Assembly (NCBI GenBank): GCA_050736695.1
Contig: JBOHWH010000030.1
Location: 584 to 64,583 of the forward strand
Source: Candidatus Binataceae bacterium
GTDB lineage: Bacteria; Desulfobacterota; Binatia; Binatales; Binataceae
Direction: 5' to 3'
DNA: 64,000 bases
Part shown: one piece after another, positions 1-64,000 of the stretch
Layout of the letters: every line of letters starts with the position of its first letter
Numbering within the stretch: position 1 is the stretch's first letter
Translations under genes and position numbers: made by a program
The notes under the pieces: model-generated
Seen by the model: the letters and a program-made list of their open reading frames with translations, nothing else
Database searches by the model: none
Told to the model about the DNA's origin: nothing

Positions 1-481
1 AGCCGTGCGCGCCGGATGCTCGCGCTCCCAAAATCGGATGGCGTGCGCCGCGAATCTTCAGATAGAAGTTGCCCGCGTCGTCGGTTTCGAGCCTGTCCGC
101 CAGATGATAGTAAGCGTTGCGCAGAAACCGCGCGCGATACGCGCCGCCCTTTACCCGCGCGTAGAGGACGTTGTCCGTACCGACCTCCAGCGTCGCCGGA
201 TCGAGCTCCTCGCGCGTGTTGTCGCTCAGCACCGCCAGAAATCCGCCCAACTCGTCGTCTTCGAGCGTGCGCACGACGTACGGCGTGTCCTCGACCGTGA
301 TCGATGCGCGTTCGTCGCCGACTTGCAGAAAATACGAGCCGTCGGGACTTTGCCGGATCGATTGGCTGAACAGCGTCGCGATGCGCGGATTGTCGATCCG
401 CTCTTCGTCGGTGTACCAGTTGCCGTCGCGCCGAAAAGAAATCTTGCCTGACTCGACGGCGTAAAATCCCGCTCGCGGCAT
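1..481 (-). CDS. DUF1285-like protein (partial, runs off window start)
   Basis: Absent from the ORF track because it has no stop in the window. The reverse complement from the ATG at 481-479 reads MPRAGFYAVESGKISFRRDGNWYTDEERIDNPRIATLFSQSIRQSPDGSYFLQVGDERASITVEDTPYVV. This fits the R-DG-W..LF..Y-L..VEDxP pattern of DUF1285. It starts 5 nt after the dtd stop. Confidence 0.5.
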   Translation of the reverse strand, partial: MPRAGFYAVESGKISFRRDGNWYTDEERIDNPRIATLFSQSIRQSPDGSYFLQVGDERASITVEDTPYVVRTLEDDELGGFLAVLSDNTREELDPATLEVGTDNVLYARVKGGAYRARFLRNAYYHLADRLETDDAGNFYLKIRGARHPILGARASGAHG

Positions 482-486
482 CGGAG

Positions 487-942
487 TTACTTGCGGTTGC
501 GGCTGTCCAGGATGATCGTCACCGGACCGTCGTTGACCAGCTCCAGTTCCATCGCGGCGCCGAACTCGCCTGTCTCAACCCTAACACCGCTTGCTCGGAC
601 GAGCGAGAGAAAGTGCTCGTAAAGGCGGCGCGCTTCGTCGGGCGCGGCGGCCCGGATGAACGACGGGCGCCGGCCCGCACTGGTGTCGGCAAGGAGCGTG
701 AATTGCGATACGACCAGAAGCGCTCCGCCGACCGCCGGCGCGTCGAGCGCCAGGTTCATTTTGCCCGCCTCGTCGGCGAACACGCGCATCTTGAGGATCC
801 TGTCGGCGATGAACTGCGCGTCGGCCCCGCTGTCCCCGGCCGCTACGCCGAGCAGAACCACGAAGCCGCGGCCGATTTGGCCAAGGACTATAGCGCCGGC
901 CCGCACTGCTGCGCGGCTGACGCGTTGAACAATCGCGCGCAT
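487..942 (-). CDS. dtd: D-aminoacyl-tRNA deacylase
   Basis: 151 aa with an MRAIVQRV N-terminus and a VVSQFTL motif. Confidence 0.9.
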   Translation of the reverse strand: MRAIVQRVSRAAVRAGAIVLGQIGRGFVVLLGVAAGDSGADAQFIADRILKMRVFADEAGKMNLALDAPAVGGALLVVSQFTLLADTSAGRRPSFIRAAAPDEARRLYEHFLSLVRASGVRVETGEFGAAMELELVNDGPVTIILDSRNRK

Positions 943-1075
943 CGATGCGTCAATATCATGGCAGGACTGAAATCACGCAAGCCTACGGCATCAAACCTTC
1001 GTGGCAAGATAAGCGGCCCCGCGCACAATCCGGTTGTTCGACCCGCCGACCTGTGTGCGATAGGGTGATACGTCG

Positions 1076-1912
1076 ATGATTCCCGTTCTATTTCATTTGG
1101 GTCCGCTGACGGTTTACAGCTACGGCCTGATGATGGCGCTGGGCTTCCTCGCCGCCGATTGGGTGGTGACGCTGGAGTGCCGCCGGCGCGGAATCTCGAC
1201 GGATTACGCGTCGTCCGTGATCGTATGGGCGGCATTAGCCGGGCTCGCGGCGGCGCGCCTGCTCGATATCTTTAACAACTTCCCGACCTACATGGCCGAC
1301 CCCAAGTCGATGATCTTTTCCGGCTCGGGATTCGTCTGGTACGGCGGGATGATCGGAGGGATCGTCGCGGTTTACTTCGTGTCGCGGCGCTACCGGATCT
1401 CGTTTATGCAGACTGCCGACATGTGCGGTCCCGCGCTTGCGATCGGACAAGCGATCGGGCGTCTGGGATGCCTTACGTCCGGCGACGGCGATTGGGGGAT
1501 CCCCTCGACGCTGCCGTGGGCGATGTCTTTTCCCAAGGCGATTGTCGGATGGAACTCCGAGACTGTGCTCAAGCTCGGCCCGGGCGGAACTCTGGTCTCG
1601 GGATTTTTTCCCGGCGTGCGAGTGCATCCGACACCGATCTACGAGGCGATCCTTTACCTCGGCGTATTCCTGATCCTCTGGAATCTGCGCAAGAAGGGCA
1701 TTGCCGACGGCCGTTTATTCTGCCTGTACCTGCTCCTAGCCGGGGCTGCGCGGTTCATGGTCGAGTTCCTGCGCGTGAACCCGCGTGTGTTTGCCGGGCT
1801 CAGCGAGGCGCAGCTAATCGCGATCGGGATGGTGATCGTCGGTGGGATTGGATGGCTGTTCTTGGGTGAAAAGCACGCGGACGCCGCAGCCAAGGAGGCC
1901 GCGCGTGCCTGA
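1076..1912 (+). CDS. lgt: Prolipoprotein diacylglyceryl transferase
   Basis: 278 aa polytopic membrane protein with YGLMMALGF, GRLGC and HPTPIYE motifs typical of Lgt. Confidence 0.9.
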   Translation: MIPVLFHLGPLTVYSYGLMMALGFLAADWVVTLECRRRGISTDYASSVIVWAALAGLAAARLLDIFNNFPTYMADPKSMIFSGSGFVWYGGMIGGIVAVYFVSRRYRISFMQTADMCGPALAIGQAIGRLGCLTSGDGDWGIPSTLPWAMSFPKAIVGWNSETVLKLGPGGTLVSGFFPGVRVHPTPIYEAILYLGVFLILWNLRKKGIADGRLFCLYLLLAGAARFMVEFLRVNPRVFAGLSEAQLIAIGMVIVGGIGWLFLGEKHADAAAKEAARA

Positions 1913-1939
1913 GCATCGCGCGTCGCGGCGCGCATTGCC

Positions 1940-2539
1940 ATGAATCGGCGGCTGTTACAGATAATCGCGATCGTCGCGGTGGTTGCAGGTGTGGCGATGA
2001 TTGTTGCGAGCAACCTGCGACGCCGCGACTACAGTATTGGCGATTCGATCGCGCAGCATCAGCAAGAACAAGACCGCCAGCAGGAACAGAAGGTCGTTCC
2101 CGCCGGCGAAAAAGCCGCCGACTTCAAGCTCGAAAGGCTCGACGGCACCACGCTTTCACTCGACCAACTGCGTGGCAAGGTCGTGTTCCTCAACGTGTGG
2201 GCCACCTGGTGCGGCCCGTGCCGCGAGGAAATGCCCTCGATGCAGACGCTGTATGAGCAAATGAAGGGCAACAAAGATTTCGTGATGCTGGCGGTCAGCC
2301 AGGACACCAAGGGACGCAGCGTGGTTGCACCCTATATCGAGAAATACGGATATCGCTTCACGATATTGCTCGATCCTGAAAACAAGGTCGGTGAATCCTA
2401 CGAGGTCTCGGGCGTGCCCGAGACTTTCATAATCGATCGCAAGGGCCAGATCGTGGCGCATCATATGGGTGCGTTCGATTGGTCGCGGCCCGACGTAAAG
2501 GATGCGCTCAAAGAGTTGCTGGACTCCAAAGACGGCTAA
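1940..2539 (+). CDS. TlpA/ResA-family thiol:disulfide oxidoreductase
   Basis: N-terminal membrane anchor, a WATWCGPC redox motif and a thioredoxin-fold C-terminus. Confidence 0.85.
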   Translation: MNRRLLQIIAIVAVVAGVAMIVASNLRRRDYSIGDSIAQHQQEQDRQQEQKVVPAGEKAADFKLERLDGTTLSLDQLRGKVVFLNVWATWCGPCREEMPSMQTLYEQMKGNKDFVMLAVSQDTKGRSVVAPYIEKYGYRFTILLDPENKVGESYEVSGVPETFIIDRKGQIVAHHMGAFDWSRPDVKDALKELLDSKDG

Positions 2540-2659
2540 AGCACGACGGTTGGAAACAGGCGGCAGAGCGCGCGTCGCGGCTATCGGGCGATTTTTACCC
2601 TATGCATCGGCGACGCCCTTCTGCTTAAATAATTAAACCCCAATACTCTCGGGTGGTGG

Positions 2660-4078
2660 ATGTCAGTATTCAAGCGAAATCGATGGGCTATCACGCTGGC
2701 GATCTTTTTGATTGCCTGCTTCCTGGGACTCGAAGAGGTCGCGGTGCGGCGCGCGCAGGCGTTGCCGAACGATACCTACCAGCAACTCGAAACCTTCGCC
2801 AATGTTCTTGCAATTGTGCAGAAGAACTACGTCGAGCCGGTCTCAACCAAGCAACTGATTGACGGCGCGATCACCGGGATGCTGGCGTCGCTTGATCCGC
2901 ATAGCGCTTACCTGACCCCGGAGCTGTATCGCGACCTTGAAGTCGAGACTCGCGGCAGCTTTGGCGGATTGGGAATCGAAATCACGATCAAGGACGGCGT
3001 GCTCACCGTGGTTTCGCCGATCGAGGATACTCCGGCCTATCACGCGGGAATCAAGGCCGGCGATCAGATCATCAAGATCAACAGCGACTTCACCAAGGAC
3101 ATGACGCTGACCGAAGCGGTCGAAAAAATGCGTGGACCGCGCGGCAGCAAGATCAAGCTCACGATTCATCGCATTGGCGTGCCGGAGCTTTTCACGGTCT
3201 CGATGGCGCGCGACGTGATCAAGATCCAGTCGGTCAAATTCAAGGATCTTGAAGACGGCTATTCTTACGTGCGGATCACGACCTTCCAGGAAGCGAGTGA
3301 CGACGGCGTCGAGAAAGCGCTCAGTCAATTTCTGAAGGAGCGCCACGGTAAAATCAAAGGCTTGGTCCTCGATCTGCGCGACAACCCGGGCGGCCTGCTC
3401 AACCAGGCGGTCAAGGTTTCGGATGAATTTCTCGACGGCGGGATGATCGTCTATACGCAGGGCCGGCTTGAAAATCAGCAGCAGAAGTATTTCTCGCACA
3501 GGAAGAAAGACTTTCAGGATTATCCGATGGTGGTGCTGGTAAACGGCGGCAGCGCGAGCGCCAGCGAAATCGTCGCGGGCGCGTTGCAGGATCAGAAGCG
3601 CGCCGTGATCGTCGGCACCCAGACCTTCGGCAAAGGCTCCGTGCAGACCATCCTTCCGCTCGACGATCAATCCGCGCTGCGGCTGACGACGGCGCGTTAC
3701 TTCACGCCCAACGGCCGCTCGATCCAGGCCGTCGGCATCACGCCCGACGTCGATATCGAACCGCCCAAGCCGACGCTTGCGTCGCTCGAGATCCCGGGCG
3801 CGCAGATCGATCAGGATGAAGAAATTCACGAGCGCGATCTGCCGCATCATTTCAGCAACGGGCAGATTCAGAAGAAGCACAAGAGCAGCACCGAGGCTCA
3901 GCCCGCGCCCGCGCCTGACGGAAATTCGCCGGCGATAATTGGCAAGAACGGCAAACCGGTCAAGGAAAAAGATCTCCAGCTCGAAAAGGCGATCGATATT
4001 CTCAAACACTGGAACACCTTCAAGCTCCAGTTGGCCAAGGGCGACATCCAGCCCGACACCACCGCGAACAACCAGTAA
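2660..4078 (+). CDS. ctpA: S41 carboxy-terminal processing peptidase with PDZ domain
   Basis: Signal anchor, PDZ region (GGLGIEI..VVSPIEDTPA..AGDQIIKIN), and GGSASASEIVAGALQD and TFGKGSVQ motifs. Confidence 0.9.
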   Translation: MSVFKRNRWAITLAIFLIACFLGLEEVAVRRAQALPNDTYQQLETFANVLAIVQKNYVEPVSTKQLIDGAITGMLASLDPHSAYLTPELYRDLEVETRGSFGGLGIEITIKDGVLTVVSPIEDTPAYHAGIKAGDQIIKINSDFTKDMTLTEAVEKMRGPRGSKIKLTIHRIGVPELFTVSMARDVIKIQSVKFKDLEDGYSYVRITTFQEASDDGVEKALSQFLKERHGKIKGLVLDLRDNPGGLLNQAVKVSDEFLDGGMIVYTQGRLENQQQKYFSHRKKDFQDYPMVVLVNGGSASASEIVAGALQDQKRAVIVGTQTFGKGSVQTILPLDDQSALRLTTARYFTPNGRSIQAVGITPDVDIEPPKPTLASLEIPGAQIDQDEEIHERDLPHHFSNGQIQKKHKSSTEAQPAPAPDGNSPAIIGKNGKPVKEKDLQLEKAIDILKHWNTFKLQLAKGDIQPDTTANNQ

Positions 4079-4110
4079 CGCGCTCGCGCTTCACGCCGAT
4101 TTACACGCAG

Positions 4111-4141
4111 GGCCGGCCACCAAGCCGGCTCTGTTTTTTTT
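4111..4141 (+). terminator. Candidate intrinsic terminator after ctpA
   Basis: GCCGGC-caccaa-GCCGGC hairpin (4112-4129) followed by a T-run (4134-4141). Confidence 0.45.
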
Positions 4142-4145
4142 GCTT

Positions 4146-4899
4146 CAGAGCCGTGCGGATTATCGCTGGGCATCGGGGCACGCGCTGGCGGCGCTGGTGA
4201 TCGAGCCGATGATGCAAGGAGCGGCGGGAATGTGGATGCACGATGCCGAGTTTCTGCGCGACGCTCGCGCGCGAGTCCGGCGCTCTGGACATCGCCTGGG
4301 AAGTTGCTACCGGTTTCGGACCCACCGGCACGATGTTCGCGTGCGAGCATGCGGGCTTGGCTCCCGATGTGCTGTGCCTCGGCAAGGGCATCACCGGGGG
4401 ATATATGCCGCTTGCGGCGACGCTCGTGACGGAGAGAGTGTTCGAGGCATTTCTTGGCGAGCCCAGCGAATATCGCGCCTTCTACTACGGTCATACTTAC
4501 ATTGGAAACCCACTGGCTGCGGCGGTCGCGCGCGCGAATCTGGCGCTCTTCCGCGATGAGAAGATTATTGAGCGTATTCAGCCGCGCATCGCGCAAATGA
4601 CTTCGGGGCTGCGTGCACGTTTCTCTGATCTCTCGTATGTCGAAGATATTCGCGAGCAGGGACTGATGGTTGGAATCGAATTGATGGAAGATCCGGCGCG
4701 CAGGATTCCGTTCGCGCCGGAGCGCATGATCCGTCATCGCATAATCATGCGCGCGCGCGAAAAAGGAGTTATCATCCGCCCCCTCGGCGGCGTGATCATC
4801 CTGATGCCGCCGTTGTCGATCGGTGCGGACGAACTGGAGTTCCTGCTCGACACCGTCCGGGACGCGACCCGCGAGATTTTAGAGAACGAGCGCGTCTAG
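4146..4899 (+). pseudogene. bioA: Truncated and frameshifted bioA remnant (adenosylmethionine-8-amino-7-oxononanoate aminotransferase)
   Basis: Only the C-terminal roughly half of BioA is present. Frame 0 reads AALVIEPMMQGAAGMWMHDAEFLRDARA. Frame 1 continues ESGALDIAWEVATGFGPTGTMFACEH..GKGITGGY..HGHTYIGNPLA. The frame switches inside a CG repeat near 4262-4275. The usual ADEV Asp reads W. A terminator lies immediately upstream. Confidence 0.7.
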
Positions 4900-4911
4900 C
4901 GTGGTGAAGCG

Positions 4912-5559
4912 ATGAGACTTAAGTTTCTTATCACCGGAACTGGTACCGGCGTTGGAAAAAGCGCGGTCGGATGCGCGATCGGCTTCGCGCTGCGCGCCCG
5001 CGGGATGCGCGTCGGCGTGATGAAGCCGGCGGAAACCGGATGCGAGGCGGGCGCGGATGCCGGGGCGGGAATTCTGGAGCCGGCGGACGCGCGCGCTCTC
5101 GCGCTCGCATCGGGATGCGATTTGCCACTCGAACTGATTTGCCCGTATCGCTACCGCTCGCCGCTCGCGCCGCCCGATTTCGAGCATATCCTGGATTGTT
5201 TTCGGAAAATCGAGTCCGCGAGTGACGCCGTTCTGGTTGAAGGCGCGGGCGGTCTTGCGGTGCCGATCGTGTGGGGCGTGGACTTTGCGGACTTGGCGGC
5301 GAAGCTCCGCCTGCCTTTGATCGTTGTAGTCGCGAACCGGCTCGGATGCCTCAACGCCGCGATGCTCACCTTTAACTATGCGCAGAGCAAACAGTTAAAG
5401 ATCTCAGGATGGCTGCTCAACGACGTCGAGCCCGCGCTAACCCCCGCGTCGCTAACTAATGCCGCGTCACTTGCGCGGATGACCGAGGTTCCCTGCCTCG
5501 GCACGATGCGCCACAAGGAGCCGCTCGCGAAAACCGTGATCGAAAAGCTTCTCGCATGA
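4912..5559 (+). CDS. bioD: Dethiobiotin synthase
   Basis: 215 aa with an ITGTGTGVGKS P-loop and a VMKPAETG motif. Confidence 0.9.
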   Translation: MRLKFLITGTGTGVGKSAVGCAIGFALRARGMRVGVMKPAETGCEAGADAGAGILEPADARALALASGCDLPLELICPYRYRSPLAPPDFEHILDCFRKIESASDAVLVEGAGGLAVPIVWGVDFADLAAKLRLPLIVVVANRLGCLNAAMLTFNYAQSKQLKISGWLLNDVEPALTPASLTNAASLARMTEVPCLGTMRHKEPLAKTVIEKLLA

Positions 5560-5690
5560 ACGCCATACCGCGCCGACGCGCTCCAGCCGCTGCCGGCCTT
5601 TACGGATGCCCGCCGAATCCAACCTGTTTGGATTGTTTGTGATTGCCGGGCAGCGTATGTTTAGTTTCAAAATGAAACTGAGGTGACGCC

Positions 5691-6479
5691 GTGAGCGAGC
5701 AAAGAAAAGCCGGGGAGATGCGCTGGGAAACAGAAGGCCGAATCTTCAAGATTGTGATCGACAATGTTGCCAAGAGAAATTCTTTCACGCCCGAGATGAT
5801 GCGGCAGCTTTCGGATGCGCTCACCGAATTCGACCGCAGTGACGATTTCTGGGTTGCCGTTTTGTGCGCCGAAGGCGATCACTTTACCGCCGGCCTCGAC
5901 ATGCCGAAGTTTTTTGATCCAGGCGCCGCCGCGAAGCCAGTCCCTGAGAAAAATCTGGATCCTTTCGCCTTGCGGAACCGATCGATCAAGCCAATCGTTA
6001 CTGCCGTTCAAGGCATCACCTATACGGTCGGCATAGAGATGATGTTGGCCGGCGACATCGTAGTGGCGGCTGATACGGCGCGATTCTGCCAGATGGAATC
6101 GCGGCGCGGCATCGCGCCGCTCGGCGGCGCCCACTTTCGCTTTCTAACGCGCACGGGATGGGGCAACGCAATGTATCACCTCATGCTCTGCGATGAGTTC
6201 GGTGCTCAGCGCGCGCGCGAAATCGGGTTGGTTCAGGAGGTTGTGCCTGCTGGAACGCAAATCGATCGCGCGGTCGAAATCGCAAAGTTAATCAGCAAGA
6301 ACGCGCCGCTGGGAATTCGCGCGATGAAGCAAGCCGCCCTCAAATACATCGAAGCCGCCGAACACTCCGCCATCGCCGCGATTGCGGCTGTCAGGGACCG
6401 CGTGATGAACAGCGAAGACGCGAAGGAGGGGATTCGTTCGTTCGTCGAGCGCCGCGAAGCCCGTTTCGAGGGCGAGTAA
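5691..6479 (+). CDS. Enoyl-CoA hydratase/isomerase (crotonase) family protein
   Basis: 262 aa with a crotonase-fold pattern (FTAGLDM, QGITYTVGIEMML). Confidence 0.85.
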   Translation: MSEQRKAGEMRWETEGRIFKIVIDNVAKRNSFTPEMMRQLSDALTEFDRSDDFWVAVLCAEGDHFTAGLDMPKFFDPGAAAKPVPEKNLDPFALRNRSIKPIVTAVQGITYTVGIEMMLAGDIVVAADTARFCQMESRRGIAPLGGAHFRFLTRTGWGNAMYHLMLCDEFGAQRAREIGLVQEVVPAGTQIDRAVEIAKLISKNAPLGIRAMKQAALKYIEAAEHSAIAAIAAVRDRVMNSEDAKEGIRSFVERREARFEGE

Positions 6480-6648
6480 GCGGTATCAATAGCACCGCCG
6501 CGTTGCCGGGTTTGAATCCGGCGTCAAATGGGAGCCATTGGCCGCGATGTTGTGCTGGACGGGGCCGTGCCGGCGTCCGCGAATCTTTCGATTTTGTTTT
6601 GAATCGCTTCCGATCAGGTGCCAAACCTTACGCACGGAGCCGGGCCGA

Positions 6649-7623
6649 TCATTCCTGATGCTGAGCACTCTGCTGTTCGGATTCGGCGTGATGCCTGGCT
6701 TCGAGCCATCGTTCGGCGTCGATCGCCGCCATGCATCCGGTGCCTGCTGCTGTTACCGCCTGGCGATAGACGCGATCCGCAACGTCGCCGGCGGCGAACA
6801 CGCCTTCGATATTGGTGTAGGTCGTTCCGGGCTTGATCTTCAGGTAGCCCAGGTCGTCCATCTCGAGCTGCCCCTTGAAGATTTCGGTGTTCGGCTTATG
6901 CCCGATCGCAATGAAGACGCCTTCGGTTTTGAAATGCGACTTCTGGTGGGTTTTCAGATTCATTAGTGTGACTGCGGTGACGCCGGTCTTTTGCTCGCCG
7001 TGAATCTCTTCGATAACCGAATCCCATACGAATTTGACCTTGGGATTTTTATGCGCGCGATCCTGCATGATCTTCGACGCGCGCAGCTCGTCGCGCCGAT
7101 GCACCATCGAAACCCTGGACGCGAACCGGGTCAGGAAGATCGCTTCCTCGACCGCGGTATCTCCTCCGCCGACCACCACGACTTCCTTGTTCTTGAAGAA
7201 CGCGCCGTCGCAAGTCGCGCACGCGCTCACCCCGTATCCTTTTAACCGCTGCTCGGATTCGATGCCGAGCCATTTCGCGGTTGCGCCGGTCGATACGATA
7301 AGCGTCTCGGTGCGAATCGTCTTGCCTTCGCATTCCAACTCGAACGGGCGCTTGCCCAGACGCACTTCCGATACTTCGCCTTGCAGAAATTTTGTGCCGA
7401 AGCGCTCGGCCTGGCGGCGGAAGACCTCCATCATCTCGGGCCCCTGGATGCCGTTTTCGAAGCCCGGATAATTCTCGACCTCGGTGGTGATCGTGAGCTG
7501 GCCGCCCGGCTCCATCCCTTCGATCACCAGCGGATTCAGATTGGCGCGGGCCGCATAAAGCGCCGCGGTCAATCCGGCAGGTCCGGAACCAAGAATCACG
7601 ACTTTGTAGAGTTCATCCGCCAT
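6649..7623 (-). CDS. trxB: Thioredoxin-disulfide reductase
   Basis: GSGPAG, CATCDG redox centre and GGGDTAVEEA motifs. The start is moved to MADELYKVVILG (ATG at 7623), because the track ORF extends upstream without homology. Confidence 0.9.
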   Translation of the reverse strand: MADELYKVVILGSGPAGLTAALYAARANLNPLVIEGMEPGGQLTITTEVENYPGFENGIQGPEMMEVFRRQAERFGTKFLQGEVSEVRLGKRPFELECEGKTIRTETLIVSTGATAKWLGIESEQRLKGYGVSACATCDGAFFKNKEVVVVGGGDTAVEEAIFLTRFASRVSMVHRRDELRASKIMQDRAHKNPKVKFVWDSVIEEIHGEQKTGVTAVTLMNLKTHQKSHFKTEGVFIAIGHKPNTEIFKGQLEMDDLGYLKIKPGTTYTNIEGVFAAGDVADRVYRQAVTAAGTGCMAAIDAERWLEARHHAESEQQSAQHQE

Positions 7624-7711
7624 CAGATTTTCCCGCAGACTTTTAGGCTCGATGCGTACGAGTTTATTGTATATGCCGAGCCGGTCAACATAAGCTGAGC
7701 GATCCAGAATA

Positions 7712-8290
7712 ATGACGGTAAGGATCATGGCGGACCAGAAGAAAATCCGGCGCCAGCGCGCGCGGCTAACTCATCTCGATGCACGCGGGCGGATCGCGAT
7801 GGTCGATGTCGGCGACAAGCCCGTCACCCGGCGCGAGGCGGTTGCCCGCGGCCAGGTCGGGATGGAGCCCGCCACGCTGGCCGCGATTGTCGGCGGCAGC
7901 CTTAAGAAGGGTGAGGCGCTTGCCGCCGCGCGAGTCGCCGGAATTATGGCGGCCAAGCGTACCCAGGAAATGATCCCTCTTTGTCATCAGATCCCCCTTG
8001 ATCTCGTCGAGATCGAGTTCCGGCCGAACCGCGCCAGATCCGCGCTCGAGATCGAGGCGCGCACCGCGACCAGCGCGCGCACCGGCGTCGAGATGGAAGC
8101 GATGGTCGCGGTCAGCGCCGCGGCGCTCACGATTTACGATATGGCGAAATCGATCGACCGCGCGATGGAGATCGGTACGATTCGGCTGGTCAGCAAGTCC
8201 GGCGGACGCAGCGGCGACTTCCGCCGCGCGAACGAATCACCGTGGCGATCTGAGAATTCGTCGCAGCCGGGCAAACCCGGGTCTAAGTGA
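7712..8290 (+). CDS. moaC: Cyclic pyranopterin monophosphate synthase
   Basis: MVDVGDKP, IPLCHQIPL and GVEMEAM motifs. An alternative start is at 7727. Confidence 0.9.
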   Translation: MTVRIMADQKKIRRQRARLTHLDARGRIAMVDVGDKPVTRREAVARGQVGMEPATLAAIVGGSLKKGEALAAARVAGIMAAKRTQEMIPLCHQIPLDLVEIEFRPNRARSALEIEARTATSARTGVEMEAMVAVSAAALTIYDMAKSIDRAMEIGTIRLVSKSGGRSGDFRRANESPWRSENSSQPGKPGSK

Positions 8291-9534
8291 CTTCCCGGAT
8301 GGGTTCCAATCAAATCGCAGCGGCCGCCGCGAACGCGGTCCTCGAACCCGCCGGACGGATTTTCCTTCGCACCGGGCGCGAGGGTCCGGTGCGCGGCGGC
8401 AACCCGTGGATTTTCTCGCAGGCGATCGCCCGCGTCGAGCCGGCCGGGCTTGCCGCCGGTGCTTTCGTCGAGGTGCGGGATTCCGGCGGCGATCTGCTCG
8501 GGCTGGGCTACTACAATTCCGCGACCACGATCGCGCTACGGATGCTCGCGTGGGGTGAGGCGCCCGCTATCGCGGCGTTGATCGCGCGGCGCATCGACGA
8601 CGCGATCGCCCTGCGTGCGCGATTCATCGGCGACGAAACCGATTCGTACCGGCTCATCAACGGCGACGGCGACGGACTCTCGGGCGTGGTGGTGGATCGC
8701 TATGGCGACGTGCTGGTGCTCCAGCTTCTCACCGCCGGAGCGGACGCGATGCGCGCGGAAATTATCGCCGCACTGGCCGCCAGACTCTCGCCACGCGCGA
8801 TTATCGAGCGCAGCCAGGGGGCGGTGCGCAAGCAGGAAGGACTCGCCGATCGGATCGGAATCGCACTCGGCGCCGAGGTTTCCGAGAGCGTCGCAACGGA
8901 ATGTGGAATAAAGCTCGCCGTCGATCTCGCCCATGGACAGAAGACCGGCGCGTTTCTGGATCAGCGCGAAAATCGAGCGCTCGTCCGCGCGCAATCCTCC
9001 GGTGCGCGGATGCTCGACGCCTGCTGCTACAACGGAGGATTCGCGCTCGCAGCGCTGGCAGGCGGCGCGACCCGCGTCGTAGCGATCGACACGGCGGCGC
9101 GAGCGCTCGCTACGGCCCGAAAAAATCTCGAGCTCAACGGACACTCTTCCGGCGCAGTCGAGCTGATTCACGCCGAGGCCGGCGAGTTCATGGCAAAAAC
9201 CGAAGAGCGTTTCGACGTCGTGGTCCTCGATCCGCCGCCGCTTGCGCGCAGCCGCGCCGATGTGGACCGCGCCGGACGCCTGTACGTCGAGTTGAACGCG
9301 CTTGCGATACGTGTGCTCGCCCCCGGCGGCCGAATCCTGACCTTCAGTTGCTCCGCGCATTTCCGGGGCGAAGAATTTCTGCGCGCGGTCCGGATCGCGC
9401 AGAATAAATCGGGGCGCAAGCTCCGGATGCTCGCGCGGCTCGGTCCCGGCCCTGACCATCCTGTGCTCCTCGGCCACGCCGAGGGCGAGTATCTGACCGG
9501 ATTGCTACTGGCCGATCTGGGCTCCGGCGGATGA
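8287..9534 (+). CDS. RlmI-like SAM-dependent rRNA (cytosine-C5) methyltransferase with PUA-like N-terminus
   Basis: GNPWIFS in the N-terminal domain, CCYNGGFAL in the SAM pocket, and a VVLDPPP motif. Confidence 0.8.
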   Translation: MTSRMGSNQIAAAAANAVLEPAGRIFLRTGREGPVRGGNPWIFSQAIARVEPAGLAAGAFVEVRDSGGDLLGLGYYNSATTIALRMLAWGEAPAIAALIARRIDDAIALRARFIGDETDSYRLINGDGDGLSGVVVDRYGDVLVLQLLTAGADAMRAEIIAALAARLSPRAIIERSQGAVRKQEGLADRIGIALGAEVSESVATECGIKLAVDLAHGQKTGAFLDQRENRALVRAQSSGARMLDACCYNGGFALAALAGGATRVVAIDTAARALATARKNLELNGHSSGAVELIHAEAGEFMAKTEERFDVVVLDPPPLARSRADVDRAGRLYVELNALAIRVLAPGGRILTFSCSAHFRGEEFLRAVRIAQNKSGRKLRMLARLGPGPDHPVLLGHAEGEYLTGLLLADLGSGG

Positions 9535-9594
9535 GGTCGCCGGCCGTTCCCGGCTTGCACACTACGCCGCTTTCCTTGAGTATAGGACGGATTT

Positions 9595-10761
9595 TTGATG
9601 GCGGCGCGGATTCTTGAGGGTGGAATGACAGCAGACAGCATCGCGCGCAAATGGATAATCGCGCTCGTCGCGCTCGCGGCGATTGCCGGATCGGCGTGTC
9701 ATCGCGAAGTAAAGGTGCCGCCGCTCAAAGAGCGCGCGATCACGTTCGCCGACAACTTCTTCGACGTCTGGCCGACCAGTCCCACGCGAGCGTTTATCGT
9801 CGGTGCGCGCGGCAAGGTCTTGCTCACCGAAGACGGGGGACAGCATTTCAAACAGGTCGATATCGGCACCGATTTGGCCGTGTTCGGAATCCAGATGGTC
9901 GATGACCGGAACGGATACCTGTGCGGACAAGACGGTCTGATAATGCGCACGCGCGACGGGGGCAAGACTTGGCAGCGCATCAATTCGCGTACTCATCTGT
10001 TTATTTTCGCGCTCTCGTTCCCAGATCGTCTGCACGGATATTTCGTCGGCGACCGGGCGCTGGTGCTCAGCACCACTGATGGCGGCGAAACGTTTCTCAA
10101 ACGCCAGTTGCAGCGCCTCTTTGCTCCGGCACTGCAGGACTACGCGCTCCCGTACGAAGAGCCGGTCCTCTATAGCGCCTCTTTCGTTGACGACAATCGC
10201 GGATGGGTCGTCGGCGAGCTTGGCCGAATCTGGGCGACCGACAATGGCGGCAAAACCTGGCAGGAGCAGCAGCAATCGCTGGTCGCTCAGTGGAAGCGTC
10301 CGCTGGGTCCCAACGATGACCCCCGTTTCGCCGATTTTCTGCTGCCTACGATGTTTGCCGTATCGTTCCGTGACGCGCAGCACGGCGCGGCGTGTGGACT
10401 GGAAGGCTGGGTGATCGAAACCAGCGACGGCGGCAAGACCTGGACCTTTGCGCATCAGGCCGGCAAACCCGGCGATCCACCCGACACGATGGTGCCAGGA
10501 GCGCCGCAGATTCCGGCGCGCGATCCGCTGTTTGCGATCGATCTGTTCGGTAAAGACCAGGGGATGACGGTTGGGCTGACCGGCACTGTCTTGCGCCTGC
10601 AACCTAATGGTTCGTGGGCGCATGACACCAGCGTGCCGGCTCTGCCATTCCCGCTCAGCCAAGTGCGCTTCTTCGATAACCAGCACGGATGGATCGTCGG
10701 TTTGGGGACGATTCTCTACACGGCGGACGGCGGCAAGACCTGGCGCTTTTGCCAGGGCTAG
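9595..10761 (+). CDS. Ycf48/BNR-repeat beta-propeller protein, secreted or lipoprotein
   Basis: Six spaced DGG(K/Q/E)T(W/F) Asp-box repeats and an N-terminal signal or lipobox-like AGSAC. Confidence 0.7.
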   Translation: MMAARILEGGMTADSIARKWIIALVALAAIAGSACHREVKVPPLKERAITFADNFFDVWPTSPTRAFIVGARGKVLLTEDGGQHFKQVDIGTDLAVFGIQMVDDRNGYLCGQDGLIMRTRDGGKTWQRINSRTHLFIFALSFPDRLHGYFVGDRALVLSTTDGGETFLKRQLQRLFAPALQDYALPYEEPVLYSASFVDDNRGWVVGELGRIWATDNGGKTWQEQQQSLVAQWKRPLGPNDDPRFADFLLPTMFAVSFRDAQHGAACGLEGWVIETSDGGKTWTFAHQAGKPGDPPDTMVPGAPQIPARDPLFAIDLFGKDQGMTVGLTGTVLRLQPNGSWAHDTSVPALPFPLSQVRFFDNQHGWIVGLGTILYTADGGKTWRFCQG

Positions 10762-10788
10762 CCCGGCGCGCGGCAAGCGGAGAACCCG

Positions 10789-13179
10789 ATGACCTGGTAC
10801 CGGTTCGGCGAATGGATAATCAAGCGGCGTTTTTACGTGCTGATCGTAATCGCGGCTCTGACCGGCTTTTTCGGTTACTACGCGGCGCAAACCCACCTGG
10901 TGACGAGCTTCGGCGACTTGCTTCCGCAGAACCATCCGTTCATCAAGATTGCGCACAAATACGACACTTACTTCGGCAGCGTGAACAACGTCACGGTGAT
11001 GATCGAAGCGCGCGAGGGCACCATCTATACGCCGGAGATTCTCGCCAAGATCGTCAAGATGACGAGCGACATGGATCTGGTTTACGGGATCCAGCACGGC
11101 TCGGTGCGATCGCTCTCCAACGCGAGTTTCTTCCGGCCCTTGGCGGGTGGCGTGATCCTGAACACTCCGGTGCTGCCGGGCGGCAAGGTCCCGACCACGC
11201 AGAAAGACATCGACGAGGTCCGGAGCAACGTCCACAAGAACCCGTTTGTGGTGTTCGGACGCTTCGTCTCGCTCGACGACAAGGCCGCGATTATCGAGGG
11301 CAGCTTCCTCGAGTCGCGGCTCGACTACCGGCGCATCTTCAACGAAGTTTATAAGATCGTTGTCGATCCGGCAAAAGGCTCGGACGTTAAGATCTACGTG
11401 GGCGGCCAGCCGATCCTGTACGGATGGGTTTACCATTACACGCCGCAAATCTTCAACATTTTTCTCTTAACCGTGCTCGTGCTGTGGGTCCTGCTCTACC
11501 TGTATTTCCGCGATTGGCGCGGTGCGCTGCGTCCGACCATCTCCGGAGTAATCTGCGCGATTTGGGGGCTGGGCTTTATCCGGCTGATCGGCTTTACGCT
11601 CGATCCGCTGGTGCTCGTGATCCCGTTTTTGATAACCGCGCGCGCGGTCAGCCATTCGGTGCAGATGCACGATCGGTATTATGAGGAGTACTATCGCACG
11701 CGCGATAAAAATACCGCGATTCTGTCCGCTTTTTCGGAACTGTTTGTCCCGTCGCTGTCGGGAATCCTGACCGACGCGTTCGGCGTGCTGGTGATCCTGC
11801 TGGTGCCGGTGCTGTTCCTGCAAAAGCTCGCGATCACGGCGTCATTCTGGATCGCCGCGATTATCGTAAGCGAACTGCTCCTCAACCCGATCGTCTATTA
11901 CTATCTCGAGCCGCCGCGTATCGAAGTTATCGAACGCCGCGAGCACGGGTTCTTCAAGCGGATGCTGATTGCGATCGCGCGGCCGATGCTCGAGCCGCGC
12001 GGGCGGAAGATCACGATGATCGCAACTGCGATCGCGATTCTGCTCTGCGCATTTTTCTGGACCGGGCTTAAGGTCGGCGATCCATCCTCGCAATCGCCGG
12101 TGCTGTGGCCCAACTCGCCTTACAACCATGCGATGGCGGCGATTCAGGACGAGTTCGGCGCGATCGAGCCATTCGTGGTCGTGGCGGAGCTTAAGAATCG
12201 CGGCGCGCTCGAGGATCCGAGGCTCTATCATGTGATGGATCGTTATCAACGCTACATGGAAGGCGATCCGGCGGTCGGGCGAACCTTCTCGCTAGCCGAC
12301 CTGTTGTCCAACAGCGGCTCCGCACTGCGCGAGTTCCAACCTAAGTGGAACGTGCTGCCAAGCACCAAGCGCGGCACCGGACAACTCCTGGGCGGATTGC
12401 TCGCAGGCGCGTCGCCGCTTTCGACCGCGTACATTATTACGCCACGGCGCGACGCGACTCAGATAACCGTGTACGCAAAAAATCGCGAGGGCGAAAACGT
12501 CGAGCGTATTGTGCTGCGCACCCAGCGCTTTTTCGCCGAGCCGAAAAATCACGTGAACGGTGTCGAGTTTAAGCTCGCCGCTGGAATTATCGGTGAGCTG
12601 GCCGCCGCCAATCAGGAAATTATCGACAACGATCTGCTCCTGAACGTGCTCGCGTTCGCGACGATCTACATAATCATACTCATCACCTATCGATCGTTCA
12701 TGGCGGGCCTGTACTTGCTGTTTCCGCTGGTGCTGGCCAACGCCGCCATCAATGCCTACATGGGCGCGCACGACGTCGGGATCAATATCAATACTCTTCC
12801 CGTGGTGACGGTCGGCGTCGGATTCGGAATTGACTATGCGATTTATATAGTTAGCCGAATCATAGAAGAGCTCGCGCTCGGCCGCGAGCTCACGGACGCG
12901 ACCTACAATGCGCTTGTCACTTCCGGCAAGGCCGTCGCTTTCACCGCGCTGACGCTCGTGGCCTCGGTGCTGTTCTGGTACTGGTCGAGCATCAGGTTCG
13001 ACGCCGAGATGGGGATGCTGCTGGCGGTGTGGATGTTCGTGTCGATGCTCGGCGCGATGACGATTCTGCCGGTGCTGATCGTGATGTTCGATCCGAAATT
13101 TATCCATCGCGAGAAAGACCGCATCATCGCGTCGCGGCGGCCCGACTTGGCGCAGCGCACGGTGGCGACGGCGTCATAG
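10789..13179 (+). CDS. RND/MMPL-superfamily exporter
   Basis: 796 aa with two blocks of about 6 TM helices, each preceded by a large loop. It is adjacent to the BNR propeller gene. Confidence 0.8.
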   Translation: MTWYRFGEWIIKRRFYVLIVIAALTGFFGYYAAQTHLVTSFGDLLPQNHPFIKIAHKYDTYFGSVNNVTVMIEAREGTIYTPEILAKIVKMTSDMDLVYGIQHGSVRSLSNASFFRPLAGGVILNTPVLPGGKVPTTQKDIDEVRSNVHKNPFVVFGRFVSLDDKAAIIEGSFLESRLDYRRIFNEVYKIVVDPAKGSDVKIYVGGQPILYGWVYHYTPQIFNIFLLTVLVLWVLLYLYFRDWRGALRPTISGVICAIWGLGFIRLIGFTLDPLVLVIPFLITARAVSHSVQMHDRYYEEYYRTRDKNTAILSAFSELFVPSLSGILTDAFGVLVILLVPVLFLQKLAITASFWIAAIIVSELLLNPIVYYYLEPPRIEVIERREHGFFKRMLIAIARPMLEPRGRKITMIATAIAILLCAFFWTGLKVGDPSSQSPVLWPNSPYNHAMAAIQDEFGAIEPFVVVAELKNRGALEDPRLYHVMDRYQRYMEGDPAVGRTFSLADLLSNSGSALREFQPKWNVLPSTKRGTGQLLGGLLAGASPLSTAYIITPRRDATQITVYAKNREGENVERIVLRTQRFFAEPKNHVNGVEFKLAAGIIGELAAANQEIIDNDLLLNVLAFATIYIIILITYRSFMAGLYLLFPLVLANAAINAYMGAHDVGININTLPVVTVGVGFGIDYAIYIVSRIIEELALGRELTDATYNALVTSGKAVAFTALTLVASVLFWYWSSIRFDAEMGMLLAVWMFVSMLGAMTILPVLIVMFDPKFIHREKDRIIASRRPDLAQRTVATAS

Positions 13180-13204
13180 CAAGAGTGCCGAGGTCCTGAC
13201 GGCA

Positions 13205-13597
13205 ATGAAGCTTGAGCGGCTGGATCATTTTGGAATCGAGGTCGCCGAACTCGCACGCGCTGAGCGCTTTTACACAGGCGTGCTCGGCCTCGGAGTTGCG
13301 GCGCATCTTGGAGACCAGGTGCTGCTCGAGTGCGGCGAACAAAACCTGGCGCTATTCCGGGTCGCGCGCGCGGCGATGACGCCGCAAGCTCGCGCCGCGC
13401 TGATCGCGCATCCCCTCGGACGCGGGCATCACGCGTTCAGGGTCAGCGCTCATGACTTCGCGGACGCCAAAGCGCGGCTCGGCGCGGCGGGGGTCGAAAC
13501 CGCCGAACCGATAGCTTGGGGTGATCACGATTGTATGTACTTCCTCGACCCCGACGGGAATCTGCTCGAGCTCGTCTTTTATCGCGATGCGGATTGA
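13205..13597 (+). CDS. VOC (glyoxalase/bleomycin-resistance/dioxygenase) family protein
   Basis: 130 aa with LDHFGIEV and HHAFRV beta-alpha-beta-beta-beta module signatures. Confidence 0.75.
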   Translation: MKLERLDHFGIEVAELARAERFYTGVLGLGVAAHLGDQVLLECGEQNLALFRVARAAMTPQARAALIAHPLGRGHHAFRVSAHDFADAKARLGAAGVETAEPIAWGDHDCMYFLDPDGNLLELVFYRDAD

Positions 13598-13714
13598 GCG
13601 TGGCTGCGCCGGTTCGCACCGACTCATGGAACTATAAGCCCAGGATGTTTTGCATGTCTGTGAGCAATCCGGTAACAGGGCTTGGTGTTATGGCGCGAAA
13701 CCGGGGTCAATGAA

Positions 13715-14329
13715 ATGACCGTCCGCTTTACTGCGGCGCTTGCGCTTCTGACCGTCGCCGTGCTGGCGATGCCCGCGAGCGCGCACGCTAAAATGGACCG
13801 CTATATCGTCGATCCCGCGAAGTGCGAGGTCATCACGGTGGTCGCGCAGCCATTGGATAAGTTTCGCGGCGACGCCGTGGGTTCTTTCCAGGTGCGCTCA
13901 GGCGAAATTTCCGGCAATCCCGCTGATCCCGCCAAGGGCGCCAGGATCAAGCTGATCCTCGATTCTTCGAGCTACTCAAGCGGCAACACGCGGCGCGATA
14001 GTGTCGTGACCGGAACCGTGCTCGATGCAACCGACTACCCCGACATCACGTTTGCGAGCACCGGCGTGCAGGACGTCGCGATCGACACGCCCGGCGAAGG
14101 TTCCGCGTTGATCATTGGCAATCTCACCCTACGCGGTCAGACGCAAACGCTTAACGCGTTGGTGAGCGTAAACCTGATTGGAAAGAAAGGCCTCGAAGCG
14201 CGCGGCGAACTTACCTTCCGCTACCCGCGATTCGGACTGGTGGTGCCCAAGGGGGTGTTTGGGCTGATGCGCGCGAGTGACGAGGTGACGGTCAAGTTTC
14301 GGATCGTCGCGACCCGTTCCGCTTCCTGA
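13715..14329 (+). CDS. YceI-family periplasmic protein
   Basis: Signal peptide MTVRFTAALALLTVAVLAMPASAHA and a YceI-like beta-barrel pattern (LTLRGQTQ..). The start is trimmed to the ATG at 13715. Confidence 0.75.
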   Translation: MTVRFTAALALLTVAVLAMPASAHAKMDRYIVDPAKCEVITVVAQPLDKFRGDAVGSFQVRSGEISGNPADPAKGARIKLILDSSSYSSGNTRRDSVVTGTVLDATDYPDITFASTGVQDVAIDTPGEGSALIIGNLTLRGQTQTLNALVSVNLIGKKGLEARGELTFRYPRFGLVVPKGVFGLMRASDEVTVKFRIVATRSAS

Positions 14330-15650
14330 ACTGCACGGGCTTTGCGCGCGGCGCGGTACTCAACTCGCGCGCGGTTGTGGCGCGCACGATCGGCGCGGTG
14401 TGCAGCTCCCGGAACATCACTTCCGGGTCGTAGTTTCCCGGCGCTGTGATCAGCAGCGAATCCAGCGAATGCGCTCCGCGCGCCATCGTTTTCCATCCGG
14501 TCATCACGTAGCCGATGCTGCGGCTGGAAGCGTGCGGGTCCGCGCGCGTGGCCGAGGCGCCGGTCTCGTCGCGGAAATATAGCTTGCGCTTGATCTTGTC
14601 CAGATCCGCGACCGGGGCGAGCGTCTGCACGGTGGTGCGGCCGTGGCCGCGAAACGCGATCCATTTGATCGTGCCGGCGGGGTCGCCGCGGAGCGCTTGC
14701 TCGGCGCGAAAATCGCCAATCTGAATCGGCGCCGAGTGCATCCCGGACCACAGCAGCTCATATCCGCTCAGATCGGTGAAATCAAAATCGACCCGGACCT
14801 CGACGTCGCCGAACAGCGCGTCCGGCAGCGGCGGAAAATCGACCGTGAACGGATTTTCAAAGTAGTCGCGGTAAAAAAAATCATCGCTCAGCGCCGCCGA
14901 CGAGCTGATCCCCGCGAAAAGATTCACCGAGTGGCTGACTCGCTTGATCACACGAATCGGCCCTGCCTTCCATGCCAGCACGCGGTTGCGCACGTCGTCC
15001 TCGGTAAGCGAGATATGAAACAGCCCGAGCACACGCGCCCGCATCCCGACCTTGAACCGATCGATCATGTTCGGCAGATGCTGGCCCTTGCGATTCTGCA
15101 AAGTGAAATCGCTTGGAATGCCGTTGGTGAAACCCAGACGATAACTGTCGCTCTCGATCGCGCCGGTCGCCGAATCGTAGTCGATATAACTGATCGGGCT
15201 GAGCCGGGGGTTGTCCACCGCCGCGATATACACGTAACGGACCCGGCCGCCCAGCGGATCGATGACCTGAACCTCATCCGCTCCCGCAGGCAGCGCGCCG
15301 CCGCGCGGCGCCCGCTCGCCCAGGTCCGACACCATCATCGCGACCTCGTCGTTGCTGTCGAGCACCCCCGGTGATTCGTCAACCGTCGGCTCGGGCCCAT
15401 CGGGCAGCGCGTAGGTGCCGTCTACGGCGATCTCGTCGATCTGGAACGGAATCGGCTCGAGCGTGGCGCCGTGAGCGGCCAGAACCTCGAAGCGGCTGGT
15501 GCGCTGGCCGATGAGTTCCGGAATCTGCGCGCCCAGAATTACAAGCGGCTGCCAAGCGCGCGGGCTCGAGAGTGCGCGCCCCGCTGTCAGCAGAAGGAGT
15601 AGCGCGGTCGCAAGTGCGGCGCGGGCATGGCGGAGGCGGTGACGATCCAT
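14292..15650 (-). CDS. Secreted hypothetical protein
   Basis: 452 aa with a signal peptide (ALATALLLLLTAGRALS). No family recognised. Its 3' end overlaps the convergent YceI gene by 38 nt. Confidence 0.5.
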   Translation of the reverse strand: MDRHRLRHARAALATALLLLLTAGRALSSPRAWQPLVILGAQIPELIGQRTSRFEVLAAHGATLEPIPFQIDEIAVDGTYALPDGPEPTVDESPGVLDSNDEVAMMVSDLGERAPRGGALPAGADEVQVIDPLGGRVRYVYIAAVDNPRLSPISYIDYDSATGAIESDSYRLGFTNGIPSDFTLQNRKGQHLPNMIDRFKVGMRARVLGLFHISLTEDDVRNRVLAWKAGPIRVIKRVSHSVNLFAGISSSAALSDDFFYRDYFENPFTVDFPPLPDALFGDVEVRVDFDFTDLSGYELLWSGMHSAPIQIGDFRAEQALRGDPAGTIKWIAFRGHGRTTVQTLAPVADLDKIKRKLYFRDETGASATRADPHASSRSIGYVMTGWKTMARGAHSLDSLLITAPGNYDPEVMFRELHTAPIVRATTARELSTAPRAKPVQFRKRNGSRRSET

Positions 15651-15664
15651 TACAACTGCCTAGC

Positions 15665-16576
15665 ATGGCGGATTTTTCGGTTGCGCCAAAGGGCGCGAAG
15701 CCTCCTCGCGAAATCGAGGAATTGGCCGCATCGATCGAGGCCGACGGCGGCGCGGCGCTGGCCGCCTACCAGGAGCCGCTCGGCGACCATTGGCATTTGT
15801 TCGCGATGCTACCGATCGAAAAGGTCGAGCCGACACCTTATCAGCGCGATCTCTCGCCGACGCATCTGAAGCGGATGGTCGAGGTGATGAAGAAGCTCGA
15901 TCGCTTTACCGAGCCGATCGTCGCGGTGCGTCTGGACGGCATCTACTACACGCCCAACGGGAATCATCGCCGCGCCGCCGCGGAAAAATCGAAGGCGAAA
16001 CTGATTCCCGCGATCGTGATTCCCGAGCCTGATGTCGCTTTCCAGATCCTGGCGCTCAACACCGAGAAGCAGCACAACCTGCGCGACAAGGCGCTCGAGG
16101 TGGTGAGGATGTACCGGGCGCGGATGGAACAGGACGCGCGCCGGTCCGAAAAAGACTTCGCGTTTGAGTTTGAACGCGCGCATTTCATCACGCTCGGAAT
16201 CATGTACGAGAAAAAACCCCGCTTCTCGGGCGGCGTGTACGCTCCCCTGCTGAGCCGCGTCGATGGATTCCTCTCCAAGCCGCTCGGCGCCGCGTACGAC
16301 GATCGCCTCGAGCGCGCGGCCCAAATCGAGCGCGCCGACGAGCTGCTGGTCGGCCTAGTCGTACAGGGCAAGAAGCGCGGCCTGATGCATCCATATCTCA
16401 AGAACTTCATCGTCGCGCGCTCGAATCCTCTAACCCGCGCACACAAGAACCTGCCAACCTGCAAAGTGGCGCTCGCAAGCCTGATCAAAGCCCTCGAAGA
16501 TTTCGACCTCGGCAAAATCCACTACGGCCAAATCCGCGACGCCGCCCAAATCGTCGCTGCGACGGCGAGTGAGTAG
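15665..16576 (+). CDS. ParB/Srx-like N-terminal domain protein
   Basis: PYQRDL and TPNGNHRRAAA motifs of the ParB-like nuclease/CTPase fold. The start is set at MADFSV (ATG 15665). Confidence 0.7.
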   Translation: MADFSVAPKGAKPPREIEELAASIEADGGAALAAYQEPLGDHWHLFAMLPIEKVEPTPYQRDLSPTHLKRMVEVMKKLDRFTEPIVAVRLDGIYYTPNGNHRRAAAEKSKAKLIPAIVIPEPDVAFQILALNTEKQHNLRDKALEVVRMYRARMEQDARRSEKDFAFEFERAHFITLGIMYEKKPRFSGGVYAPLLSRVDGFLSKPLGAAYDDRLERAAQIERADELLVGLVVQGKKRGLMHPYLKNFIVARSNPLTRAHKNLPTCKVALASLIKALEDFDLGKIHYGQIRDAAQIVAATASE

Positions 16577-16681
16577 CGATCGCCGAATCGCGGCCCTGCG
16601 GCGAAAGGCTCCTTCAGACGACGCGCGCCACGCCGGGGATGCTCCGGATTGCCGCACTTGATCCCCAACTGAGTAGCAGCA
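16518..16681. repeat. Direct repeat copy 1 (164 bp) flanking the Rhs island
   Basis: By-eye alignment with 20460-20623 shows about 7 mismatches. It contains the genuine 3' end of the ParB-like gene plus a duplicated 3' fragment of the acyltransferase gene. Confidence 0.85.
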
Positions 16682-16690
16682 TTCTATGAT

Positions 16691-17530
16691 ATGCTAAATA
16701 TCGCGCAGGAACAGTTCTCTACCGGAGGTGTTGGCGACATGCTGCCGGGTCTCGGCCTCGACCGGTATTTCTCGCGGACCGATTCGTCGGGAACCTCTGC
16801 TATCCTGACCGACAAGCTCGGATCTACATTGGGGATGGTGAACTCGTCGGGCGCGATCGGGACCGGCTATGGGTACGGCCCCTTCGGGCAGACAACAATC
16901 TCAGGTGCCTCGAGCACGAATCCTATCCAGTACACCGGACGCGAGATGGACCCGACCGGTCTCTACTTTCTGCGCGCGAGATACTACAACCCCATTGCGC
17001 AGCGCTTCATCTCACAGGATCCGATCGGCCTCTCCGGTGGTCAAGTCAATCTCTACGCGTATGTCAGTAATAGCCCAATGAATTTTATCGATCGAATGGG
17101 CCTAGGTGGCGGCGGCGGCGGTGGCGGTGGTGGAGGCGGCAATGGTCCGGGAAATTGCTATGGAGACTGCAACCCACCGCCTGCACCTCCTTCCACACCC
17201 GGAGCCGGTTCCAGTTACTACGAAGGCGTGAATAGCGGCGCGACGGGCGATATTCCGGGCGGTCCGGTCACCTTCGACCAAGCTGCTTCCAAAACGCCGA
17301 ATGCTTTTCTTACTCCGTCGCTCACGTTGATCGGTATGGGCGTCGCGTTTGTGGTCGTCGTCGGCGTAATAGTCGCTTTTGCACCGGAGCTGGCGGCTTC
17401 AGCCGCCGTGATATTTTTGGCCAGGGCAGCTATTGCGACCGGAATATTAGCCATAGCATTTGGGGCTGCTTTGCTGGGCTTAGGAGCGGCTGGTCCCGGC
17501 GTGCAGGCTCCGGTGGCGCCTGTTCCATAG
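16691..17530 (+). CDS. Orphan Rhs tip A: RHS-repeat-associated core, poly-Gly linker and hydrophobic C-terminal domain (toxin candidate CT-A)
   Basis: YTGREMDPTGLYFLRARYYNPIAQRFISQDPIGLSGGQVNLYAYVSNSPMNFIDRMGL core, then G12 (17105-17140), a Pro-rich linker and predicted TM helices (LIGMGVAFVVVVGVIVAF..ILAIAFGAALLGLGAA). Confidence 0.7.
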   Translation: MLNIAQEQFSTGGVGDMLPGLGLDRYFSRTDSSGTSAILTDKLGSTLGMVNSSGAIGTGYGYGPFGQTTISGASSTNPIQYTGREMDPTGLYFLRARYYNPIAQRFISQDPIGLSGGQVNLYAYVSNSPMNFIDRMGLGGGGGGGGGGGGNGPGNCYGDCNPPPAPPSTPGAGSSYYEGVNSGATGDIPGGPVTFDQAASKTPNAFLTPSLTLIGMGVAFVVVVGVIVAFAPELAASAAVIFLARAAIATGILAIAFGAALLGLGAAGPGVQAPVAPVP

Positions 17531-17557
17531 TAATCCAAGCCCCCGAGGTTCTCTTAT

Positions 17558-18085
17558 ATGTCGACAACGGTGCGAAGGTGGTGTAGATACTTCTTCTTAC
17601 CGGGAGCAATTCTAGGTCTCGCTTTTGCCTTGATTGGCTGGATTTTGCCGGGTAGACCAATCGGTCTTGGGAGCCTCATCGCTGGGGCATTTGTCGCGCT
17701 CTACTACGGAAGCCTTGTCATGACTCTCGGATTCTTCGTCGATCTGCCGAAGAACCCAATTGAAGACCCCACCGTGCGGACGATAGCCGCCACCATTGCT
17801 TTTCTTGCATGGGTGCTTAGCCTAGTTACATCGATCATGTATCGGACGGAAGTTTACGCAGCCGTGGGATTTATTCCGTTGCTGCTCGCGATCGGTATCA
17901 TTTGGGAACAGCGTAGCGATGAAGTTCGTTTAGCGATTGGTATTTCAGGCCTTGTTTTAATGATTGGCGCCATGAGGATCGTCGGGATTGAAATGATTGT
18001 TTTTGTGCCCTTTACACTGGCGATGATCTACTACGCGGGCTTAAAGCTTCGCGAGGGCTATCACTTAGGTACAAAGATGCCGTGA
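17558..18085 (+). CDS. Multi-pass membrane protein, candidate immunity protein for CT-A
   Basis: 175 aa with about 5 predicted TM helices. It starts 27 nt after the stop of tip A, on the same strand. Confidence 0.45.
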   Translation: MSTTVRRWCRYFFLPGAILGLAFALIGWILPGRPIGLGSLIAGAFVALYYGSLVMTLGFFVDLPKNPIEDPTVRTIAATIAFLAWVLSLVTSIMYRTEVYAAVGFIPLLLAIGIIWEQRSDEVRLAIGISGLVLMIGAMRIVGIEMIVFVPFTLAMIYYAGLKLREGYHLGTKMP

Positions 18086-18128
18086 GGAAACGAGGAGCAT
18101 TCGCCCGCAAGATAGCCAATGCAATTTA

Positions 18129-19593
18129 TTGTCTGCCGTGCGGCTAGGATTGGGGGGTACCTCGGAGACGCGCGGGAGCCAGAGCGTCGGAATCGTTTAC
18201 ACCTCCGACGGCAGGGCGCAGACCCTTACGCTGCCCAACGGCGTCCGCATCGCGTACGGCTACGACGCGGACTCGCATCCGACCTCGATAAATTACAGCA
18301 GCACCGGCGCGGGCGCGCTCGGCGGCCTGACCTACGGCTACGACAATGACGGCAGGGTAAACAGCTTGGGCGGCTCACTCGCCAGCGTCAACCTGCCCGC
18401 CGCGATGACGGCGACTTATGACAACGGCAATCAGCTCGCGACCTGGAACGGGAACGCGGCGACGACCGACGGCAATGGTAATCTGCTCGCCGATCCGTCA
18501 ATCAGTTCGGCTTACACGTGGAACGAGCGCAACCAGCTCTCAACCGCGACGGTCGGCGCCATGCAAAGCAGCTACGTCTATGATGCGCTGGGGAGGCGCG
18601 CAGGGCAGACGAGCGCGGCGGTGACCACGCAATACGTCTTTGATATGCTTAATGTCGCGCAAGAGCAGTTCTCGACCGGAGGTGTTGGCGACATGCTGCC
18701 GGGACTCGGCCTCGACCGGTATTTCTCGCGGACCGATTCGTCGGGAACCTCTGCTATCCTGACCGACAAGCTCGGCTCTACATTGGGAATGGTGAACTCC
18801 TCCGGCTCGATCGGCACCGGATACCAGTACGGCCCTTTCGGACAAACGGCGAGCACCGGCTCATCGAGCACGAATCCTATTCAATACACGGGACGCGAGA
18901 TGGACCCGACTGGGCTCTACTTCCTGCGCGCACGTTACTACAATCCCGTTCTCCAGATGTTCATCTCTCCAGACCCCGCCGGCCTTTTGGGGGGGGCAGG
19001 TCAATCTCTATGCGTACGTCGGTAACATGCCCCTTAATTTCGTGGACCGCCTCGGACTCCAATACTCAGGTGGCGGCGGCGGAGGTGGTGACCCTCCGGG
19101 TCCGGGTACCTATGATGACGGCTGTAACGGCTGCGAAACCAATCCAGGGGGAAATCCTGGATCCCCCGGGGGCGGTGCTGGAGGTGGCCCGGGCGCCCCA
19201 GGAGGGGATCCGGTCGCGATTGGTTCGTTGCCAGCGGCGGGACAAATCAGCCCCGGATCAGTGCCTGGCATTACAATCGGCAACTTGTCTCAAGTTACCT
19301 CCGGATTTAGCGCCACATTAGGTAACGTTAATCTCGGGTATACCTTTGGCAAAGGATGGTCAGGCTCCGTTTTGGTAGGCGTAGCCATAGGGATTGGCTT
19401 TGAGTTTGGAATCAGCGATCCATATGCGGGTATGCCAATAGGCGGGATCGATATTGGATTTGGACACAATCTCGGCATTACAGTTGGCCTTTCGAGGAGC
19501 TACCTCACAGGCGGAACAGTCGTATCTTCCGTAACACTCGATACCGGCGCGTCCGCTGGGCTGCCTGTAGGATACGAGATACCGGTGTTTTAA
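18129..19593 (+). pseudogene. Orphan Rhs unit B (YD repeats, core and CT-B) interrupted by a +1 frameshift in a G8 tract
   Basis: The ORFs at 18129-19025 and 19027-19593 join into one reading frame if the G-run at 18989-18996 is 7 rather than 8 G. This restores DPAGLLGGQVNLYAYVGNMPLNFVDRLGL, which parallels tip A. Confidence 0.65.
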
Positions 19594-19607
19594 GAATCAG
19601 CGGGAGA

Positions 19608-19892
19608 TTGTCGGTGACTAAGCTGCTATTGAACATTCTATTCTGGAATTTCTTTACGCTAGCAGGGTGGCTACTCGTGATTGGTACGTATAAGAGATGG
19701 GAATGGCTGATCGATCCGCCTACTAAGTATTGGATGGTTTATTCGCAGTCCGCAATTAAACGAGTCTTCGGACGCCGTACAGTTGTTATTTTTACATATT
19801 CGTTGGCGGTAGCACTCATCGTAGTTGGTATGTTCAGCCTGATACAAATCGGGATCTCAGCTACGCATGTGCCTGGGACCAGATTGGGCTGA
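19608..19892 (+). CDS. Small 3-TM protein, candidate immunity protein for CT-B
   Basis: 94 aa, hydrophobic, starting 14 nt after the CT-B stop. Confidence 0.4.
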   Translation: MSVTKLLLNILFWNFFTLAGWLLVIGTYKRWEWLIDPPTKYWMVYSQSAIKRVFGRRTVVIFTYSLAVALIVVGMFSLIQIGISATHVPGTRLG

Positions 19893-20077
19893 CATGCGAA
19901 ATCCTTCGAACTTTGAGAGTTGCAAGGGAAGATCCAAGGTGTCTTTACTTGCAATCGGCGCCAACAATGCGAAAAGCCACCTTGCTGCTTCGCCGCGACG
20001 GCCGCCAGTGAACTGAGGAACCACTGCTGAGGGAAAGAGTTGTTCCGCCAAAACAATGGAAAAGAAATAGCGGCGCT

Positions 20078-20518
20078 GTGGGCTGTATTCGAGACGGCAG
20101 GACGCAGACTCTCACGCTGCCCAACGGCGTCAGCATCGCGTATGGCTACGACGCGGACTCGGATCCAACCTCGATAAACTACAGCAACACCGGCGCCGGA
20201 GCGCTCGGCGGCCTGACCTACGGTTACGACAACGACGGCAGGGTGAACAGCTTGGGCGGCTCACTCGCCAGCGTCAATCTGCCCGCCGCGATGACAGCGA
20301 CCTACGACACCGGCAATCAACTCGCGACCTGGAACGGGAACGCGGCGACGACCGATGGCAACGGCAACCTGCGTAGCGACCCGTCAGTGACCGGAACATA
20401 CACCTGGAACGAACGCAATCAACTATCAACCGCGACGGTCGGCGGCGTGCAAAGCAGCTTCCACTACGGTCAAATCCGCGACGCCGCCCAAATCGTCGCC
20501 GCGACCGCGAGTGAGTAG
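20078..20518 (+). pseudogene. Rhs YD-repeat fragment C fused to a duplicated ParB-like gene tail
   Basis: 20094-20459 parallels 18207-18572 of unit B (DGRxQTLTLPNG...ATVGxxQSS). The frame then runs into repeat copy 2 and ends HYGQIRDAAQIVAATASE, identical to the ParB-like protein C-terminus. Confidence 0.65.
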
Positions 20519-20623
20519 CGATCGCCGAATCGCGGCCCTGCGACGAAAGGCTCCTTCAGACGACGCGCGCCACGCCGGGGATGATGCGGATTGCCGCGCT
20601 TGATCCCCAACTGAGTAGCAGCA
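20460..20623. repeat. Direct repeat copy 2 (164 bp)
   Basis: It matches 16518-16681. It contains the genuine 3' end of the acyltransferase gene plus a duplicated ParB-like gene tail. Confidence 0.85.
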
Positions 20624-21806
20624 CGCCTGCGAAAACCAGCACTCCTTTCACAAATGCGGGTAGTGGCGCTTCGAGTATCGCCAACTGCAGCCATGAGACG
20701 AACATGTAGTGGATAATGTACATCCCATATTCGTTTTCGCTCAGACTGTCGTAAACCCATCGGCGGCGAGTGGCGAAACGGATGAATAACGCGAGAAATG
20801 CGAACGACAGCGCGGCGCACGTGATCGCCCAAATGCCGCCGCCCACCGCGCCGACGATGGCGGTCGAAGCCCTCAGATCGGGATGGGTTATTACGATGAA
20901 GAAGAAAACCACGCTCAGGAAGAACACAACCAGTCCGCCTGCAACCCATCGACCCCAGTGACGCGCTAGAATTCCGTCGGGCGCGAGCAGGCCGCGATCA
21001 ATTCCGTACGAGCCGACGCCGATCCCGGCAATGAAATAAACTGCGTAATGGAACAGGCGCGAAGTCTGAAACTGGAATGGCCCGATGCTGGTCCAGTACC
21101 CCGCGCTGTAAATCATAGCCATCGGGATATAGACCGCGACTGAGATCGCCGTGAGGAGCAGGAAGAAACGAACTGGATGCATTCGCGCATTGGACGTGAG
21201 CCGGCCGACTACATCGCCGAACTTCGGCATCATCGCGAATATCGCGGCCGCTACGATATCGAAGGCAAGCAGCAGCCAGATGAACCACGCCGGTCCCGTC
21301 GGCCAGTCGCCAAAAGACATCCACGCGTGAACGTAACCGGACAGCCCATGCTCTCCGGCCTGCAGGTAAGTGGGGTAGTAGGCGATTGGCGCGACCACCG
21401 CCGCGGCCACCAGGAATGGGAGGCCGAGCCGGATCATCCGATCGCGGACGAAGGTCGAGCCGCCCTTGCGCCGCAGACTCGACCATACGAACAGTCCCGA
21501 GACGAAGAACATCAGCGACATGAAGAAGTCGTCGTTGAAGCCGGTGAACAGGCTGAAGCCGACCCAATGCGCTTGTCGATCGATGACCGGGAATGCGCGC
21601 CACCATAGCGGCGGGACCCCAAACTGTTTTCCAATCGGCGGCGGCGACTCGACATAGGCAAGCACCGAATGATGCGCCAGAACCAGCACCACCAGAAAGC
21701 CGCGAAGATATCCGAGCGCAAGGTTGTGCGCCGGGCCGGATCCGGGTTCAGGTTTAGTTGATGCCGGCGTAAAGGAGGCGATCGCTTCCGGAATCGAGGC
21801 CATCAC
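20556..21806 (-). CDS. Acyltransferase family 3 membrane protein
   Basis: 416 aa with about 10 TM helices and an LRGFLVVLVLAHHS N-terminal motif. Confidence 0.85.
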   Translation of the reverse strand: MMASIPEAIASFTPASTKPEPGSGPAHNLALGYLRGFLVVLVLAHHSVLAYVESPPPIGKQFGVPPLWWRAFPVIDRQAHWVGFSLFTGFNDDFFMSLMFFVSGLFVWSSLRRKGGSTFVRDRMIRLGLPFLVAAAVVAPIAYYPTYLQAGEHGLSGYVHAWMSFGDWPTGPAWFIWLLLAFDIVAAAIFAMMPKFGDVVGRLTSNARMHPVRFFLLLTAISVAVYIPMAMIYSAGYWTSIGPFQFQTSRLFHYAVYFIAGIGVGSYGIDRGLLAPDGILARHWGRWVAGGLVVFFLSVVFFFIVITHPDLRASTAIVGAVGGGIWAITCAALSFAFLALFIRFATRRRWVYDSLSENEYGMYIIHYMFVSWLQLAILEAPLPAFVKGVLVFAGVLLLSWGSSAAIRIIPGVARVV

Positions 21807-21834
21807 TATGCCTCTTCCGCCCGGTCCGCGCCGT

Positions 21835-23541
21835 TTACGCTGCCGCCGGGGCCTGAGTTAGCTCGAATACTCCGGGCTCGAGGCCTTCTTTTGAGCGCAG
21901 GACGATCTTGGAGTCGAGCTTGTGCTCGAGCGTCTCCAGGTCTTTGGCGCCAGTGTCATAAAGATAGCGCGCGACTTCGGGACTGATCTTCACGATTATC
22001 ATGTCGGTGTGCGGACGCCGGATCGTCTCGCGATAAATCCCGCGCAGCACTTCGGCCGCCAGCGTCGGTACCGATTTGATCACACGCCGCCCCTGGCATC
22101 GCGAACACTGCTCGGTCAGAAGAGCCTCAAGGCTGTCGCGGGTCCGCTTGCGCGTCATCTGGACGAGTCCCAACTCGGAGATTCTGAGCGCGCTGGTGCG
22201 CGCCTTGTCGCGACGCAGCGCCGCGGCCAGCGCCTCGCTGACTTTTTTGCGATCGGGATCGCGCGACATGTCGATAAAATCAACGATTATAATCCCGCCG
22301 ATATTGCGCAGCCGGAGTTGCTTCACGACCTCGTCGGCCGCTTCCAGATTGGTCTTCAGGACGGTGTCATCCTGATTGTGCTTGCCGACGAAGCGTCCCG
22401 TGTTCACGTCGATCGCGGTCAATGCCTCGGCCTGATCGAATACCAGGTAGCCGCCCGACTTGAGCCACACCTTGCGATCGAGCGCGCGCTCGATCTGCGG
22501 TTCGATATTGAACTTGTCGAAGATCGGCTCGGACCCCTGATGGAGCATCGCGCGCGCGCGCAGCCGCGGCATATAGGTCTGCACGAATTGCACGATTCGG
22601 CTGTAGATATCAGGGTCGTCGCACCAAAGCCGCTCGACCTCGCTTGAGAACATATCGCGCACGGTGCGCAGCGCCACGTCGAGGTCGCTGTAGAGCATCG
22701 TCGCCGGGCGACTCGACTCGTTGCGCTTCACGATCGAGTTCCAGGTCTTGGTCAGAAACGCGATATCGCGCTGGATCTCGCGGCGGCTGAGACCCTCGCA
22801 CGCGGTGCGCACGATAAATCCGCCCTGCGCGGGACGCACTTCGCTGACCGTTTCGCGCAGCCGCGCGCGCTCCTCCGCGCTCGCGATACGACGCGAGACT
22901 CCGAGATGATTGCTGGTCGGCGTGTAAACCAGGTAGCGTCCCGGCAGCGAAATCGACGAGGTCAGCCGCGCCCCCTTCGTCCCCATCGGCTCCTTCGCGA
23001 TTTGGACGATTATCTCCTGGCCGCGATGAAGCTGCTGCTCGATCGGCAACCTGCTCCGCTGCGGCTCGTTGCGCTGATGACGCCGCCCTCCGCGGCGGCT
23101 GCGCCGTCCGCGTCCCTGCGGCGCGCCCTCGGCGGAAGCTGACGCGGGATCGTCGTCAGAGCGGGAAATCTCGCCCTCCGCGGCAATCTGCGCGGCGTCG
23201 AGCTCCTGCTCCAAAGGATGTTCGCCGCCGTGGTCGCCATTTTGCGCCGCAAGTTCGTCGGTCTCGACGTCGCCCTCGCCGATAACTTCCGCCATCGAGC
23301 TGAACGCGTCGGCGCCGCCGTGGAAATCCGAGACGTGCAGGAAGCCGGCCTTCGCGAGCCCGATATCGACGAACGCCGCCTGCATCCCGGGCAAAACTCG
23401 CGTAACTTTGCCCTTGTAGATATTTCCGGCCAGTCCGCGATGAGCAGTGCGCTCCAAAAAAAACTCGGCCAGCGAATTGTCTTCCATTAGCGCCACGCGC
23501 ACTTCGAGTGCGGAGGCGTTGATTACGATTTCACGTTTCAC
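21835..23541 (-). CDS. rng: Ribonuclease E/G family endoribonuclease
   Basis: S1 domain GNIYKGKVTRVLPGMQAAFVDIG and a DFIDM catalytic-region motif. An acidic or Arg-rich insert follows the S1 domain. Confidence 0.9.
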   Translation of the reverse strand: MKREIVINASALEVRVALMEDNSLAEFFLERTAHRGLAGNIYKGKVTRVLPGMQAAFVDIGLAKAGFLHVSDFHGGADAFSSMAEVIGEGDVETDELAAQNGDHGGEHPLEQELDAAQIAAEGEISRSDDDPASASAEGAPQGRGRRSRRGGRRHQRNEPQRSRLPIEQQLHRGQEIIVQIAKEPMGTKGARLTSSISLPGRYLVYTPTSNHLGVSRRIASAEERARLRETVSEVRPAQGGFIVRTACEGLSRREIQRDIAFLTKTWNSIVKRNESSRPATMLYSDLDVALRTVRDMFSSEVERLWCDDPDIYSRIVQFVQTYMPRLRARAMLHQGSEPIFDKFNIEPQIERALDRKVWLKSGGYLVFDQAEALTAIDVNTGRFVGKHNQDDTVLKTNLEAADEVVKQLRLRNIGGIIIVDFIDMSRDPDRKKVSEALAAALRRDKARTSALRISELGLVQMTRKRTRDSLEALLTEQCSRCQGRRVIKSVPTLAAEVLRGIYRETIRRPHTDMIIVKISPEVARYLYDTGAKDLETLEHKLDSKIVLRSKEGLEPGVFELTQAPAAA

Positions 23542-23787
23542 TTGAGAATGGTTTTACCCCGCGCCACGCGGATCTTTCAATTTTGGTTTGCAAGTACGAC
23601 AAGTACAGGTTGGGTTCGGATGGCGATTTTGCCTGATCGGGATAGGGCTGATGTGCCCGTCTGAAGTGCATTCTTCCTCCGCCCACGTCCTGCCCACCTG
23701 AGCGCCCGCGCCTCTTGGCGGATCATACGGAGCAGCCTTCTCGGGCGCAAGGCAATCCCCGATCAGCCTGATTTCACGGGCTTTTTT

Positions 23788-24483
23788 ATGTCGCCGCACT
23801 TGACAGCGCATCCGCACGCCAGTAACCAAGTTATGATGTCTTCCGCCGCACAGACATTCGCGCTACCGATGGGCGGCACCAGCGTTCTCAATACCAAAGT
23901 GCTGGTGCTGAACCGTTCGTACCTGCCGGTTCATGTTACCTCGGTAAAGCGCGCCTTCGCACTGCTCTATCAGGGCGTCGCGCGCGTGGTTGACGACCAG
24001 TATCGCACTTTCGATTTTGATTCGTGGCGCGATCTCGCGATCGACGTGCATCACGAGCGTTTGGGTATCGTGGGCGGATTTATTCGCGTGCCGCGCGTAT
24101 TGTTGCTGACCGCCTACGAGCGCGTCCCCAAGCGCCACGTGCGCTTTTCGCGCTTCAATATCTTCGCGCGCGACAACAACACCTGCCAGTACTGCGGCCG
24201 GCGGCTGCCGCGCACCGAGCTCAATCTCGACCACGTGATGCCGCGTTCGCGCGGCGGCACCTCGACTTGGGAGAACATCGTCTGCTCGTGTCATCACTGC
24301 AATCGCAGAAAGGGCGGACGTACTCCGGAAGAGGCGGCAATGATGTTGATTCGCAGACCGCGCCGGCCCGAGTGGACGCCGTTCAGCGCTGAGATGTTTT
24401 CGCTCAGACGTTATCGCGAATGGATGCCGTTCCTGTCGCAGGTCGATAGCGCTTACTGGAATACCGAATTGATCCAAGGCTGA
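23788..24483 (+). CDS. HNH endonuclease
   Basis: CQYCG..LNLDHVMPRSRGG..WENIVCSCHHCNRRK. The true start may be an internal Met near 23833. Confidence 0.8.
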   Translation: MSPHLTAHPHASNQVMMSSAAQTFALPMGGTSVLNTKVLVLNRSYLPVHVTSVKRAFALLYQGVARVVDDQYRTFDFDSWRDLAIDVHHERLGIVGGFIRVPRVLLLTAYERVPKRHVRFSRFNIFARDNNTCQYCGRRLPRTELNLDHVMPRSRGGTSTWENIVCSCHHCNRRKGGRTPEEAAMMLIRRPRRPEWTPFSAEMFSLRRYREWMPFLSQVDSAYWNTELIQG

Positions 24484-24630
24484 CCACGCGGTTAGTCTGG
24501 GTGGTAAACCACTATGTCTCGGGCCTGCGTGGGGTTATCCACACGACGGGTTGGGGCGTACACTTGATCCTGGGCTAAGGGTCTGGGATAAGCGATCCAA
24601 CGGTGGTGGTGTGGTGGAGGCGTCGGCAGT

Positions 24631-27600
24631 ATGCGTCTTAAGAGCCTTGAGTTAGTAGGCTTCAAGTCATTTTTCGATTCCACGTCGATCAGTTTCGCGC
24701 CCGGGATGACCGCCGTGGTCGGTCCAAACGGATGCGGCAAATCGAACGTGGTTGACGCGATAAGATGGGTTCTGGGCGAGCAGGCGCCAACGCGGCTGCG
24801 CGGCAAGAGCACCGAAGATCTCATCTACATCGGCAACGACCAGAATCCTGCCGCCGGCATGGCCGAGGTGGCGCTTATCCTCGAAGCCGAAGAAAGCAGC
24901 TTGCTCCCCGAGCCATACTCGGCGCTCAGCGAGGTCGCGGTCACGCGCCGCGTTTATCGCTCGGGTGATTCAGAATATCTGCTCAACAAGATTCCTTGCC
25001 GGCTGAAGGACATCACCGAGTTTTTCATGGCTGCGCAGATTCATAGCCGCGGCTACTCGCTGATCGAGCAGGGCAAGATCGAGGAAATTATCCAAGCCAA
25101 GCCGCACGAGCTGCGCGCGATGATCGAAGAGGCCGCCGGACTGGCGCTGTTCAAGGGACGCCGCGAACTCTCCGAGCGCAAGCTCGAACGCGTCAAGGAA
25201 AATCTCTCACGCCTGAACGATGTCTTGAGCGAGATCGAGCGTCAGCTCAACTATGCGCGGCGCCAGGCCAAGAAGGCCGAGCAATACAAACTCATCCGCA
25301 CCGAACTATCCGAGCTCGAGCGGCTATCAGCCGCGCGCCGCCTGATCGATCATCGCGGGGCCTTCGCGCACGAAACCGCTCTAGCCGATGAGCTCATCGC
25401 GTCGGGCGAGACGGCGCGCTCTGAGTCCGTCGCGCTGCAAAGCGAAACCGAAACCGCGCAGAGCGCGGCGCAGGCCGCGCGCGCCGAGCTATCAGCCGCG
25501 GAGCGCGAGCTGCAGAATCTGCACGCCGGCGCAGCCGAGCGCGAGCGCACACGGGATTTCCTTAACCGGCGGCTGGAATCGATCTTCGAGATGCAACCCG
25601 CGCTGGCCGACCGTCTGGCCGAGCTCGAAAATCGCGCGACGCTCGCGCGCGCGGCGCGCGCCGCCGCCTCCGCGCGCCTTGCGCGTGAAACCGCCGTAGG
25701 AGAATCGACCGGAGAGAATGCGCTGGCCGATCTGACCCGCCGCCTCGAAGTCGCGCAGCGCGAGCTTAAAAACTCCGAGCGCCGCGCCGAAGATCTCAAA
25801 GACGAATTGTCAGAAATAATTCGCGAAGCCGCGGTTATCCGCGGACGCCTGGGTGATCTGACCGGCGAGCGCGCGGAACTCGAAGAGAACCTCGCCGCGC
25901 ATTCGGTCGCCGCGCCCGGATTAACCGGGCAGAGCGCTACCGCGATCGCATCGCTTGCCGAGGCGGAGCGCGCGCTCGAGATTATCCGCGCCGAGATAAC
26001 TGCGCTCGAAAGCGGACAGCGCGAGGTGAAGGAACGCGAAATCGAAACTCGCGCCGCGCTCGAGCATCTGGGCCGGCGCGCCGCCGCGCTGCGGTCCTCG
26101 CTCTCGGCGCGCGTCGCGCCTCAGGCCGAGGCGGCAATTGCGGATGCCGGACGCCGGCTGAACACCGTGCTTGAATCGATGAACGGCGATCGCCCGAAGG
26201 CCGCGCCGGCGTGGCTGCGCGATGTGTTGCGTGCGCCCGCTGAGATTGCGCCCGCGCTGCATGCGGTGCTCGGCAACGAACTCGAAGCGGTCGTCGCCGA
26301 GTCGCCGGCGTTTGCGCTGCGCGCGATCGAAATCCTGAAGGAAACTCGCGCCGGGCGCCTGAGTTTCGTGCAGGAACCAGACGCCGCCGCAAGCTCGCAT
26401 CCCGCAATCGACGCGCCCGGAGTGGCGGGTCGTTTGGTTGATATGCTCGAGGTTGAGCCGCGTTATCGCCAGGTCGCCGAGGCGATGCTCGGGCATGTGA
26501 TGCTGGCCGACGATCTGAATTCCGCGCTTGCCGCATCGAATCTGAACGGTCACGGAACCCTGTTCGTCACGCGCGATGGCGATGTCCTCAAACCCGGCCG
26601 CATGATTATCGGCGGCAGCGCCGACGATTCCGGCGCCACCGTGCGTACCGCCGATCTCGCCGCGCGCGAAAGCGCGGAGCGCGAACTCGCGCGCACCGAA
26701 GAAGAGCATCGCGAACTCTCCGCAAGATTTGGCGAGCATCGCAGCGTGCGCGAGGCCGCCGACATGGCGCTTGCCACGGCACGCGGACGCGGACGCGAGG
26801 CCGAGCGCACCGTCGGCGCGGCTCGCGCGTCGGTTGCGCACGCCGAGCAGGAAGCAGCGCTGGCAACGCAGCGAATCGTGGGTGCGCGTAACAGACTCGA
26901 GGAAATCGCAGAATTGATCGCCACGGCGAACGCGCGGATGGAAGCGCTTGCGATGGCAGAGCAGGAGGCGCGCTCGCGGCTGTCAGTCCTTCGCGACGCA
27001 ATCGCACTTGGCCGCGCGGCGGCGGAACAACTCGGAGCCGCGGTGATGGAAGCTGCCGCCCGAGTTGAGGCTCGCAAGTCGGAACTGGCCGCGATGCGCC
27101 GTGAGCAGGCCCACGCGGCCGAGACCGCGCAACAGATCGAGTCGCAGATTGGGGAGCATCGCGAGAGCCTCGAACGCGCGCGCGCCGATCGCGTCGAATT
27201 CGAGTGCGAACTCGAAAAAATCGCAGAGCAGGGCGCTGCCGCGCGCGCGCGCGCGACCGAACTCGATCTCGCGCTCGCAAGGCTCGGCGGGGAGTGCGCC
27301 GGCCGCGAGAGCGAACTCGAATCGGTTCGGACGCGGCTCAAAGCCGGGCAGGAGCGCCTGCGCGCGCTCGAGAGCGAGGCGATCGAATGCAACTTGCGCC
27401 GGGAGCGGGCGCGTACGCTGAGCGAAGAGCTCGAGCGCAGCTTCCGCGAAAAGTTTGAGCTCGACTTCGATTCCGCCGCGGCGGAAATTATCGCCGCGCT
27501 CGAGGTCCGCGACGCTGCCGCCGACGACACGCGCCTCGCAGAGCTGCGCGTCCGCGCCGAACGTATCGGCGAGGTGAATCTCGCTGCCGACAGCGAGGTC

Positions 27601-28167
27601 AAGGAGCTCGAAGAGCGCTCGGCAGCTCTAGGAGCCGAGCGGACCGATCTGGAATCGGCGCTGCAGGATCTGACCCAGACCATCACCAAGCTCAATCGCG
27701 AGGCGCGCCGCCGCTTTGCCGAGACGTTCGAGGGCGCCGCTAAGAATTTCGAAGAGCTGTTCCCCAAACTGATGCGCGGCGGAAAGGGGCGTCTTGAACT
27801 GATCGAAGCCACCGAGGCATCCGAGGCCGGAGTCGCAATCCTGGTTCAGCCCGCAGGCAAGAGGGTCAAGGAGATCGGCCTGCTCTCGGGCGGCGAGAAA
27901 GCGCTCTCCGCGATGGCGCTGGTGTTTTCGCTATTCCTGCTCAACCCGAGTCCGTTCTGCGTGATGGACGAAGTCGATGCGCCGCTGGACGAGTTCAGCC
28001 TCGCGCGCTTCACCGATCTGCTGGCCGAGCTGAAGGATCGCTCGCAGTTTATCGTGATCACGCACAACCAGCGCACGATGCAGTGTGCCGATCAGATTCA
28101 CGGCGTCACGATGGACCGCCCAGGAATCTCAAAGATCATCTCGCTAAAGATTCCGCAAGCCGCATAG
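24631..28167 (+). CDS. smc: Chromosome segregation protein SMC
   Basis: 1178 aa with Walker A GPNGCGKSN, long Ala/Glu/Arg coiled coils, a hinge, the LSGGEKAL signature and Walker B FCVMDEVDAPLD. Confidence 0.95.
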   Translation: MRLKSLELVGFKSFFDSTSISFAPGMTAVVGPNGCGKSNVVDAIRWVLGEQAPTRLRGKSTEDLIYIGNDQNPAAGMAEVALILEAEESSLLPEPYSALSEVAVTRRVYRSGDSEYLLNKIPCRLKDITEFFMAAQIHSRGYSLIEQGKIEEIIQAKPHELRAMIEEAAGLALFKGRRELSERKLERVKENLSRLNDVLSEIERQLNYARRQAKKAEQYKLIRTELSELERLSAARRLIDHRGAFAHETALADELIASGETARSESVALQSETETAQSAAQAARAELSAAERELQNLHAGAAERERTRDFLNRRLESIFEMQPALADRLAELENRATLARAARAAASARLARETAVGESTGENALADLTRRLEVAQRELKNSERRAEDLKDELSEIIREAAVIRGRLGDLTGERAELEENLAAHSVAAPGLTGQSATAIASLAEAERALEIIRAEITALESGQREVKEREIETRAALEHLGRRAAALRSSLSARVAPQAEAAIADAGRRLNTVLESMNGDRPKAAPAWLRDVLRAPAEIAPALHAVLGNELEAVVAESPAFALRAIEILKETRAGRLSFVQEPDAAASSHPAIDAPGVAGRLVDMLEVEPRYRQVAEAMLGHVMLADDLNSALAASNLNGHGTLFVTRDGDVLKPGRMIIGGSADDSGATVRTADLAARESAERELARTEEEHRELSARFGEHRSVREAADMALATARGRGREAERTVGAARASVAHAEQEAALATQRIVGARNRLEEIAELIATANARMEALAMAEQEARSRLSVLRDAIALGRAAAEQLGAAVMEAAARVEARKSELAAMRREQAHAAETAQQIESQIGEHRESLERARADRVEFECELEKIAEQGAAARARATELDLALARLGGECAGRESELESVRTRLKAGQERLRALESEAIECNLRRERARTLSEELERSFREKFELDFDSAAAEIIAALEVRDAAADDTRLAELRVRAERIGEVNLAADSEVKELEERSAALGAERTDLESALQDLTQTITKLNREARRRFAETFEGAAKNFEELFPKLMRGGKGRLELIEATEASEAGVAILVQPAGKRVKEIGLLSGGEKALSAMALVFSLFLLNPSPFCVMDEVDAPLDEFSLARFTDLLAELKDRSQFIVITHNQRTMQCADQIHGVTMDRPGISKIISLKIPQAA

Positions 28168-28168
28168 C

Positions 28169-29089
28169 ATGGCGCCTCGCCAACCGGCCACTACGACACT
28201 AAGCTTAATGGAGTTTGACCTGGACGTAGAACAGCCGCGCAAGTCAGCCCCCGTGCCCGTAGGTAGCATTGAGCCGCTCGCGCGCAGGCTGAATGTCCCG
28301 CCCGAACGGCAACTGCTTTACAAGATAATGACCGTCGAAACCCTGTTGCGGTCAATTGCAGAGGCGTACCTGCACTTTAATCGTGTGGATCTCTACCGAG
28401 ACTTTCCGGGTGCGGATCCGCACGATGGGCAGCAATTGCCTAGCGACCAACAAGGCAATACGACGGCCAGGTTCGAGAAAGCCCCTAATTTCTCTATGGC
28501 CGATTATTACGATCAATCGCGTTCCAGAAGCTACGCGTGCCGCCTTTCGTTGGAAAATTCAAATTTCATTTGGAATAACTACGCAAGCGGTAGCGAACGC
28601 GGCAAAGTCTGCATTGTCTTTGACTTTGGGAAGTTGCGCGCGATGCTCAACCGCACTCTGCAGCCTGGAAATGCGGCACTCCTATATCGCGGCAACCAGT
28701 GCCATCAAATCTTTTCCATAAATTTTGGGATCATCGAGTATATCGAATGGGACCAACATCAAGCGAACTCGCCGTATCTCCCTAACCCCGTCGAGTACTC
28801 ATATTTGAAGGCCAAGAAGTTTTGCGAAGAAAAAGAATTCCGCATTTCCTTGTCTGCACTGGGCATAGGGCAGTTTGCCCTCAATGACGGTAGCACGATG
28901 CAGTTTCCGGCCAGTTTGCAAATGTACTTCGATTTCAGAGCAGCTATTGCAGAAGGGACGATTCGAGAGATCTTGTACGCACCGGATTGCGACCGCGTCT
29001 TTCTACACGCAGAGCTGCGCAAGCTATGCACTGTGCCCGAGGATGAGAACGCTTCCGGCAATATGCAGCGGACAAGAGTGGGACCCTGA
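28169..29089 (+). CDS. DUF2971-like protein
   Basis: LYKIMTVETLLRSIAEAYLHFNRVDLYRDF and YACRLSLENSNFIWNNYASGSERGKVCIVFDF resemble the two conserved DUF2971 blocks. GC is clearly lower than in smc. Confidence 0.5.
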   Translation: MAPRQPATTTLSLMEFDLDVEQPRKSAPVPVGSIEPLARRLNVPPERQLLYKIMTVETLLRSIAEAYLHFNRVDLYRDFPGADPHDGQQLPSDQQGNTTARFEKAPNFSMADYYDQSRSRSYACRLSLENSNFIWNNYASGSERGKVCIVFDFGKLRAMLNRTLQPGNAALLYRGNQCHQIFSINFGIIEYIEWDQHQANSPYLPNPVEYSYLKAKKFCEEKEFRISLSALGIGQFALNDGSTMQFPASLQMYFDFRAAIAEGTIREILYAPDCDRVFLHAELRKLCTVPEDENASGNMQRTRVGP

Positions 29090-29684
29090 AGCGTCAGAGT
29101 AGGCTTCGGCGGCGGCTGTGGTAACCGCCCACGCGAGCGCGCCGGTGACTGGTCGTCTATATCACCTATTCGCTAGCATGCCGCCGAGCGGCCCCACGAA
29201 CTTATCGTGGTGGGCGGTGAGCAGACGATCGGCTCTCCGCGCTCCTACTCTCTCCCTGGGGTTAGCGGCTCAACAGGCTCAAGACGATGACTGCTAGCGC
29301 AAGTCAATCTTTTCGGCCTCAAGTCTCGACTCGAACCGCGAACGCAGGACTATCTGAAACCACCGTCATAGAGCCCCGAGAGGTTGGCTTCTTTGAAGGC
29401 GGCCGCGCGATGAACGGGCGGGGCGTGCTGTAAAGCCTGCGCGGTCGGATTCCGATCGCCGTCGCAATCCGCTCCGGGGGGCCGTGTCCTTCGGAACCTG
29501 AAATCGGAAAGGCCGGTTCTCCTCCCAGGTCACGGTAAGTGTGTATTTCGGCTGAGACACTAAGGGGAAAAAGGCGGGCCTTCCCAATCGGGAAGCTGAT
29601 TTCCCACGTTGCGCCAGACGGCGTGACGTTTGCCGCCTCCGCGGCGATTTGTGCTAGAGAATAATTGCACGGAGGACGATTCTG

Positions 29685-30611
29685 ATGAGTATCGCGATCG
29701 AGACACCAGCGACCGATCAGCAGAAGACGCTGCGTCATCTGCCCGCCACCGCATCCGGAGAAGAAATTTCCGCGGCGCTTACCGCGGACGGCGCCGTGAT
29801 CGTCGACAATGTTGTCGCGCCCGCGGCGATGGACACGATTTTCGCGGAACTTAAGCCTTTTATCGAGGCGACAGCAAAAGGCCGCGACGATTTTTCCGGC
29901 AAACGCACCCAGCGCACTGGCGCGCTGATCGCGCGTTCTCCGATGAGCCGCGATTTCGTGATGCATCCGACCGTACTCGCGGCGTGCTCGAAGTTTCTCG
30001 CCCACGTGACCAGCTATCAACTCCATCTGACCCAGGTGATCGCGATCGGCCCGAACGAGCCCGCGCAGACGATTCATCGCGATCAGTGGGCGTTCGACTT
30101 CTTTCCGTTCCCTAAAGGCTACGAAGTGCAGTGCAACACTATCTGGGCGATGACTGATTTCACCGAAGAAAATGGCGCGACCCGCGTAATTCCCGGCAGC
30201 AATCATCTTGAGGATCGTCTGCGCTTCGAGGAGAAAGACACTATCGCGGCCGAGATGAGCAAGGGCTCGGTGCTCTTCTATTCCGGCAGCGTCTATCACG
30301 GCGGCGGCGCGAACCGCTCTGACAAAACGCGCTACGGCATCAACATCACGTACAATGTTTCGTGGCTTCGGCAGGAAGAGAATCAGTACCTCGCGACGCC
30401 GCTCGAAATCGCGCGCACACTGCCGGTTGAGCTGCTCCGCCTGATGGGCTATCGCCTCGGCGCGTACGCGCTTGGCTACGTCGGCGACACGCTCGATCCG
30501 ATCGAGATCGTGCGCCCGGAGCTCAAGCGCGCGGGATTCAGCGCCACGCCGCCCGCGGGTTTCGGCGCCGAGAACCCCCAGCCTCGCGTAGATCTAAAAC
30601 GCGGCGCTTGA
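29685..30611 (+). CDS. Phytanoyl-CoA dioxygenase (PhyH) family Fe(II)/2-oxoglutarate oxygenase
   Basis: 308 aa with HRDQ (HxD), NGATRVIPGS and YHGGGAN motifs. Confidence 0.85.
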   Translation: MSIAIETPATDQQKTLRHLPATASGEEISAALTADGAVIVDNVVAPAAMDTIFAELKPFIEATAKGRDDFSGKRTQRTGALIARSPMSRDFVMHPTVLAACSKFLAHVTSYQLHLTQVIAIGPNEPAQTIHRDQWAFDFFPFPKGYEVQCNTIWAMTDFTEENGATRVIPGSNHLEDRLRFEEKDTIAAEMSKGSVLFYSGSVYHGGGANRSDKTRYGINITYNVSWLRQEENQYLATPLEIARTLPVELLRLMGYRLGAYALGYVGDTLDPIEIVRPELKRAGFSATPPAGFGAENPQPRVDLKRGA

Positions 30612-30626
30612 ACCGATGGGCGCTTC

Positions 30627-31469
30627 TCAGATCAGGCTGTAGCCGCTGCCCTTGCGATCGAATCCGATCCCGCGGCCCTCTTTCAAAAGTCCGTATTCCT
30701 TCATCAGCTCCTGGCTGTATGTTACCCGTCCGGTGATTTTGTTCACCGGCTCGGTTGCGAGAATAAGCGTCGCACGCGCCATGTACTCGAGCGGTTCGCC
30801 GTCCTTTGGTCCGGTCACCAGATGGTGATAGACGGTGCCGGGCGTCGCGACGACTTCCGACGGCGACAGGCAGGTGACGGAGATATTGTCGGCGAAGACC
30901 TCCGACGCGAGTCCCTGGGTCATCCGTTCGAGCGCGGCTTTCTCCGCGCCGTAACATACGCTGCCCGCGCGCAGCTCCTCGGCCTTGTATGGTCCGCGGC
31001 CCGGTCCGATCGCCGCGCCTGACGAGATGTTGACGATCGATCCGGACTTGCGCGGGATCATGTCCGCCAGCACCAGCCGCGAGAGCATGAAAGGTCCGTG
31101 CACGTTGACCTGGAACGAGCGCATCCATCGCTTGGGCTGGAAATCCTTGACCGGGATGAAATAGGTCAGAGCCGCGTTGTTGACCAGAACGTCAACTGGT
31201 CCATAAATGCGATGGGTCTCCGCGACCAGCTTTTCGCAGTCTTCTTCGGACGAGACGTCGCAGGTGACGGCAGTCGCGTTGCCGCCGGCTTTCTTGATTC
31301 CTGCCACGGTGGTCTCAAGCGCGCCTTGCAGCGGATGGTCGCCTTCGCGCAGCGTACGCGCGCTGCAGATCACGCGGGCGCCTTCGGTCGCGAACAGATC
31401 GGCGATCGCTTTACCGATCCCGCGGCTGGCGCCGGTTACGATCGCAACTTTGCCTTCGAGCTTGCCCAT
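30627..31469 (-). CDS. SDR-family oxidoreductase
   Basis: TGASRGIGKA glycine motif, NNAA, and YGAEKAA (YxxxK). Confidence 0.85.
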   Translation of the reverse strand: MGKLEGKVAIVTGASRGIGKAIADLFATEGARVICSARTLREGDHPLQGALETTVAGIKKAGGNATAVTCDVSSEEDCEKLVAETHRIYGPVDVLVNNAALTYFIPVKDFQPKRWMRSFQVNVHGPFMLSRLVLADMIPRKSGSIVNISSGAAIGPGRGPYKAEELRAGSVCYGAEKAALERMTQGLASEVFADNISVTCLSPSEVVATPGTVYHHLVTGPKDGEPLEYMARATLILATEPVNKITGRVTYSQELMKEYGLLKEGRGIGFDRKGSGYSLI

Positions 31470-31680
31470 TGTATTAACTCCCTATTGCGGATTGCGGCGG
31501 TGTCCGCGTGTGCCGCCTGCGCATCGAAGATTGTTATAGTCGCATACCGGGCGGCGCTTCCAGCGCCGGCGCTTGTGGACTCGCGATGCAACATTTTCTC
31601 AGGTGCGTTTCAGATCGTATCGCGATGCTGTTATTCTGGATTTGCGCCGGATTTGCGCGGTGCGTCTCTGAGGCGAGATC

Positions 31681-32955
31681 GTGACTGCCGCTGACACTCT
31701 GATAATTATTTTAATCGCGTTCGTGGTCGGGCTCGCGATCACTTTCGTCGGCGTGCTCATCCAATGGAGCCTGCGCAAGGCACAGCCGGGCACGCCCGCG
31801 GTTCCCTCGCAATCCACGCCGCCATCGCTTCCTGAAACGCCTGCGCAAAAAGCCTCGCAAACGACTCCCCGAGCGAGTCCGAGTGATGGTTTAGCCGAGA
31901 TCGCGCCACCGGGCGCCGCGGCGGAGATCCCGCTGGCCGAGCTCGAAACTCCTCCATCAGAGGAGGTTCCTCCGCTCGATACTTCACCGGCACCGGCCAC
32001 CGAAGCCGTACGGGCGCCGGTGCGAATCGGGATCGGGCTGCGCAGGACGCGCGAAAATTTTCTCTCTCGAATCCGCGCTGCGATCACTGGAGCGAAAAAG
32101 GCCGATGAGATTTACGAAGGCCTCGAGGAAGCGCTGATTGCCGCCGACGTCGGCGTCGAGTCGTCGATGAAGCTTGCCGCCGCGGTGCGCGCCCGGCTCG
32201 GCAACGATAACCGTCCCGAGGTTATTCGCGACGCGCTAAAGGCGGAGATCTCCGCGATGCTCGCGGCCGCCGGCCGCGGGCCCGCCGCGCCGGTCGAAGG
32301 TCCAATTGTGATCATGCTGGTCGGCGTCAATGGAGTCGGCAAAACCACGACTGTCGCAAAACTCGCGGCGCGGATGCGCGTCGAGCGCGGCGATGTGGTC
32401 GTCGCGGCCGCCGATACGTTTCGCGCCGCAGCTATAGAGCAGCTCGAGGTATGGTGCGATCGCGTCGGTGCCGCGATGATCAAGCATCAGCAGGGCAGCG
32501 ACCCGGCCGCGGTCGCCTTCGACGCGGTCAGGGCGGGTATCGCGCGCAAGGCCGGCGCGGTCATAATCGACACTGCGGGGCGCCTGCAGACCAAAATCAA
32601 CCTGATGGAAGAGCTCAAGAAGATCGCGCGAGTGATCGCGCGCGAGCTGCCCGGCGCGCCTCACGAGACGTGGTTGGTGCTGGACGCGAACACGGGTCAG
32701 AACGCGCTCAGTCAGGCTCGGATTTTCGGCGATGCGGTGCCGCTGACAGGCGTAGTGCTGGCGAAACTCGACAGCACGGCCAAGGGCGGCGTGATCGTCG
32801 CGATCGCGGACCGGCTCGGCGTGCCGGTCAGGTTCGTGGGATTGGGCGAAGAGATCGAGGATTTGCGCGAGTTCGACGCGCATGAGTTCGTCGAGGCGCT
32901 GTTCGAAAGTGGCGAGGGCGAGAGTGCAAGCGCAAGCGGTTCTTATGCGGCTTGA
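31681..32955 (+). CDS. ftsY: Signal recognition particle receptor FtsY
   Basis: N-terminal TM helix, Pro/Ala-rich linker and NG domain (GVNGVGKTTT, DTAGR, AKLDSTAKGG). Confidence 0.9.
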   Translation: MTAADTLIIILIAFVVGLAITFVGVLIQWSLRKAQPGTPAVPSQSTPPSLPETPAQKASQTTPRASPSDGLAEIAPPGAAAEIPLAELETPPSEEVPPLDTSPAPATEAVRAPVRIGIGLRRTRENFLSRIRAAITGAKKADEIYEGLEEALIAADVGVESSMKLAAAVRARLGNDNRPEVIRDALKAEISAMLAAAGRGPAAPVEGPIVIMLVGVNGVGKTTTVAKLAARMRVERGDVVVAAADTFRAAAIEQLEVWCDRVGAAMIKHQQGSDPAAVAFDAVRAGIARKAGAVIIDTAGRLQTKINLMEELKKIARVIARELPGAPHETWLVLDANTGQNALSQARIFGDAVPLTGVVLAKLDSTAKGGVIVAIADRLGVPVRFVGLGEEIEDLREFDAHEFVEALFESGEGESASASGSYAA

Positions 32956-33002
32956 CAGGCTGGTTTATCGAAAATTAAACTAAAGGTAGAAGTTTTTGTA
33001 TT

Positions 33003-33257
33003 ATGGCGACCCCGATTGACGTTCTAAAGCAGCTAGACGAGCGGATTCAGTCCTCGGTTACCCGGCTCCAGCAGTTACGCCGGGAAAATGACGCGCTTGC
33101 GCAGAAGCTGGCAGAAAGCGAAAAACGCCTTGCCGAGGCTCAGGCGCAGGCGCGCCAGTTCGAGCAGGAGCGCAAGCTGCACGAAAGCGAACGCACCGAA
33201 GTGCGCACCAGGATCGAGAAAATCCTGTCGCGCTTCGACGGGATAGAACTCGGGTAA
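33003..33257 (+). CDS. ZapB-like coiled-coil protein
   Basis: 84 aa, entirely heptad-like coiled coil, immediately upstream of zapA. Confidence 0.5.
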   Translation: MATPIDVLKQLDERIQSSVTRLQQLRRENDALAQKLAESEKRLAEAQAQARQFEQERKLHESERTEVRTRIEKILSRFDGIELG

Positions 33258-33278
33258 AGACGTAATTCGGGCGCAATC

Positions 33279-33563
33279 ATGAAGGGCGTCAACGTCGAAA
33301 TAATGGGCCAGTCGCTGACTGTCGCCAGCGGCGACGGCGGCGATGACTATGTGCGCGACTTGGCGCACGCGGTTGATGCGAAGATCAAGCAGATCCGTGG
33401 CGGCGGAACGCAATCGGTGAGTTCGATTCATGTTGCGATTCTGGCCGCACTTAACTTCGCCGACGAGCTCGAACGCCTGCGCCTTGAGCACCAGGCATTG
33501 GTCGAGCGTATCGAGGCGATGAACAAGAGGCTGAGCGCCGCAATTGACGGTACCCAGGCATAG
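33279..33563 (+). CDS. zapA: Cell division protein ZapA
   Basis: 94 aa. It starts VEIMGQSLTVASGDG, then has a helical coiled-coil tail, which is the ZapA pattern. Confidence 0.8.
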   Translation: MKGVNVEIMGQSLTVASGDGGDDYVRDLAHAVDAKIKQIRGGGTQSVSSIHVAILAALNFADELERLRLEHQALVERIEAMNKRLSAAIDGTQA

Positions 33564-33613
33564 CCGCGACAGGCGCATCGGCCCATTGAAGGTTTTCCCG
33601 AACATTACGGTAC

Positions 33614-33821
33614 GGGGGCGGGGAAGTCGGTTTGATAGCAACTAACCACAACGCGACGCCCGGATTTTCAGGGCTCGTGAGAGGTTTGGTCGAGACCGTG
33701 GCAAATCGATGCGGCAAGCATCCTGGCGCGCCGACGGGCGCGCCGCCCGGAAAAAACCTGGCGCCATCCACAAACCGGCGCCAATGCGTTCGGTGGTTGA
33801 GTAGTTAGTCCCGCTCCCGCC
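33614..33821 (+). ncRNA. ssrS: Candidate 6S RNA
   Basis: It sits in the zapA to 5-formyl-THF cyclo-ligase gap, the position ssrS occupies in E. coli. The 5' arm GGCGGGGAAG..CAACUAACCACAACGC can pair imperfectly with the 3' arm GCGUUCGGUGGUUGAGUAGUUAGUCCCGCUCCCGCC around an unpaired centre. The ends are approximate. Confidence 0.5.
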
Positions 33822-34469
33822 ATGGGAAGCTCTGTGGCGGAAGAAAAGAAATACCTGCGCGCGATCCTTACGGACTGCCGCATCGCAATGACGCCTTCGT
33901 GCGCTCGCGCGCGGTCGCGGGAAATTGCGCGGCGGATCCTCGCGTCAGATTTCTACCGTGACGCGCACATCGCCTTGCTGTACGCCTCAACAGGCAACGA
34001 AGTTTCTACCGAAGCACTGCTGACCGACGCATTCGCGTCGGGGAAAATCGTGATGCTTCCGCGATATGATCGCGCACGCGGCCGCTATGAGGCCGCGCGT
34101 GTGGACGCGATCGATAAGCTCGTCGCCGGGGCATTTGGAATTCTCGAACCTCCCGCCGACGCGCCTGCTGCTTTGGCAAGCGATCTCGCCGGCGCTCTCG
34201 TCTGCGTACCCGGTGTTGCGTTCGGCGTGATGGGCCAGCGGTTGGGACGCGGCCAAGGCCATTATGATCGTTTCCTCGCGGAGTTCTGCGCGGACGCGAT
34301 CACGATTGGTCTTGCCTATTCGTTCCAGCTGCTCGAGCGGATTCCTGAACAGGAGTTCGATCGGCGGCTCAACTTGATCGTCACCGAGTCGGCCGTATAT
34401 CGCGCCGCGGATGCGTCTGGGCGTCCGCGCGATACGGCAGGCCAAGGAGGTACACCAGGGTGGCTCTGA
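33822..34469 (+). CDS. 5-formyltetrahydrofolate cyclo-ligase
   Basis: KKYLR N-terminus, GILEP, and PGVAFG..GQRLGRGQGHYDRFL. Confidence 0.85.
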   Translation: MGSSVAEEKKYLRAILTDCRIAMTPSCARARSREIARRILASDFYRDAHIALLYASTGNEVSTEALLTDAFASGKIVMLPRYDRARGRYEAARVDAIDKLVAGAFGILEPPADAPAALASDLAGALVCVPGVAFGVMGQRLGRGQGHYDRFLAEFCADAITIGLAYSFQLLERIPEQEFDRRLNLIVTESAVYRAADASGRPRDTAGQGGTPGWL

Positions 34470-36064
34470 TTACCGCAATCCTGGGATTCGTTGTTGGTGG
34501 CGCGGTCTTCTTTATTTGGGGAATGATGCGGCGGCGCACTGACGCCGTCGATCACGAGGCCGCGCGCGCTCAGGCCGAAGAAATTAGCAAAGACATAGCC
34601 AGGGAGGCTCAAACCAGAAGCGAACTGATCGTCAAAGAGGCCGAAATACAGGCCAAGGATCTGGTCGTCGGCGCGCGCGCCGATGCGGAGCGCGAGGTTC
34701 GCGACCGCAGGCGCGAGTTGCAGGCGGCGGAGTCCAAGCACGAATCGCGCGAAGAGGCGTTCGAAAAACGGCAAGAGGCGTTCGAACGCCGCGAAGCCGA
34801 TCTGAACCGCCGCGACCAGGCGATTCGCACGCGCGAAAAAAATATCACCGACAAGGAAGCGCAGCAGCAGGCGCAAATCGACGAAAAGATGGCGATGCAT
34901 CAGGGGTTGATCGATGAAGCCCGCACCAAGCTCGAAGCCGTCGCCGGGCTCACGCGCGAAGAAGCCAAACGCACCCTGATGGACGAGATGCTCGGGCAGG
35001 CGCGCACCGAATCGGCCAAGCATATCCGCGTGGTCGAGGAAGAGGCGCGCGAAGAGGCCGATCGTCGCGCCAAGCGAATCGTGTCGATCGCAATCGAACG
35101 GCTGGCGGGCGAGTTCGTCGCCGAGCGCACCGTGTCGGTGATCGCGCTGCCGTCGGACGAAATGAAGGGCCGCATCATCGGACGCGAAGGGCGCAATATC
35201 CGCGCAATCGAAGCTGCCACCGGCGTCGATATCATTATCGACGATACGCCCGAAGCGGTGGTCATTTCGTGCCACAACCCGATCCGGCGCGAGATTGCGC
35301 GGGTGGCGCTGGGTCATCTCATCTCCGACGGCCGCATCCATCCCGGAAGAATCGAAGAAGTCGTGCGCAAGGCCGAACAAGAGGTCGAGGAGTCGATCCG
35401 CGAGGCCGGGCAACGCGCGATAATCGAAGTCGGGGTGCATGGGATTCATCCGGAGCTGGTCAAGCTGCTCGGGATGCTCAAGTACCGGTATTCATACGCG
35501 CAGAACGTGCTGATGCATTCGATTGAGGCGGCGTTTATCTGCGGCGCGATGGCCGCGGAGCTGGGCCTCAACGAAAAGCAGGCGCGGCGCGCGGCGCTGC
35601 TGCACGATATCGGCAAGGCGCTGACTCACGAGGTCGAAGGCTCGCACGCGCTGATCGGCGGCGAGCTTGCGCGCAAGTACGGCGAGTCGGCCAAGATCGT
35701 CAACGCGATCGCGGCGCATCATGAAGAAGTGAAGGCCGAGACGATTCTGGCTCCGCTCGTCGATGCCGCCGACGCGCTGTCGGGAGCACGTCCGGGCGCG
35801 CGGCGCGAGGTGCTCGAGAGCTACGTCAAGCGGCTGGAAGATCTCGAGAAAATCGCCAAGTCGTTCAAGGGCGTCGAGAAATGCTTCGCCGTGCAGGCGG
35901 GGCGCGAGATGCGCGTGATCGTCGAGCCCAATCAGATCACTGACGAAGACACGGTGATGCTCGCGCGCGACGTGGCGCGCAAGATCGAAACCGACATGAC
36001 CTATCCCGGACAGATCCGGGTGACCGTCATCCGCGAAACCCGCGCGACCGAGCTCGCCAAGTAG
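34460..36064 (+). CDS. rny: Ribonuclease Y
   Basis: N-terminal TM helix, coiled coil, KH domain GRIIGREGRNIRAIE and HD domain LLHDIGKA. Confidence 0.9.
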   Translation: MALITAILGFVVGGAVFFIWGMMRRRTDAVDHEAARAQAEEISKDIAREAQTRSELIVKEAEIQAKDLVVGARADAEREVRDRRRELQAAESKHESREEAFEKRQEAFERREADLNRRDQAIRTREKNITDKEAQQQAQIDEKMAMHQGLIDEARTKLEAVAGLTREEAKRTLMDEMLGQARTESAKHIRVVEEEAREEADRRAKRIVSIAIERLAGEFVAERTVSVIALPSDEMKGRIIGREGRNIRAIEAATGVDIIIDDTPEAVVISCHNPIRREIARVALGHLISDGRIHPGRIEEVVRKAEQEVEESIREAGQRAIIEVGVHGIHPELVKLLGMLKYRYSYAQNVLMHSIEAAFICGAMAAELGLNEKQARRAALLHDIGKALTHEVEGSHALIGGELARKYGESAKIVNAIAAHHEEVKAETILAPLVDAADALSGARPGARREVLESYVKRLEDLEKIAKSFKGVEKCFAVQAGREMRVIVEPNQITDEDTVMLARDVARKIETDMTYPGQIRVTVIRETRATELAK

Positions 36065-36091
36065 CAGGCGCGCGAGAACAACTCTGCCATC

Positions 36092-36121
36092 GCAGGCGCG
36101 GCCGTAAGTGGCCGCGCCTGC
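36092..36121 (+). terminator. Perfect 12-bp hairpin after rny
   Basis: GCAGGCGCGGCC-gtaagt-GGCCGCGCCTGC. The downstream T-run is weak, so it could be a processing or stability hairpin rather than a terminator. Confidence 0.4.
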
Positions 36122-36164
36122 GTGCTTTCGCCCCGGCGCATCGCGCGATATTATCGCAGTGCCG

Positions 36165-36710
36165 ATGCCGACCACACGCGAAGCGCTCGAAACCACGATC
36201 GCACTCGAAAAGCAGAGCATGTCGCTGTATGCCCTGATGGCGAAGATTTTCGCCGACGACGCAAAGCTGCGCGATTTCTGGTTTGGGATGGCGCGCGACG
36301 AGGCGCGCCACGTCGGCGCGCTCGACCTGGTCTCGACCGTGCTCGAGATCGACGGCCTGCTCGACGCGCAAAGTCCGATCTCGCTCGAAGACTCAAGTAT
36401 CGTCAAGCTGCGCGCGATGCTCGAGCGGTTCAATCGCGAGGCCGGCCCCGGACTAAAGATTCAGCGCGCGCTGGCGATGGCGCTCGAAGTCGAAGAGACC
36501 GAGCTCGAAGACCTGGTCGCCGAGCTGTTGAAAGCCGTGCAGGCACCTGACGAATACGAGCGATGCCTGCGCCTGCTGGTGCACGACCTGGGCGAGCTCG
36601 GCTTCATGATCGAGCATCACTGCGCCGACGTCGGTTTGCTGAGCCGCTGCGACGCACTGTGCAACCGCCACGCCGAAGCCCTGCGAACCTCCGCCTCCGG
36701 CGGCCGCTAA
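36165..36710 (+). CDS. Ferritin-like/rubrerythrin-like four-helix protein (hypothetical)
   Basis: ALEKQSMSLY..MARDEARHVGAL..ALEVEETELE pattern. The start is set at MPTTREALE, because the longer track ORF would span the rny hairpin. Confidence 0.45.
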   Translation: MPTTREALETTIALEKQSMSLYALMAKIFADDAKLRDFWFGMARDEARHVGALDLVSTVLEIDGLLDAQSPISLEDSSIVKLRAMLERFNREAGPGLKIQRALAMALEVEETELEDLVAELLKAVQAPDEYERCLRLLVHDLGELGFMIEHHCADVGLLSRCDALCNRHAEALRTSASGGR

Positions 36711-36800
36711 AGAACCTCCGCACAAGGCCATTTCGGTCATTTTGAGAGGCAGTGAAGATCTAAACGCTGGCGAATCTGTGGTATTCCACCAATCAAATTC

Positions 36801-36866
36801 GTCAAGCACCGAGCCAACAATCGTCATTCCCGCGCGTGGCTGCCGCGCGAGGAATCCCGGGATTCT
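36801..36866. repeat. REP-like palindromic element, copy 1
   Basis: gtcaagcacc..tcgtcattcccgcgcgtggctgccgcgcgaggaatcccgggattc, which closely resembles 54073-54137. Confidence 0.6.
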
Positions 36867-37098
36867 TCACTCCGCAGCGGAGCCTGCCCTGAGCGGCGCC
36901 GAAGGGTTCAGAATGGCGATCCGACTTGAGCAGAGGCTCCGTGGCCGGAGCGGTCGCCCGCGCCGTATCACAAGCCGATCGCTGGGGCGCCGATACTGGC
37001 GAGAATCACCGCACCATCGATAGCTCCCCGCGTGAAAATTCGATGCGCGCGCGCCGGGTGGCGCGGCGTTGAATGGTTGGCTATATTTCCCGTAGTGC

Positions 37099-37174
37099 TG
37101 AGGAGTGGCCAAACTGGCAAGGCACCTGACTCTGGATCAGGGGATTGAAGGTTCGAATCCTTCCTCCTCAGCCA
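37099..37174 (+). tRNA. tRNA-Gln (anticodon CUG)
   Basis: Hand-folded. Acceptor TGAGGAG/CTCCTCA, 3-bp D-stem GCC/GGC, anticodon stem CCTGA/TCAGG with loop CUCUGGA, T-arm GAAGG-TTCGAAT-CCTTC, discriminator G and an encoded CCA. Confidence 0.9.
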
Positions 37175-37212
37175 ACCCACCATCGCCAGCGCGGTGGGGC
37201 GCATCGACGGAC

Positions 37213-37287
37213 GGTCCCATCGTCTAGTGGTTAGGACACCGGCCTCTCACGTCGGGAACGCGGGTTCGACTCCCGCTGGGATCACCA
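37213..37287 (+). tRNA. tRNA-Glu (anticodon CUC)
   Basis: Hand-folded. Acceptor GGTCCCA/TGGGATC, D-arm GTCT-AGTGGTTA-GGAC, anticodon loop CUCUCAC, T-arm GCGGG-TTCGACT-CCCGC and an encoded CCA. Confidence 0.9.
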
Positions 37288-37566
37288 GAACAGATCAATC
37301 ACTCAACGGCTACGGCTTCGTCGCCCGTTTCTCCTGGTGCTAAACGGGTGCCATCTTTTGGGCTGAGTGTGCCAACGAAATCGATATCTCGATGGCTTTT
37401 ACCGAATTGCTGTTTGGTATAAGCTTCACACACACTTTCCGAGCCCAAATATTAAGGGCGACGTTTTTGTCGACTTCTACGGCTTCTGCAGCGTTCCGTA
37501 TGAGGGCCTTTGAAAAGGGATGGGTTCTGTCCTAAAATTCAGGTCGGCAGAGGCAGGAGGAAGGAA

Positions 37567-38226
37567 ATGATGGCATGCGAAATATGTAGCGATCTTTCCT
37601 CGAAGGAGCCCGCGTTTTGGAACGAGTCGCTCTTCGAATCGGCCAATTTTCGTGTACTGCCCTCGCTCGGGGCGCTGGTTGAAGGTTGGTTGCTCTTGTT
37701 GCCGAAGCAGCATGCAATTTCGATGGGCGCACTGGGCGATGACCTCATTGCGGAGATGCAACATGTTAAGAATCTGCTGGTCTCGACAATGGAGCGACCC
37801 TACTCGTCAGTTTGCGCATTCGAACACGGTCCAAGCAGGGCTAATTCCCTAGTAGGCTGTGGAGTCGATCATGCACACTTGCACATCGTCGCGTTAAAGT
37901 TCGATCTGTTTTCTGCTCTTCAGCCATTCTTGCCGGGAGATGTACTTTGGTCTTCAGCATCTTTTGTCGAATGCCAGGCCGCGCACCGCAGAGGCGATGA
38001 CTATTTGTATCTCGAACAACCGATCGGATTGGGACGCCTTGCTAGCCACCGTGAGTTTGGTAGTCAGTTGTTCAGGCGCGCGATCGCTGCAGAAATTGGA
38101 TTGCCTGATCAGTTCAGCTGGCGTGAACATCCACAGCTGCCAAACGTATCAGCAACCATTCAACAAGCCAGAAAATGGGCCGCTAACCTCGATCCGTTGG
38201 ACCAGTTCAAGCGAGTTGCGGCCTGA
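37567..38226 (+). CDS. HIT (histidine triad) family nucleotide hydrolase/transferase with C-terminal extension
   Basis: N-terminal CEIC, LLLLPKQH, and histidine triad VDHAHLHIV. The start is set at the ATG at 37567, preceded by AGGAGGAAGGAA. Confidence 0.7.
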   Translation: MMACEICSDLSSKEPAFWNESLFESANFRVLPSLGALVEGWLLLLPKQHAISMGALGDDLIAEMQHVKNLLVSTMERPYSSVCAFEHGPSRANSLVGCGVDHAHLHIVALKFDLFSALQPFLPGDVLWSSASFVECQAAHRRGDDYLYLEQPIGLGRLASHREFGSQLFRRAIAAEIGLPDQFSWREHPQLPNVSATIQQARKWAANLDPLDQFKRVAA

Positions 38227-38348
38227 AGAAAACGGAAATACCGGAGTCGGAACAGGTCCTTGGCTTCGCGCCCACCGACCTGACTGACAAACGAAATCCT
38301 CTCGACTGGAAGTCGAGGTACTCAGACCCCGTAGCTCGCCGGGGTATC

Positions 38349-38855
38349 TTGATCGAATCCGCATACTTGGGAGTTCTCCTCGCGGCTGCGCCTCTTTTGA
38401 TGTTAGCTCTGTGGCTTGATCTTCCGAACAAATGGATGGGTCTCAGTCAGCAGAAGTATGGTTCCGTCTTAAAGTATGGCTTGGCATGGCTAGGCGGGAC
38501 TCTCGGAGGGACCCTATTCGATCTCAAGTGGCTCTATCACTCCATAGCTAAACAGTGGTGGCATCTCGATCGACGGTTGTGGCGTTTCTTTACGCCACAC
38601 ATCTCGGGAGGACTGGCATTCGCGATGATAGCTCTGATTTCCTCGGGCTTGTTTCGGGTCTTCGACGCGACCGCAACCAAATCCTGTTCGGTCGTTGTAG
38701 CCGTGTCTTTTTTGGTAGGTTATTTCTCGGATAGCGCCATCGCTAAGTTTACCGAGATAGCCGACATTCTATTTGGTACGGTGAGCGGTAAGGGAAAAGG
38801 CCGCGAACAACCCAAACCGCTTAGCTCCGACGGCGCGGACATTTCGGAGCAATGA
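38349..38855 (+). CDS. 4-TM membrane protein (hypothetical)
   Basis: 168 aa with four hydrophobic helices and a charged tail (GKGKGREQPKPLSSDGADISEQ). It has a TTG start, so the true start is uncertain. Confidence 0.5.
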   Translation: MIESAYLGVLLAAAPLLMLALWLDLPNKWMGLSQQKYGSVLKYGLAWLGGTLGGTLFDLKWLYHSIAKQWWHLDRRLWRFFTPHISGGLAFAMIALISSGLFRVFDATATKSCSVVVAVSFLVGYFSDSAIAKFTEIADILFGTVSGKGKGREQPKPLSSDGADISEQ

Positions 38856-38965
38856 TGTGTCCCACTGTCACCACATCAGCGAGCTATCTTAAGTACCGAC
38901 TTAGGGGCCTTTAGTTGCGAAGGTAACGAGTTGACGCAATCGCTGATCAGAAGTGGATACGGTCC

Positions 38966-39796
38966 GTGAGAGGCGCTTCTCCTCTTCGCTACCCTGGAGG
39001 TAAGTGGAGAATTGCACCATTCCTCCGACGTGTTATCGAAATCAACCATCTCGACGATCCGATCTATATAGAACCCTATGCGGGAGGCGCCAGTCTGGCT
39101 CTTAGCCTGCTCTTCGACGGTCTCGTAGCCGAGATTCATCTCAACGATCTAGATTTCGCAGTTTACGCTTTCTGGCGGAGTGTGCTCACGAACACGCGCG
39201 AACTCTTGAAACTAATTAGCGAAGTATCTGTCACACCGGACGAGTGGTACAAACAAAAGGCCATCTACGCAGAAGGTACACGGTCGGGTACGCTAGCACT
39301 TGGATTCGCGAAGTTCTTCCTAAACCGCACAAGCCACTCCGGGATTCTCAATGGTGGGATGATCGGGGGTAAAGAGCAAATGGGAAAATGGAAGTTAGAC
39401 GCGCGGTTTAACCGGGCCGAATTGGCCCGACGTATATCGCGCATCTCCTCCGCTAAGAACCATATATTCATAACCAGCCGAGATGCTCTCGATGTTCTCA
39501 AAGATTGCCGCTCGTCGCGGAAGAGATTAGTCTATCTTGACCCCCCATACTACCGGCCGGGACGGCACTTGTATCTCAACGACTATAAGCCTAATGATCA
39601 CTTTGCAGTTAGAAAATGTGTCGAGAAGCTCGTCTGTCCTTGGATTGTATCTTATGACGACGTGAACGAAATCAGGAAACTATATAAAGGCGTACACTGT
39701 AAACATCTTGCACTCTTGCACACGGCTAGTCGCGCTCATCTAGGTGCCGAAATCCTCTACTTTTCACCTGAGCTTCGTATTCCGAAGTCGATCTGA
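38966..39796 (+). CDS. D12-class N6-adenine DNA methyltransferase (Dam-like)
   Basis: LRYPGGKW, YIEPYAGGASLAL (SAM motif I) and YLDPPY (motif IV). Confidence 0.85.
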   Translation: MRGASPLRYPGGKWRIAPFLRRVIEINHLDDPIYIEPYAGGASLALSLLFDGLVAEIHLNDLDFAVYAFWRSVLTNTRELLKLISEVSVTPDEWYKQKAIYAEGTRSGTLALGFAKFFLNRTSHSGILNGGMIGGKEQMGKWKLDARFNRAELARRISRISSAKNHIFITSRDALDVLKDCRSSRKRLVYLDPPYYRPGRHLYLNDYKPNDHFAVRKCVEKLVCPWIVSYDDVNEIRKLYKGVHCKHLALLHTASRAHLGAEILYFSPELRIPKSI

Positions 39797-39860
39797 CAGA
39801 GGCTCCCTCAACGGGTCATTCGCGGTCCTTAATAAGACTACTCTCTAACTAAAATAAACT

Positions 39861-42536
39861 GTGATTTCTAAAGAGCACAACAATGCTAAGCGGCATCCGC
39901 AGCGGCGTGGTCATCGCGCGCTAGCCCCGATTTGCTCTGTCCTTCGGCTATCGAGAGAAGGTCCCGCTCAGCTTGAACCTTCGGAGATTTCAGTAGAGCA
40001 GATAGGCTGGAAAGCATATGGCCTTTGTTGCCTACCGCAACGTTGGGTGCCGCGTTTCTTCGTAATCGCGGCTTCTTCAGTCCAAACGCAAGCAAGGGAT
40101 TCAGCCTTTGAGGCATGGTTAGGCGACTGTTTACGGAAATCGGGTCTATCGGCCGACAAGGAATTATATGTACGGTCCAGCGGAACTGAAGAGACGTTAG
40201 ATCAACGAGGCCGTTTGGATTCCACCCGGTGCGCGATCGAAGATGTGTCGGATGCAATCCGACACATGCTATCTAATCTGAAGCGAAGTGATGCAGAGCA
40301 GCTGCATTGGGTAATTCAAGGGGCTGTCACTCCAGTCCGAAAGGGACACCTTTCGAATGTCAGACGATTGAGTAACGAGGGACGTGACTGGGTCGTGGAG
40401 ATCGAACCCGAATCTGTTCAGCTTGGATATACCACACAAATCGCCGTCAGAAATTGGCGAGACGCTGGAAATAGGTCTAATGCGTTTTTGACGTGCAGCT
40501 CTGAGACAGAGATCAACATCTCTTTGAAGCGCGTCGCGATGTGGGCGACGCCCTTAGTTTCACGAATTCACTTCGAATGGGTATGGGATGGTCAAACCGT
40601 TAGGATCGTTCAGGCCGACGCCGAAGAACACCGTCGTGGAACCGCTCCCAAGTCACTTCTGCAAGTCAGAATACCCAAGATCCAGGTTGAAGTGCTGCAG
40701 GTATTCAGAATAGCGAACTCAAATGACTACGGTCGCTACAAGAAGCTACGCAACGCAAAGATCTACCGGAGTTTCGGCTACCAGATGCCTACGTTTTATG
40801 TACTCGACGATGCGGAGGTTCTGAAATCTATCCGAGGGGGAGTGTTGCCTTCTCTATGTCTCGCAGATTTGGAAGAGCTTACCAAACGTCCACTAGTAAT
40901 CCGCACTGATGGCGACGCGATTCCTGAAAACAAGCGGGAGATGTTGCCACGAAGTGAAGATCTGAGGTCTTCCGCGCAAGCAGGGAAGTGGCTCTTGGAA
41001 GACTTTAGCAGGAAACTTCAGCAGAACGACTTAGGGGCTTCGGGTATATGCTTGATCGCGCATCACTTCATCCCGTCGGTCGCTTCCGCATGGGCACGTG
41101 CAGAGCCCAGCAATCCCATCGTTAGAATAGAGGCGCTATGGGGTGTCCCTGAAGGTTTGTATTGGTTTTCGCACGACACATTCGAAATTGACACGAAGGA
41201 AGCTCGGATCGGCGGTCACAGACCGGCTCAATGGAAGCGATATACCTCTTGGGAGCGTTTACGATACAAAGGACTGTTCATAGCCTCCGATCAGACTGGC
41301 AAGTGGATTACACATTCTACAAAGCCTCCGTATGACTGGGCTAAGAGCATAACGCGGGAGCAATGGCTCTTCGAGATCGCTGAAACAACGAGGCGAATTG
41401 CGGAGGCCGAACGTTATCCGGTGAGTGTCATGTGGTTCGTGGACAATCATCGCGAGATGAGCGCACATCCTATCTTGCCTTGGTATCACATGAGATCAGA
41501 GTTGTCTGGAGTCCTTAAACCGGCGGCGCCTCGACACAAATATCGATCTATTGGCGACCAGAAAATCAGGACTAGCAAAGATTGGGCGGATTTTAAGGAC
41601 GCGCTCGCGAGTGGTAAAAGGACGGAGCGAGTCATCGTTGAACCGGTTGATCCTGAATTAATCAGAAATCCCGGTTTTGCTGAAGAGCTTGGGAAGCTCG
41701 CTTCCGAAAAGAGATTTGTAATCGAACTCGCTGGCGGAATCTTGTCGCATGCTTACTACATACTACGACGTCTGAATGCCGACGTGGAATGTGTTGATTT
41801 GTTTGGAATGGACGAGGACGTGGTCGAATACAATAAAATTGTGCGAGACAAGGTTCCAAAGCGAATCGAAAGCCGCGGTGAAAGGGTAGAGAGTATTCAG
41901 CTGAAAGGCGAAGCGTTGATGCTCGCCCTTAGGCGAAAACTAGTTGAAGAAGCGTACGAAGCATTGGACGCGAGATCTGGAGAAGATCTCGTCTCTGAAC
42001 TGGCGGACCTGCAAGAAGTCGTGCTGGCATTGCTCAAAGCCATGCATTCTTCGGTGTCAGTGCTTGACATTGAGCGCAAGGGAAAGCGCCGCCGCCGGGG
42101 CGGGTTTTCCCAGAGATTGATGCTTGTAAAAACCGCGACTTTGCACTCTCTTCGGAAAGAACAACTCTCCGGTAAGTCTCGCATGCTAGACTTAAAGACT
42201 CGTGGTCAACCTGCCGCAGTAATTTCGAACCCAAAAGAGCTTCCCAGGGATCAGCTATATCGTCGCCCCGATCTGCGGTACCTCGCAGACAACGAAGTGG
42301 AAAAGTTGATCACGTTCGAAGTGACGGCGAGCCAGCTCGAAGAGAGTGGCCGCCAAACCTATCGGTTCCAAATGCCACTTGGCGAAGTCACAGCAAAGGA
42401 ATTTGAGCTCAGTGTGCAGCTCATCAGAGAAAGGTCCAGGATTCGCGGAGTCATCTCATTGCGTTCCGATCTTACGCGTTCTGAATCTAGCGATGTGGAA
42501 GCCCGGCAATTGAAACTGAAGTTGCCTGAATCCTAG
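39861..42536 (+). CDS. Multidomain protein: two PPDK_N-like ATP-grasp modules, PEP-utilizer phosphohistidine swivel domain, MazG/HisE-like NTP pyrophosphohydrolase and an unknown C-terminal domain
   Basis: Module 1 (aa 45-255): GWKAYGLCCLPQRWVPRFFVI, YVRSSGTEE, IHFEWVWDGQTVRIVQAD. Module 2 (aa 285-530): LVIRTDGD, VRIEALWGVPEGL, PVSVMWFVD. Swivel domain: VIVEPVDPEL..FVIELAGGILSHAYYILRRL (His630, nt 41748-41750). NTP-PPase: NKIVRDKVPKRIE..LVEEAYEAL..ELADLQEV..RRGGF. Confidence 0.65.
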   Translation: MISKEHNNAKRHPQRRGHRALAPICSVLRLSREGPAQLEPSEISVEQIGWKAYGLCCLPQRWVPRFFVIAASSVQTQARDSAFEAWLGDCLRKSGLSADKELYVRSSGTEETLDQRGRLDSTRCAIEDVSDAIRHMLSNLKRSDAEQLHWVIQGAVTPVRKGHLSNVRRLSNEGRDWVVEIEPESVQLGYTTQIAVRNWRDAGNRSNAFLTCSSETEINISLKRVAMWATPLVSRIHFEWVWDGQTVRIVQADAEEHRRGTAPKSLLQVRIPKIQVEVLQVFRIANSNDYGRYKKLRNAKIYRSFGYQMPTFYVLDDAEVLKSIRGGVLPSLCLADLEELTKRPLVIRTDGDAIPENKREMLPRSEDLRSSAQAGKWLLEDFSRKLQQNDLGASGICLIAHHFIPSVASAWARAEPSNPIVRIEALWGVPEGLYWFSHDTFEIDTKEARIGGHRPAQWKRYTSWERLRYKGLFIASDQTGKWITHSTKPPYDWAKSITREQWLFEIAETTRRIAEAERYPVSVMWFVDNHREMSAHPILPWYHMRSELSGVLKPAAPRHKYRSIGDQKIRTSKDWADFKDALASGKRTERVIVEPVDPELIRNPGFAEELGKLASEKRFVIELAGGILSHAYYILRRLNADVECVDLFGMDEDVVEYNKIVRDKVPKRIESRGERVESIQLKGEALMLALRRKLVEEAYEALDARSGEDLVSELADLQEVVLALLKAMHSSVSVLDIERKGKRRRRGGFSQRLMLVKTATLHSLRKEQLSGKSRMLDLKTRGQPAAVISNPKELPRDQLYRRPDLRYLADNEVEKLITFEVTASQLEESGRQTYRFQMPLGEVTAKEFELSVQLIRERSRIRGVISLRSDLTRSESSDVEARQLKLKLPES

Positions 42537-42615
42537 TAAAGGCGCTCTCGCAACTTGAGCTGCTTTCGGTGAATATAAGAAGTCTGGCTACTGCCCCTTC
42601 GGGTGGCTGAGCGCA

Positions 42616-42819
42616 TTGCGCATCCTGCGGGAAGGAACCCTCAACACTTATGCCCGCGTTGGATGTTTTTTGATCGCATTCGCGATGCTCGTTGTTCTTG
42701 CCGGCCGCGAGTACACTTCTTTTTTCAAGAACGCGCTGCCCACCTATCTGGTTCCGCTCTGCGCCTTCTTCGCGGGTTTGATTCTCGCCCGTCAACGGCG
42801 CCCGGCAATCGCAGGTTGA
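42616..42819 (+). CDS. Possible small 2-TM protein
   Basis: 67 aa with two hydrophobic stretches (VGCFLIAFAMLVVLA, LVPLCAFFAGLILA). There is no homology support, so it could be non-coding. Confidence 0.25.
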   Translation: MRILREGTLNTYARVGCFLIAFAMLVVLAGREYTSFFKNALPTYLVPLCAFFAGLILARQRRPAIAG

Positions 42820-42880
42820 AGGCTCCATTTGCTCGGTATGCGTTGGACGCGCGTTCGCGCCACGCAACGAACCGCACTGG

Positions 42881-43138
42881 CTAAGGCTTCGAGGTCGTCT
42901 GGGCGGTCGCCAGTAGAATGATCTCCTCGTGCGCGACGGTGCCGGCGGCGTAGGCCATCGCGGCATGGATATCTTCCCATTTCAGGCGGCGATATGCGTC
43001 AAGCTTTCGGTTTCTGTGGCTCGCTTAGCTTGCGCAGGAGTCAGCTCGACCGTGATTCGTGTGCCCTTGATCACGGGCTTGACGATCATCACCTCGGCGT
43101 TGATTTCGATCCTGTCAGTCGTCGCAAGAGGCCCTCAT
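42881..43138 (-). pseudogene. Degraded DUF433 (antitoxin-like) gene
   Basis: The reverse strand reads DRIEINAEVMIVKPVIKGTRITVEL, then LLRKLSE, then KLDAYRRLKWEDIHAAMAYAAGTVAHEEII in three different frames. That implies two frameshifts and an early stop after the putative ATG. Confidence 0.6.
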
Positions 43139-43273
43139 TCGCAGCTATTCCTACCCCCTCGCGAGGGCATTTAATCCGTCCGGGTAGGGAATCCGTATTA
43201 CATAGTGAGGCCGAATAGCTTGCGACGTCTGGACAGATCGTGCGTCGCAAACGCGTTCGTGGCACTGTTAATT

Positions 43274-43939
43274 ATGGAAAGACCGTCTCGTTTCCTCTCG
43301 TATGGCCGCGCGCGCTTGATGCTGGTCCTCATGGCAGTGCTCGTGCTGAGCGTGATGCCTGTGCGATTCGCGCGCGGCGCGGATTCCGCCACTGCTGCGA
43401 CGGAGCTCCAGACGGCGACGTTTGCCGGCGGGTGCTTCTGGTGTATGCAGCCCGCGTACGACAAGGTTCCCGGCGTCGTCAAGACGGTGGTCGGATATAC
43501 GGGAGGCCAGAAAGCGCATCCGACGTATGAGGAAGTGAGCTCCGGCACGACAGGCCACGCGGAGTCGATCCAGGTCACCTTCGATCCGAAAAGAGTCACC
43601 TATAAGCATCTGCTCGACATTTTTTGGCACAACGTTGATCCGACTACGTCCGACCGCGAATTCTGCGACGTCGGCAATCAGTACCGCAGTGAGATTTTCT
43701 ATCACGACGCCGAGCAGGAGCATTTGGCAAAAGAGTCAGAGGCCGAGATCGAGAAGACCAAGACCTTCAAGGAACCGATAGTCACGCAGATCGTTCCCGC
43801 GACGACGTTTTGGCCCGCCGAGGATTATCATCAGGATTTTTATCTGAAAAACGCGCTACGCTACCGTTTCTATCGCTACAATTGCGGCCGCGATTCGCGG
43901 CTGCGCCAGTTGTGGGGCGCGGCGAGCGGCGGTCATTAA
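43274..43939 (+). CDS. msrA: Peptide methionine-S-sulfoxide reductase, exported form
   Basis: GGCFWCMQ active site and GHAESIQVTFDP. A signal-like N-terminus follows the ATG at 43274. Confidence 0.9.
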   Translation: MERPSRFLSYGRARLMLVLMAVLVLSVMPVRFARGADSATAATELQTATFAGGCFWCMQPAYDKVPGVVKTVVGYTGGQKAHPTYEEVSSGTTGHAESIQVTFDPKRVTYKHLLDIFWHNVDPTTSDREFCDVGNQYRSEIFYHDAEQEHLAKESEAEIEKTKTFKEPIVTQIVPATTFWPAEDYHQDFYLKNALRYRFYRYNCGRDSRLRQLWGAASGGH

Positions 43940-44038
43940 TCTGATCGCGCCCGTCTGATCGCGCTTCTTTCGCGCGCTACCCGTTGGCGTTCGGGCCGGT
44001 GTAGATTCTGCGGCATCAGGGAAGCTCGGAGGTTCGCG

Positions 44039-44848
44039 ATGCCGGAATTCGTAAAGCTGGAAACCCCGTCCGAGGGAGTCGCCCTCGTCACGATGACTAA
44101 TCCCGCGATCAACAATCACGGGTCGTGGGTAGCGATCGCGGAACTGGCCGCGTCGATCAAGCAAGCGCGTGAGGCGGGCGCGCGTATCGCCGTGCTGGCA
44201 TCCGGAGTGCCGGGACATTGGTTCGAGCACGCATGGCTGCAGGATCTGGCCGACGGAATCGAGGGCAAGCCGACAACCGCCGAAGGCGCCGCATGGTTTC
44301 ACGCGCTGACGGAGATCGGCAAAACCAATGTGGTCACGATCGCCGCGGTCTCGGGCGATTGTTCGGGCGGCGGCGCGGAGCTCGGATGGGCCTGCGATCT
44401 GCGGATTGCCGAAGAACAGGCGCGCTTCGGCCAGCCCGAAGTGCAGATCGCGCTGACTACTGGAATCGGTGGGACCAGCCGGCTTGCACGCTTGATTGGC
44501 CGAACCGTGGCGGCGGAGATGGTGATGCTCGGGCGGCCGATGACCGCGCGGCGAATCTACGAACTTGGCAGTGTCAATGAAGTCGTACCGGCGGGCAAGT
44601 CGGTCCAGACCGCTCTCGAATGGGCGCGTACTCTCGCCGAGCGGCCAGCCACGGCGCTCGCGACCCTTAAGCAGATTCTGATCGCCAACGACGACTCGAA
44701 TCTCACCGACGCGCTCGCGAGCGAGCAGCGTCTGTTTCAATCGGTCGCGACGACGCCCGAGTCGTGCGCGACGATGCGCCAGATTCAGGCCCGCTTCGAC
44801 CGCGGCGAGAAAATTCGCGACGTGTACGGAGCGCCGCGCAAGCCCTAG
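44039..44848 (+). CDS. Enoyl-CoA hydratase/isomerase family protein
   Basis: 269 aa crotonase fold (AAVSGDCSGGGAELGWACD). Confidence 0.85.
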   Translation: MPEFVKLETPSEGVALVTMTNPAINNHGSWVAIAELAASIKQAREAGARIAVLASGVPGHWFEHAWLQDLADGIEGKPTTAEGAAWFHALTEIGKTNVVTIAAVSGDCSGGGAELGWACDLRIAEEQARFGQPEVQIALTTGIGGTSRLARLIGRTVAAEMVMLGRPMTARRIYELGSVNEVVPAGKSVQTALEWARTLAERPATALATLKQILIANDDSNLTDALASEQRLFQSVATTPESCATMRQIQARFDRGEKIRDVYGAPRKP

Positions 44849-45080
44849 CCCCACCGCAACCAAGCCGCCGCGAACAGCCTCTTACCCTGGAAAGTCACGC
44901 TCGCGTAAACGGCTGTCTCATCGTGCCGAGGACGATTCCTTATCTCCGGCGACGGCGAACCGCGTTTAACATGAGAACCAGGTCGGCAAAAGTAGCGATG
45001 ATTCTGGACGCTTTTGTTACATCGGAGCAAGTTCTGTCGCGTCTAATGCAACACTAACTGCCGATCGCGAGACGGTCGCC

Positions 45081-45112
45081 AAAGAAAAAGGGCGACCCCG
45101 GTGGGCCGCCCG
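45081..45112 (-). terminator. Candidate intrinsic terminator of the oxidoreductase gene
   Basis: On the minus strand: GGGCGGCCC-accg-GGGTCGCCC followed by TTTTTCTTT. Confidence 0.5.
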
Positions 45113-45145
45113 ATTCGAAAAATCGCGCGATGCTTCCGATGTGCG

Positions 45146-46171
45146 CTACTGCGGATCGGCGAGCTTCAGCAACTGCTTGCCGAAGTTTGCGCCGGTGAAA
45201 AGCCGGATGATCGTCTTGGGCGCATTCTCCAGCCCGTGCTGCAAGTCGATCTGATTTTTGATCTTACCCTCGGCGAACCACTGCGAGAGTTCGGCGATCG
45301 CCTGCGGGTATTTCTGCGCGAAGTGAAAGACCAGGAAGCCTTCCATCCGGGCGCCGCGGAAAATCAGGTTGAAATAATTCTTCGGCGGATGGCCGCCGAC
45401 ACCCTCGGCCTCGTTGTATTGCGAGATCGCGCCGCACAGCACGACTCGCGCGCCGTTGGAGATGCGCGCCAGCGCGAGATCCAGAGTCTCGCCGCCGACA
45501 TTGTCGAAATAGATGTCGATCCCCTTGGGGCAATGTTTGGATAGCGCGTCGCCGACCTTTTCGTTCTTGTAATCGATCGCGGCGTCAAAACCGGCCTCTT
45601 TGGTAAGCCAGTCACACTTCGCGCGCCCGCCCGCGATCCCGACCACGCGGCAACCCTTGATCTTCGCGATCATCCCCGCGACCGAGCCCGTCGCACCCGC
45701 CGCGCCCGAGACGACGAACGTGTCGCCCGCCTTGGGCATCCCAACCGACAACGTGCCGAAGTACGCGGTCAAGCCGGTGGTGCCGAGGAGCGAGAGGGCC
45801 AGGATCGGATCGGTCCCGGCCGGGAGCTTTTGCATCCCGAAAATCCCCTCACCCTCGCTGACGGTGTAGTCCTCCCATCCGAGCAGCCCCTGAATAAGGT
45901 CGTCCTTGGCGAAGCCGGGCCGTTTGGATGCGATGATCTGTCCGACTGCGCCAGCGCGCATCGGTTGTCCGAGCGGGATTGCGGGCATATACGTGTCCAT
46001 CGACATCCAGCCGCGCTGCGTGGGGTCGAATGAGAAGGCAAGGTTGCGCACCAGGACTTGGCCGTCCTTGAGGTCGGGCACTGCGGTTTCATTCCATTTG
46101 AAATCGCTCTCCTTGATCATTCCTTGGGGCCGCGCTGCGATAATCCATCTGCGATTCTTGAGTTCCGGCAT
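45146..46171 (-). CDS. NADP-dependent medium-chain oxidoreductase (YncB/PTGR-like)
   Basis: VSGAAGATGSVAGMIAK Rossmann motif. The start is set at MPELKNRRW (ATG 46171), because the track ORF extension lacks homology. Confidence 0.85.
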   Translation of the reverse strand: MPELKNRRWIIAARPQGMIKESDFKWNETAVPDLKDGQVLVRNLAFSFDPTQRGWMSMDTYMPAIPLGQPMRAGAVGQIIASKRPGFAKDDLIQGLLGWEDYTVSEGEGIFGMQKLPAGTDPILALSLLGTTGLTAYFGTLSVGMPKAGDTFVVSGAAGATGSVAGMIAKIKGCRVVGIAGGRAKCDWLTKEAGFDAAIDYKNEKVGDALSKHCPKGIDIYFDNVGGETLDLALARISNGARVVLCGAISQYNEAEGVGGHPPKNYFNLIFRGARMEGFLVFHFAQKYPQAIAELSQWFAEGKIKNQIDLQHGLENAPKTIIRLFTGANFGKQLLKLADPQ

Positions 46172-46376
46172 GTCGAATTCCTTAAAATTCCGCTTGATCG
46201 ATATTGGGATTGCTTCAGTCCGGCATTTATCCGATAGACGGTACTCATACAAGCATTCGGAGCCCGCGCGATATGGGTGCTCTGGGTAAACTGGGCGCGG
46301 GATCCATGATAGGGTTGCGCGGATAACGGCTGCGCGCGGCCCAATCTCATGACCGCGCGAGCCGCGAGGAAGCACG

Positions 46377-47222
46377 GTGGCAGCGAAACCAAAGTCTGGC
46401 AAAAAGCATCCGATCGGGCGCAAGCGCGGCGCCCCGGGCGGCAAGGCGGCGGATGCGACAATCGGCGCGCGCAGAGGCGGGATCGCGTCGCGGCGGCAGG
46501 CGGCGGATTCGTTTGCGGTGAAGATTGCGGGGACGCGCACCTATATTGCCTATGCGATTCTGCTCGCGCTTGCCGCGCTGGTGATCGCGATGCTCTATGC
46601 CGCCGCGCCCGCGCGCGCTCAGTCCGCGGCGCCGCCGGTCGCCGCGGCAGTACCGGCGGGCGATCCGATGACGGCGGTCAAAGGCGTGGTCAATGAAGCG
46701 ATTGCCGTGTTCCGAAATCAGCAGATCTCCCAGACCGATCGGATGACGCAATTGCGCGCGATCGCGGAGGCGCACATCGATTTTGCCAGCATGGCGCGTT
46801 CGTCGGTGGGGTATCATTGGCGCGCGCTGACGCCCGAGCAGCAGGCGCAGTTCATTCCGCTATTCACGAAATTTATCGAAGACGTGGTGCTGTCGCGAAT
46901 CCAGTCCTACTCGGTGCAAAAAATCCAGTCGCAACTGCAATCGACCACGATTGACTTCATTCGCCAGCAGACCAACGGGAGCGACGCGCAGGTGTACAGC
47001 ACCGTGGTGACACAGGATCGGCCCGACCCACTCAAGGTCAACTACATGCTGCGGCAGATGAACGGCCAGTGGATGATTTACGACATCACGGTCGATGCGA
47101 TCAGCGTAATCGCGAACTATCGCAATCAGTTCAACCGGGTGATCAATAACGACGGCTACGACAAGCTGGTCACTATCCTGCGGCAGAAGTCGCAGTCGCT
47201 GGGAAGCTCACTCAGCCAATAG
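46377..47222 (+). CDS. MlaC/Ttg2D-family phospholipid-binding protein
   Basis: DFASMARSSVGYHWRALTPEQQAQFIPLF..WMIYDITVDAISVIANYRNQF. The N-terminus is probably shorter, with a signal peptide near AYAILLALAALVIA. Confidence 0.75.
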   Translation: MAAKPKSGKKHPIGRKRGAPGGKAADATIGARRGGIASRRQAADSFAVKIAGTRTYIAYAILLALAALVIAMLYAAAPARAQSAAPPVAAAVPAGDPMTAVKGVVNEAIAVFRNQQISQTDRMTQLRAIAEAHIDFASMARSSVGYHWRALTPEQQAQFIPLFTKFIEDVVLSRIQSYSVQKIQSQLQSTTIDFIRQQTNGSDAQVYSTVVTQDRPDPLKVNYMLRQMNGQWMIYDITVDAISVIANYRNQFNRVINNDGYDKLVTILRQKSQSLGSSLSQ

Positions 47223-47228
47223 CCGCAT

Positions 47229-47777
47229 ATGATCCTTAAGATTGCGCGCCTTGGCTTTCCTTCGATTAGAACCGTTGCACAGGCGGTGCCGATCGAGCAA
47301 ATCGCGACTGTGCAATTCCAGCGCCTCGTCGACGACATGGTCGAGACGATGCACGAATATCACGGTGTCGGGGTCGCCGCCCCGCAGGTGCATCTGCCGA
47401 TCCAGCTGGCGGTCCTCGAAGTCGAAAACCATCCGCGTTACCCCGATATGCCGCCGGTTCCGCTGACGGTGCTGATCAATCCTGTCGTCACGATCGTGAA
47501 TCGCGCGCCGATCGAGGAATGGGAGGGATGCTTAAGTATCCCGGACCTGCGCGGGTTGGTCCCTCGATTCAGCGAGGTCCATGTGAGAGCGCTCGGCCGC
47601 GACGCCGAACCGTTGGACTTTGTCGCTCGCGACTTTCACGCTCGAGTAGTCCAGCACGAGACCGATCATTTAAAGGGCGAGGTCTATCTGGATCGGATGC
47701 CCGATCTGCGCCAGTTGGGATTTCTGGAAGAATGGCAGCGCTTCCTGATGCCGCGAAGCAAACCAACTGAAGAGTAA
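47229..47777 (+). CDS. def: Peptide deformylase
   Basis: GVGVAAPQV, EGCLSIP and HETDHL motifs. Confidence 0.9.
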   Translation: MILKIARLGFPSIRTVAQAVPIEQIATVQFQRLVDDMVETMHEYHGVGVAAPQVHLPIQLAVLEVENHPRYPDMPPVPLTVLINPVVTIVNRAPIEEWEGCLSIPDLRGLVPRFSEVHVRALGRDAEPLDFVARDFHARVVQHETDHLKGEVYLDRMPDLRQLGFLEEWQRFLMPRSKPTEE

Positions 47778-47843
47778 CCGCGGATTTCGCAGATTTCACG
47801 GATTTAGATTTTCATAATCTGTGAAATCCGCGGTTTCTTTTTT
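47776..47843. terminator. Bidirectional hairpin between convergent def and the coiled-coil gene
   Basis: A 20-bp stem AACCGCGGATTTCGCAGATT / AATCTGTGAAATCCGCGGTT with one G-U pair, followed by a T-run. Confidence 0.6.
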
Positions 47844-48135
47844 ACTTGGGCGGATAGGGCAGGTTGGGCGGCAGCTTACCGGTCGCTTTGACAGTGCCGA
47901 TCGCCTTGCGCAGCTCGTCGTTCTGAGCGGCGAGATTTTGCTCCTCGGACTGGACGTTGGCGAGCTGGCCCTTGAGCTGGGTGTTCTGATCGCGGAGCTC
48001 GTTTATCTGCTGATTGAGCGCGGTTATCTGCTGCTGTATCTCGTCGTGCGCGGCGCGATTATGCCCCGCCCATATGTAGAACAGAATTGCCGCTACGATC
48101 GCGACTATGACCGCGCCCGCTAATGCCTTGCCCAT
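47842..48135 (-). CDS. Membrane-anchored coiled-coil protein (hypothetical)
   Basis: 97 aa with an N-terminal TM helix (AGAVIVAIVAAILFYIW) and a Gln/Asn/Leu-rich coiled coil. Confidence 0.5.
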   Translation of the reverse strand: MGKALAGAVIVAIVAAILFYIWAGHNRAAHDEIQQQITALNQQINELRDQNTQLKGQLANVQSEEQNLAAQNDELRKAIGTVKATGKLPPNLPYPPK

Positions 48136-48452
48136 CGCGCTCCCGCCCCTGGAAGATCGATTCGATACCTGACGGGATCAAGAATAAATGAGCCCAGACG
48201 AAACATAAAGCTCGGCGATTGCGCGAGGGCTACGATAGTCATGCACTGGGACCTTATTCGCCATTTCAAGAAACCGAAAGCCGAGACATCAGCCCGCCGG
48301 CCTCGAATTGACTTCCGACGCCGCACATTCCTACAATGCCGATGGATTTCGCGGCCTGAATGGAGCGCGGGTTCGGGAAGCTGAAGCGTGATAATCTCCG
48401 CCCGCGTCCACGATCCCTGCCAGACGCGTCAGCGCGGGTAAAATATAGCTAA

Positions 48453-49406
48453 ATGATAGAGGTTCAAGGTCTTACCAAATACTTCGGCGCGACGCGCGCG
48501 GTAAATCAAGTCTCGTTCAAGGTCGAAAAGGGCGAGATTATCGGTCTGCTCGGCCCCAACGGCTCGGGCAAAACCACCATCATGCGAATCCTGACCGGGT
48601 TCTTCCCGGCCACCTCAGGGCGCGCGATGATCGGCGGGATCGATATAGCCGAGCATTCGATCGAGACTCGGCGCATGATCGGATATCTGCCCGAAAACAT
48701 GGTCCTGTACCCTGATCTGACCGTCACGGCGTTGCTGGAATTTGCGGCGCGCGTGCGCGGCCTCGATGCGAAAACCACCCGCGAGCGAATAGAATTTTCA
48801 GTCAGAACCTGCGGCCTGGCAGAGGTGCGTCACAAGTTAATCGGCAAACTTTCCAAAGGGTACCGCCAGCGCGTTGGCATTGCGCAGGCGGTGCTGCCGG
48901 ACCCGGAGGTACTGATTCTCGATGAACCGACGGTTGGGCTCGATCCGCGCCAGGTGGTGGAGATTCGCGACCTGATCCGCTCGCTTGCCGGCCGTTCCAC
49001 GGTGCTCCTCTCCACGCACATCCTGCCCGAGGTCACCATGACGTGCCGGCGCGTGGTGATCATCGACCGCGGCAATATCGTCGCCCAGGACACGCCCGAA
49101 GAGTTGACCGCCAAGCTGCAGGGGAGCGACCAGACCCTGCTGACGGTCGCCGGTCCTGCCGATCAGATCCAGACCGTGCTGAGCGCGGTTCCCAACGTCG
49201 AGCGGCTCGAGCAGCGGCCCGCCGAGACCGGACAGCAGGGCACGTGCAGCTTTATCGCGTTCTCGAACGGCCACGGCGACGAGGTTCGCGGCGCGCTCGC
49301 GGCGGCGGTGGTCCAGCACGGATGGAGCCTCCTGGAGATCAAGCCGATGGCGCTGTCGCTCGAGGATCTGTTCATGCGCCTGGTCACCAAGGAAGATCGG
49401 GTCTAG
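48453..49406 (+). CDS. ABC transporter ATP-binding protein (GldA-like)
   Basis: GPNGSGKTT, LSKGYRQRV and LILDEPT motifs. Confidence 0.9.
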   Translation: MIEVQGLTKYFGATRAVNQVSFKVEKGEIIGLLGPNGSGKTTIMRILTGFFPATSGRAMIGGIDIAEHSIETRRMIGYLPENMVLYPDLTVTALLEFAARVRGLDAKTTRERIEFSVRTCGLAEVRHKLIGKLSKGYRQRVGIAQAVLPDPEVLILDEPTVGLDPRQVVEIRDLIRSLAGRSTVLLSTHILPEVTMTCRRVVIIDRGNIVAQDTPEELTAKLQGSDQTLLTVAGPADQIQTVLSAVPNVERLEQRPAETGQQGTCSFIAFSNGHGDEVRGALAAAVVQHGWSLLEIKPMALSLEDLFMRLVTKEDRV

Positions 49407-49463
49407 GAAATGAAGCTCGGATTTAACGATCGGGCCGTTGTCGGCCCCTGTTTGAGGTAATCG

Positions 49464-50300
49464 ATGTCCAACGGCGCAGCCACACTCGATGCTGTCAGGC
49501 CGGCGTCCGAAGCCGGGCGGCTGGCGGCGGCTGGAACGCGTACCGGCTTTTCACCCTCACGGATGATCGCGGTGATGCGCAAGGAATTGCGTTCGTACTT
49601 CGCGTTTCCTCTGGTCTATATCGTCGCGGGCGTGTTCACGCTGTTCGCGGGACTCCGCGCGTGGAGCGATCTTAATTTTTTCGAGACGATGGCGTTTGCG
49701 CGCGACATTATCCAGAACTACTGGCAGTTGCTGTTCTCGGATATCAGGCAGGTGCTGTGGCTGACCCTGCCGTTCATCACGATGCGATCGTTCGCGGAGG
49801 AGCGCAAACTCGGAACCATCGAGTTGTTATACACCTATCCAATCCGCGACGGCGAAATTCTGGGCGGGAAATACCTGGCGTCGCTTGTGATCTTCCTCAT
49901 GATGCTCGGGTTCACTCTGCTCTATCCGGCATATGTGTACTGGATACATTCGTTTCCGCTGTTTCCGCTGCTGGCGGGATACGTGGGGCTCTTGCTGATC
50001 GGCAGCGCGTTCCTGGCCTTTGGAGTGTTCGTATCTTCGCTGTGCGAGAGCCAGGTCGTTGCCGGTGTGGCAACGCTGGTCGGCCTTTTGCTGCTGTGGG
50101 TGCTGAACTGGAACGAAGCCGCGTTCCAGTCTTCATGGCTCAATACATTGCGCGCGTTTTCGATGTTCGATCAATTCGATACTTTCGCCAAGGGAGTAAT
50201 TGATATCGATCACGTTACTTATTTCGTGTTCTTCATAGTATTTTTCCTGTTTCTGACCATGCGTTCGATGGAGGCGCGCAAGTGGACCGGCCGGAGGTAA
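49464..50300 (+). CDS. ABC-2 type transporter permease (GldF-like)
   Basis: 278 aa with about 6 TM helices, following the ATPase gene. Confidence 0.8.
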   Translation: MSNGAATLDAVRPASEAGRLAAAGTRTGFSPSRMIAVMRKELRSYFAFPLVYIVAGVFTLFAGLRAWSDLNFFETMAFARDIIQNYWQLLFSDIRQVLWLTLPFITMRSFAEERKLGTIELLYTYPIRDGEILGGKYLASLVIFLMMLGFTLLYPAYVYWIHSFPLFPLLAGYVGLLLIGSAFLAFGVFVSSLCESQVVAGVATLVGLLLLWVLNWNEAAFQSSWLNTLRAFSMFDQFDTFAKGVIDIDHVTYFVFFIVFFLFLTMRSMEARKWTGRR

Positions 50301-51715
50301 AAGCGCAGCCCGAGACGCATGGTTCGATATGGCGCAGCTACGCCATATTGATTTACACGGTCATCGCATTGGCGGCGGTGCTGATCCTGCTCAACATGAT
50401 CATCACCGAGCATAACGTGCGCTTCGATCTGACTCCCAACAAGCAATACTCACTGTCGGATTTTGATAAGCGCGTGCTCGGCGACCTTACCCATCCGGTC
50501 AAAGTGATGGCGTTCGTGCGCACCGAAGATCCGGCCTACCTGGAACTTCAGGACCTGCTGTTTCAGGCCGCGGCGTTCAGCCCGCGGATTACCTATCAGG
50601 TGATCGACGTGAACAAGGCGCCGGGACTGGCGCATCAGTACGGGGTATCGAATTACGGCGAAGTGGTGGTTGAGTCGCAAGGCCGCCGGCGCGATTTCGA
50701 TAACGCCCGCTCCGAATTGCTGATTCCCGCGGTCCTGCAAATCTCGCAGGCCGAGGCCAAGCATATCTACTTCACCATCGGCCACGGCGAACGCGATTTG
50801 TATGATACCGATCGCACCAATGGCTATTCGCAATGGCGTAATTTGCTCGAACAGAATAACTACCAGGTTGACAACGTCTCGCTGTTCGCCGGCGGGGTGC
50901 CTGACGACTGCAAGGTGCTGGTGTCGCTCGGGCCGCGCAAGGACTTTCTGCCGGAGGAACTTGCCGAGCTTTCAAAGTACCTGGCCAGGGGCGGCCACTT
51001 CATCGCGTTTATCGATCCTTACGGTTCGCCGAGCCTGGTTAAATACCTGCAGCAATACGGCTTGAGTTTCACCGATCGGGTGGTCGTCGATCCCGCATAC
51101 CGGTTGACCGCCGGCGAAATTCTGACCACGCAGATCCCACTGCGCTCCGAAGACAACGCGATCAGCCGCGCGATGGCGGCGCCCGCGGTGTTCTCGCTCG
51201 CGCGTGGAGTCGATATAACCCTCAAGGTCGGAGCCCCCGCTCCTGATGGCTTGCAGGTTGCGCAGGAGAGCGAGTTTCTGCGTTCATCGCATGAAAGCTG
51301 GGCTTCGGGGGACGCCAAGACGCTGACCACCGGAATCACCGAGTTTCAGAGCCCGCGCGACGTCAAGGGACCGATACCTGTCGGCTCGGAAATCGATTTC
51401 ACCCCCGTGGCTAAACCGCATATCCCCCTAATTGACATGACGCGGCTGGTCGGATTTGGAAGCTCGGGGTTTCCGTCGAACCAGTTTATCGAGATGCTCG
51501 GGAATCGCGATCTTGCGGTTAGTCTGGTTAACGAAATGGCCGGAGATGAAATGCTGATCGTGAGCCGCGAACAACTCAACAAAGCCGAGACCGCGGGCTT
51601 CTATGTTTCCAATCGACAAGCTAATTTGTTGGCCTATCTGGCAGCCGGGCTCGAGACGCTGCTGCTGATGATGATCGCGATCGCCGTCTTCGTGCGCCGG
51701 AGGTTCTTCGCGTGA
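50282..51715 (+). CDS. GldG-like ABC transporter auxiliary protein
   Basis: N- and C-terminal TM anchors flank a large soluble domain, in the position of GldG after the GldA/F-like genes. Confidence 0.7.
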   Translation: MDRPEVKAQPETHGSIWRSYAILIYTVIALAAVLILLNMIITEHNVRFDLTPNKQYSLSDFDKRVLGDLTHPVKVMAFVRTEDPAYLELQDLLFQAAAFSPRITYQVIDVNKAPGLAHQYGVSNYGEVVVESQGRRRDFDNARSELLIPAVLQISQAEAKHIYFTIGHGERDLYDTDRTNGYSQWRNLLEQNNYQVDNVSLFAGGVPDDCKVLVSLGPRKDFLPEELAELSKYLARGGHFIAFIDPYGSPSLVKYLQQYGLSFTDRVVVDPAYRLTAGEILTTQIPLRSEDNAISRAMAAPAVFSLARGVDITLKVGAPAPDGLQVAQESEFLRSSHESWASGDAKTLTTGITEFQSPRDVKGPIPVGSEIDFTPVAKPHIPLIDMTRLVGFGSSGFPSNQFIEMLGNRDLAVSLVNEMAGDEMLIVSREQLNKAETAGFYVSNRQANLLAYLAAGLETLLLMMIAIAVFVRRRFFA

Positions 51716-52251
51716 GCATCCGATCGGCGGTCGTTTTAACTGTCGTCTTCATCATCCTGCTGCCGATCTATCTGTGGGGGCGGCCCGAGATAAAGGAGAG
51801 CAAGCTTCAGGAAAGACAAGAGAGTCTTTTGAAGCTCGATGGAATCGACGCGCTTACGCTGGAGCGGGGAACTGAAACCGTTCGCTTCCAAAGAACTGCC
51901 GACGGAAAGCGCTATACGATCACGCAGCCGCCCAATGCATTCATTCCGCAGGATCTGATGGACGCGATGACGACGCTGCTGGTCAATGCCAAGAAGGTCG
52001 AGGTCGTGTCCGACAATCTAAACGATCTCAGTCAGTTCGAGCTGGACCATCCCAAGTCCAGCTTGACGATCGAAGCCAAGGACAAGCCGCAGCCAATCAA
52101 AATTCTGTTCGGTGGCGAGAATCCGACTCACACCGCGATCTATGCCGAAATTGTCGGAGTGCCCAAGGTGTTTCTGCTCGGCCGGAACCTCGAGTACTAC
52201 CAAACCCTGATGTTCCAGTGGGTCGAAGGCAAGCAGGGCAAGAACGCCTGA
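51712..52251 (+). CDS. DUF4340-like protein
   Basis: 179 aa with an N-terminal anchor. Its start overlaps the GldG-like stop, the usual position of DUF4340 genes. Confidence 0.5.
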   Translation: MSIRSAVVLTVVFIILLPIYLWGRPEIKESKLQERQESLLKLDGIDALTLERGTETVRFQRTADGKRYTITQPPNAFIPQDLMDAMTTLLVNAKKVEVVSDNLNDLSQFELDHPKSSLTIEAKDKPQPIKILFGGENPTHTAIYAEIVGVPKVFLLGRNLEYYQTLMFQWVEGKQGKNA

Positions 52252-52280
52252 GCCTGCCAGGGCCGCGCGAGCGGTCCCGA

Positions 52281-52604
52281 TCATCCTGCGCTTTCGAGCT
52301 CGCGCAGCTTGGCTGTTATCTCGGTAGCGCTCGCGATTCCCTTGTCAGCCACGGTTATTTCGAGTGCGCGCAGAAAATGTTGGTAGTATTCGCCGTGATT
52401 CGAGGTGCCGTCACGTTCGCGCACTCGATCCGAATCGCCGACCTGCTCGATCAGCCGCGTGCGAAACTCGTCCCAGGAAAACAGGCCCGCCTCGCTTAGC
52501 CCCAGCGCGAGCGCGAACGCGCGCGCTTCCCACGGTGCGCTAAAAATCTCGGCACTCTCGAGCCTGACGCCGGCGAGCAGACTCTCGATTCGTTGATCGT
52601 TCAT
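52281..52604 (-). CDS. Nitrile hydratase accessory (activator) protein
   Basis: 107 aa with an [12 protein letters not shown] beta-subunit-like motif. Its start overlaps the alpha-subunit stop (ATGA). Confidence 0.7.
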
Positions 52605-53233
52605 CGCGAGGTCCGCCGCGTATCCGCCCGCGCGGGCGCCACTACTTTGGCGACGCCGATCATCGAGTCGCGCGTGACGATTGCCGCAAGCTGTTCTTCA
52701 CTCATCGATTCGGTTCCCGCCGGCCGCTGGGGGATTACGATATAGCGCTGTTCGGCACTCGAATCCCACACCCGAACCTCGACGTCGTTGGGAACGACAA
52801 GTCCGAACTCGCGCATCACGCCGCGCGGATCGCTGACCGCGCGCGAGCGGTAGGCAAAGCTCTTGTACCAGGCGGGCGGCAGTCCGAGCACGGGCCATGG
52901 ATAACAGGAGCACAACGTGCAAACGACCAGGTTGTGCACGCGCGGCGTATTTTCAACCGCGACCAGATGGCCGCCCTCGGGCCCGGCGATTCCAAGCTCG
53001 GCGCATGCGCTGACCGCGTCGGTCAGCAGGCGGCCGTGAAACCCGGCGTCGCACCATGCCTTGGCGACCACGCGTGCGCCGGCCCGCGGACCTACGGCAT
53101 GCTGATAGGTCTCGATGATCTGATCGAGCCGCGCCGCATCGATAAGGCCCTTTTCAGATAGCAGCTCCTCGAGCGCTTTGACGCGCGCGGCGGGGCCGGA
53201 GACGGAAGTGTCATGTTGATGATCGTCGGACAT
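52601..53233 (-). CDS. nthA: Nitrile hydratase alpha subunit, cobalt type
   Basis: Metal-binding [14 protein letters not shown]. Thr in CTLCSC marks Co-type enzymes; Fe-type enzymes have CSLCSC. Confidence 0.9.
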
Positions 53234-53255
53234 TGCTGTTTACCTGTTGGGGGAT

Positions 53256-53960
53256 TTACCTAGCGGTTTTTTTGACTCGCGATTTTTTCGCAGCTTTCTT
53301 TGCGGTGGCGCGCGGCACGGGATTGGTCCCGCCGCGCTCGAGATAATCTTCCCACAGATCGATCACTATCCGATCGCGCGCGTGTGCCGACGATCCGAAC
53401 AGGTGGTTCGCGATGAATGCGACGCAATATACATGCTGGCGCGCCTCGCCCGCGTGATGCGCATTCGTGTCGGGAAAGATATAAACGCCGCGATCGCTTT
53501 TAACCACACCGATTTTGCCGCGCACGTAGCGCGGCAGCCGGGTGTGGCCGGCGGGATTTATTTCGCGCGCGCGGACGCGCTCGCCGGTGTGGAATTTCGC
53601 GCGTGGGCTTTTGGCGCGCGGCTTTGCCGCTGCGACCGGCGCCGCGGGTATCGCCGCGGCGCCTTTGCCGCCAGCGCGCGCGTCAATCTCGGAGCGCGTG
53701 AGGATTCCTTTCTCGACCAGCAGCGTCTCCGCCGCGAGTATCCATCGTTCGTAGTAGGCCGAGGCGAGATAGCGCGCCGGCGGAATTCGCTCGATCGCGT
53801 GGCGGAACTCGTCCGCGTTGGCTCCCGTGCGCCCAAGCACAAGGTTCGTGAGCGCGAACGCACGCGCCTCCCAATCCGAATGAAACTGCGCGCCCTCCGG
53901 CTCGCCGGTCTCGATAGGCCCAAAACCGTCCATCCCGCCCATGTCGTGGATTCCGTTCAC
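53256..53960 (-). CDS. nthB: Nitrile hydratase beta subunit
   Basis: MNGIHDMGGMDGFGPI N-terminus and WEARAFAL. Confidence 0.9.
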   Translation of the reverse strand: MNGIHDMGGMDGFGPIETGEPEGAQFHSDWEARAFALTNLVLGRTGANADEFRHAIERIPPARYLASAYYERWILAAETLLVEKGILTRSEIDARAGGKGAAAIPAAPVAAAKPRAKSPRAKFHTGERVRAREINPAGHTRLPRYVRGKIGVVKSDRGVYIFPDTNAHHAGEARQHVYCVAFIANHLFGSSAHARDRIVIDLWEDYLERGGTNPVPRATAKKAAKKSRVKKTAR

Positions 53961-54072
53961 GATGCCGATTATCGGCGAGCATATGTGCGGCTGGCAAGCG
54001 CGTGGCTTCGCTCAGAGTCTGTGAATTTATTCGGGCAGCCGGCAAAGGAGAACGCCCCTTCAGTCGAATTCC

Positions 54073-54137
54073 TCAAGGCACATCAACAACGATTGTCATT
54101 CCCGCGCGCCGCTGTCGCGCCAGGAATCCCGGATTCC
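54073..54137. repeat. REP-like palindromic element, copy 2
   Basis: ctcaaggcac..ttgtcattcccgcgcgccgctgtcgcgccaggaatcccggattc, which closely resembles 36801-36866. Confidence 0.6.
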
Positions 54138-54226
54138 GAATAAATTGACAAATTCTGAGCGAAGGCCGCGGCCGCCGCTCCGGATGACGGAAGGGACAGC
54201 CGAATTAAAAAAAATTCACAAACACT

Positions 54227-55339
54227 CTAAAGCTCGAAGTGCTTTGCGGCGCGCGCATAGCGCGGATCGTCGAGACGGTTGCGGTCGGGGTTGAATCCGC
54301 GCGCGAGCGCCGAGAAATAGGTGAACAACTGAAGCGACAGGATGATCGCGAAAGGGCTGGTGGCTTCGTTGCGTCCTTCGACGCGTATCGTCTCGTCGAC
54401 GAAATCCGCCAATTCATCGCCGGGCCCAGTCACGAACGCAAGGCGAGCCGCGCCGATCTCTCCCGCCGCCCGCGCCACTTCGGCCAGTCGCGGCGATGGG
54501 CCGGTAGAGATCAAGATCAGCAGTGTTTCGGCGTCGAGCGACGCGATCGGCCCATGCAGGAACGCCTCGGTCTCGAGCGCCTCCGCGTATGTAAACGTCG
54601 CCTCTTTGAGTTTGAGCGCGCCCTCGCGCGCGCATGGGTACGCGGGCCCCGCGCCCAGCAGCACGATTCTGCGGTAGTTGCGGAATCTTCCAGCGGCGGC
54701 GCGCTCAGCCGAGGGGTAAGAGAGCCGGCGCTCGAGCATTGCCGGAACTTCCGCAAATTCACGGCGAATCGAAAGAGGGCGACTCTGCTCACCGCGTGCG
54801 ATCGCGGTTTCGATTGCGATCTCCAAAAGAATCGCGAGCGCGCCGGTCAAGCTCTTGGTGTGCGCGCCCGATTTTTCCTGCGCGGTCGTGATGAAAACAA
54901 AATCAGCCGCGAGCGCGCCCCGATGCGGATCCTCGCCGCAGATTGCCGCCTTCACGATCCGATCGAGATTCCCGCCCGCGGCGAGACGCGCGGGAAATTC
55001 CCGCCATCCGCGATGCGAGATCGCGATAATCGCCGCGCCCGGCGCGGCGGCTGCTCCATAGTGCAGATGCTCGAACGAGTTGCGCGCGCGGGCCGCGCCG
55101 AGTCCTCCGACCGCATGCAGCCAATACTCGCCGAGCATCGCGGCGTGCAGCGAACTGCCGATTCCCGAGAGCACGATCGACGGCGCATCGACGATCCGCC
55201 GTGCGAATTCGAGAGCCTCCGAACGACTTCGCGCGCGCGCAGAAAGAAGCGCGGCAGGCTGCTCGTGCATATGCTCCCACATGAAGTAGGGATGCGCGTT
55301 TCGCGTTTCATCCGCCGCATTATTTCGATTTGGTCTCAC
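54227..55339 (-). CDS. SIS-domain sugar-phosphate isomerase/aminotransferase-like protein
   Basis: 370 aa with two SIS repeats (SGIGSSLHA, LGAGPAYPCAREGALKLKE), similar to the GlmS isomerase half or FrlB. Confidence 0.8.
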   Translation of the reverse strand: MRPNRNNAADETRNAHPYFMWEHMHEQPAALLSARARSRSEALEFARRIVDAPSIVLSGIGSSLHAAMLGEYWLHAVGGLGAARARNSFEHLHYGAAAAPGAAIIAISHRGWREFPARLAAGGNLDRIVKAAICGEDPHRGALAADFVFITTAQEKSGAHTKSLTGALAILLEIAIETAIARGEQSRPLSIRREFAEVPAMLERRLSYPSAERAAAGRFRNYRRIVLLGAGPAYPCAREGALKLKEATFTYAEALETEAFLHGPIASLDAETLLILISTGPSPRLAEVARAAGEIGAARLAFVTGPGDELADFVDETIRVEGRNEATSPFAIILSLQLFTYFSALARGFNPDRNRLDDPRYARAAKHFEL

Positions 55340-55389
55340 GCGATTGTCGTTCTGTATAGCGTCTTTCTAACGCGCTCAGACGTGCTCTG

Positions 55390-55899
55390 GTGAGCGGAAT
55401 CAGACGCGACCTTGAAGCTCGGTGGCGGCGATTGGTAGCTTCGAAGCTTATCGTCGTGGCGGAAAAGCAAAAGAGTCAGTGGCCGATCGATTTGCGCGTG
55501 TGCGGATTCCTTGCAGCTTGCTGGGCAATCCATCTGGTGCGAGTTATTTTCCTCGGCGACGCGATGATCGAGAATGCCGAGCCGATTCATGCGCTCGTCG
55601 GCGGCCTTTTGTTCTATGGCGAAGCAGCGCGAATCGTGATGCTGGTCGAAGTGGGCATGTTCTGGGCGATCGCGGTCGGACTGATCGCGGGCCGGCGATG
55701 GGGTCTCGTGCTCGCGCTGATTTACATGGTCTGGACCGTGATGAGCCATCTGGTTTTTATCGTCGCATACCTGGACGTGCGGCCCGAGTGGTATCACGTA
55801 CATCTTGCGGCCAATGAGGGTCCATTCTTCGTGTTGCTGGCGCTATATCTGTGGATTCGCACCTGCGATTTGATTTTCGCCCCGGTGCCGCGGAGCTGA
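55390..55899 (+). CDS. Membrane protein (hypothetical)
   Basis: 169 aa with about 4 TM helices and no recognised family. Confidence 0.4.
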   Translation: MSGIRRDLEARWRRLVASKLIVVAEKQKSQWPIDLRVCGFLAACWAIHLVRVIFLGDAMIENAEPIHALVGGLLFYGEAARIVMLVEVGMFWAIAVGLIAGRRWGLVLALIYMVWTVMSHLVFIVAYLDVRPEWYHVHLAANEGPFFVLLALYLWIRTCDLIFAPVPRS

Positions 55900-55904
55900 G
55901 CGCG

Positions 55905-56663
55905 CTAGCCGCGCAGCATCAGGCCGCCATCGGCGCGAATTCCCGCGCCGGTCACATAACCAGCGTCGTCAGAGGCGAGAAACAAGATCACTCGGGCCAT
56001 ATCCTCGGGCTGGCCCAGCCGGCGCAGCGCGGTTTTCTTTTCCCACACCCGGCGAATTTCCTCGCGATCGAAGTTCGCGCGCGTCATCCCGGTGTAGATC
56101 GGCCCGGGCATGATGTAGTTGCAGCGGATGCCGTGTTTGCCGTACTCGAGCGCGACCGTGCGCGTGAGCCCCGCCACCCCGGCCTTCGACGAGCAATACG
56201 CCGCAAGGCCGTAGTCGGTAACTTCCGCCATCACCGAGGCGACGTTGACGATCGAGCCGCCGCCGGCCTTGATGAGCTCGGGAATCGCGCGCTTGATCAG
56301 CATGAACTGGCCGCGCACGTTCACGTTATGCACGCGGTCCCATTCCGCGAGCGGCAATTCACTGACGATCGCGTTGGTGCCGGTGCCCGCGTTGTTGACG
56401 ACGGTGGTAAGCTTGCCGAATCGCTCGAGCGCGAGGCTGACCAATTGCGCCGCGGTGTCCTCGTGGCTCACGTCGGCGGCCAGTGCGGCGCTCTTTGCGC
56501 CGGCCGCTTGGAGCATCCGCTGAGTTTCGGCGGTCGCGTCGGCCGAGAGGTCGCTGTGAATCACGCGCGCACCCTCGCTCGCCAGGAGCATCGCGGTGGC
56601 GCGCCCGATTCCCGAGCCCGCGCCGGTTACGATTGCAACTTTGCCCGCCATTCTGTCAGCCAT
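55905..56663 (-). CDS. SDR-family oxidoreductase
   Basis: TGAGSGIGRA, NNAG and YCSSKAGV (YxxxK). The start is set at MADRMAGK (ATG 56663, GGAGA upstream). The longer track ORF overlaps a tRNA. Confidence 0.85.
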   Translation of the reverse strand: MADRMAGKVAIVTGAGSGIGRATAMLLASEGARVIHSDLSADATAETQRMLQAAGAKSAALAADVSHEDTAAQLVSLALERFGKLTTVVNNAGTGTNAIVSELPLAEWDRVHNVNVRGQFMLIKRAIPELIKAGGGSIVNVASVMAEVTDYGLAAYCSSKAGVAGLTRTVALEYGKHGIRCNYIMPGPIYTGMTRANFDREEIRRVWEKKTALRRLGQPEDMARVILFLASDDAGYVTGAGIRADGGLMLRG

Positions 56664-56744
56664 GAGGTTTCTCCAATAAAAATAATCGTTCGATGGTTTG
56701 CGCTCAGCTCGACACCTCGACGCGGCGCTTCTGATCGAATGGGT

Positions 56745-56821
56745 TGGTGGCGGCGGCAGGAGTCGAACCTGCGACACTGCGGATATGAGCCGCATGCTCT
56801 AACCAACTGAGCTACGCCGCC
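56745..56821 (-). tRNA. tRNA-Met (anticodon CAU; could be elongator Met or a lysidine-modified Ile2)
   Basis: The reverse complement is GGCGGCGTAGCTCAGTTGGTTAGAGCATGCGGCTCATATCCGCAGTGTCGCAGGTTCGACTCCTGCCGCCGCCACCA. It has a 7-bp acceptor stem, a CUCAUAU loop and a TTCGACT T-loop. Confidence 0.9.
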
Positions 56822-56869
56822 ACCGTGAATTGCCCACAATAGCGGTCCTCGAAATTTCGCGAAAGACTC

Positions 56870-57586
56870 TCAGCGGAGCTGAATCGACCGCGATTTGACC
56901 GACTTGCTCCCGCGCGAAACCTGGTAGAGCACGCCCTCGTTGAATTCGACGCAGGTCAGCTTTCCTCCGTAGACCAGCCCGGTATCGATACCGAGCTTGT
57001 ACGGCAGATCGATCATCACACCGCGCATGGGAGTATGCCCGAACACCACGGTCGCATCGATCTTGTGCGGATTAAAAATAAATTCCTGGCGGATCCAGAG
57101 CATGTCCTCGGTCTGCTGCTCTTCGAGCTGGCGCGTGGGCATGATGCCGGCATGGACGAACAGATATGGCGGACGCAGGTAACTCACCGACAGATGATTA
57201 TAGAATTCGAGATGCGCGAGCGGAATGTGATGCACCGCTTCGGCGAGATCGTCTTCACGCACGCCATAGCTCTCGAGAGTCGCGACGCCGCCGTTGAACA
57301 AAAACGACTCGCCGTAATTCCCGGGCATCCCGAGGTACGAGAGCATCATGTCCTCATGATTGCCCTTCAGGAAGACGCCCTCGGCGCCGGTCTTTTCCAC
57401 CCGCATCGCGAGCTCTATAACGTCGCGTGCCGAAGGACCGCGATCGACGTAATCGCCGACGAACACCACCGTGTCGCCGGCCACCGGCGCAATCGCTTTC
57501 AGAATCGCGCTGAGCTCATCGGGGCATCCGTGGATATCGCCGATCGCGAACAGGCGGCCCTCGAGTTTTTGCTTGCGACCTGACAT
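56870..57586 (-). CDS. Metallophosphoesterase (PPP-family Ser/Thr phosphatase or ApaH-like)
   Basis: GDIHGC, GDYVDRG and GNHE motifs. The start is set at MSGRKQK. Confidence 0.8.
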   Translation of the reverse strand: MSGRKQKLEGRLFAIGDIHGCPDELSAILKAIAPVAGDTVVFVGDYVDRGPSARDVIELAMRVEKTGAEGVFLKGNHEDMMLSYLGMPGNYGESFLFNGGVATLESYGVREDDLAEAVHHIPLAHLEFYNHLSVSYLRPPYLFVHAGIMPTRQLEEQQTEDMLWIRQEFIFNPHKIDATVVFGHTPMRGVMIDLPYKLGIDTGLVYGGKLTCVEFNEGVLYQVSRGSKSVKSRSIQLR

Positions 57587-57596
57587 CGGCGATTGC

Positions 57597-58688
57597 CTAG
57601 CGCTTTTCCTGGGCCTTTTCCTGACCGCCGGGGGAGAGCAGCCGAGCGATCGCGTTGCGATCTTCAATCATGCGCCGCGCCGCGCTGTAGGGATTCACGC
57701 GTCCGGATTCGACCTCTTCCACGACCTCGGATGCGTGCCCGGTTTGCACCGAATGGATCGCGCGATCTTCCAGTTCCGTCGCGAGGATCTCCATGAACTC
57801 GCGGCGGCGCCGCTCGGCAAGCTGTGCTTCATCGCGATGCGCCAGCACATACTCGCGATGCTTCCCAAGCGCGCCCACGAGCGCATCGACGCCCTGATCG
57901 GCCGCGGCCTGTGTCATGATCACGGGGGGACGCCATCCCTCGTTCGGCGGCCGCAGATGCACGTTCAGCTCCAGCTCCGCCTTGATTCGGTCGGCGCCCT
58001 CGCGGTCGGATTTATTTACCACGAACACGTCGGCGATTTCGTTCAGTCCCGCCTTCATCACCTGCACCGAATCGCCGCCTTCGGGCACGGTGACCACCAC
58101 GGTGGTGTCGGCCAGATCCATGATTCCAAGTTCGGTCTGACCGACGCCGACCGTTTCGATAATGATCACGTCGTGTCCGAACGCGTCGAGCAGCTTTACG
58201 ATTTCGCGCGCCGCGCGTGAGAGCCCGCCGTGACTTCCGCGCGAAGAGAGGCTGCGAATGTGCACACCCGGATCTTTGTAGTGATCGGTCATGCGCACGC
58301 GATCGCCCAGCACCGCGCCGCCCGAAAACGGGCTCGAGGGATCGATCGCGAGCACGGCGACTTCCTTGCCGAGCGCGCGATACTTCGTAATCAGGCGGTT
58401 GACCAGCGTCGATTTTCCTGCGCCCGGCGGTCCGGTTATTCCGATTACGTGCGCGCGCCCGACTTGAGCATAGATGCGCTCGATAATCGCGCTCGCCTCG
58501 GGCATCCTATTCTCCACCCGCGTCATCAGGCGATACAGCGCGAGTTCGTCGTGAGCGGCGAAGCGGCGCAGATATTCTTCGAGGTCGAATTTTCCGCCAG
58601 TGGCTGCGCCATTAGCGCGGGACTGATCATGAGGTTCAGCAGGCATGGTGGTCCGTCCAAGGATCATAGCTGCACGCGTCGAATCCAC
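57597..58688 (-). CDS. meaB: MeaB/ArgK-family G3E GTPase
   Basis: GPPGAGKST, ETVGVGQ and NKSD motifs. Confidence 0.85.
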   Translation of the reverse strand: MDSTRAAMILGRTTMPAEPHDQSRANGAATGGKFDLEEYLRRFAAHDELALYRLMTRVENRMPEASAIIERIYAQVGRAHVIGITGPPGAGKSTLVNRLITKYRALGKEVAVLAIDPSSPFSGGAVLGDRVRMTDHYKDPGVHIRSLSSRGSHGGLSRAAREIVKLLDAFGHDVIIIETVGVGQTELGIMDLADTTVVVTVPEGGDSVQVMKAGLNEIADVFVVNKSDREGADRIKAELELNVHLRPPNEGWRPPVIMTQAAADQGVDALVGALGKHREYVLAHRDEAQLAERRRREFMEILATELEDRAIHSVQTGHASEVVEEVESGRVNPYSAARRMIEDRNAIARLLSPGGQEKAQEKR

Positions 58689-58823
58689 GCAACTTACCGT
58701 TCTGCGCGTGCACTCGCGCTGCCTCTGTGAGACCCGCGTTGTTTTCCCTGCGGCCCAGACCTATTGTGGTCGTTGTATGCTTGGTTCAGATGACGATGAC
58801 GCGCCGGCCGGAATAAAGCCGCG

Positions 58824-59234
58824 ATGAAGCTGCACGATCTCTATAGCGACTGGCGCGTGGTGACCGGAATCGCGCTGGCGTGCCTAGGCGCCGGCAACTG
58901 GATTATCGGGCTCAACCGCACGCAGCAATACAGCCAGATCATCGCGCGCGCCCCCAACGCGGCCGCGGGCTCCGATTATCGCAGCTTCGACGAGCTCGAC
59001 GCCTCGGCCGGCGTCGCCGTCCTTGAGCCGCTGACCGCCCGCGAGCGCGCGGTCTCCTACGCCACGGCGAGGATGGATTTCTATCACGTGACGTTCCTGA
59101 CCGGTCAGATGCTGGTGCTGGTGGCGCTGCTGGTGGCGTTTTGGGGCGTGATCGCCGTGATCCAGAACGACGCGCGCAGCGCGATGGGCAGCGCGGGTCC
59201 TCCCACTCCGGGCACGATGCGCTCGCTGCGTTGA
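58824..59234 (+). CDS. 2-TM hypothetical protein
   Basis: 136 aa with two hydrophobic helices and no family recognised. Confidence 0.4.
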   Translation: MKLHDLYSDWRVVTGIALACLGAGNWIIGLNRTQQYSQIIARAPNAAAGSDYRSFDELDASAGVAVLEPLTARERAVSYATARMDFYHVTFLTGQMLVLVALLVAFWGVIAVIQNDARSAMGSAGPPTPGTMRSLR

Positions 59235-59276
59235 GCGCGTGCCATTGCCCAAGAATCGCTGAGGGTTGAAGCGCCG

Positions 59277-60149
59277 ATGGTGAAAATGCTCGCCGAGTGC
59301 GCGCCCGCGAAAATCAACCTGTGTCTTCGCGTGACTGGGCGCCGAGCCGATGGCTATCACGAGCTTGATTCAATCTTCCTTCCGATCGATTGGTGCGATT
59401 TGGTTCGGATCGAAATTCGCTCCGCCTCCGAGCCGCGCATCGATCTGCGCTGCAACCGTCCTGAACTGAGCGATCCGGCGACCAATCTAGCCGCGCGCGC
59501 AGCATCCGCCTTTGCGCGCGAGTACGGCCTCGTCGCGCACATCATGATCGACCTGGAAAAGAATCTGCCCGCCGGCGCGGGACTGGGCGGCGGTTCGAGC
59601 GACGCGGGCGCGGTGCTCCGGATGACGGCCGCGATGAGCGGAGTTGCAATTGACTCGCGCCTTGTGCGGGTCGCGGCGTCGCTCGGCGCCGACGTGCCGT
59701 TCTTTCTCGATCCTTGTCCGGCGCGTGTGCGCGGTGTCGGCGAGCTGATCGAACCGCTGCCGGCGATGCCAAAGCTCTTCCTGGTCCTGGCGGTTCCCGC
59801 AATCGAAGTGCCGACGGCGAAAATCTTTCGCGCGCTCGCGCGCGGCAATTGGAGTGGAGAAATTCCGGCTGCCGACCTAGCGGCGATTCTGAAGGGTCAA
59901 GTCGCGCGCGGCGCGATGGTAAACGACCTCGCCGCACCGGCGATCGCGATGTATCCGGGAATCGCGGAGCTCAAAGCGCTCGTAGAAAAGCACGGAGCGA
60001 TCGCCGCCGCGATGTCCGGCAGCGGCGGCTCAGTCTTCGGGATCTTTCCCGATCGTGCGGCGGCAGAGGATGCGGCGCGGGCGATCGCGATCGAGGCTCC
60101 CGACGCGCGTGTCGTCGCATGCGAGACGCTCGCCGCGATGGCGCGCTAA
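59277..60149 (+). CDS. ispE: 4-diphosphocytidyl-2-C-methyl-D-erythritol kinase
   Basis: APAKINLCL and LPAGAGLGGGSSDAG GHMP-kinase motifs. Confidence 0.9.
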   Translation: MVKMLAECAPAKINLCLRVTGRRADGYHELDSIFLPIDWCDLVRIEIRSASEPRIDLRCNRPELSDPATNLAARAASAFAREYGLVAHIMIDLEKNLPAGAGLGGGSSDAGAVLRMTAAMSGVAIDSRLVRVAASLGADVPFFLDPCPARVRGVGELIEPLPAMPKLFLVLAVPAIEVPTAKIFRALARGNWSGEIPAADLAAILKGQVARGAMVNDLAAPAIAMYPGIAELKALVEKHGAIAAAMSGSGGSVFGIFPDRAAAEDAARAIAIEAPDARVVACETLAAMAR

Positions 60150-60152
60150 TCG

Positions 60153-62198
60153 TTACCCGGCAGCGGCGCGCAATTTAGATTGACCGCGCGGCGGAGTGGC
60201 AGCGGCATCTTGGGTCAGTCGGAAGCATCGGAAGAATGTTCGGAAGTCGTCGGCGGCGCCGCGAAAGCGCAGCAGGTTTTCTTTTACCGCGCGCTCGGCG
60301 CTCAGCTCGCCGCGGCTCACAAGAGTCCAGCTCTCGGTCCCGCAATAGATGGTCAGGTCGGGCTCGCGCAAATCGCCCTGGCTGCTAAGGCATCGCCCTT
60401 CCCGGACCTCGACGTAGTAGCTGCCCGGCTCAGCGCCTGAAACAACGAACTGGACCGCCAAGCTGATTTCGGTCGCGCGTTTGCGATCGAACAGAAACGG
60501 CAGGCCAAGGATGAACGTCTCCGCCGAGCCCGTGCCGAGCCCGATTCGGCGGATGTAAAGGGCAGGATATACCTTGCTGAGCGGGGCGAGCACACCTAAC
60601 AGAGTGATTGCCGACAATATTGCCAACTCGTGAGTGTCGGCCGGCGTGCGATACGCTACTGCCGCAAGAATCGCGAAGGCCGCCGCCCACGCCGCCGCCA
60701 GATGCCTGCTGATACGTGCGAACGATGGACTCTTCTGCATCCACGCCGGGTACGCGCGGCGCATCCAGTAGCCGGTGAACGGTTCGGCGCCGAATAGCTG
60801 CGGCGCAATCGCGACGGTAGCGCACGACGCAAACATCCACGCGGGCGCATATGCGACGAACAAGCCGATGACGCCGCCCAGGTACGCGACTTGTCCGGCG
60901 AAGAAAAAAATCACGATCGCCAGATCGAAAGTCTTGGTTTCTTCGGCCGCGCTGGCGGCGAGCAGGTAGATAAGATCTACCACTTCTCCGATTAGGAGCG
61001 AGGTTGCATCTCCGGCTTGAAATCCGATCATCGCGGCGGCGAATGCGGCGATCGGCAGAATACTTCCGAGGTAAGAGAAAAATGCATTCCAGATGATGCC
61101 GCGATTTGGGCGCGCGGAATCGTTGCGGCCCGTAAGCGCCAGCGAGATTTCCGCGATGGTGCCGCCGCCCGCAAAGCTATGCAGATGAAACTCGGCATGC
61201 TCGCCATAAAATGCGTGCAGCCGATCGCGCAGATTCGCCAGCCCCACGCCGTCGGATTTTCGCTCGCGCGCGCGCTCGGGCTGGAAGCCGACGCCATTGT
61301 CCTCGACGCGGATATGCAGCAGGTCACCGTCGCGCCACGCCGCGATCGAGATTGTGCCGGCGCAGGTTCCATTGAGCAGTCCATGCGCCACGGCGTTTTC
61401 CACCAAAGGCTGGATGAGCAGCGGGGGCACGTGGATTTCGCGCACGTCGGACGCGATCTCGGTGTGTACGCTAATCCGATCTCCGGAACGCGCGCGCTCG
61501 AGCTCGAGGTACGAGGCTACCGCCGCCAACTCGTCGCTAAGCGGCGCCATCTTGGCCCGGCTGCGGCCCATCGAGTAGCGCAGCACGCCAGCCAGTTGCA
61601 GGATCAGTTTTTCCGCGCGCGCGGGCTGGACGGCGGCCGCCTCTGCGATGACGTTGAGCGAGTTGAACAAAAAATGATGATTGAGCTGGCTGCGCAGCGC
61701 GTCGAGTTGTGCGGTCAACGCGAGCTCGCGCAAACGGCGCTGTTCCTGGCTGGCGCTGTCGAGCGCAAGGCCGCCAAGAATCATGTAGAGCGTTGCGCCC
61801 ACAATCACGACCAGGTTGGCGACCGCGGGCGAAAGCGCATAAGCCGCTGCGATCACTTGCGGAACATGCGCAAAGCGCGTCCAGAGATGAAATGAGATGA
61901 GCATCCCGTTGCCGAACAGCACCACGCCGAGCATCACCTGCACCAGGATGCGCAGCACCAGGAGACCGCGCAGGCGCGGCACGATCCATCGCCATACCGC
62001 GAACGTGATCACCGCGAAGATGCCGGCATTCAGCAGGTGAAATTCCGAATAGAGAACCACCATCGGCGACGCGCTGCCGGTCAGCCATTGGCCGAGCAGA
62101 TCGAGCGGGACGTTCAACATCCCTGCGACCAGCGCGAAAACGATTTGCGGGTAGAGCAGGCTCCGGTTTGCGCGCCGCGTGGGTGGAATTGCTTTCAT
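60153..62198 (-). CDS. LytS-type sensor histidine kinase with an extra C-terminal membrane domain and SCP2-like domain
   Basis: N-terminal TM block, His_kinase HHFLFNSLN, HATPase VENAVAHG/DNGVGF, then about 5 more TM helices and an SCP2-like tail (PDLTIYCGTESWTLVSRGELSAERAVKENLLRFRGAADDF). Confidence 0.8.
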   Translation of the reverse strand: MKAIPPTRRANRSLLYPQIVFALVAGMLNVPLDLLGQWLTGSASPMVVLYSEFHLLNAGIFAVITFAVWRWIVPRLRGLLVLRILVQVMLGVVLFGNGMLISFHLWTRFAHVPQVIAAAYALSPAVANLVVIVGATLYMILGGLALDSASQEQRRLRELALTAQLDALRSQLNHHFLFNSLNVIAEAAAVQPARAEKLILQLAGVLRYSMGRSRAKMAPLSDELAAVASYLELERARSGDRISVHTEIASDVREIHVPPLLIQPLVENAVAHGLLNGTCAGTISIAAWRDGDLLHIRVEDNGVGFQPERARERKSDGVGLANLRDRLHAFYGEHAEFHLHSFAGGGTIAEISLALTGRNDSARPNRGIIWNAFFSYLGSILPIAAFAAAMIGFQAGDATSLLIGEVVDLIYLLAASAAEETKTFDLAIVIFFFAGQVAYLGGVIGLFVAYAPAWMFASCATVAIAPQLFGAEPFTGYWMRRAYPAWMQKSPSFARISRHLAAAWAAAFAILAAVAYRTPADTHELAILSAITLLGVLAPLSKVYPALYIRRIGLGTGSAETFILGLPFLFDRKRATEISLAVQFVVSGAEPGSYYVEVREGRCLSSQGDLREPDLTIYCGTESWTLVSRGELSAERAVKENLLRFRGAADDFRTFFRCFRLTQDAAATPPRGQSKLRAAAG

Positions 62199-62212
62199 CG
62201 CTCGCGCAGCCC

Positions 62213-63001
62213 TCAGTAATTGAGCATCTCGCCGAGCAGCCTGGCCTGGCGCCGGCTGACCTCGATCTGTTCCAGTGGTTCCAGGGTGGCGAAGCGGACC
62301 ACATAGCGGCCGCCGAACCAGGGATGGATCTCGCTGGCGAGGTCGAGGTTGATCAGCGTCGAGCGATTGGCGCGGAAAAAGCGCCGCGGCTCTAAAATCG
62401 CCTCGAGTTCGCGCAGCGAGCGCCGCACAGGCAATCGGCGCCCGCGAACGCGCGCATACACCGCGTCGCCTTCAGCCACGAAATAGAAAATCTCAGCCGG
62501 CTTGGCGAGCACAATATGCTCCTTGTCGTGCAGCGCGATCCGATGCGCGCCCGGCTCGGCGCCGCCGGTAATCCTGCGCAACAGATCGCTCATCTGCAGC
62601 GGAGGCTCGGCGGCATGGATTCGCGCGCGCACCCGCTCGAGCGCGGTGTCCACGCGCTGTTGCTCGTAGGGCTTCAGCAGGAAGTCGATCGCCTCGACCT
62701 CAAAGGCCTGGATCGCGTACGAATCGTAGGCGGTCGAGAAGATTACGTGCGGCCGGTCGCTTAGGCGCTGCAAAACCTCCAGACCCGAAATATCCGGCAG
62801 CTTGATATCGAGCATCACAAGGCTAGGGCTGGCGCGCTCGATAAGCGCAATCGCTTCGGCGCCGGTTGCCGCTTCGCCGGTGATCTCGACATCGGGATGC
62901 GCGCGCAGGAACCTGGCCAGCCGCGATCGCGCGGGCGCTTCGTCCTCTACGATTAGCGTTCGAATCGGCCGGAGAGCGCCGGGCTGTTGGGTCTCGTGCA
63001 T
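62213..63001 (-). CDS. LytTR-family response regulator
   Basis: Receiver domain (TLIVEDE, VMLDIKLPD) and a LytTR DNA-binding C-terminus. Confidence 0.9.
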   Translation of the reverse strand: MHETQQPGALRPIRTLIVEDEAPARSRLARFLRAHPDVEITGEAATGAEAIALIERASPSLVMLDIKLPDISGLEVLQRLSDRPHVIFSTAYDSYAIQAFEVEAIDFLLKPYEQQRVDTALERVRARIHAAEPPLQMSDLLRRITGGAEPGAHRIALHDKEHIVLAKPAEIFYFVAEGDAVYARVRGRRLPVRRSLRELEAILEPRRFFRANRSTLINLDLASEIHPWFGGRYVVRFATLEPLEQIEVSRRQARLLGEMLNY

Positions 63002-63163
63002 CGCGCTTATCTAAAGCCGACAGTTATCAGCCGTACATCCAATCTGTCCACGCCAATTTGTCGCTTTCAATATGTCCCGGCCGATGATCGCGGGCCATAC
63101 ATTTCAGCCCAGCGGCTCTATGGCCGACACGGACGGCGCCTGCTGGCGACGAGCGGCGATCCG

Positions 63164-64000
63164 CTACCTCAGGGACTTGTACACCAGTCCCTGGAAGTGC
63201 TGGATGCCGCGTTCGCGCGACAGCATCAGGCTGCCGTGTTCGATTACTCCGGAGCGCATCCCGCGCTGCACCGATTCGCACAGCACCACGTCTTCGCGGG
63301 TCACCAGGTCGCTCAGCTCGGCGTAGTTGCGAATCTCTGGCTCGGTCGTGCCTTCGGCGAAAAAATAATCGACCGTCTCGTGAGTATGGCCCGCGTCGAT
63401 CGGATGCGCGCAGATCACCTGCAATGCCATCGGATTGAGCGACGCCGCCAGCATCGCATTCGGCCATAGCGTCGCGTAGGTCACACCGGCGCCGTCCGGT
63501 TTGAAGTAAGGGCCGAAATAAGTTGAGACGAATTCGTTACTGGTATCCGAGCGATATTTGTCGGTGTCGATAAACTCCGAGAATTTCGGATGCGCAATCG
63601 GGCAGTGATAACATTCGTTGAAATTCTCAATCACGATCTTCCAATTCGCCGCGAATTCGTAAACGTCGCGCCGCAGCCACCGCATTTGAGACAAATCAAC
63701 GCCCGCCTGCGCGATGGTCCGCGGTAGATTCCCAATCATTGTGCTGAACGGATCCGCGCCGCGATTGGGATTTACAAAAACCAGCGGTCCCAGCGTATCG
63801 AGGCCCAACGGCAGCAGCCCGAGTGACTCTTTCGCGAACGATTCCTGCTCGTCCGCGCGCGGCGCGTTGCGCAGAGAGCCGTCCAGGTTGTAAGTCCATC
63901 CGTGATAGTGGCACTGAAGCGTGCGCCGGTTACCGGAGCATTCGAGAACCACCTCGCTGCCGCGATGGCGGCATACGTTGGCGAATGCGCGCAGCTTCGC
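63164..64000 (-). CDS. Rieske-type aromatic ring-hydroxylating oxygenase alpha subunit (partial, 5' end beyond window)
   Basis: The frame stays open to the window edge. The Rieske motif CRHRGSEVVLECSGNRRTLQCHYHGW spans 63900-63975, followed by the catalytic domain. Confidence 0.8.
   Translation of the reverse strand, partial: AKLRAFANVCRHRGSEVVLECSGNRRTLQCHYHGWTYNLDGSLRNAPRADEQESFAKESLGLLPLGLDTLGPLVFVNPNRGADPFSTMIGNLPRTIAQAGVDLSQMRWLRRDVYEFAANWKIVIENFNECYHCPIAHPKFSEFIDTDKYRSDTSNEFVSTYFGPYFKPDGAGVTYATLWPNAMLAASLNPMALQVICAHPIDAGHTHETVDYFFAEGTTEPEIRNYAELSDLVTREDVVLCESVQRGMRSGVIEHGSLMLSRERGIQHFQGLVYKSLR

What the first reader, a model, noticed from the sequence alone, without database searches (positions are those of the whole stretch)
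37288..42900. tRNA-adjacent low-GC cassette (HIT, 4-TM protein, Dam-type MTase, 891-aa dikinase/MazG fusion): candidate undescribed nucleotide-centred defence or DNA-modification system
Four genes follow directly after tRNA-Gln and tRNA-Glu. They share the + strand and have short gaps (122, 110 and 64 nt), which is consistent with one operon. GC is clearly lower than in the flanks: 28/60 in line 40681-40740 against 46/60 in an smc line. The four encoded proteins are listed below.
- A histidine-triad nucleotide hydrolase/transferase (VDHAHLHIV).
- A 4-TM protein with no soluble domain.
- A D12-class m6A DNA methyltransferase (DPPY) with no recognisable endonuclease partner.
- A very large enzyme combining two PPDK_N-like ATP-grasp modules, a phosphohistidine swivel domain and an all-alpha NTP pyrophosphohydrolase.
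A self-marking methylase, nucleotide-processing enzymes and a membrane protein next to a tRNA hot spot follow the general logic of anti-phage islands. I cannot match this gene set to any named defence system I know. The distal edge carries a decayed DUF433 antitoxin-like gene, another accessory-region hallmark. The functional interpretation is inference; only the domains and the layout are observed.
Basis: partly seen in the sequence, partly recalled or inferred. Interest (0 to 1): 0.85.

Follow-up and report, generated by a model that had tools for sequence, protein, structure and literature searches.

The report
Mobile methylase–HIT–membrane–dikinase/MazG gene cassette
Next to two tRNA genes sits a 5-kb, horizontally transferred four-gene operon (DNA methylase, HIT nucleotide hydrolase, small membrane protein, large ATP-driven phosphotransfer/NTP-pyrophosphatase enzyme) that recurs as a unit in bacteria of at least a dozen phyla, matches no described system, and is most likely a new methylation-linked defence system against phages or plasmids.

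Summary
Four + strand genes follow tRNA-Gln and tRNA-Glu in a low-GC stretch (about 0.51 against 0.62 in the flanks).

The decisive result is synteny:
- Of 63 genome loci with room upstream of an 891-aa homologue, 60 carry the HIT and membrane genes. 58 also carry a D12 DNA methylase.
- In the reverse test, 42 of 44 loci seeded from the HIT gene carry the large gene.
- The methylase changes position and even family: PD-lambda-5_B-type D12, other D12, an SPPY N6_N4 type and a 618-aa class I type. HIT, membrane protein and large enzyme stay contiguous.
- Nucleotide similarity to other genomes covers only 37504-42545, so the cassette moves as a unit.

Domain calls are partly confirmed:
- HIT is confirmed by profile searches.
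- The methylase is solid.
- The large protein has a rifampin-phosphotransferase/PPDK-type ATP-grasp fold (Foldseek E 2.5e-7), an invariant GGxxSH motif and invariant MazG acidic residues. All Pfam hits are below threshold.

PADLOC, NCBIfam and the literature searches give no match for the HIT, membrane or large proteins. A defence role is circumstantial: mobility, tRNA sites, about 17 of 144 nearest neighbours being known defence proteins, and five loci beside a complete PD-lambda-5. The mechanism is unknown.

The parts
37099..37287 (+). tRNA-Gln (CTG) and tRNA-Glu (CTC). These are the insertion-site context and not part of the cassette.
   Evidence: ARAGORN. About 10 of 55 homologous loci also lie within about 1.5 kb of a tRNA gene, with different tRNAs in different loci.
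37504..42545 (+). The horizontally shared unit: the promoter region plus four genes.
   Evidence: blastn against L001, L077 (78.6%) and L002 (81-86%) covers only 37504/37508-42537/42545. No flank is shared. GC is 0.49-0.53 here against 0.62 in the flanks.
37510..37538 (+). Promoter-like site TTGAAA-17-TAAAAT, followed by AGGAGG ahead of ATG 37567.
   Evidence: Consensus scan, 10 of 12 positions matched. The number of sites in the region is not above that of shuffles, so this is only a lead.
37567..38226 (+). Gene A: HIT-superfamily protein of 219 aa. It has CxxC near the N-terminus, FEHG, the DHAHLH triad and a C-terminal extension of about 100 aa (EYLF, SQFFRR).
   Evidence: A profile of 30 homologues hits PDB HIT proteins at E 6.7e-6 to 9.9e-6. 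Pfam HIT matches 26 of 30 members, best 7.8e-6, while the window protein itself is sub-threshold. H104 and H106 are invariant and H102 is conserved in at least 90%.
38223..38855 (+). Gene B: small membrane protein with 3-4 TM segments. It is 210 aa if the CTG at 38223 is the start, or 168 aa from TTG 38349. Conserved features are an N-terminal D-x-T-D-x-R...W-x-S-x-Y segment, W-H-x-D-R-R-x-W-R and G-Y-F-x-D.
   Evidence: Hydropathy profile, alignment of 36 homologues and the in-frame conserved extension with the CTGA overlap. It has no Pfam or PDB relative.
38966..39796 (+). Gene C: D12-class N6-adenine DNA methyltransferase of 276 aa, with EPYAGG and DPPY motifs.
   Evidence: Pfam MethyltransfD12 at 1.1e-18. 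PADLOC PD-Lambda-5_B at 1e-106 and MTase_II at 6e-93. PDB 7m6b adenine MTase at 4e-15.
39861..42536 (+). Gene D: 891-aa multidomain enzyme.
   Evidence: There are 593 homologues among the candidates scored, mostly of about 890 aa. The family has 678 cluster representatives at 50% identity with E<=1e-30. Sources name it only 'NTP pyrophosphohydrolase / MazG superfamily'.
39918..41510 (+). D residues about 20-550: dikinase-type ATP-grasp region, apparently two modules (about 20-270 and 275-550).
   Evidence: Foldseek hits rifampin phosphotransferase 5hv2/5hv6 at E 2.5e-7 and HpeI 9goj at 9e-7. Weak colinear hhalign matches: D418-545 to PpsA 216-340, module 1 to the PPDK_N region of the L060 paralogue at E 0.004, and module 1 against module 2 at E 0.0067. 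Pfam PPDK_N matches only 4 of 30 members, best 0.0018.
41538..41825 (+). D residues about 560-655: small alpha/beta domain carrying GGILSH630AYYILRR. It is a candidate phosphohistidine carrier; the H630 codon is at 41748-41750.
   Evidence: H630 is invariant. hhalign places H630 on the catalytic H421 of E. coli PpsA, but the whole alignment scores only E 0.048. The model has pLDDT 75-96 here. There is no Pfam PEP-utilizers hit and no Foldseek hit.
41838..42155 (+). D residues about 660-765: all-alpha MazG/PRA-PH-like NTP pyrophosphohydrolase domain.
   Evidence: E696, E697, E700, D703, E713, D716 and E719 are invariant. Pfam PRA-PH matches 15 of 30 members, best 7.8e-4, and reaches the gathering score in the Caulobacter homologue. 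Foldseek gives 1y6x at probability 0.95 and 26% identity, plus 7bgn, 1yxb and 5ie9, but with E>=0.2.
42243..42485 (+). D residues about 795-875: five-stranded beta domain of unknown kind. This is the part of D that diverges most between clades.
   Evidence: The model has pLDDT 72-86 here and no PDB fold match. tblastn matches to distant clades end near residue 760-775.
42882..43115 (-). Frameshifted DUF433 (antitoxin-like) remnant at the distal flank. It lies outside the shared unit.
   Evidence: Two minus-strand frames, joined, hit PF04255 at 1.3e-9.

Best explanation
Window positions 37504-42545 carry a self-contained, horizontally mobile four-gene operon. It is one member of a large, undescribed family of methylase-linked systems.

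Shown:
- A HIT-superfamily protein (A), a small membrane protein (B) and an 891-aa enzyme (D) always travel together. A DNA methyltransferase (C) nearly always travels with them.
- D combines a dikinase-type ATP-grasp region, an invariant His on a GGxxSH motif and a MazG-like pyrophosphohydrolase.
- The unit sits in varying genomic contexts, often beside tRNA genes, mobile-element genes or known defence genes.

Inferred (most likely reading): it is an anti-phage or anti-plasmid system built like DISARM or BREX.
- C puts a methyl mark on host DNA as the 'self' label.
- A-B-D is the effector side, and it acts on nucleotides rather than cutting DNA.
- D binds ATP in its ATP-grasp region and transfers phosphate (or pyrophosphate) through His630 to an acceptor held near the MazG domain. 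The MazG domain cleaves (d)NTPs to (d)NMP plus PPi. The net effect is either a signal or toxic nucleotide, or depletion of ATP and dNTPs.
- A, acting through its His triad, hydrolyses or transfers the nucleotidyl product. This would be a reset or self-immunity step.
- B tethers the machinery to the membrane or executes the response.

How the methyl mark is read is not known.
For: Conserved unit:
- 60 of 63 D-seeded loci have A and B, and 58 also have a D12 MTase. Gene orders are C-A-B-D in 23 loci, A-B-C-D in 20, A-B-D-C(minus strand) in 9 and others in 8.
- 42 of 44 A-seeded metagenome loci have D.
- Independent gene calls show 4-nt overlaps for A/B and B/C.
- The 72 loci come from more than a dozen phyla. 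The family has 678 representatives at 50% identity with E<=1e-30.

A methylase is needed, but not one particular methylase:
- An SPPY-type N6_N4_Mtase replaces C in L013, L131 and L133.
- A distant D12 lineage, convergent on D, replaces C in the Burkholderia, Candidimonas and Azoarcus clade.
- A 618-aa class I MTase takes that place on a Caulobacter plasmid that has the same MTase-A-B-D layout.

Mobility:
- Nucleotide identity to other genomes stops at the cassette edges.
- GC drops within the cassette.
- A tRNA gene lies within about 1.5 kb in roughly 10 of 55 loci.
- Integrases, transposases, resolvases and conjugation genes are among the neighbours, and there is no fifth conserved gene.

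Defence context:
- Five loci have a complete PD-lambda-5 system (an A-like gene plus the C-type MTase) abutting A-B-D. PD-lambda-5 is an experimentally validated anti-phage system (PMC9519451).
- The other nearest neighbours include KwaB, MzaA, DrmC, DrmD, SduA, BilD, PbeA, type IV REases and PDC candidates.
- One locus sits between an MmeI-type RM system, a PLD-SNF2 protein and deaminase toxin genes.

Enzymology:
- Foldseek matches D to rifampin phosphotransferase and HpeI ATP-grasp domains at E 2.5e-7.
- H630 aligns with the catalytic His of PpsA.
- The MazG acidic residues are invariant.
- The HIT profile hits PDB HIT proteins.
- In a Desulfovibrio locus, a paralogous protein fuses a PPDK_N domain (Pfam 4.7e-15), a GVLSH motif and an A-family HIT domain (hhalign probability 90.7%). 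This ties the dikinase and HIT chemistries together.
Against: - There is no experimental evidence of any phenotype.
- No nuclease, helicase or other classical effector, and no reader of methylated DNA, was recognised in A, B or D.
- Many loci, including this window, sit between housekeeping genes rather than in defence islands.
- The neighbour enrichment has no formal control.
- D was not found in phage records or in IMG/VR.
- Two loci (L142, L153) have intact A-B-D with no MTase in the available DNA. That is awkward for a strict restriction-like logic.
- The His-domain and two-module assignments rest on weak alignments (E 0.005-0.05).
- The roles assigned to A and B are guesses.
Confidence: 0.5

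Rival explanations
1. Methylome-derived nucleotide sensing (abortive infection). C barcodes the host chromosome. When a phage degrades host DNA, methylated mononucleotides appear. D and A bind or process them, for example D re-phosphorylates the methylated dNMP and its MazG domain cleaves it again. That would be a futile cycle that burns ATP, or that depletes dNTPs. B or the nucleotide depletion then stops the infected cell.
For: - A precedent exists. The PUA-Cal-HAD system is triggered by Dam-derived m6-dAMP and depletes dNTPs. In some relatives a MazG-like domain replaces the calcineurin-like effector, and these systems are often linked to N6-adenine MTases (preprint 10.64898/2026.01.15.699771).
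- All three non-MTase proteins here are nucleotide-directed or membrane proteins, with no DNA-cutting domain.
- A-B-D tolerates MTases of different sequence families and positions.
- A-B-D can sit beside another system's MTase, the PD-lambda-5 one.
- Two loci have A-B-D without any adjacent MTase.
Against: - The replacement MTase in L013, L131 and L133 carries SPPY, the motif typical of N4-cytosine enzymes. Yet their D proteins, about 50% identical, are not unusually divergent. A fixed m6-dAMP read-out is therefore not supported.
- No PUA, EVE, ASCH or YTH-like reader fold was found in the C-terminal model of D.
- The futile-cycle chemistry is pure inference.
Confidence: 0.2
2. The cassette is not immunity but a selfish or housekeeping accessory of a mobile methylase. 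One version is an addiction module, in which loss of the methylase lets A-B-D kill the cell, as post-segregational killing does for RM systems. The other version is a 'sanitation' set that removes methylated nucleotides (MazG and HIT hydrolysis, with B as exporter) so that they are not re-incorporated.
For: - The cassette is tightly linked and mobile, and it carries its own promoter-like site.
- MazG and HIT families are classical house-cleaning hydrolases. This is established knowledge of those families and was not tested here.
- Many loci lie among housekeeping genes.
Against: - Sanitation does not explain a 550-residue ATP-grasp/His phosphotransfer region whose polar residues are invariant.
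- Sanitation also does not explain the conserved membrane protein.
- The association with known defence genes and with PD-lambda-5 fits conflict better than housekeeping.
- An addiction role is not exclusive of defence.
Confidence: 0.15
3. Small-molecule resistance or modification cassette. D phosphorylates and inactivates an antibiotic-like compound, as rifampin phosphotransferase does. A detoxifies a nucleotide antibiotic and B exports it. The methylase would be incidental.
For: - The best fold matches of D are rifampin phosphotransferase and the hydroxyacetophenone dikinase subunit HpeI.
- HIT hydrolases are known to give immunity to peptide-nucleotide antibiotics. This is prior knowledge and was not tested here.
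Against: - The partner that is conserved, through changes of family and position, is a DNA methyltransferase. That has no place in a drug-resistance cassette.
- D has a MazG domain in place of a drug-binding domain.
- No biosynthetic or efflux-pump genes are conserved nearby.
Confidence: 0.05

Closest known systems
PD-lambda-5 (Vassallo et al. 2022, PMC9519451)
   Same: The window's methylase belongs to the PD-Lambda-5_B family (PADLOC E 1e-106). In five homologous loci a PD-Lambda-5_A-like gene sits in an operon with that methylase directly beside A-B-D.
   Different: PD-lambda-5 is a two-gene system. Its A component was seen here as proteins of about 420-480 aa with a ParB-like ENPR/DGNRR N-terminus. 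That component is absent from the window, and no PADLOC model matches A, B or D.
DISARM and BREX (methylation-associated multi-gene defence)
   Same: The logic is the same: a DNA methylase plus several non-REase proteins move as one mobile unit. In DISARM a conserved core is paired with non-homologous methylases (class 1 adenine, class 2 cytosine; prior knowledge). Here A-B-D is likewise paired with D12, SPPY-type and other MTases. BREX also contains phosphotransfer or phosphatase-family enzymes of unknown role (PglZ, PglW; prior knowledge).
   Different: None of the defining proteins is present (DrmA, DrmB, DrmC; BrxC, PglZ, PglX, BrxL). PADLOC found no hit at E<=1. There is no helicase, ATPase or protease. 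The effector side here is HIT plus a membrane protein plus the dikinase/MazG enzyme.
PUA-Cal-HAD system (preprint 10.64898/2026.01.15.699771)
   Same: It links an adenine methylome to nucleotide-level immunity. Some of its relatives use MazG-like effectors that deplete dNTPs, and it is frequently linked to N6-adenine MTases.
   Different: The window has no PUA-like, calcineurin-like or HAD domain. Some variants of the cassette carry an SPPY (cytosine-N4-type) methylase.
PEP synthase / PPDK / rifampin phosphotransferase dikinases
   Same: D has the dikinase-type ATP-grasp fold (Foldseek E 2.5e-7). It has the GxK..L and VRSSG..E motifs, and a GGxxSH motif that aligns with the catalytic His of PpsA.
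   Different: D has no PEP/pyruvate TIM-barrel and no rifampin-binding domain. The ATP-grasp-like region appears duplicated. The His domain is reduced and is followed by MazG and an unknown beta domain. Pfam PPDK_N and PEP-utilizers do not reach threshold.
MazG / PRA-PH all-alpha NTP pyrophosphohydrolases and HIT (Hint-branch) hydrolases
   Same: The MazG metal-binding acidic residues are invariant, and the domain folds like PRA-PH or MazG. A has the CxxC...HxHxH pattern and gives profile hits to HIT structures.
   Different: Both are embedded in a new architecture. MazG is one internal domain of an 891-aa protein. The HIT protein has FEHG and an unknown C-terminal extension of about 100 aa. 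Both are sub-threshold to Pfam for the window's own proteins.

Membership tests
PD-lambda-5 | PD-Lambda-5_B methyltransferase is present. | tested here: met
   PADLOC PDLC04018 at E 1e-106, covering residues 3-274 of 276.
PD-lambda-5 | PD-Lambda-5_A partner gene lies adjacent. | tested here: not met
   No PADLOC hit for A, B or D at E<=1. A-like genes occur only in 5 homologous loci.
Type II restriction-modification | A cognate restriction endonuclease lies next to the methylase. | tested here: not met
   No REase model (PADLOC) and no nuclease family (Pfam) matches A, B or D. Neither model gave a nuclease fold match.
BREX / DISARM | Core proteins are present (BrxC, PglZ and PglX; or DrmA, DrmB and DrmC). 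| tested here: not met
   PADLOC found no hit at E<=1 for A, B or D. C matches only MTase_II, PD-Lambda-5_B and orphan MTase models.
PUA-Cal-HAD | A PUA-like sensor, a calcineurin-like (or MazG) effector and a HAD phosphatase are present. | tested here: not met
   No PUA, metallophosphatase or HAD hits in Pfam. No PUA-like fold in the C-terminal model of D. Only a MazG-like domain is shared.
PEP-utilising dikinases (PPDK_N plus PEP-utilizers) | PPDK_N-type ATP-grasp nucleotide-binding domain. | tested here: met
   Met at fold level. Foldseek gives 5hv2, 5hv6 and 9goj at E 2.5e-7 to 9e-7 with probability 1.0. At sequence level, Pfam PPDK_N matches only 4 of 30 members, best 0.0018, below the gathering score.
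PEP-utilising dikinases (PPDK_N plus PEP-utilizers) | Mobile phosphohistidine domain with the catalytic His. | tested here: inconclusive
   GGILSH630 is invariant and aligns with PpsA H421, but the hhalign E-value is only 0.048. There is no Pfam PEP-utilizers hit and no Foldseek match for this domain. Phosphorylation of H630 cannot be tested with these tools.
PEP-utilising dikinases (PPDK_N plus PEP-utilizers) | C-terminal PEP/pyruvate (TIM barrel) or drug-binding acceptor domain. | tested here: not met
   The His domain is followed by a MazG-like helical domain and a small beta domain.
MazG / all-alpha NTP pyrophosphohydrolase | Four-helix core with EExxE...D and E..D..E metal-binding residues. 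| tested here: met
   E696, E697, E700, D703, E713, D716 and E719 are invariant. Helices span 683-746. Foldseek gives 1y6x at probability 0.95 and 26% identity, though with E 0.22. Pfam PRA-PH matches 15 of 30 members and is sub-threshold for the window protein.
HIT superfamily | HxHxHxx histidine triad on a Hint-like fold. | tested here: met
   The DHAHLHIV motif has H104 and H106 invariant. The profile hits PDB HIT proteins at E 6.7e-6, aligned from the N-terminal CxxC to the triad. Pfam HIT matches 26 of 30 members. The window protein alone scores 14.8 bits against a cutoff of 21.5.
D12-class N6-adenine DNA methyltransferase | SAM-binding motif and DPPY catalytic motif, with a family profile match above threshold. 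| tested here: met
   PF02086 at 68.4 bits against a cutoff of 22. EPYAGG and DPPY are conserved. PDB 7m6b at 4e-15. Methylation activity and target motif cannot be tested here.

The most novel reading that the evidence does not exclude
A-B-D plus a methylase would be a new class of epigenetically gated immunity. Its effector would be a phosphohistidine dikinase fused to a MazG domain. On infection it would make a modified or hyper-phosphorylated nucleotide, or burn ATP and dNTPs in a futile phosphorylation-hydrolysis cycle. A dedicated HIT enzyme would act as reset or immunity factor, and a membrane protein as anchor or executioner. No dikinase of the PEP-synthase or rifampin-phosphotransferase type has so far been implicated in phage defence.
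Probability: 0.3. Interest if true: 0.85.

Novelty: new variant of a known kind. Interest (0 to 1): 0.72.

Why it matters
If this is a defence system, it adds a widespread family. The family has hundreds of clusters at 50% identity and spans Acidobacteriota, Nitrospirota, Pseudomonadota, Patescibacteria, Bacteroidota and other phyla. Its effector chemistry is not represented among known systems: ATP-grasp/phosphohistidine transfer combined with MazG and HIT.

It is also a clean case for asking how a methyl mark can gate immunity without a nuclease. That question is still open for BREX and DISARM.

The family includes cultured carriers (Paraburkholderia, Achromobacter, Burkholderia cenocepacia, Nitrosomonas ureae, Acinetobacter, and a Caulobacter plasmid), so it can be tested directly.

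Two practical points follow:
- PADLOC-type tools would see only an orphan PD-lambda-5 methylase here.
- One database gene call truncates D to 713 aa.

Tried and rejected
1. Sequence searches of D against PDB, with the single protein and with a 30-sequence profile, gave nothing useful. Only the fold search did.
2. hhalign of the D family against E. coli PpsA, against the L060 paralogue, and of module 1 against module 2 gave colinear but statistically weak matches, E 0.004-0.05. I treat these as supporting evidence only.
3. Foldseek of the better C-terminal model (pLDDT 83) found no significant match. The beta domain and the His domain therefore remain unassigned at fold level.
4. att-like direct repeats flanking the island (37303, 37470, 42874): the 12-nt core is not more frequent than in shuffles, 13 against 6.8 +/- 2.6. 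Rejected as evidence.
5. A shared insertion site with Methylomirabilis oxyfera, which also has DUF433 and MsrA near its cassette: only generic MsrA similarity of 51% and no DUF433 match. This is coincidence.
6. Viral origin: there was no relative in IMG/VR with the patterns used, nor in 50,697 phage records.
7. A strict m6-dAMP read-out: weakened by the SPPY-type methylases in three loci.
8. A fifth conserved gene: clustering of 919 neighbouring ORFs found none.
9. B as a bestrophin-like channel: only one sub-threshold hit among 36 members. Rejected.
10. Frameshifted copies in several long-read MAGs (L042, L058, L062, L064, L066, L069) were not interpreted as decay, because sequencing error cannot be excluded.

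Full report
**1. What is in the window**

ARAGORN finds tRNA-Gln (37099-37174) and tRNA-Glu (37213-37287) on the + strand. Four + strand ORFs follow:
- A: 37510-38226
- B: 38349-38855
- C: 38966-39796
- D: 39861-42536, 891 aa

GC is 0.49-0.53 from about 37250 to 42750 and about 0.62 on both sides. The flanks are ordinary genes. Upstream are an RNase Y-like gene and the tRNAs. Downstream are MsrA, an enoyl-CoA hydratase and an oxidoreductase. The frameshifted DUF433 remnant at about 42882-43115 (-) is real, with PF04255 at E 1.3e-9 on the joined frames.

I make two corrections.
- A most likely starts at ATG 37567, giving 219 aa. This start follows AGGAGG and a promoter-like TTGAAA-17-TAAAAT. 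The promoter scan is not above chance.
- B is probably longer than listed. A 42-codon stretch upstream of the listed TTG start is in frame and encodes GFAPTDLTDKRNPLDWKSRYSDP, which is conserved in nearly all B homologues. It contains no ATG, GTG or TTG. A CTG at 38223 overlaps the TGA of A as CTGA, the same 4-nt overlap that independent gene calls show for A/B and B/C in other genomes. L002 has the same arrangement.

**2. Domains**

C is a solid D12-class adenine DNA methyltransferase:
- PF02086 at 1.1e-18
- PADLOC PD-Lambda-5_B at 1e-106 and MTase_II at 6e-93
- PDB 7m6b at 4e-15, with DPPY present

A alone is sub-threshold to Pfam HIT (E 0.045-0.052). Family-level evidence is better. A 30-sequence profile hits four PDB HIT proteins at 7e-6 to 1e-5, aligned from the N-terminal CxxC to the HxHxH triad. 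Pfam HIT matches 26 of 30 family members. A also carries an unassigned C-terminal extension of about 100 aa.

B has 3-4 hydrophobic segments and no relative in Pfam or PDB.

D has no significant Pfam, NCBIfam, PADLOC or PDB sequence match. The evidence for its domains is as follows.
- *ATP-grasp.* An AlphaFold model (pLDDT 68.5) matches the ATP-grasp domain of rifampin phosphotransferase at E 2.5e-7 and HpeI at 9e-7. Generic ATP-grasp enzymes follow, and PPDK is at rank 43.
- *Alignment with PpsA.* hhalign against E. coli PpsA is weak (E 0.048) but colinear. D418-545 falls on the C-terminal half of PPDK_N. GGILSH630AYYILRR falls on GGRTCH421AAIIAR, which contains the catalytic histidine.
- *Two modules.* Module 1 (about 20-270) carries GWKAYGL and VRSSGTEET motifs and ends in FEWVWDG..IVQAD. 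Module 2 (about 275-550) repeats this pattern. The internal and cross alignments are only E 0.004-0.02, so 'two PPDK_N-like modules' is plausible but not proven.
- *MazG.* E696, E697, E700, D703, E713, D716 and E719 are invariant. Pfam PRA-PH matches 15 of 30 members, best 7.8e-4, and reaches the gathering score in the Caulobacter homologue. A second model of residues 560-891 (pLDDT 83) resembles PRA-PH and MazG structures, with 1y6x at probability 0.95 and 26% identity, although E is 0.22.
- *C-terminus.* The last 100 or so residues form a five-stranded beta domain with no match. This is the part that diverges most between clades.

**3. The decisive evidence: synteny**

A scan of one genome per species with the D alignment returned 72 loci. 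They come from Acidobacteriota, beta-, gamma- and 'delta'-proteobacteria, Nitrospirota, Patescibacteria, Bacillota, Bacteroidota, Ignavibacteriota, Verrucomicrobiota, Campylobacterota, Planctomycetota, Dormibacterota, Vulcanimicrobiota and Methylomirabilota. Several are cultured strains.

I ran phmmer with the four window proteins against all six-frame ORFs. Of 63 loci with room upstream of D, 60 have A and B immediately upstream on the same strand. Of these, 58 also have a D12 methylase within 10 kb. The gene orders are:

| Order | Loci |
|---|---|
| C-A-B-D | 23 |
| A-B-C-D | 20 |
| A-B-D-C (minus strand) | 9 |
| A-B-D-C | 3 |
| C (minus strand)-A-B-D | 3 |
| A-B-D only | 2 |

In the reverse direction, 80 metagenome loci were seeded from A. 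Of the 44 with enough downstream DNA, 42 have D.

The methylase can be replaced:
- L013, L131 and L133 have a 367-aa N6_N4_Mtase with an SPPY motif upstream of A.
- The Burkholderia, Candidimonas and Azoarcus clade uses a distant D12 lineage that is convergent on D.
- A Caulobacter plasmid has [618-aa class I MTase]-[213 aa]-[189 aa]-[815-aa D homologue at 24% identity].

Clustering of 919 neighbouring ORFs found no further conserved partner. The D family has 678 representatives at 50% identity with E<=1e-30.

**4. Mobility and context**

blastn of the window against all loci finds 79-86% identity to L001, L077 and L002 over 37504/37508-42537/42545 only, and nothing in the flanks. The four genes and their upstream region therefore move as one 5.04-kb unit. 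About 10 of 55 loci lie within about 1.5 kb of a tRNA gene, with different tRNAs in different loci. Neighbours include tyrosine integrases, resolvases, DDE and IS21 transposases and conjugation genes.

Defence neighbours:
- Five loci (L027, L028, L031, L059, L071) have a PD-Lambda-5_A-like gene, up to E 4e-166 and with a ParB-like N-terminus. In four of them it is in an operon with the C-type methylase; in L031 an intervening ORF separates the two. The result is a complete PD-lambda-5 directly beside A-B-D. PD-lambda-5 is an experimentally validated, broad anti-phage system described as a compacted RM+Abi system (PMC9519451).
- Among 139 further nearest neighbours, all within about 1.8 kb and from 64 loci, PADLOC finds KwaB, MzaA, DrmC, DrmD, SduA, BilD, PbeA, type IV REases, PDC-S02, PDC-S32 and extra MTases.
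- One locus lies between an MmeI-type RM system, a PLD-SNF2 protein, an HTH-M78 regulator and a deaminase toxin.
- Other loci, like the window itself, sit among housekeeping genes.

Roughly 17 of 144 nearest neighbours are known defence proteins. That is well above the 1-2% expected for a bacterial genome, but I had no matched control.

**5. A fusion that links two of the chemistries**

In a Desulfovibrio locus (L060), the gene upstream of D encodes a 763-aa protein with three parts:
- a significant Pfam PPDK_N domain (4.7e-15)
- a GVLSHPAMVLR motif like that of D
- a C-terminal domain of the A family, including its extension (hhalign probability 90.7%, E 1.2e-6)

This Rosetta-stone fusion argues that the HIT protein works directly with a dikinase module.

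**6. Mechanism**

*Shown.* The unit is conserved, mobile and linked to a methylase. D has a dikinase-type ATP-grasp fold, an invariant candidate phosphohistidine and conserved MazG catalytic residues. A has an intact histidine triad.

*Inferred.* Dikinases of this family move the beta-phosphate of ATP through a histidine to an acceptor, as PEP synthase, PPDK, rifampin phosphotransferase and HpeHI do. In D the acceptor domain is replaced by a nucleotide-binding MazG domain. I therefore expect the acceptor or product to be a nucleotide. The alternative is that the enzyme simply consumes ATP and (d)NTPs. A would hydrolyse or transfer the nucleotidyl product. B would anchor the machinery or execute the response.

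The constant requirement for a DNA methylase, of whatever family, suggests self-marking as in DISARM, whose core pairs with either adenine or cytosine methylases, or as in BREX. A rival model is read-out of methylated nucleotides released from degraded host DNA, as shown for PUA-Cal-HAD (preprint 10.64898/2026.01.15.699771). That model fits the nucleotide-centred enzymes and the two MTase-less loci. It is weakened by the SPPY (N4-cytosine-type) methylases, which are paired with otherwise ordinary A-B-D, and by the absence of a PUA-like reader. Non-defence readings (addiction module, methyl-nucleotide sanitation, drug resistance) are less likely but not excluded.

**7. Comparison and novelty**

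The cassette fails the membership tests for PD-lambda-5 (no A component), type II RM (no REase), BREX, DISARM and PUA-Cal-HAD. No PADLOC 2.0.0 or NCBIfam 20.0 model matches A, B or D. Eight full-text searches found no description. DefensePredictor mentions MazG and MazG-C candidates only in general terms.

I classify it as a new variant of a known kind: a methylation-associated multi-gene defence system with an effector set that has no precedent. The defence role itself is unproven; I put it at about 0.5 for the DISARM/BREX-like model and about 0.7 for any immune or conflict role.

**8. Verdict**

The finding is worth experimental follow-up, and cultured carriers are available.

Noticed in passing
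window 38223-38349: The conserved N-terminal 42 aa of B are in frame but lack an ATG, GTG or TTG. A CTG overlaps the stop of A as CTGA, which suggests a non-canonical, translationally coupled start. L002 (81-86% identical DNA) has the same arrangement.
   Followed up: partly
window 39861-42536 (database protein P0001): The protein database holds the window's D gene as a 713-aa product (80% coverage, 100% identity), that is, called from an internal start. Homologues of about 890 aa show that the 891-aa reading is the right one.
   Followed up: yes
L060:6885-9176 (Desulfovibrio sp. MAG, JAQYWK010000002.1): A 763-aa paralogue fuses PPDK_N (Pfam 4.7e-15), a GVLSH motif and an A-family HIT domain. 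A 223-aa ORF and a D homologue follow it. Its HIT part is weakly nearest to Ap4A phosphorylase (PDB 3ano, E 0.11).
   Followed up: partly
L027, L028, L031, L059, L071: Complete PD-lambda-5-like pairs (a ParB-like A protein of about 420-480 aa plus the C-type methylase) sit directly beside A-B-D. In Duganella (L059), D is cut short at about residue 485, and IS21-like genes follow it.
   Followed up: partly
L110:1218-3390: An A-family HIT gene occurs without B or D. It is followed instead by a phosphoribosyltransferase-like gene and RNA 3'-phosphate cyclase RtcA.
   Followed up: no
L162 (Parabacteroides distasonis plasmid NZ_OY725790.1, 156377-161663) and L161 (Lactococcus lactis pUC06C, 18318-21025): Distant A-like HIT genes (26-27% identity) lie in other small clusters. 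One is ThyX-like / 670-aa ATP-binding protein / HIT / hypothetical / DHFR. The other is class V aminotransferase / HIT / hypothetical. These may be other nucleotide-modification or conflict modules.
   Followed up: no
window 42616-42819 (+): A 67-aa ORF with two hydrophobic segments lies just after D, outside the shared unit. It has only sub-threshold Pfam hits. M. oxyfera also has a small gene (58 aa) after D, but no similarity between the two was tested.
   Followed up: no
window 37303-37319, 37470-37486, 42874-42890: An imperfect 17-nt direct repeat brackets the low-GC stretch (76-82% identity). Its 12-nt core is not more frequent in the window than in shuffles, so it is not evidence of an att site.
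   Followed up: yes
P0143 and about 25 other representatives (950-1024 aa): A subfamily of D matches the profile only to about residue 735 and has a different, longer C-terminus. The only PDB hint is a LigD phosphoesterase-domain match at E 0.22, which is not significant.
   Followed up: partly
L074 (Methylomirabilis oxyfera FP565575.1, 367665-390310): A complete A-B-C-D cassette lies in a finished genome. ORF6N and HTH genes are upstream, and a DUF433-PIN toxin-antitoxin pair and tRNA-Ala are downstream. The window also has a DUF433 remnant, but the sequences are not detectably related.
   Followed up: yes

Follow-up and report, generated by a model that had tools for sequence, protein, structure and literature searches.

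A four-gene methylase-linked cassette encoding a tandem ATP-grasp/MazG-type protein is a candidate bacterial defence system

The closest described relatives of the large protein at the centre of this study, an 891-aa product encoded in a four-gene cassette of Candidatus Binataceae bacterium, are phosphotransfer enzymes that handle ATP and small nucleotide hydrolases. Rifampin phosphotransferase (RPH; RPH-Lm, PDB 5hv1, 5hv3, 5hv6, 5fbs) is its best structural match and has in common with it an N-terminal PPDK_N-type ATP-grasp domain and the order ATP-grasp, middle domain, His domain. In RPH, the middle domain is a rifampin-binding unit and no duplicate of the ATP-grasp, and the His domain belongs to the canonical PEP-utilizers type, which was not detected in the large protein; RPH lacks the MazG/HisE domain, the C-terminal beta domain and the HIT, membrane-protein and methylase partners, all of which the large protein has. 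With PEP synthase and PPDK (E. coli PpsA; PDB 1kbl) it aligns locally at the GGK, VRSS and EW...Q motifs of the ATP-grasp fold, and the catalytic His of PpsA, in GGxxSH, aligns marginally with its own motif, but the TIM barrel is missing, the ATP-grasp module is duplicated, and all sequence matches fall below curated thresholds. The EExxE...ExxD metal motif and KxVRDKIP are common to the large protein and the MazG/HisE enzymes (PF03819, PF01503; PDB 1y6x, 3crc), with family matches that are weak to threshold-level; these enzymes are normally stand-alone small dimers, whereas the one in the large protein accounts for 13% of a five-domain chain.

Three described systems bear comparison with the cassette as a whole. 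BREX/Pgl resembles it in logic only, by analogy, as a methyltransferase-linked, nuclease-free system with phosphotransfer enzymes of unknown substrate, which in BREX/Pgl are the kinase PglW and the phosphatase PglZ; PADLOC found no BREX component in the cassette, which in place of PglX has a small methylase of the D12 class. PD-lambda-5, described as a compact prophage restriction-modification plus Abi system (Vassallo et al. 2022, PMC9519451), is linked to the cassette through the methylase, which matches the PD-Lambda-5_B model at 1e-106, whereas the other three cassette proteins match neither PD-Lambda-5_A nor any other PADLOC model. PUA-Cal-HAD offers a conceptual precedent, in which adenine methylation is tied to a nucleotide-depleting effector and MazG is an alternative effector (bioRxiv 10.64898/2026.01.15.699771), but it lacks any ATP-grasp, HIT or membrane component, and the MazG of its rare variants is the sole domain in common.

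The window analysed here is a 64,000-nucleotide stretch (GCA_050736695.1 JBOHWH010000030.1:584-64583), in which GC content drops from ~0.62 to 0.50-0.54 between ~37000 and ~43000. The 891-aa gene is the last gene of a low-GC, tRNA-flanked cassette that runs in the order HIT hydrolase, membrane protein, D12 N6-adenine DNA methyltransferase, 891-aa protein. The features, with coordinates counted from the first letter of the window, are as follows.

37099..37287, + strand: tRNA-Gln(CTG) (37099-37174) and tRNA-Glu(CTC) (37213-37287), left edge of the low-GC island (ARAGORN)
37567..38226, + strand: HIT-family protein, 219 aa, ATG at 37567 (family profile, invariant residues)
38349..38855, + strand: small integral membrane protein, 168 aa, 3-4 predicted TM helices (Kyte-Doolittle)
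38966..39796, + strand: D12-class N6-adenine DNA methyltransferase, 276 aa, DPPY motif (Pfam, PADLOC, PDB)
39861..42536, + strand: 891-aa multidomain protein (ORF, family alignment, homologue searches)
39918..40676, + strand: N1, PPDK_N-type ATP-grasp, aa 20-272 (Pfam, hhalign, invariant residues, model)
40677..41516, + strand: N2, second, diverged PPDK_N-like ATP-grasp, aa 273-552 (Pfam in distant members, hhalign, model)
41538..41810, + strand: small alpha/beta domain with His630, aa 560-650 (conserved motif, model, marginal hhalign)
41811..42155, + strand: MazG/HisE-type all-alpha NTP pyrophosphohydrolase domain, aa 651-765 (Pfam, hhalign, Foldseek, invariant acids)
42156..42533, + strand: C-terminal region, a linker followed by a beta domain, aa 766-891 (model)

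An earlier note on this DNA, which viewed the 891-aa gene in isolation and missed its cassette partners and mobile context, had read it as a single gene, and this reading was borne out to the exact coordinates: the ORF is intact from the GTG start at 39861 to the stop codon at 42534-42536, with zero internal stops. A search for homologues returned 593 word-indexed matches, most of them 860-900 aa long and aligning end to end at 45-79% identity, and the family comprises 680 clusters at 50% identity (E<=1e-30). An ORF with so many relatives goes far beyond chance, and it is a real gene of a large family conserved over its full length. The gene caller's product (P0001) is 713 aa; residues 20-178, including the invariant K51 and R105, are conserved, which shows that the 891-aa reading is the correct one. 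Invariance was scored over an alignment of 39 family members, in which K51, R105, E239, Q251, His630 and the MazG acidic motif never vary, and all of them are retained in a homologue at 24% identity. The motif strings quoted in the earlier note were all found at the residues given there. Members occur in many phyla at ~50% identity, with a patchy distribution; carriers of the cassette include Burkholderia cenocepacia NCTC13227, Paraburkholderia bannensis, Achromobacter aestuarii, Nitrosomonas ureae Nm13 and an Acinetobacter sp. Public annotation calls them only 'NTP pyrophosphohydrolase', 'nucleoside triphosphate pyrophosphohydrolase' or 'house-cleaning NTP pyrophosphatase, MazG superfamily', names that stem from the MazG-type domain, and our literature search found no paper describing the 891-aa protein or its cassette.

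Structure comparison links the protein to the PPDK_N branch of ATP-grasp enzymes. In a Foldseek search, the full AlphaFold model retrieved the ATP-binding domain of rifampin phosphotransferase first (E 6e-9 to 2e-7, the module behind the match not being specified), with HpeI (4e-8), PPDK 1kbl (2.5e-4 over 522 columns) and then generic ATP-grasp enzymes as further matches, so that RPH, HpeI and PPDK rank above the generic enzymes. The gathering score of PPDK_N (PF01326; 27 bits) was reached by none of the sequences and the window protein had no PPDK_N match; the best scores, all sub-threshold, were 21.4 bits (P0253, N1), 17.2 (P0241, N2) and 14.6 (family consensus). These sub-threshold matches are collinear across both modules, with N1 at the start of the profile (family consensus 51-145 against profile 3-93; P0253 27-130 against profile 3-116, E 1.8e-4) and N2, in distant members, at profile 196-308 (P0154 414-508 against 217-308; P0241 419-523 against 196-294). 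The N1 and N2 profiles align with one another (E 0.013) where FFV...VRSSG of N1 meets FYVLD...IRTDG of N2, and hhalign matched N1 to E. coli PpsA with the VRSS motif aligned (E 0.01) and N2 to PpsA 216-326 (E 0.022). The order of secondary-structure elements in N2 is that of N1 and PPDK_N, at pLDDT 85-95 (80-92 in N1). The structural matches and the collinear profile matches support the tandem PPDK_N-like ATP-grasp modules that had been proposed from motifs.

The two modules had also been treated as equivalent, which they probably are not. N1 has an intact and invariant catalytic set (GWK51AYGL, VR105SSGTEET, FE239W...VQ251AD). N2 retains K295 and R348, and its invariant M524 and H543 appear to stand where the Mg ligands E239 and Q251 would be, a replacement suggested by strand offsets in the model together with an alignment that falls short of significance. 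N2 also has invariant motifs of its own (HHFIPS, WGxPEGLYWxSHDTFExD and EMLPRS). It presumably lies where RPH has its substrate-binding domain, and because of this position we regard it as a better candidate for the acceptor site than the MazG domain.

Downstream of the ATP-grasp modules, His630 (codon 41748-41750) lies within LAGGILSHAYY (GGILSH630AYYILRR), in the model at the start of a helix (from 629) that follows a strand. G625, L628 and H630 of the GGxLSH motif are invariant, and LSH is retained in the 24%-identical homologue. With hhalign, His630 falls on the catalytic His of PpsA, PtsI, PtsP and PtsA at marginal E values of 0.025-0.034 over just 21-31 columns. No Pfam match to PEP-utilizers (PF00391) was obtained for the window protein, any of the 39 aligned members, the family consensus or distant relatives, and PEP-utilizer chains were absent from the top 50 Foldseek matches to the fragment model (pLDDT 82). 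With a single conserved motif and a marginal profile match behind it, the domain at aa 560-650 is a putative phospho-histidine carrier: of the swivel domain proposed in the earlier note, the invariant motif and His630 stand, and the fold found no confirmation in Pfam or Foldseek.

The next domain carries the motifs of MazG/HisE enzymes: NKIVRDKVP, then EExxE (E696, E697, E700), D703, ExxD (E713, D716), E719 and RGGF. The acidic residues are all invariant, and the model has helices at 683-701 and 707-727. The PRA-PH profile scored 15.5 bits on the window protein, under the cut-off of 21.3, and matched 19 of the 39 family members below threshold; two relatives exceeded curated cut-offs (P0190, MazG 24.7 against 22; a Caulobacter homologue, PRA-PH 21.6 against 21.3). 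An hhalign comparison with E. coli MazG 35-62 gave E 0.0016, and the Foldseek match to 1y6x had a probability of 0.96 and an identity of 26%, yet an E of 0.2. This evidence supports the presence of a MazG/HisE domain, weakly for the window protein taken by itself. One subclade has a ~100-aa insertion inside the domain. The C-terminal region consists of a linker with a conserved YRRPDLR and a five-stranded antiparallel beta domain (strands at fragment residues 246-315, or ~aa 800-869; pLDDT 75-88) that had no significant match in PDB or BFVD; it is the most variable part of the protein, since a 35%-identity clade aligns only up to ~residue 760. There is no match to the PEP/pyruvate TIM barrel (PEP-utilizers_C) and no room for one, because only ~240 residues, modelled as a helical bundle and a small beta domain, follow His630. 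The MazG/HisE-like domain, the missing barrel and a final ~135 residues without assignment had all been noted before and hold up. The overall picture drawn then, a dikinase with an NTP pyrophosphatase in place of its acceptor domain and hence a nucleotide or nucleic acid as substrate, is supported in its ATP-grasp, MazG/HisE and missing-barrel parts; the phospho-His carrier step, which would make the protein a dikinase, is putative.

In the HIT protein, an N-terminal CxxC is followed by FEHG, the histidine triad HAHLH and a ~100-aa family-specific C-terminal extension, with C4, C7, F85-E86-H87-G88, H102, H104 and H106 invariant. A profile of its family matched HIT structures of the Hint type (1y23, E 1.7e-7; 3o0m, 1.8e-7) and orthologues exceed the Pfam HIT cut-off (L006, 27.4 bits; L003, 21.9), which on sequence grounds assigns it to the HIT superfamily. 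A mechanical ORF of this gene starts earlier, at a TTG at 37510, and a promoter-like site lies at 37510-37538, although such sites are no more frequent than in shuffles. The membrane protein has hydrophobic segments at ~1-27 and ~80-134 (merged) and a weaker one near 38-58 by Kyte-Doolittle; it had no match in Pfam, NCBIfam or PADLOC and matches PHROG phrog_22917, labelled as of unknown function, at 7e-8. The methyltransferase, with DPPY in the context LVYLDPPYY, is identified by Pfam MethyltransfD12 (1.1e-18), by PADLOC MTase_II (6e-93) besides PD-Lambda-5_B, and by PDB 7m6b (4e-15).

The association of these genes is conserved. In 54 of 55 genome loci, the large gene is immediately preceded by the HIT and membrane-protein genes. 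A D12 methylase is present in 50 of the 55, directly adjoining the cassette in 44 of these, in three gene orders; in L019 and L006 an SPPY-type methylase replaces it, and in a Caulobacter plasmid variant the methylase is a 618-aa class I SAM methyltransferase. This swapping of methylase families between clades argues that methylation as such is needed. In many phyla the horizontally mobile cassette sits in prophages, integrative elements or defence islands: tRNA genes of differing identity directly flank it in ~9 of 49 other loci, it lies within a prophage in L091, directly after an integrase in L092 and on a plasmid-like element in L006, and its neighbours include an MmeI-type restriction-modification system and a PLD-SNF2 helicase (L089), Shedu (L001, L085) and a TIR protein (L085). 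In about half of the contexts with Pfam annotation, the surroundings are housekeeping (L005, L084, L086, L090), which counts against a defence role. The large protein had no match in the phage collections searched, which agrees with a host system, yet takes away one line of evidence.

In PADLOC-DB 2.0.0, the large protein, the HIT protein and the membrane protein had no match at E up to 1-10, and the methylase alone matched. With no PADLOC model for these three proteins, a defence function is inferred from context only, namely the prophage, integrase, restriction-modification, Shedu and TIR neighbours. Domain and PADLOC searches found no nuclease domain in any of the three, and no DNA-binding or sensor domain was identified in the cassette. 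A classical restriction-modification system was considered and rejected: the methylase is present, but these searches found no restriction endonuclease to go with it.

The most likely role of the cassette, in our view, is defence against phages or other mobile DNA by a nuclease-free, methylation-linked system in which the large protein is a catalytic subunit that uses nucleotide phosphotransfer; we give this reading a probability of roughly 45%. N1 would be an active ATP-grasp of the PPDK/PEPS/RPH type, and the beta-phosphate that it takes from ATP would go to the small alpha/beta domain, onto its invariant His630. N2, a duplicated ATP-grasp that appears to have lost the Mg-binding Glu/Gln pair and gained its own invariant His/Asp/Arg cluster, would hold the acceptor, probably a nucleotide, in the position of the RPH substrate-binding domain. 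The fused MazG/HisE domain, its metal-binding acidic motif intact, would convert a nucleoside triphosphate to NMP and PPi. The combined effect would be to drain or chemically convert the nucleotide pool (ATP to AMP, NTP to NMP), with a phosphorylated nucleotide as a possible further product. The HIT enzyme may have a nucleotide adduct as its target, which it would trim or reset; the membrane protein may serve as an anchor or second effector, and the methyltransferase would mark host DNA as self or supply methylated-adenine nucleotides as a signal upon degradation of host DNA. We count the strong match of the methylase to a defence component, PD-Lambda-5_B, towards the defence reading, and precedents exist in effectors that deplete nucleotides, in MazG variants and in m6-dAMP signalling that draws on the methylome (bioRxiv 10.64898/2026.01.15.699771).

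The alternative that survives best, though we consider it unlikely, is that the methylase loads host DNA with m6A as a signal and not for self-protection: chromosome breakdown induced by phage would free m6-dAMP, which the large protein would bind or phosphorylate in its N2 or MazG/HisE pocket, switching on NTP depletion or a membrane effector. A Dam-dependent m6-dAMP trigger is known for PUA-Cal-HAD, whose family is often linked to N6-adenine methylases and whose rare variants have MazG in place of the calcineurin domain (bioRxiv 10.64898/2026.01.15.699771). Methylase families would also be swapped more easily if the modified base alone mattered, with no need for matched sequence specificity. 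HisE-type enzymes use a base-substituted ATP, which we count in its favour as well. However, Pfam detected no PUA-like or other modified-base reader in the window protein or the 39 members, the SPPY methylase may produce N4-methylcytosine and not m6A, and a host with a chromosomal Dam-type methylase would need none in the cassette.

Somewhat less probable again is a restriction-like action on nucleic acid itself, in which the dikinase would phosphorylate unmethylated DNA or RNA ends or sugars and the HIT enzyme would act, like aprataxin, on nucleotide-DNA adducts. The methylase linkage is similar to restriction-modification and BREX logic, glucan water dikinase is a dikinase that acts on a polymer, aprataxin is a HIT enzyme with DNA 5'-adenylate hydrolase activity, and the CxxC and conserved extra domain of the HIT partner fit such a role. 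Against this, domain searches of the cassette proteins yielded no DNA-binding, helicase or nuclease domain, the nearest HIT structures are Hint-type small-molecule enzymes, and the fused MazG/HisE domain points towards free nucleotides.

We also think it improbable, to a slightly greater degree, that N1 and N2 form an ordinary ATP-grasp ligase that joins two substrates through an acyl-phosphate, with His630 structural or a general base. The swivel fold at His630 is unconfirmed by Foldseek and marginal in hhalign, and the generic ATP-grasp ligases Ddl, PsnB and PruB are among the Foldseek matches to the model. The best matches, however, are specifically to the PPDK_N branch (RPH, HpeI and PPDK by structure, Pfam PPDK_N by sequence), and the placement of the His resembles that branch too, in GGxxSH where a helix begins, with the ATP-grasp modules immediately before it.

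Very unlikely, in our view, is a toxic-nucleotide module for antibiotic production or toxin immunity, with the HIT protein as an immunity phosphoramidase and the membrane protein as an exporter. HIT phosphoramidases confer immunity to peptidyl-nucleotide antibiotics, and a membrane protein beside nucleotide enzymes is compatible with such a role, but the DNA adenine methylase, so regularly present, would have no role in it, and the neighbouring genes showed no conserved precursor peptide, no transporter family and no additional genes for biosynthesis. The plain house-cleaning NTP pyrophosphohydrolase of the public names has an intact MazG motif to its credit, but we give it hardly any weight, as the MazG/HisE domain covers ~115 of 891 residues while the remaining 775 are equally conserved, the distribution is patchy and mobile with fixed gene partners, and the L003 genome encodes a canonical MazG elsewhere.

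Under the preferred reading of a nuclease-free, methylation-linked defence, the four-gene cassette is a candidate new bacterial defence system. Its fixed partners and its mobility shift the question from an odd enzyme to an uncharacterised methylation-linked system.

The 891-aa protein is encoded in a part of the window where GC content falls from ~0.62 to 0.50–0.54 between ~37000 and 43000 (flanks, 0.60–0.63). This low-GC island starts right after the tRNA-Gln and tRNA-Glu genes (37099–37287), ends before msrA (43205..43939), and contains four genes on the same strand.

Genes of the island and the RNase Y gene upstream of it
34460..36064: RNase Y, upstream of the island
37567..38226, + strand: HIT protein with CxxC, FEHG and HAHLH motifs; profile matches Hint-type HIT structures (1.7e-7)
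38349..38855, + strand: membrane protein of 168 aa with 3–4 hydrophobic helices
38966..39796, + strand: D12 N6-adenine DNA methyltransferase (Pfam, 1e-18) with a DPPY motif; matches the PADLOC model PD-Lambda-5_B (1e-106)
39861..42536, + strand: large gene, an uninterrupted ORF with a GTG start, 891 aa

We detected neither an integrase nor a clear att repeat at the island, and the direct repeats around it are short and at chance level. The HIT protein and the membrane protein match two small PHROG families of unknown function (phrog_23000, 4.6e-6, and phrog_22917, 7.3e-8, respectively), and a tblastn and pattern scan of INPHARED and IMG/VR recovered no phage copies of either. Just downstream of the large gene lie two overlapping unannotated ORFs, one of 159 aa (42487–42966, −), which overlaps the 3′ end of the large gene by 50 nt and has no match in Pfam, NCBIfam or PADLOC, and one of 93 aa (42603–42884, +); a small ORF (58–222 aa) follows the large gene in several homologous loci too.

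The sequence strings quoted in the earlier note all lie in the 891-aa ORF at the residues assigned to them, and the strand opposite 39861..42536 (−) is full of stops. Among 5.8 billion proteins, a word-indexed search found 593 matches; in the part that was listed, the homologues were nearly all 860–900 aa long, with query coverage of 94–100% and identity of 45–79%. A 39-sequence family alignment is collinear end to end, with a mean column identity of 57% and ~150 invariant columns spread over the whole length; the large gene is therefore one gene rather than an assembly chimera, and the idea that an assembly error had fused two genes is ruled out by full-length collinear homologues from many assemblies. 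The public gene call for this protein (P0001) is only 713 aa and lacks the first 178 residues (window 39861–40394), including the invariant Lys51 and Arg105. Because residues 20–178 hold invariant positions in the alignment (e.g., G49, K51, R105, and S106), we read the public start as an error that places it too late.

With the family profile as query, 1.84 billion cluster representatives yielded 680 clusters at E ≤ 1e-30, rising to 4111 at a cut-off of 1e-10 and to 8543 at 1e-3. The family is large (the 680 clusters are defined at 50% identity) and extends over many phyla, yet its only database label is that of a house-cleaning pyrophosphatase: homologues are named 'nucleoside triphosphate pyrophosphohydrolase' or 'house-cleaning NTP pyrophosphatase (MazG superfamily)', with no precomputed Pfam domain attached in the source. 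None of 269 family proteins carried a fusion to the HIT protein, membrane protein or methylase. In seven metagenome-assembled loci (L048, L064, L068, L070, L072, L075, and L078) the neighbours are kept while the large gene is broken up or cut short, leaving ORFs of 128–565 aa that could be pseudogenes or assembly or frameshift errors.

We analyzed the neighbourhood of the family in 72 loci fetched from one-genome-per-species contigs, searching six-frame ORFs with jackhmmer. The loci include Acidobacteriota, Nitrospira, 'delta proteobacteria', Patescibacteria, Dormibacterota, and Bacillota, and among the cultured carriers are Paraburkholderia, Achromobacter, Burkholderia cenocepacia, Acinetobacter, Nitrosomonas ureae, and Candidimonas. 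The same cassette accompanies a 76%-identical homologue and the 47%-identical homologue of Methylomirabilis oxyfera. Where the large gene was full length and enough upstream sequence was available (n = 55), the HIT and membrane-protein genes were directly upstream of it in 54 loci and a D12 methylase was present in 50. The methylase changes place, lying first (methylase, HIT, membrane protein, large gene; 20 loci), third (HIT, membrane protein, methylase, large gene; 16 loci), last (8 loci), or elsewhere within the flank (6 loci). Two loci without D12 have an SPPY-type methylase in an equivalent position, upstream of HIT in L019 and convergent downstream in L006. A remote variant is found on a Caulobacter rhizosphaerae plasmid (L079; NZ_CP048816.1, 18307–23930), where a 618-aa 'class I SAM-dependent methyltransferase', unmatched in Pfam, precedes hypothetical proteins of 213 and 189 aa and an 815-aa homologue at 24% identity, with a GNAT protein downstream. 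Such swaps between methylase families argue that selection is for methylation as such. The cassette is mobile and firmly ties the large protein to a HIT enzyme of the Hint type, a membrane protein, and a DNA methylase that can be exchanged. One full-length homologue alone, from a Desulfovibrio sp. MAG (L066; 3885–6176, 6986–9592), lacks all recognisable HIT, membrane-protein and methylase neighbours; upstream of it lies instead a 763-aa ORF with a weak HIT-profile match (5e-6).

In ~9 of 49 loci the cassette lies directly against a tRNA gene, whose identity varies between loci. It sits inside a prophage between recombinase and terminase genes (L091), directly after an integrase, an excisionase, and a Prim-Pol module (L092), and on an element with RepA and ParB (L006); in M. 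oxyfera (L003), PIN/DUF433 toxin-antitoxin genes are close by. It adjoins an MmeI-type restriction-modification system, a PLD-SNF2 helicase, and an ImmA/IrrE regulator in L089, and Shedu SduA_C in L001 and L085, the latter also with a TIR-kinase protein. Four other Pfam-annotated contexts were housekeeping. Neither INPHARED phages nor IMG/VR contigs yielded the large protein, and PLSDB plasmids yielded it once, as a distant homologue.

The earlier note had read the N-terminal part of the protein as tandem PPDK_N-like ATP-grasp modules, here N1 (aa 20–272) and N2 (aa 273–552). NCBIfam, PADLOC, and PHROGs gave no match for the large protein, and HMMER-level searches of PDB sequences with the single protein and the full-length profile gave nothing relevant; the best PDB-sequence match, ribosomal protein eS7 (E 0.02), was taken as chance. 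A full-length AlphaFold2 model built from the alignment (mean pLDDT 71) was good for aa 20–640 and poor beyond. Its Foldseek matches in the PDB were led by rifampin phosphotransferase (RPH), both full length and as the isolated ATP-binding domain (E 6e-9 to 2e-7), HpeI (E 4e-8), and pyruvate phosphate dikinase (PPDK; 1kbl, E 2.5e-4 over 522 columns), with generic ATP-grasp enzymes (Ddl, SCS-beta, ACD, and biotin carboxylase) ranking below them. Since the Foldseek output does not give the matched part of the query, the two modules were tested separately by sequence. Pfam PPDK_N matched N1 in the family consensus (51–145 to profile 3–93) and in the distant member P0253 (27–130 to profile 3–116, E 1.8e-4), and N2 in two other distant members (414–508 to profile 217–308; 419–523 to profile 196–294). 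In local profile alignments with E. coli PEP synthase (PpsA), N1 fell on the VRSS motif (E 0.01), N2 residues 418–530 fell on PpsA 216–326 (E 0.022), and N1 itself aligned with N2 profile to profile at E 0.013 across FFV...VRSSG / FYVLD...IRTDG. Forced global hhalign of either module against PpsA 1–360 was meaningless. We accept the tandem reading because the sequence matches, each of them weak, are all collinear and agree with the structural model.

Judged by their residues, the two copies are not equivalent, N1 being a predicted competent PPDK-type module and N2 a diverged one. N1 keeps K51, R105, E239, and Q251. Its Glu/Gln strand pair (236–242, 246–254) corresponds in the model to N2 521–529 and 538–545, where the invariant residues are M524 and H543; their place opposite the N1 Glu and Gln follows from strand offsets, the alignment here being below significance, and is thus only suggested by the model. 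N2 also has an invariant cluster of its own (HHFIPS, EMLPRS, and WGxPEGLYWxSHDTFExD). Because RPH carries its substrate domain between the ATP-grasp and His domains, N2 is by analogy the likeliest acceptor site.

Downstream of N2, the earlier note had proposed a swivelling phosphohistidine domain with His630. In a re-prediction of aa 555–891 with 118 sequences (pLDDT 82), residues 566–645 form a beta-alpha-beta-alpha-alpha-beta-alpha-beta unit, a topology that we take to equal the C-terminal two-thirds of the PEP-utilizers mobile domain. The strand FVIE and the loop LAGGILS lead directly to His630 at a helix start; the 39-sequence alignment shows no variation at G625, L628, or H630, and the LSH motif is kept in the Caulobacter homologue. 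Pfam PEP-utilizers never matches the window protein, family members, consensus or distant members, and no PEP-utilizer chain was among the top 50 Foldseek matches of the 555–891 fragment. Against a mobile-domain profile of four sequences (PpsA, PtsI, PtsP, and PtsA), VIELAGGILSHAYYILRRLNA aligned marginally to a 21-residue stretch (E 0.025–0.034, 21–31 columns); His was placed on His only with this profile, and marginally. In hhalign of the segment, from a deeper alignment, against single E. coli PpsA, PtsI, and PtsP, the top alignments were non-equivalent or random. The proposal therefore stands as regards an invariant His630 in a phospho-carrier-like motif, but the PEP-utilizers fold was recovered by neither Pfam nor Foldseek; a phospho-carrier role for this putative carrier residue is plausible, with the odds evenly balanced.

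A MazG/HisE-type domain follows (aa 651–765). Pfam gave a single sub-threshold match in the window protein (PRA-PH, aa 689–728, 15.5 bits against a cut-off of 21.3), and sub-threshold matches across the family (PRA-PH in 19 of 39 members, MazG-like in 4, and MazG in 2). Support came from hhalign to E. coli MazG 35–62 (E 0.0016) and from Foldseek, which matched M. tuberculosis PRA-PH (1y6x) at 26% identity and probability 0.96, though with an E-value of 0.2. Two relatives pass the cut-offs (family member P0190, MazG 24.7 against 22; the Caulobacter homologue, PRA-PH 21.6 against 21.3), and the acidic motif is invariant; because E696, E697, E700, D703, E713, D716, and E719 are all invariant, the metal site looks intact. 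In a subclade of 950–1024 aa proteins (P0143, P0146, P0222, P0241, and ~25 other representatives) the domain carries an insertion of ~100 residues, placed after the second acidic helix and ahead of the RGGF motif.

The C-terminus (aa 766–891) is modelled in the fragment as a linker with YRRPDLR and a five-stranded antiparallel sheet, and alignment with the 35%-identity clade stops near residue 760. Modelling and Foldseek, suggested earlier as a route to the fold of aa 760–891, yielded no structural match: the 555–891 fragment had nothing at E ≤ 0.001 in the PDB or BFVD. About 100 residues of the C-terminal fragment model (window 41523–42533) match H6X4U7, an uncharacterised 93-aa protein of the Klebsiella jumbo phage RaK2 (TM-score 0.83 on target, rmsd 2.9, probability 1.00, E 8e-3); the output does not assign this match to a sub-domain. 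As the earlier note had seen, there is no TIM barrel: the protein matches none and has no room for one. In all, the protein has five domains.

Because the TIM barrel is absent, the protein is neither PEP synthase nor PPDK; it is not a demonstrable member of PF00391, and it reaches PF01326 and the MazG/PRA-PH families only through structure, motifs, and relatives. M. oxyfera (FP565575.1) encodes a canonical 266-aa MazG ~7 kb downstream of the cassette, so the house-cleaning MazG of this organism is not the large protein. The cassette, for its part, is none of classical restriction-modification, BREX or PD-lambda-5, its methylase alone matching any PADLOC model. We found no published description of it in full-text searches of the literature on MazG, HIT, ATP-grasp, dikinases, methyltransferases, and defence, although one may yet exist.

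The best-supported reading makes the cassette a defence system that is linked to methylation, lacks a nuclease, and would use nucleotide phosphotransfer and hydrolysis as its effector chemistry; we put a role in defence or in conflict with mobile genetic elements at roughly 60%. A free nucleotide is a tentative candidate for the substrate of the large protein, at somewhat less than even odds. By analogy with restriction-modification and BREX, the methylase may mark self DNA. Alternatively, it may supply a methylated-nucleotide danger signal of the kind recently shown for PUA-Cal-HAD (bioRxiv 10.64898/2026.01.15.699771). The main gap of the defence model is that no domain able to read DNA methylation was found.

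We consider it unlikely that this would be methylation-linked immunity without a nuclease built on a swivelling-histidine dikinase that makes a phosphorylated nucleotide signal or toxin. In such a scheme, the ATP beta-phosphate would pass to His630 and on to a nucleotide bound by the second, degenerate ATP-grasp; this nucleotide may be a methylated-adenine one released from degraded host DNA. The product would be a phosphorylated nucleotide acting as signal or toxin, to be shaped or destroyed by the HIT partner and the fused MazG/HisE domain and sensed by the membrane protein. Protein and cassette may be best seen as variants of a dikinase-type enzyme and a methylation-linked defence cassette, with a real, if small, chance that they embody a new kind of immunity chemistry.

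If the cassette is a defence system, it would add a nuclease-free, methylation-linked type alongside BREX, with new enzyme chemistry. Were the dikinase reading true, it would extend the PEP synthase/PPDK/RPH class to a nucleotide-related acceptor, with an ATP-grasp duplication recruited as the acceptor site; its immunity form would be without precedent both as a dikinase in bacterial immunity and as a member of that class that accepts a nucleotide. Either way, the cassette is a concrete, testable four-gene unit with named residues and cultured source strains.
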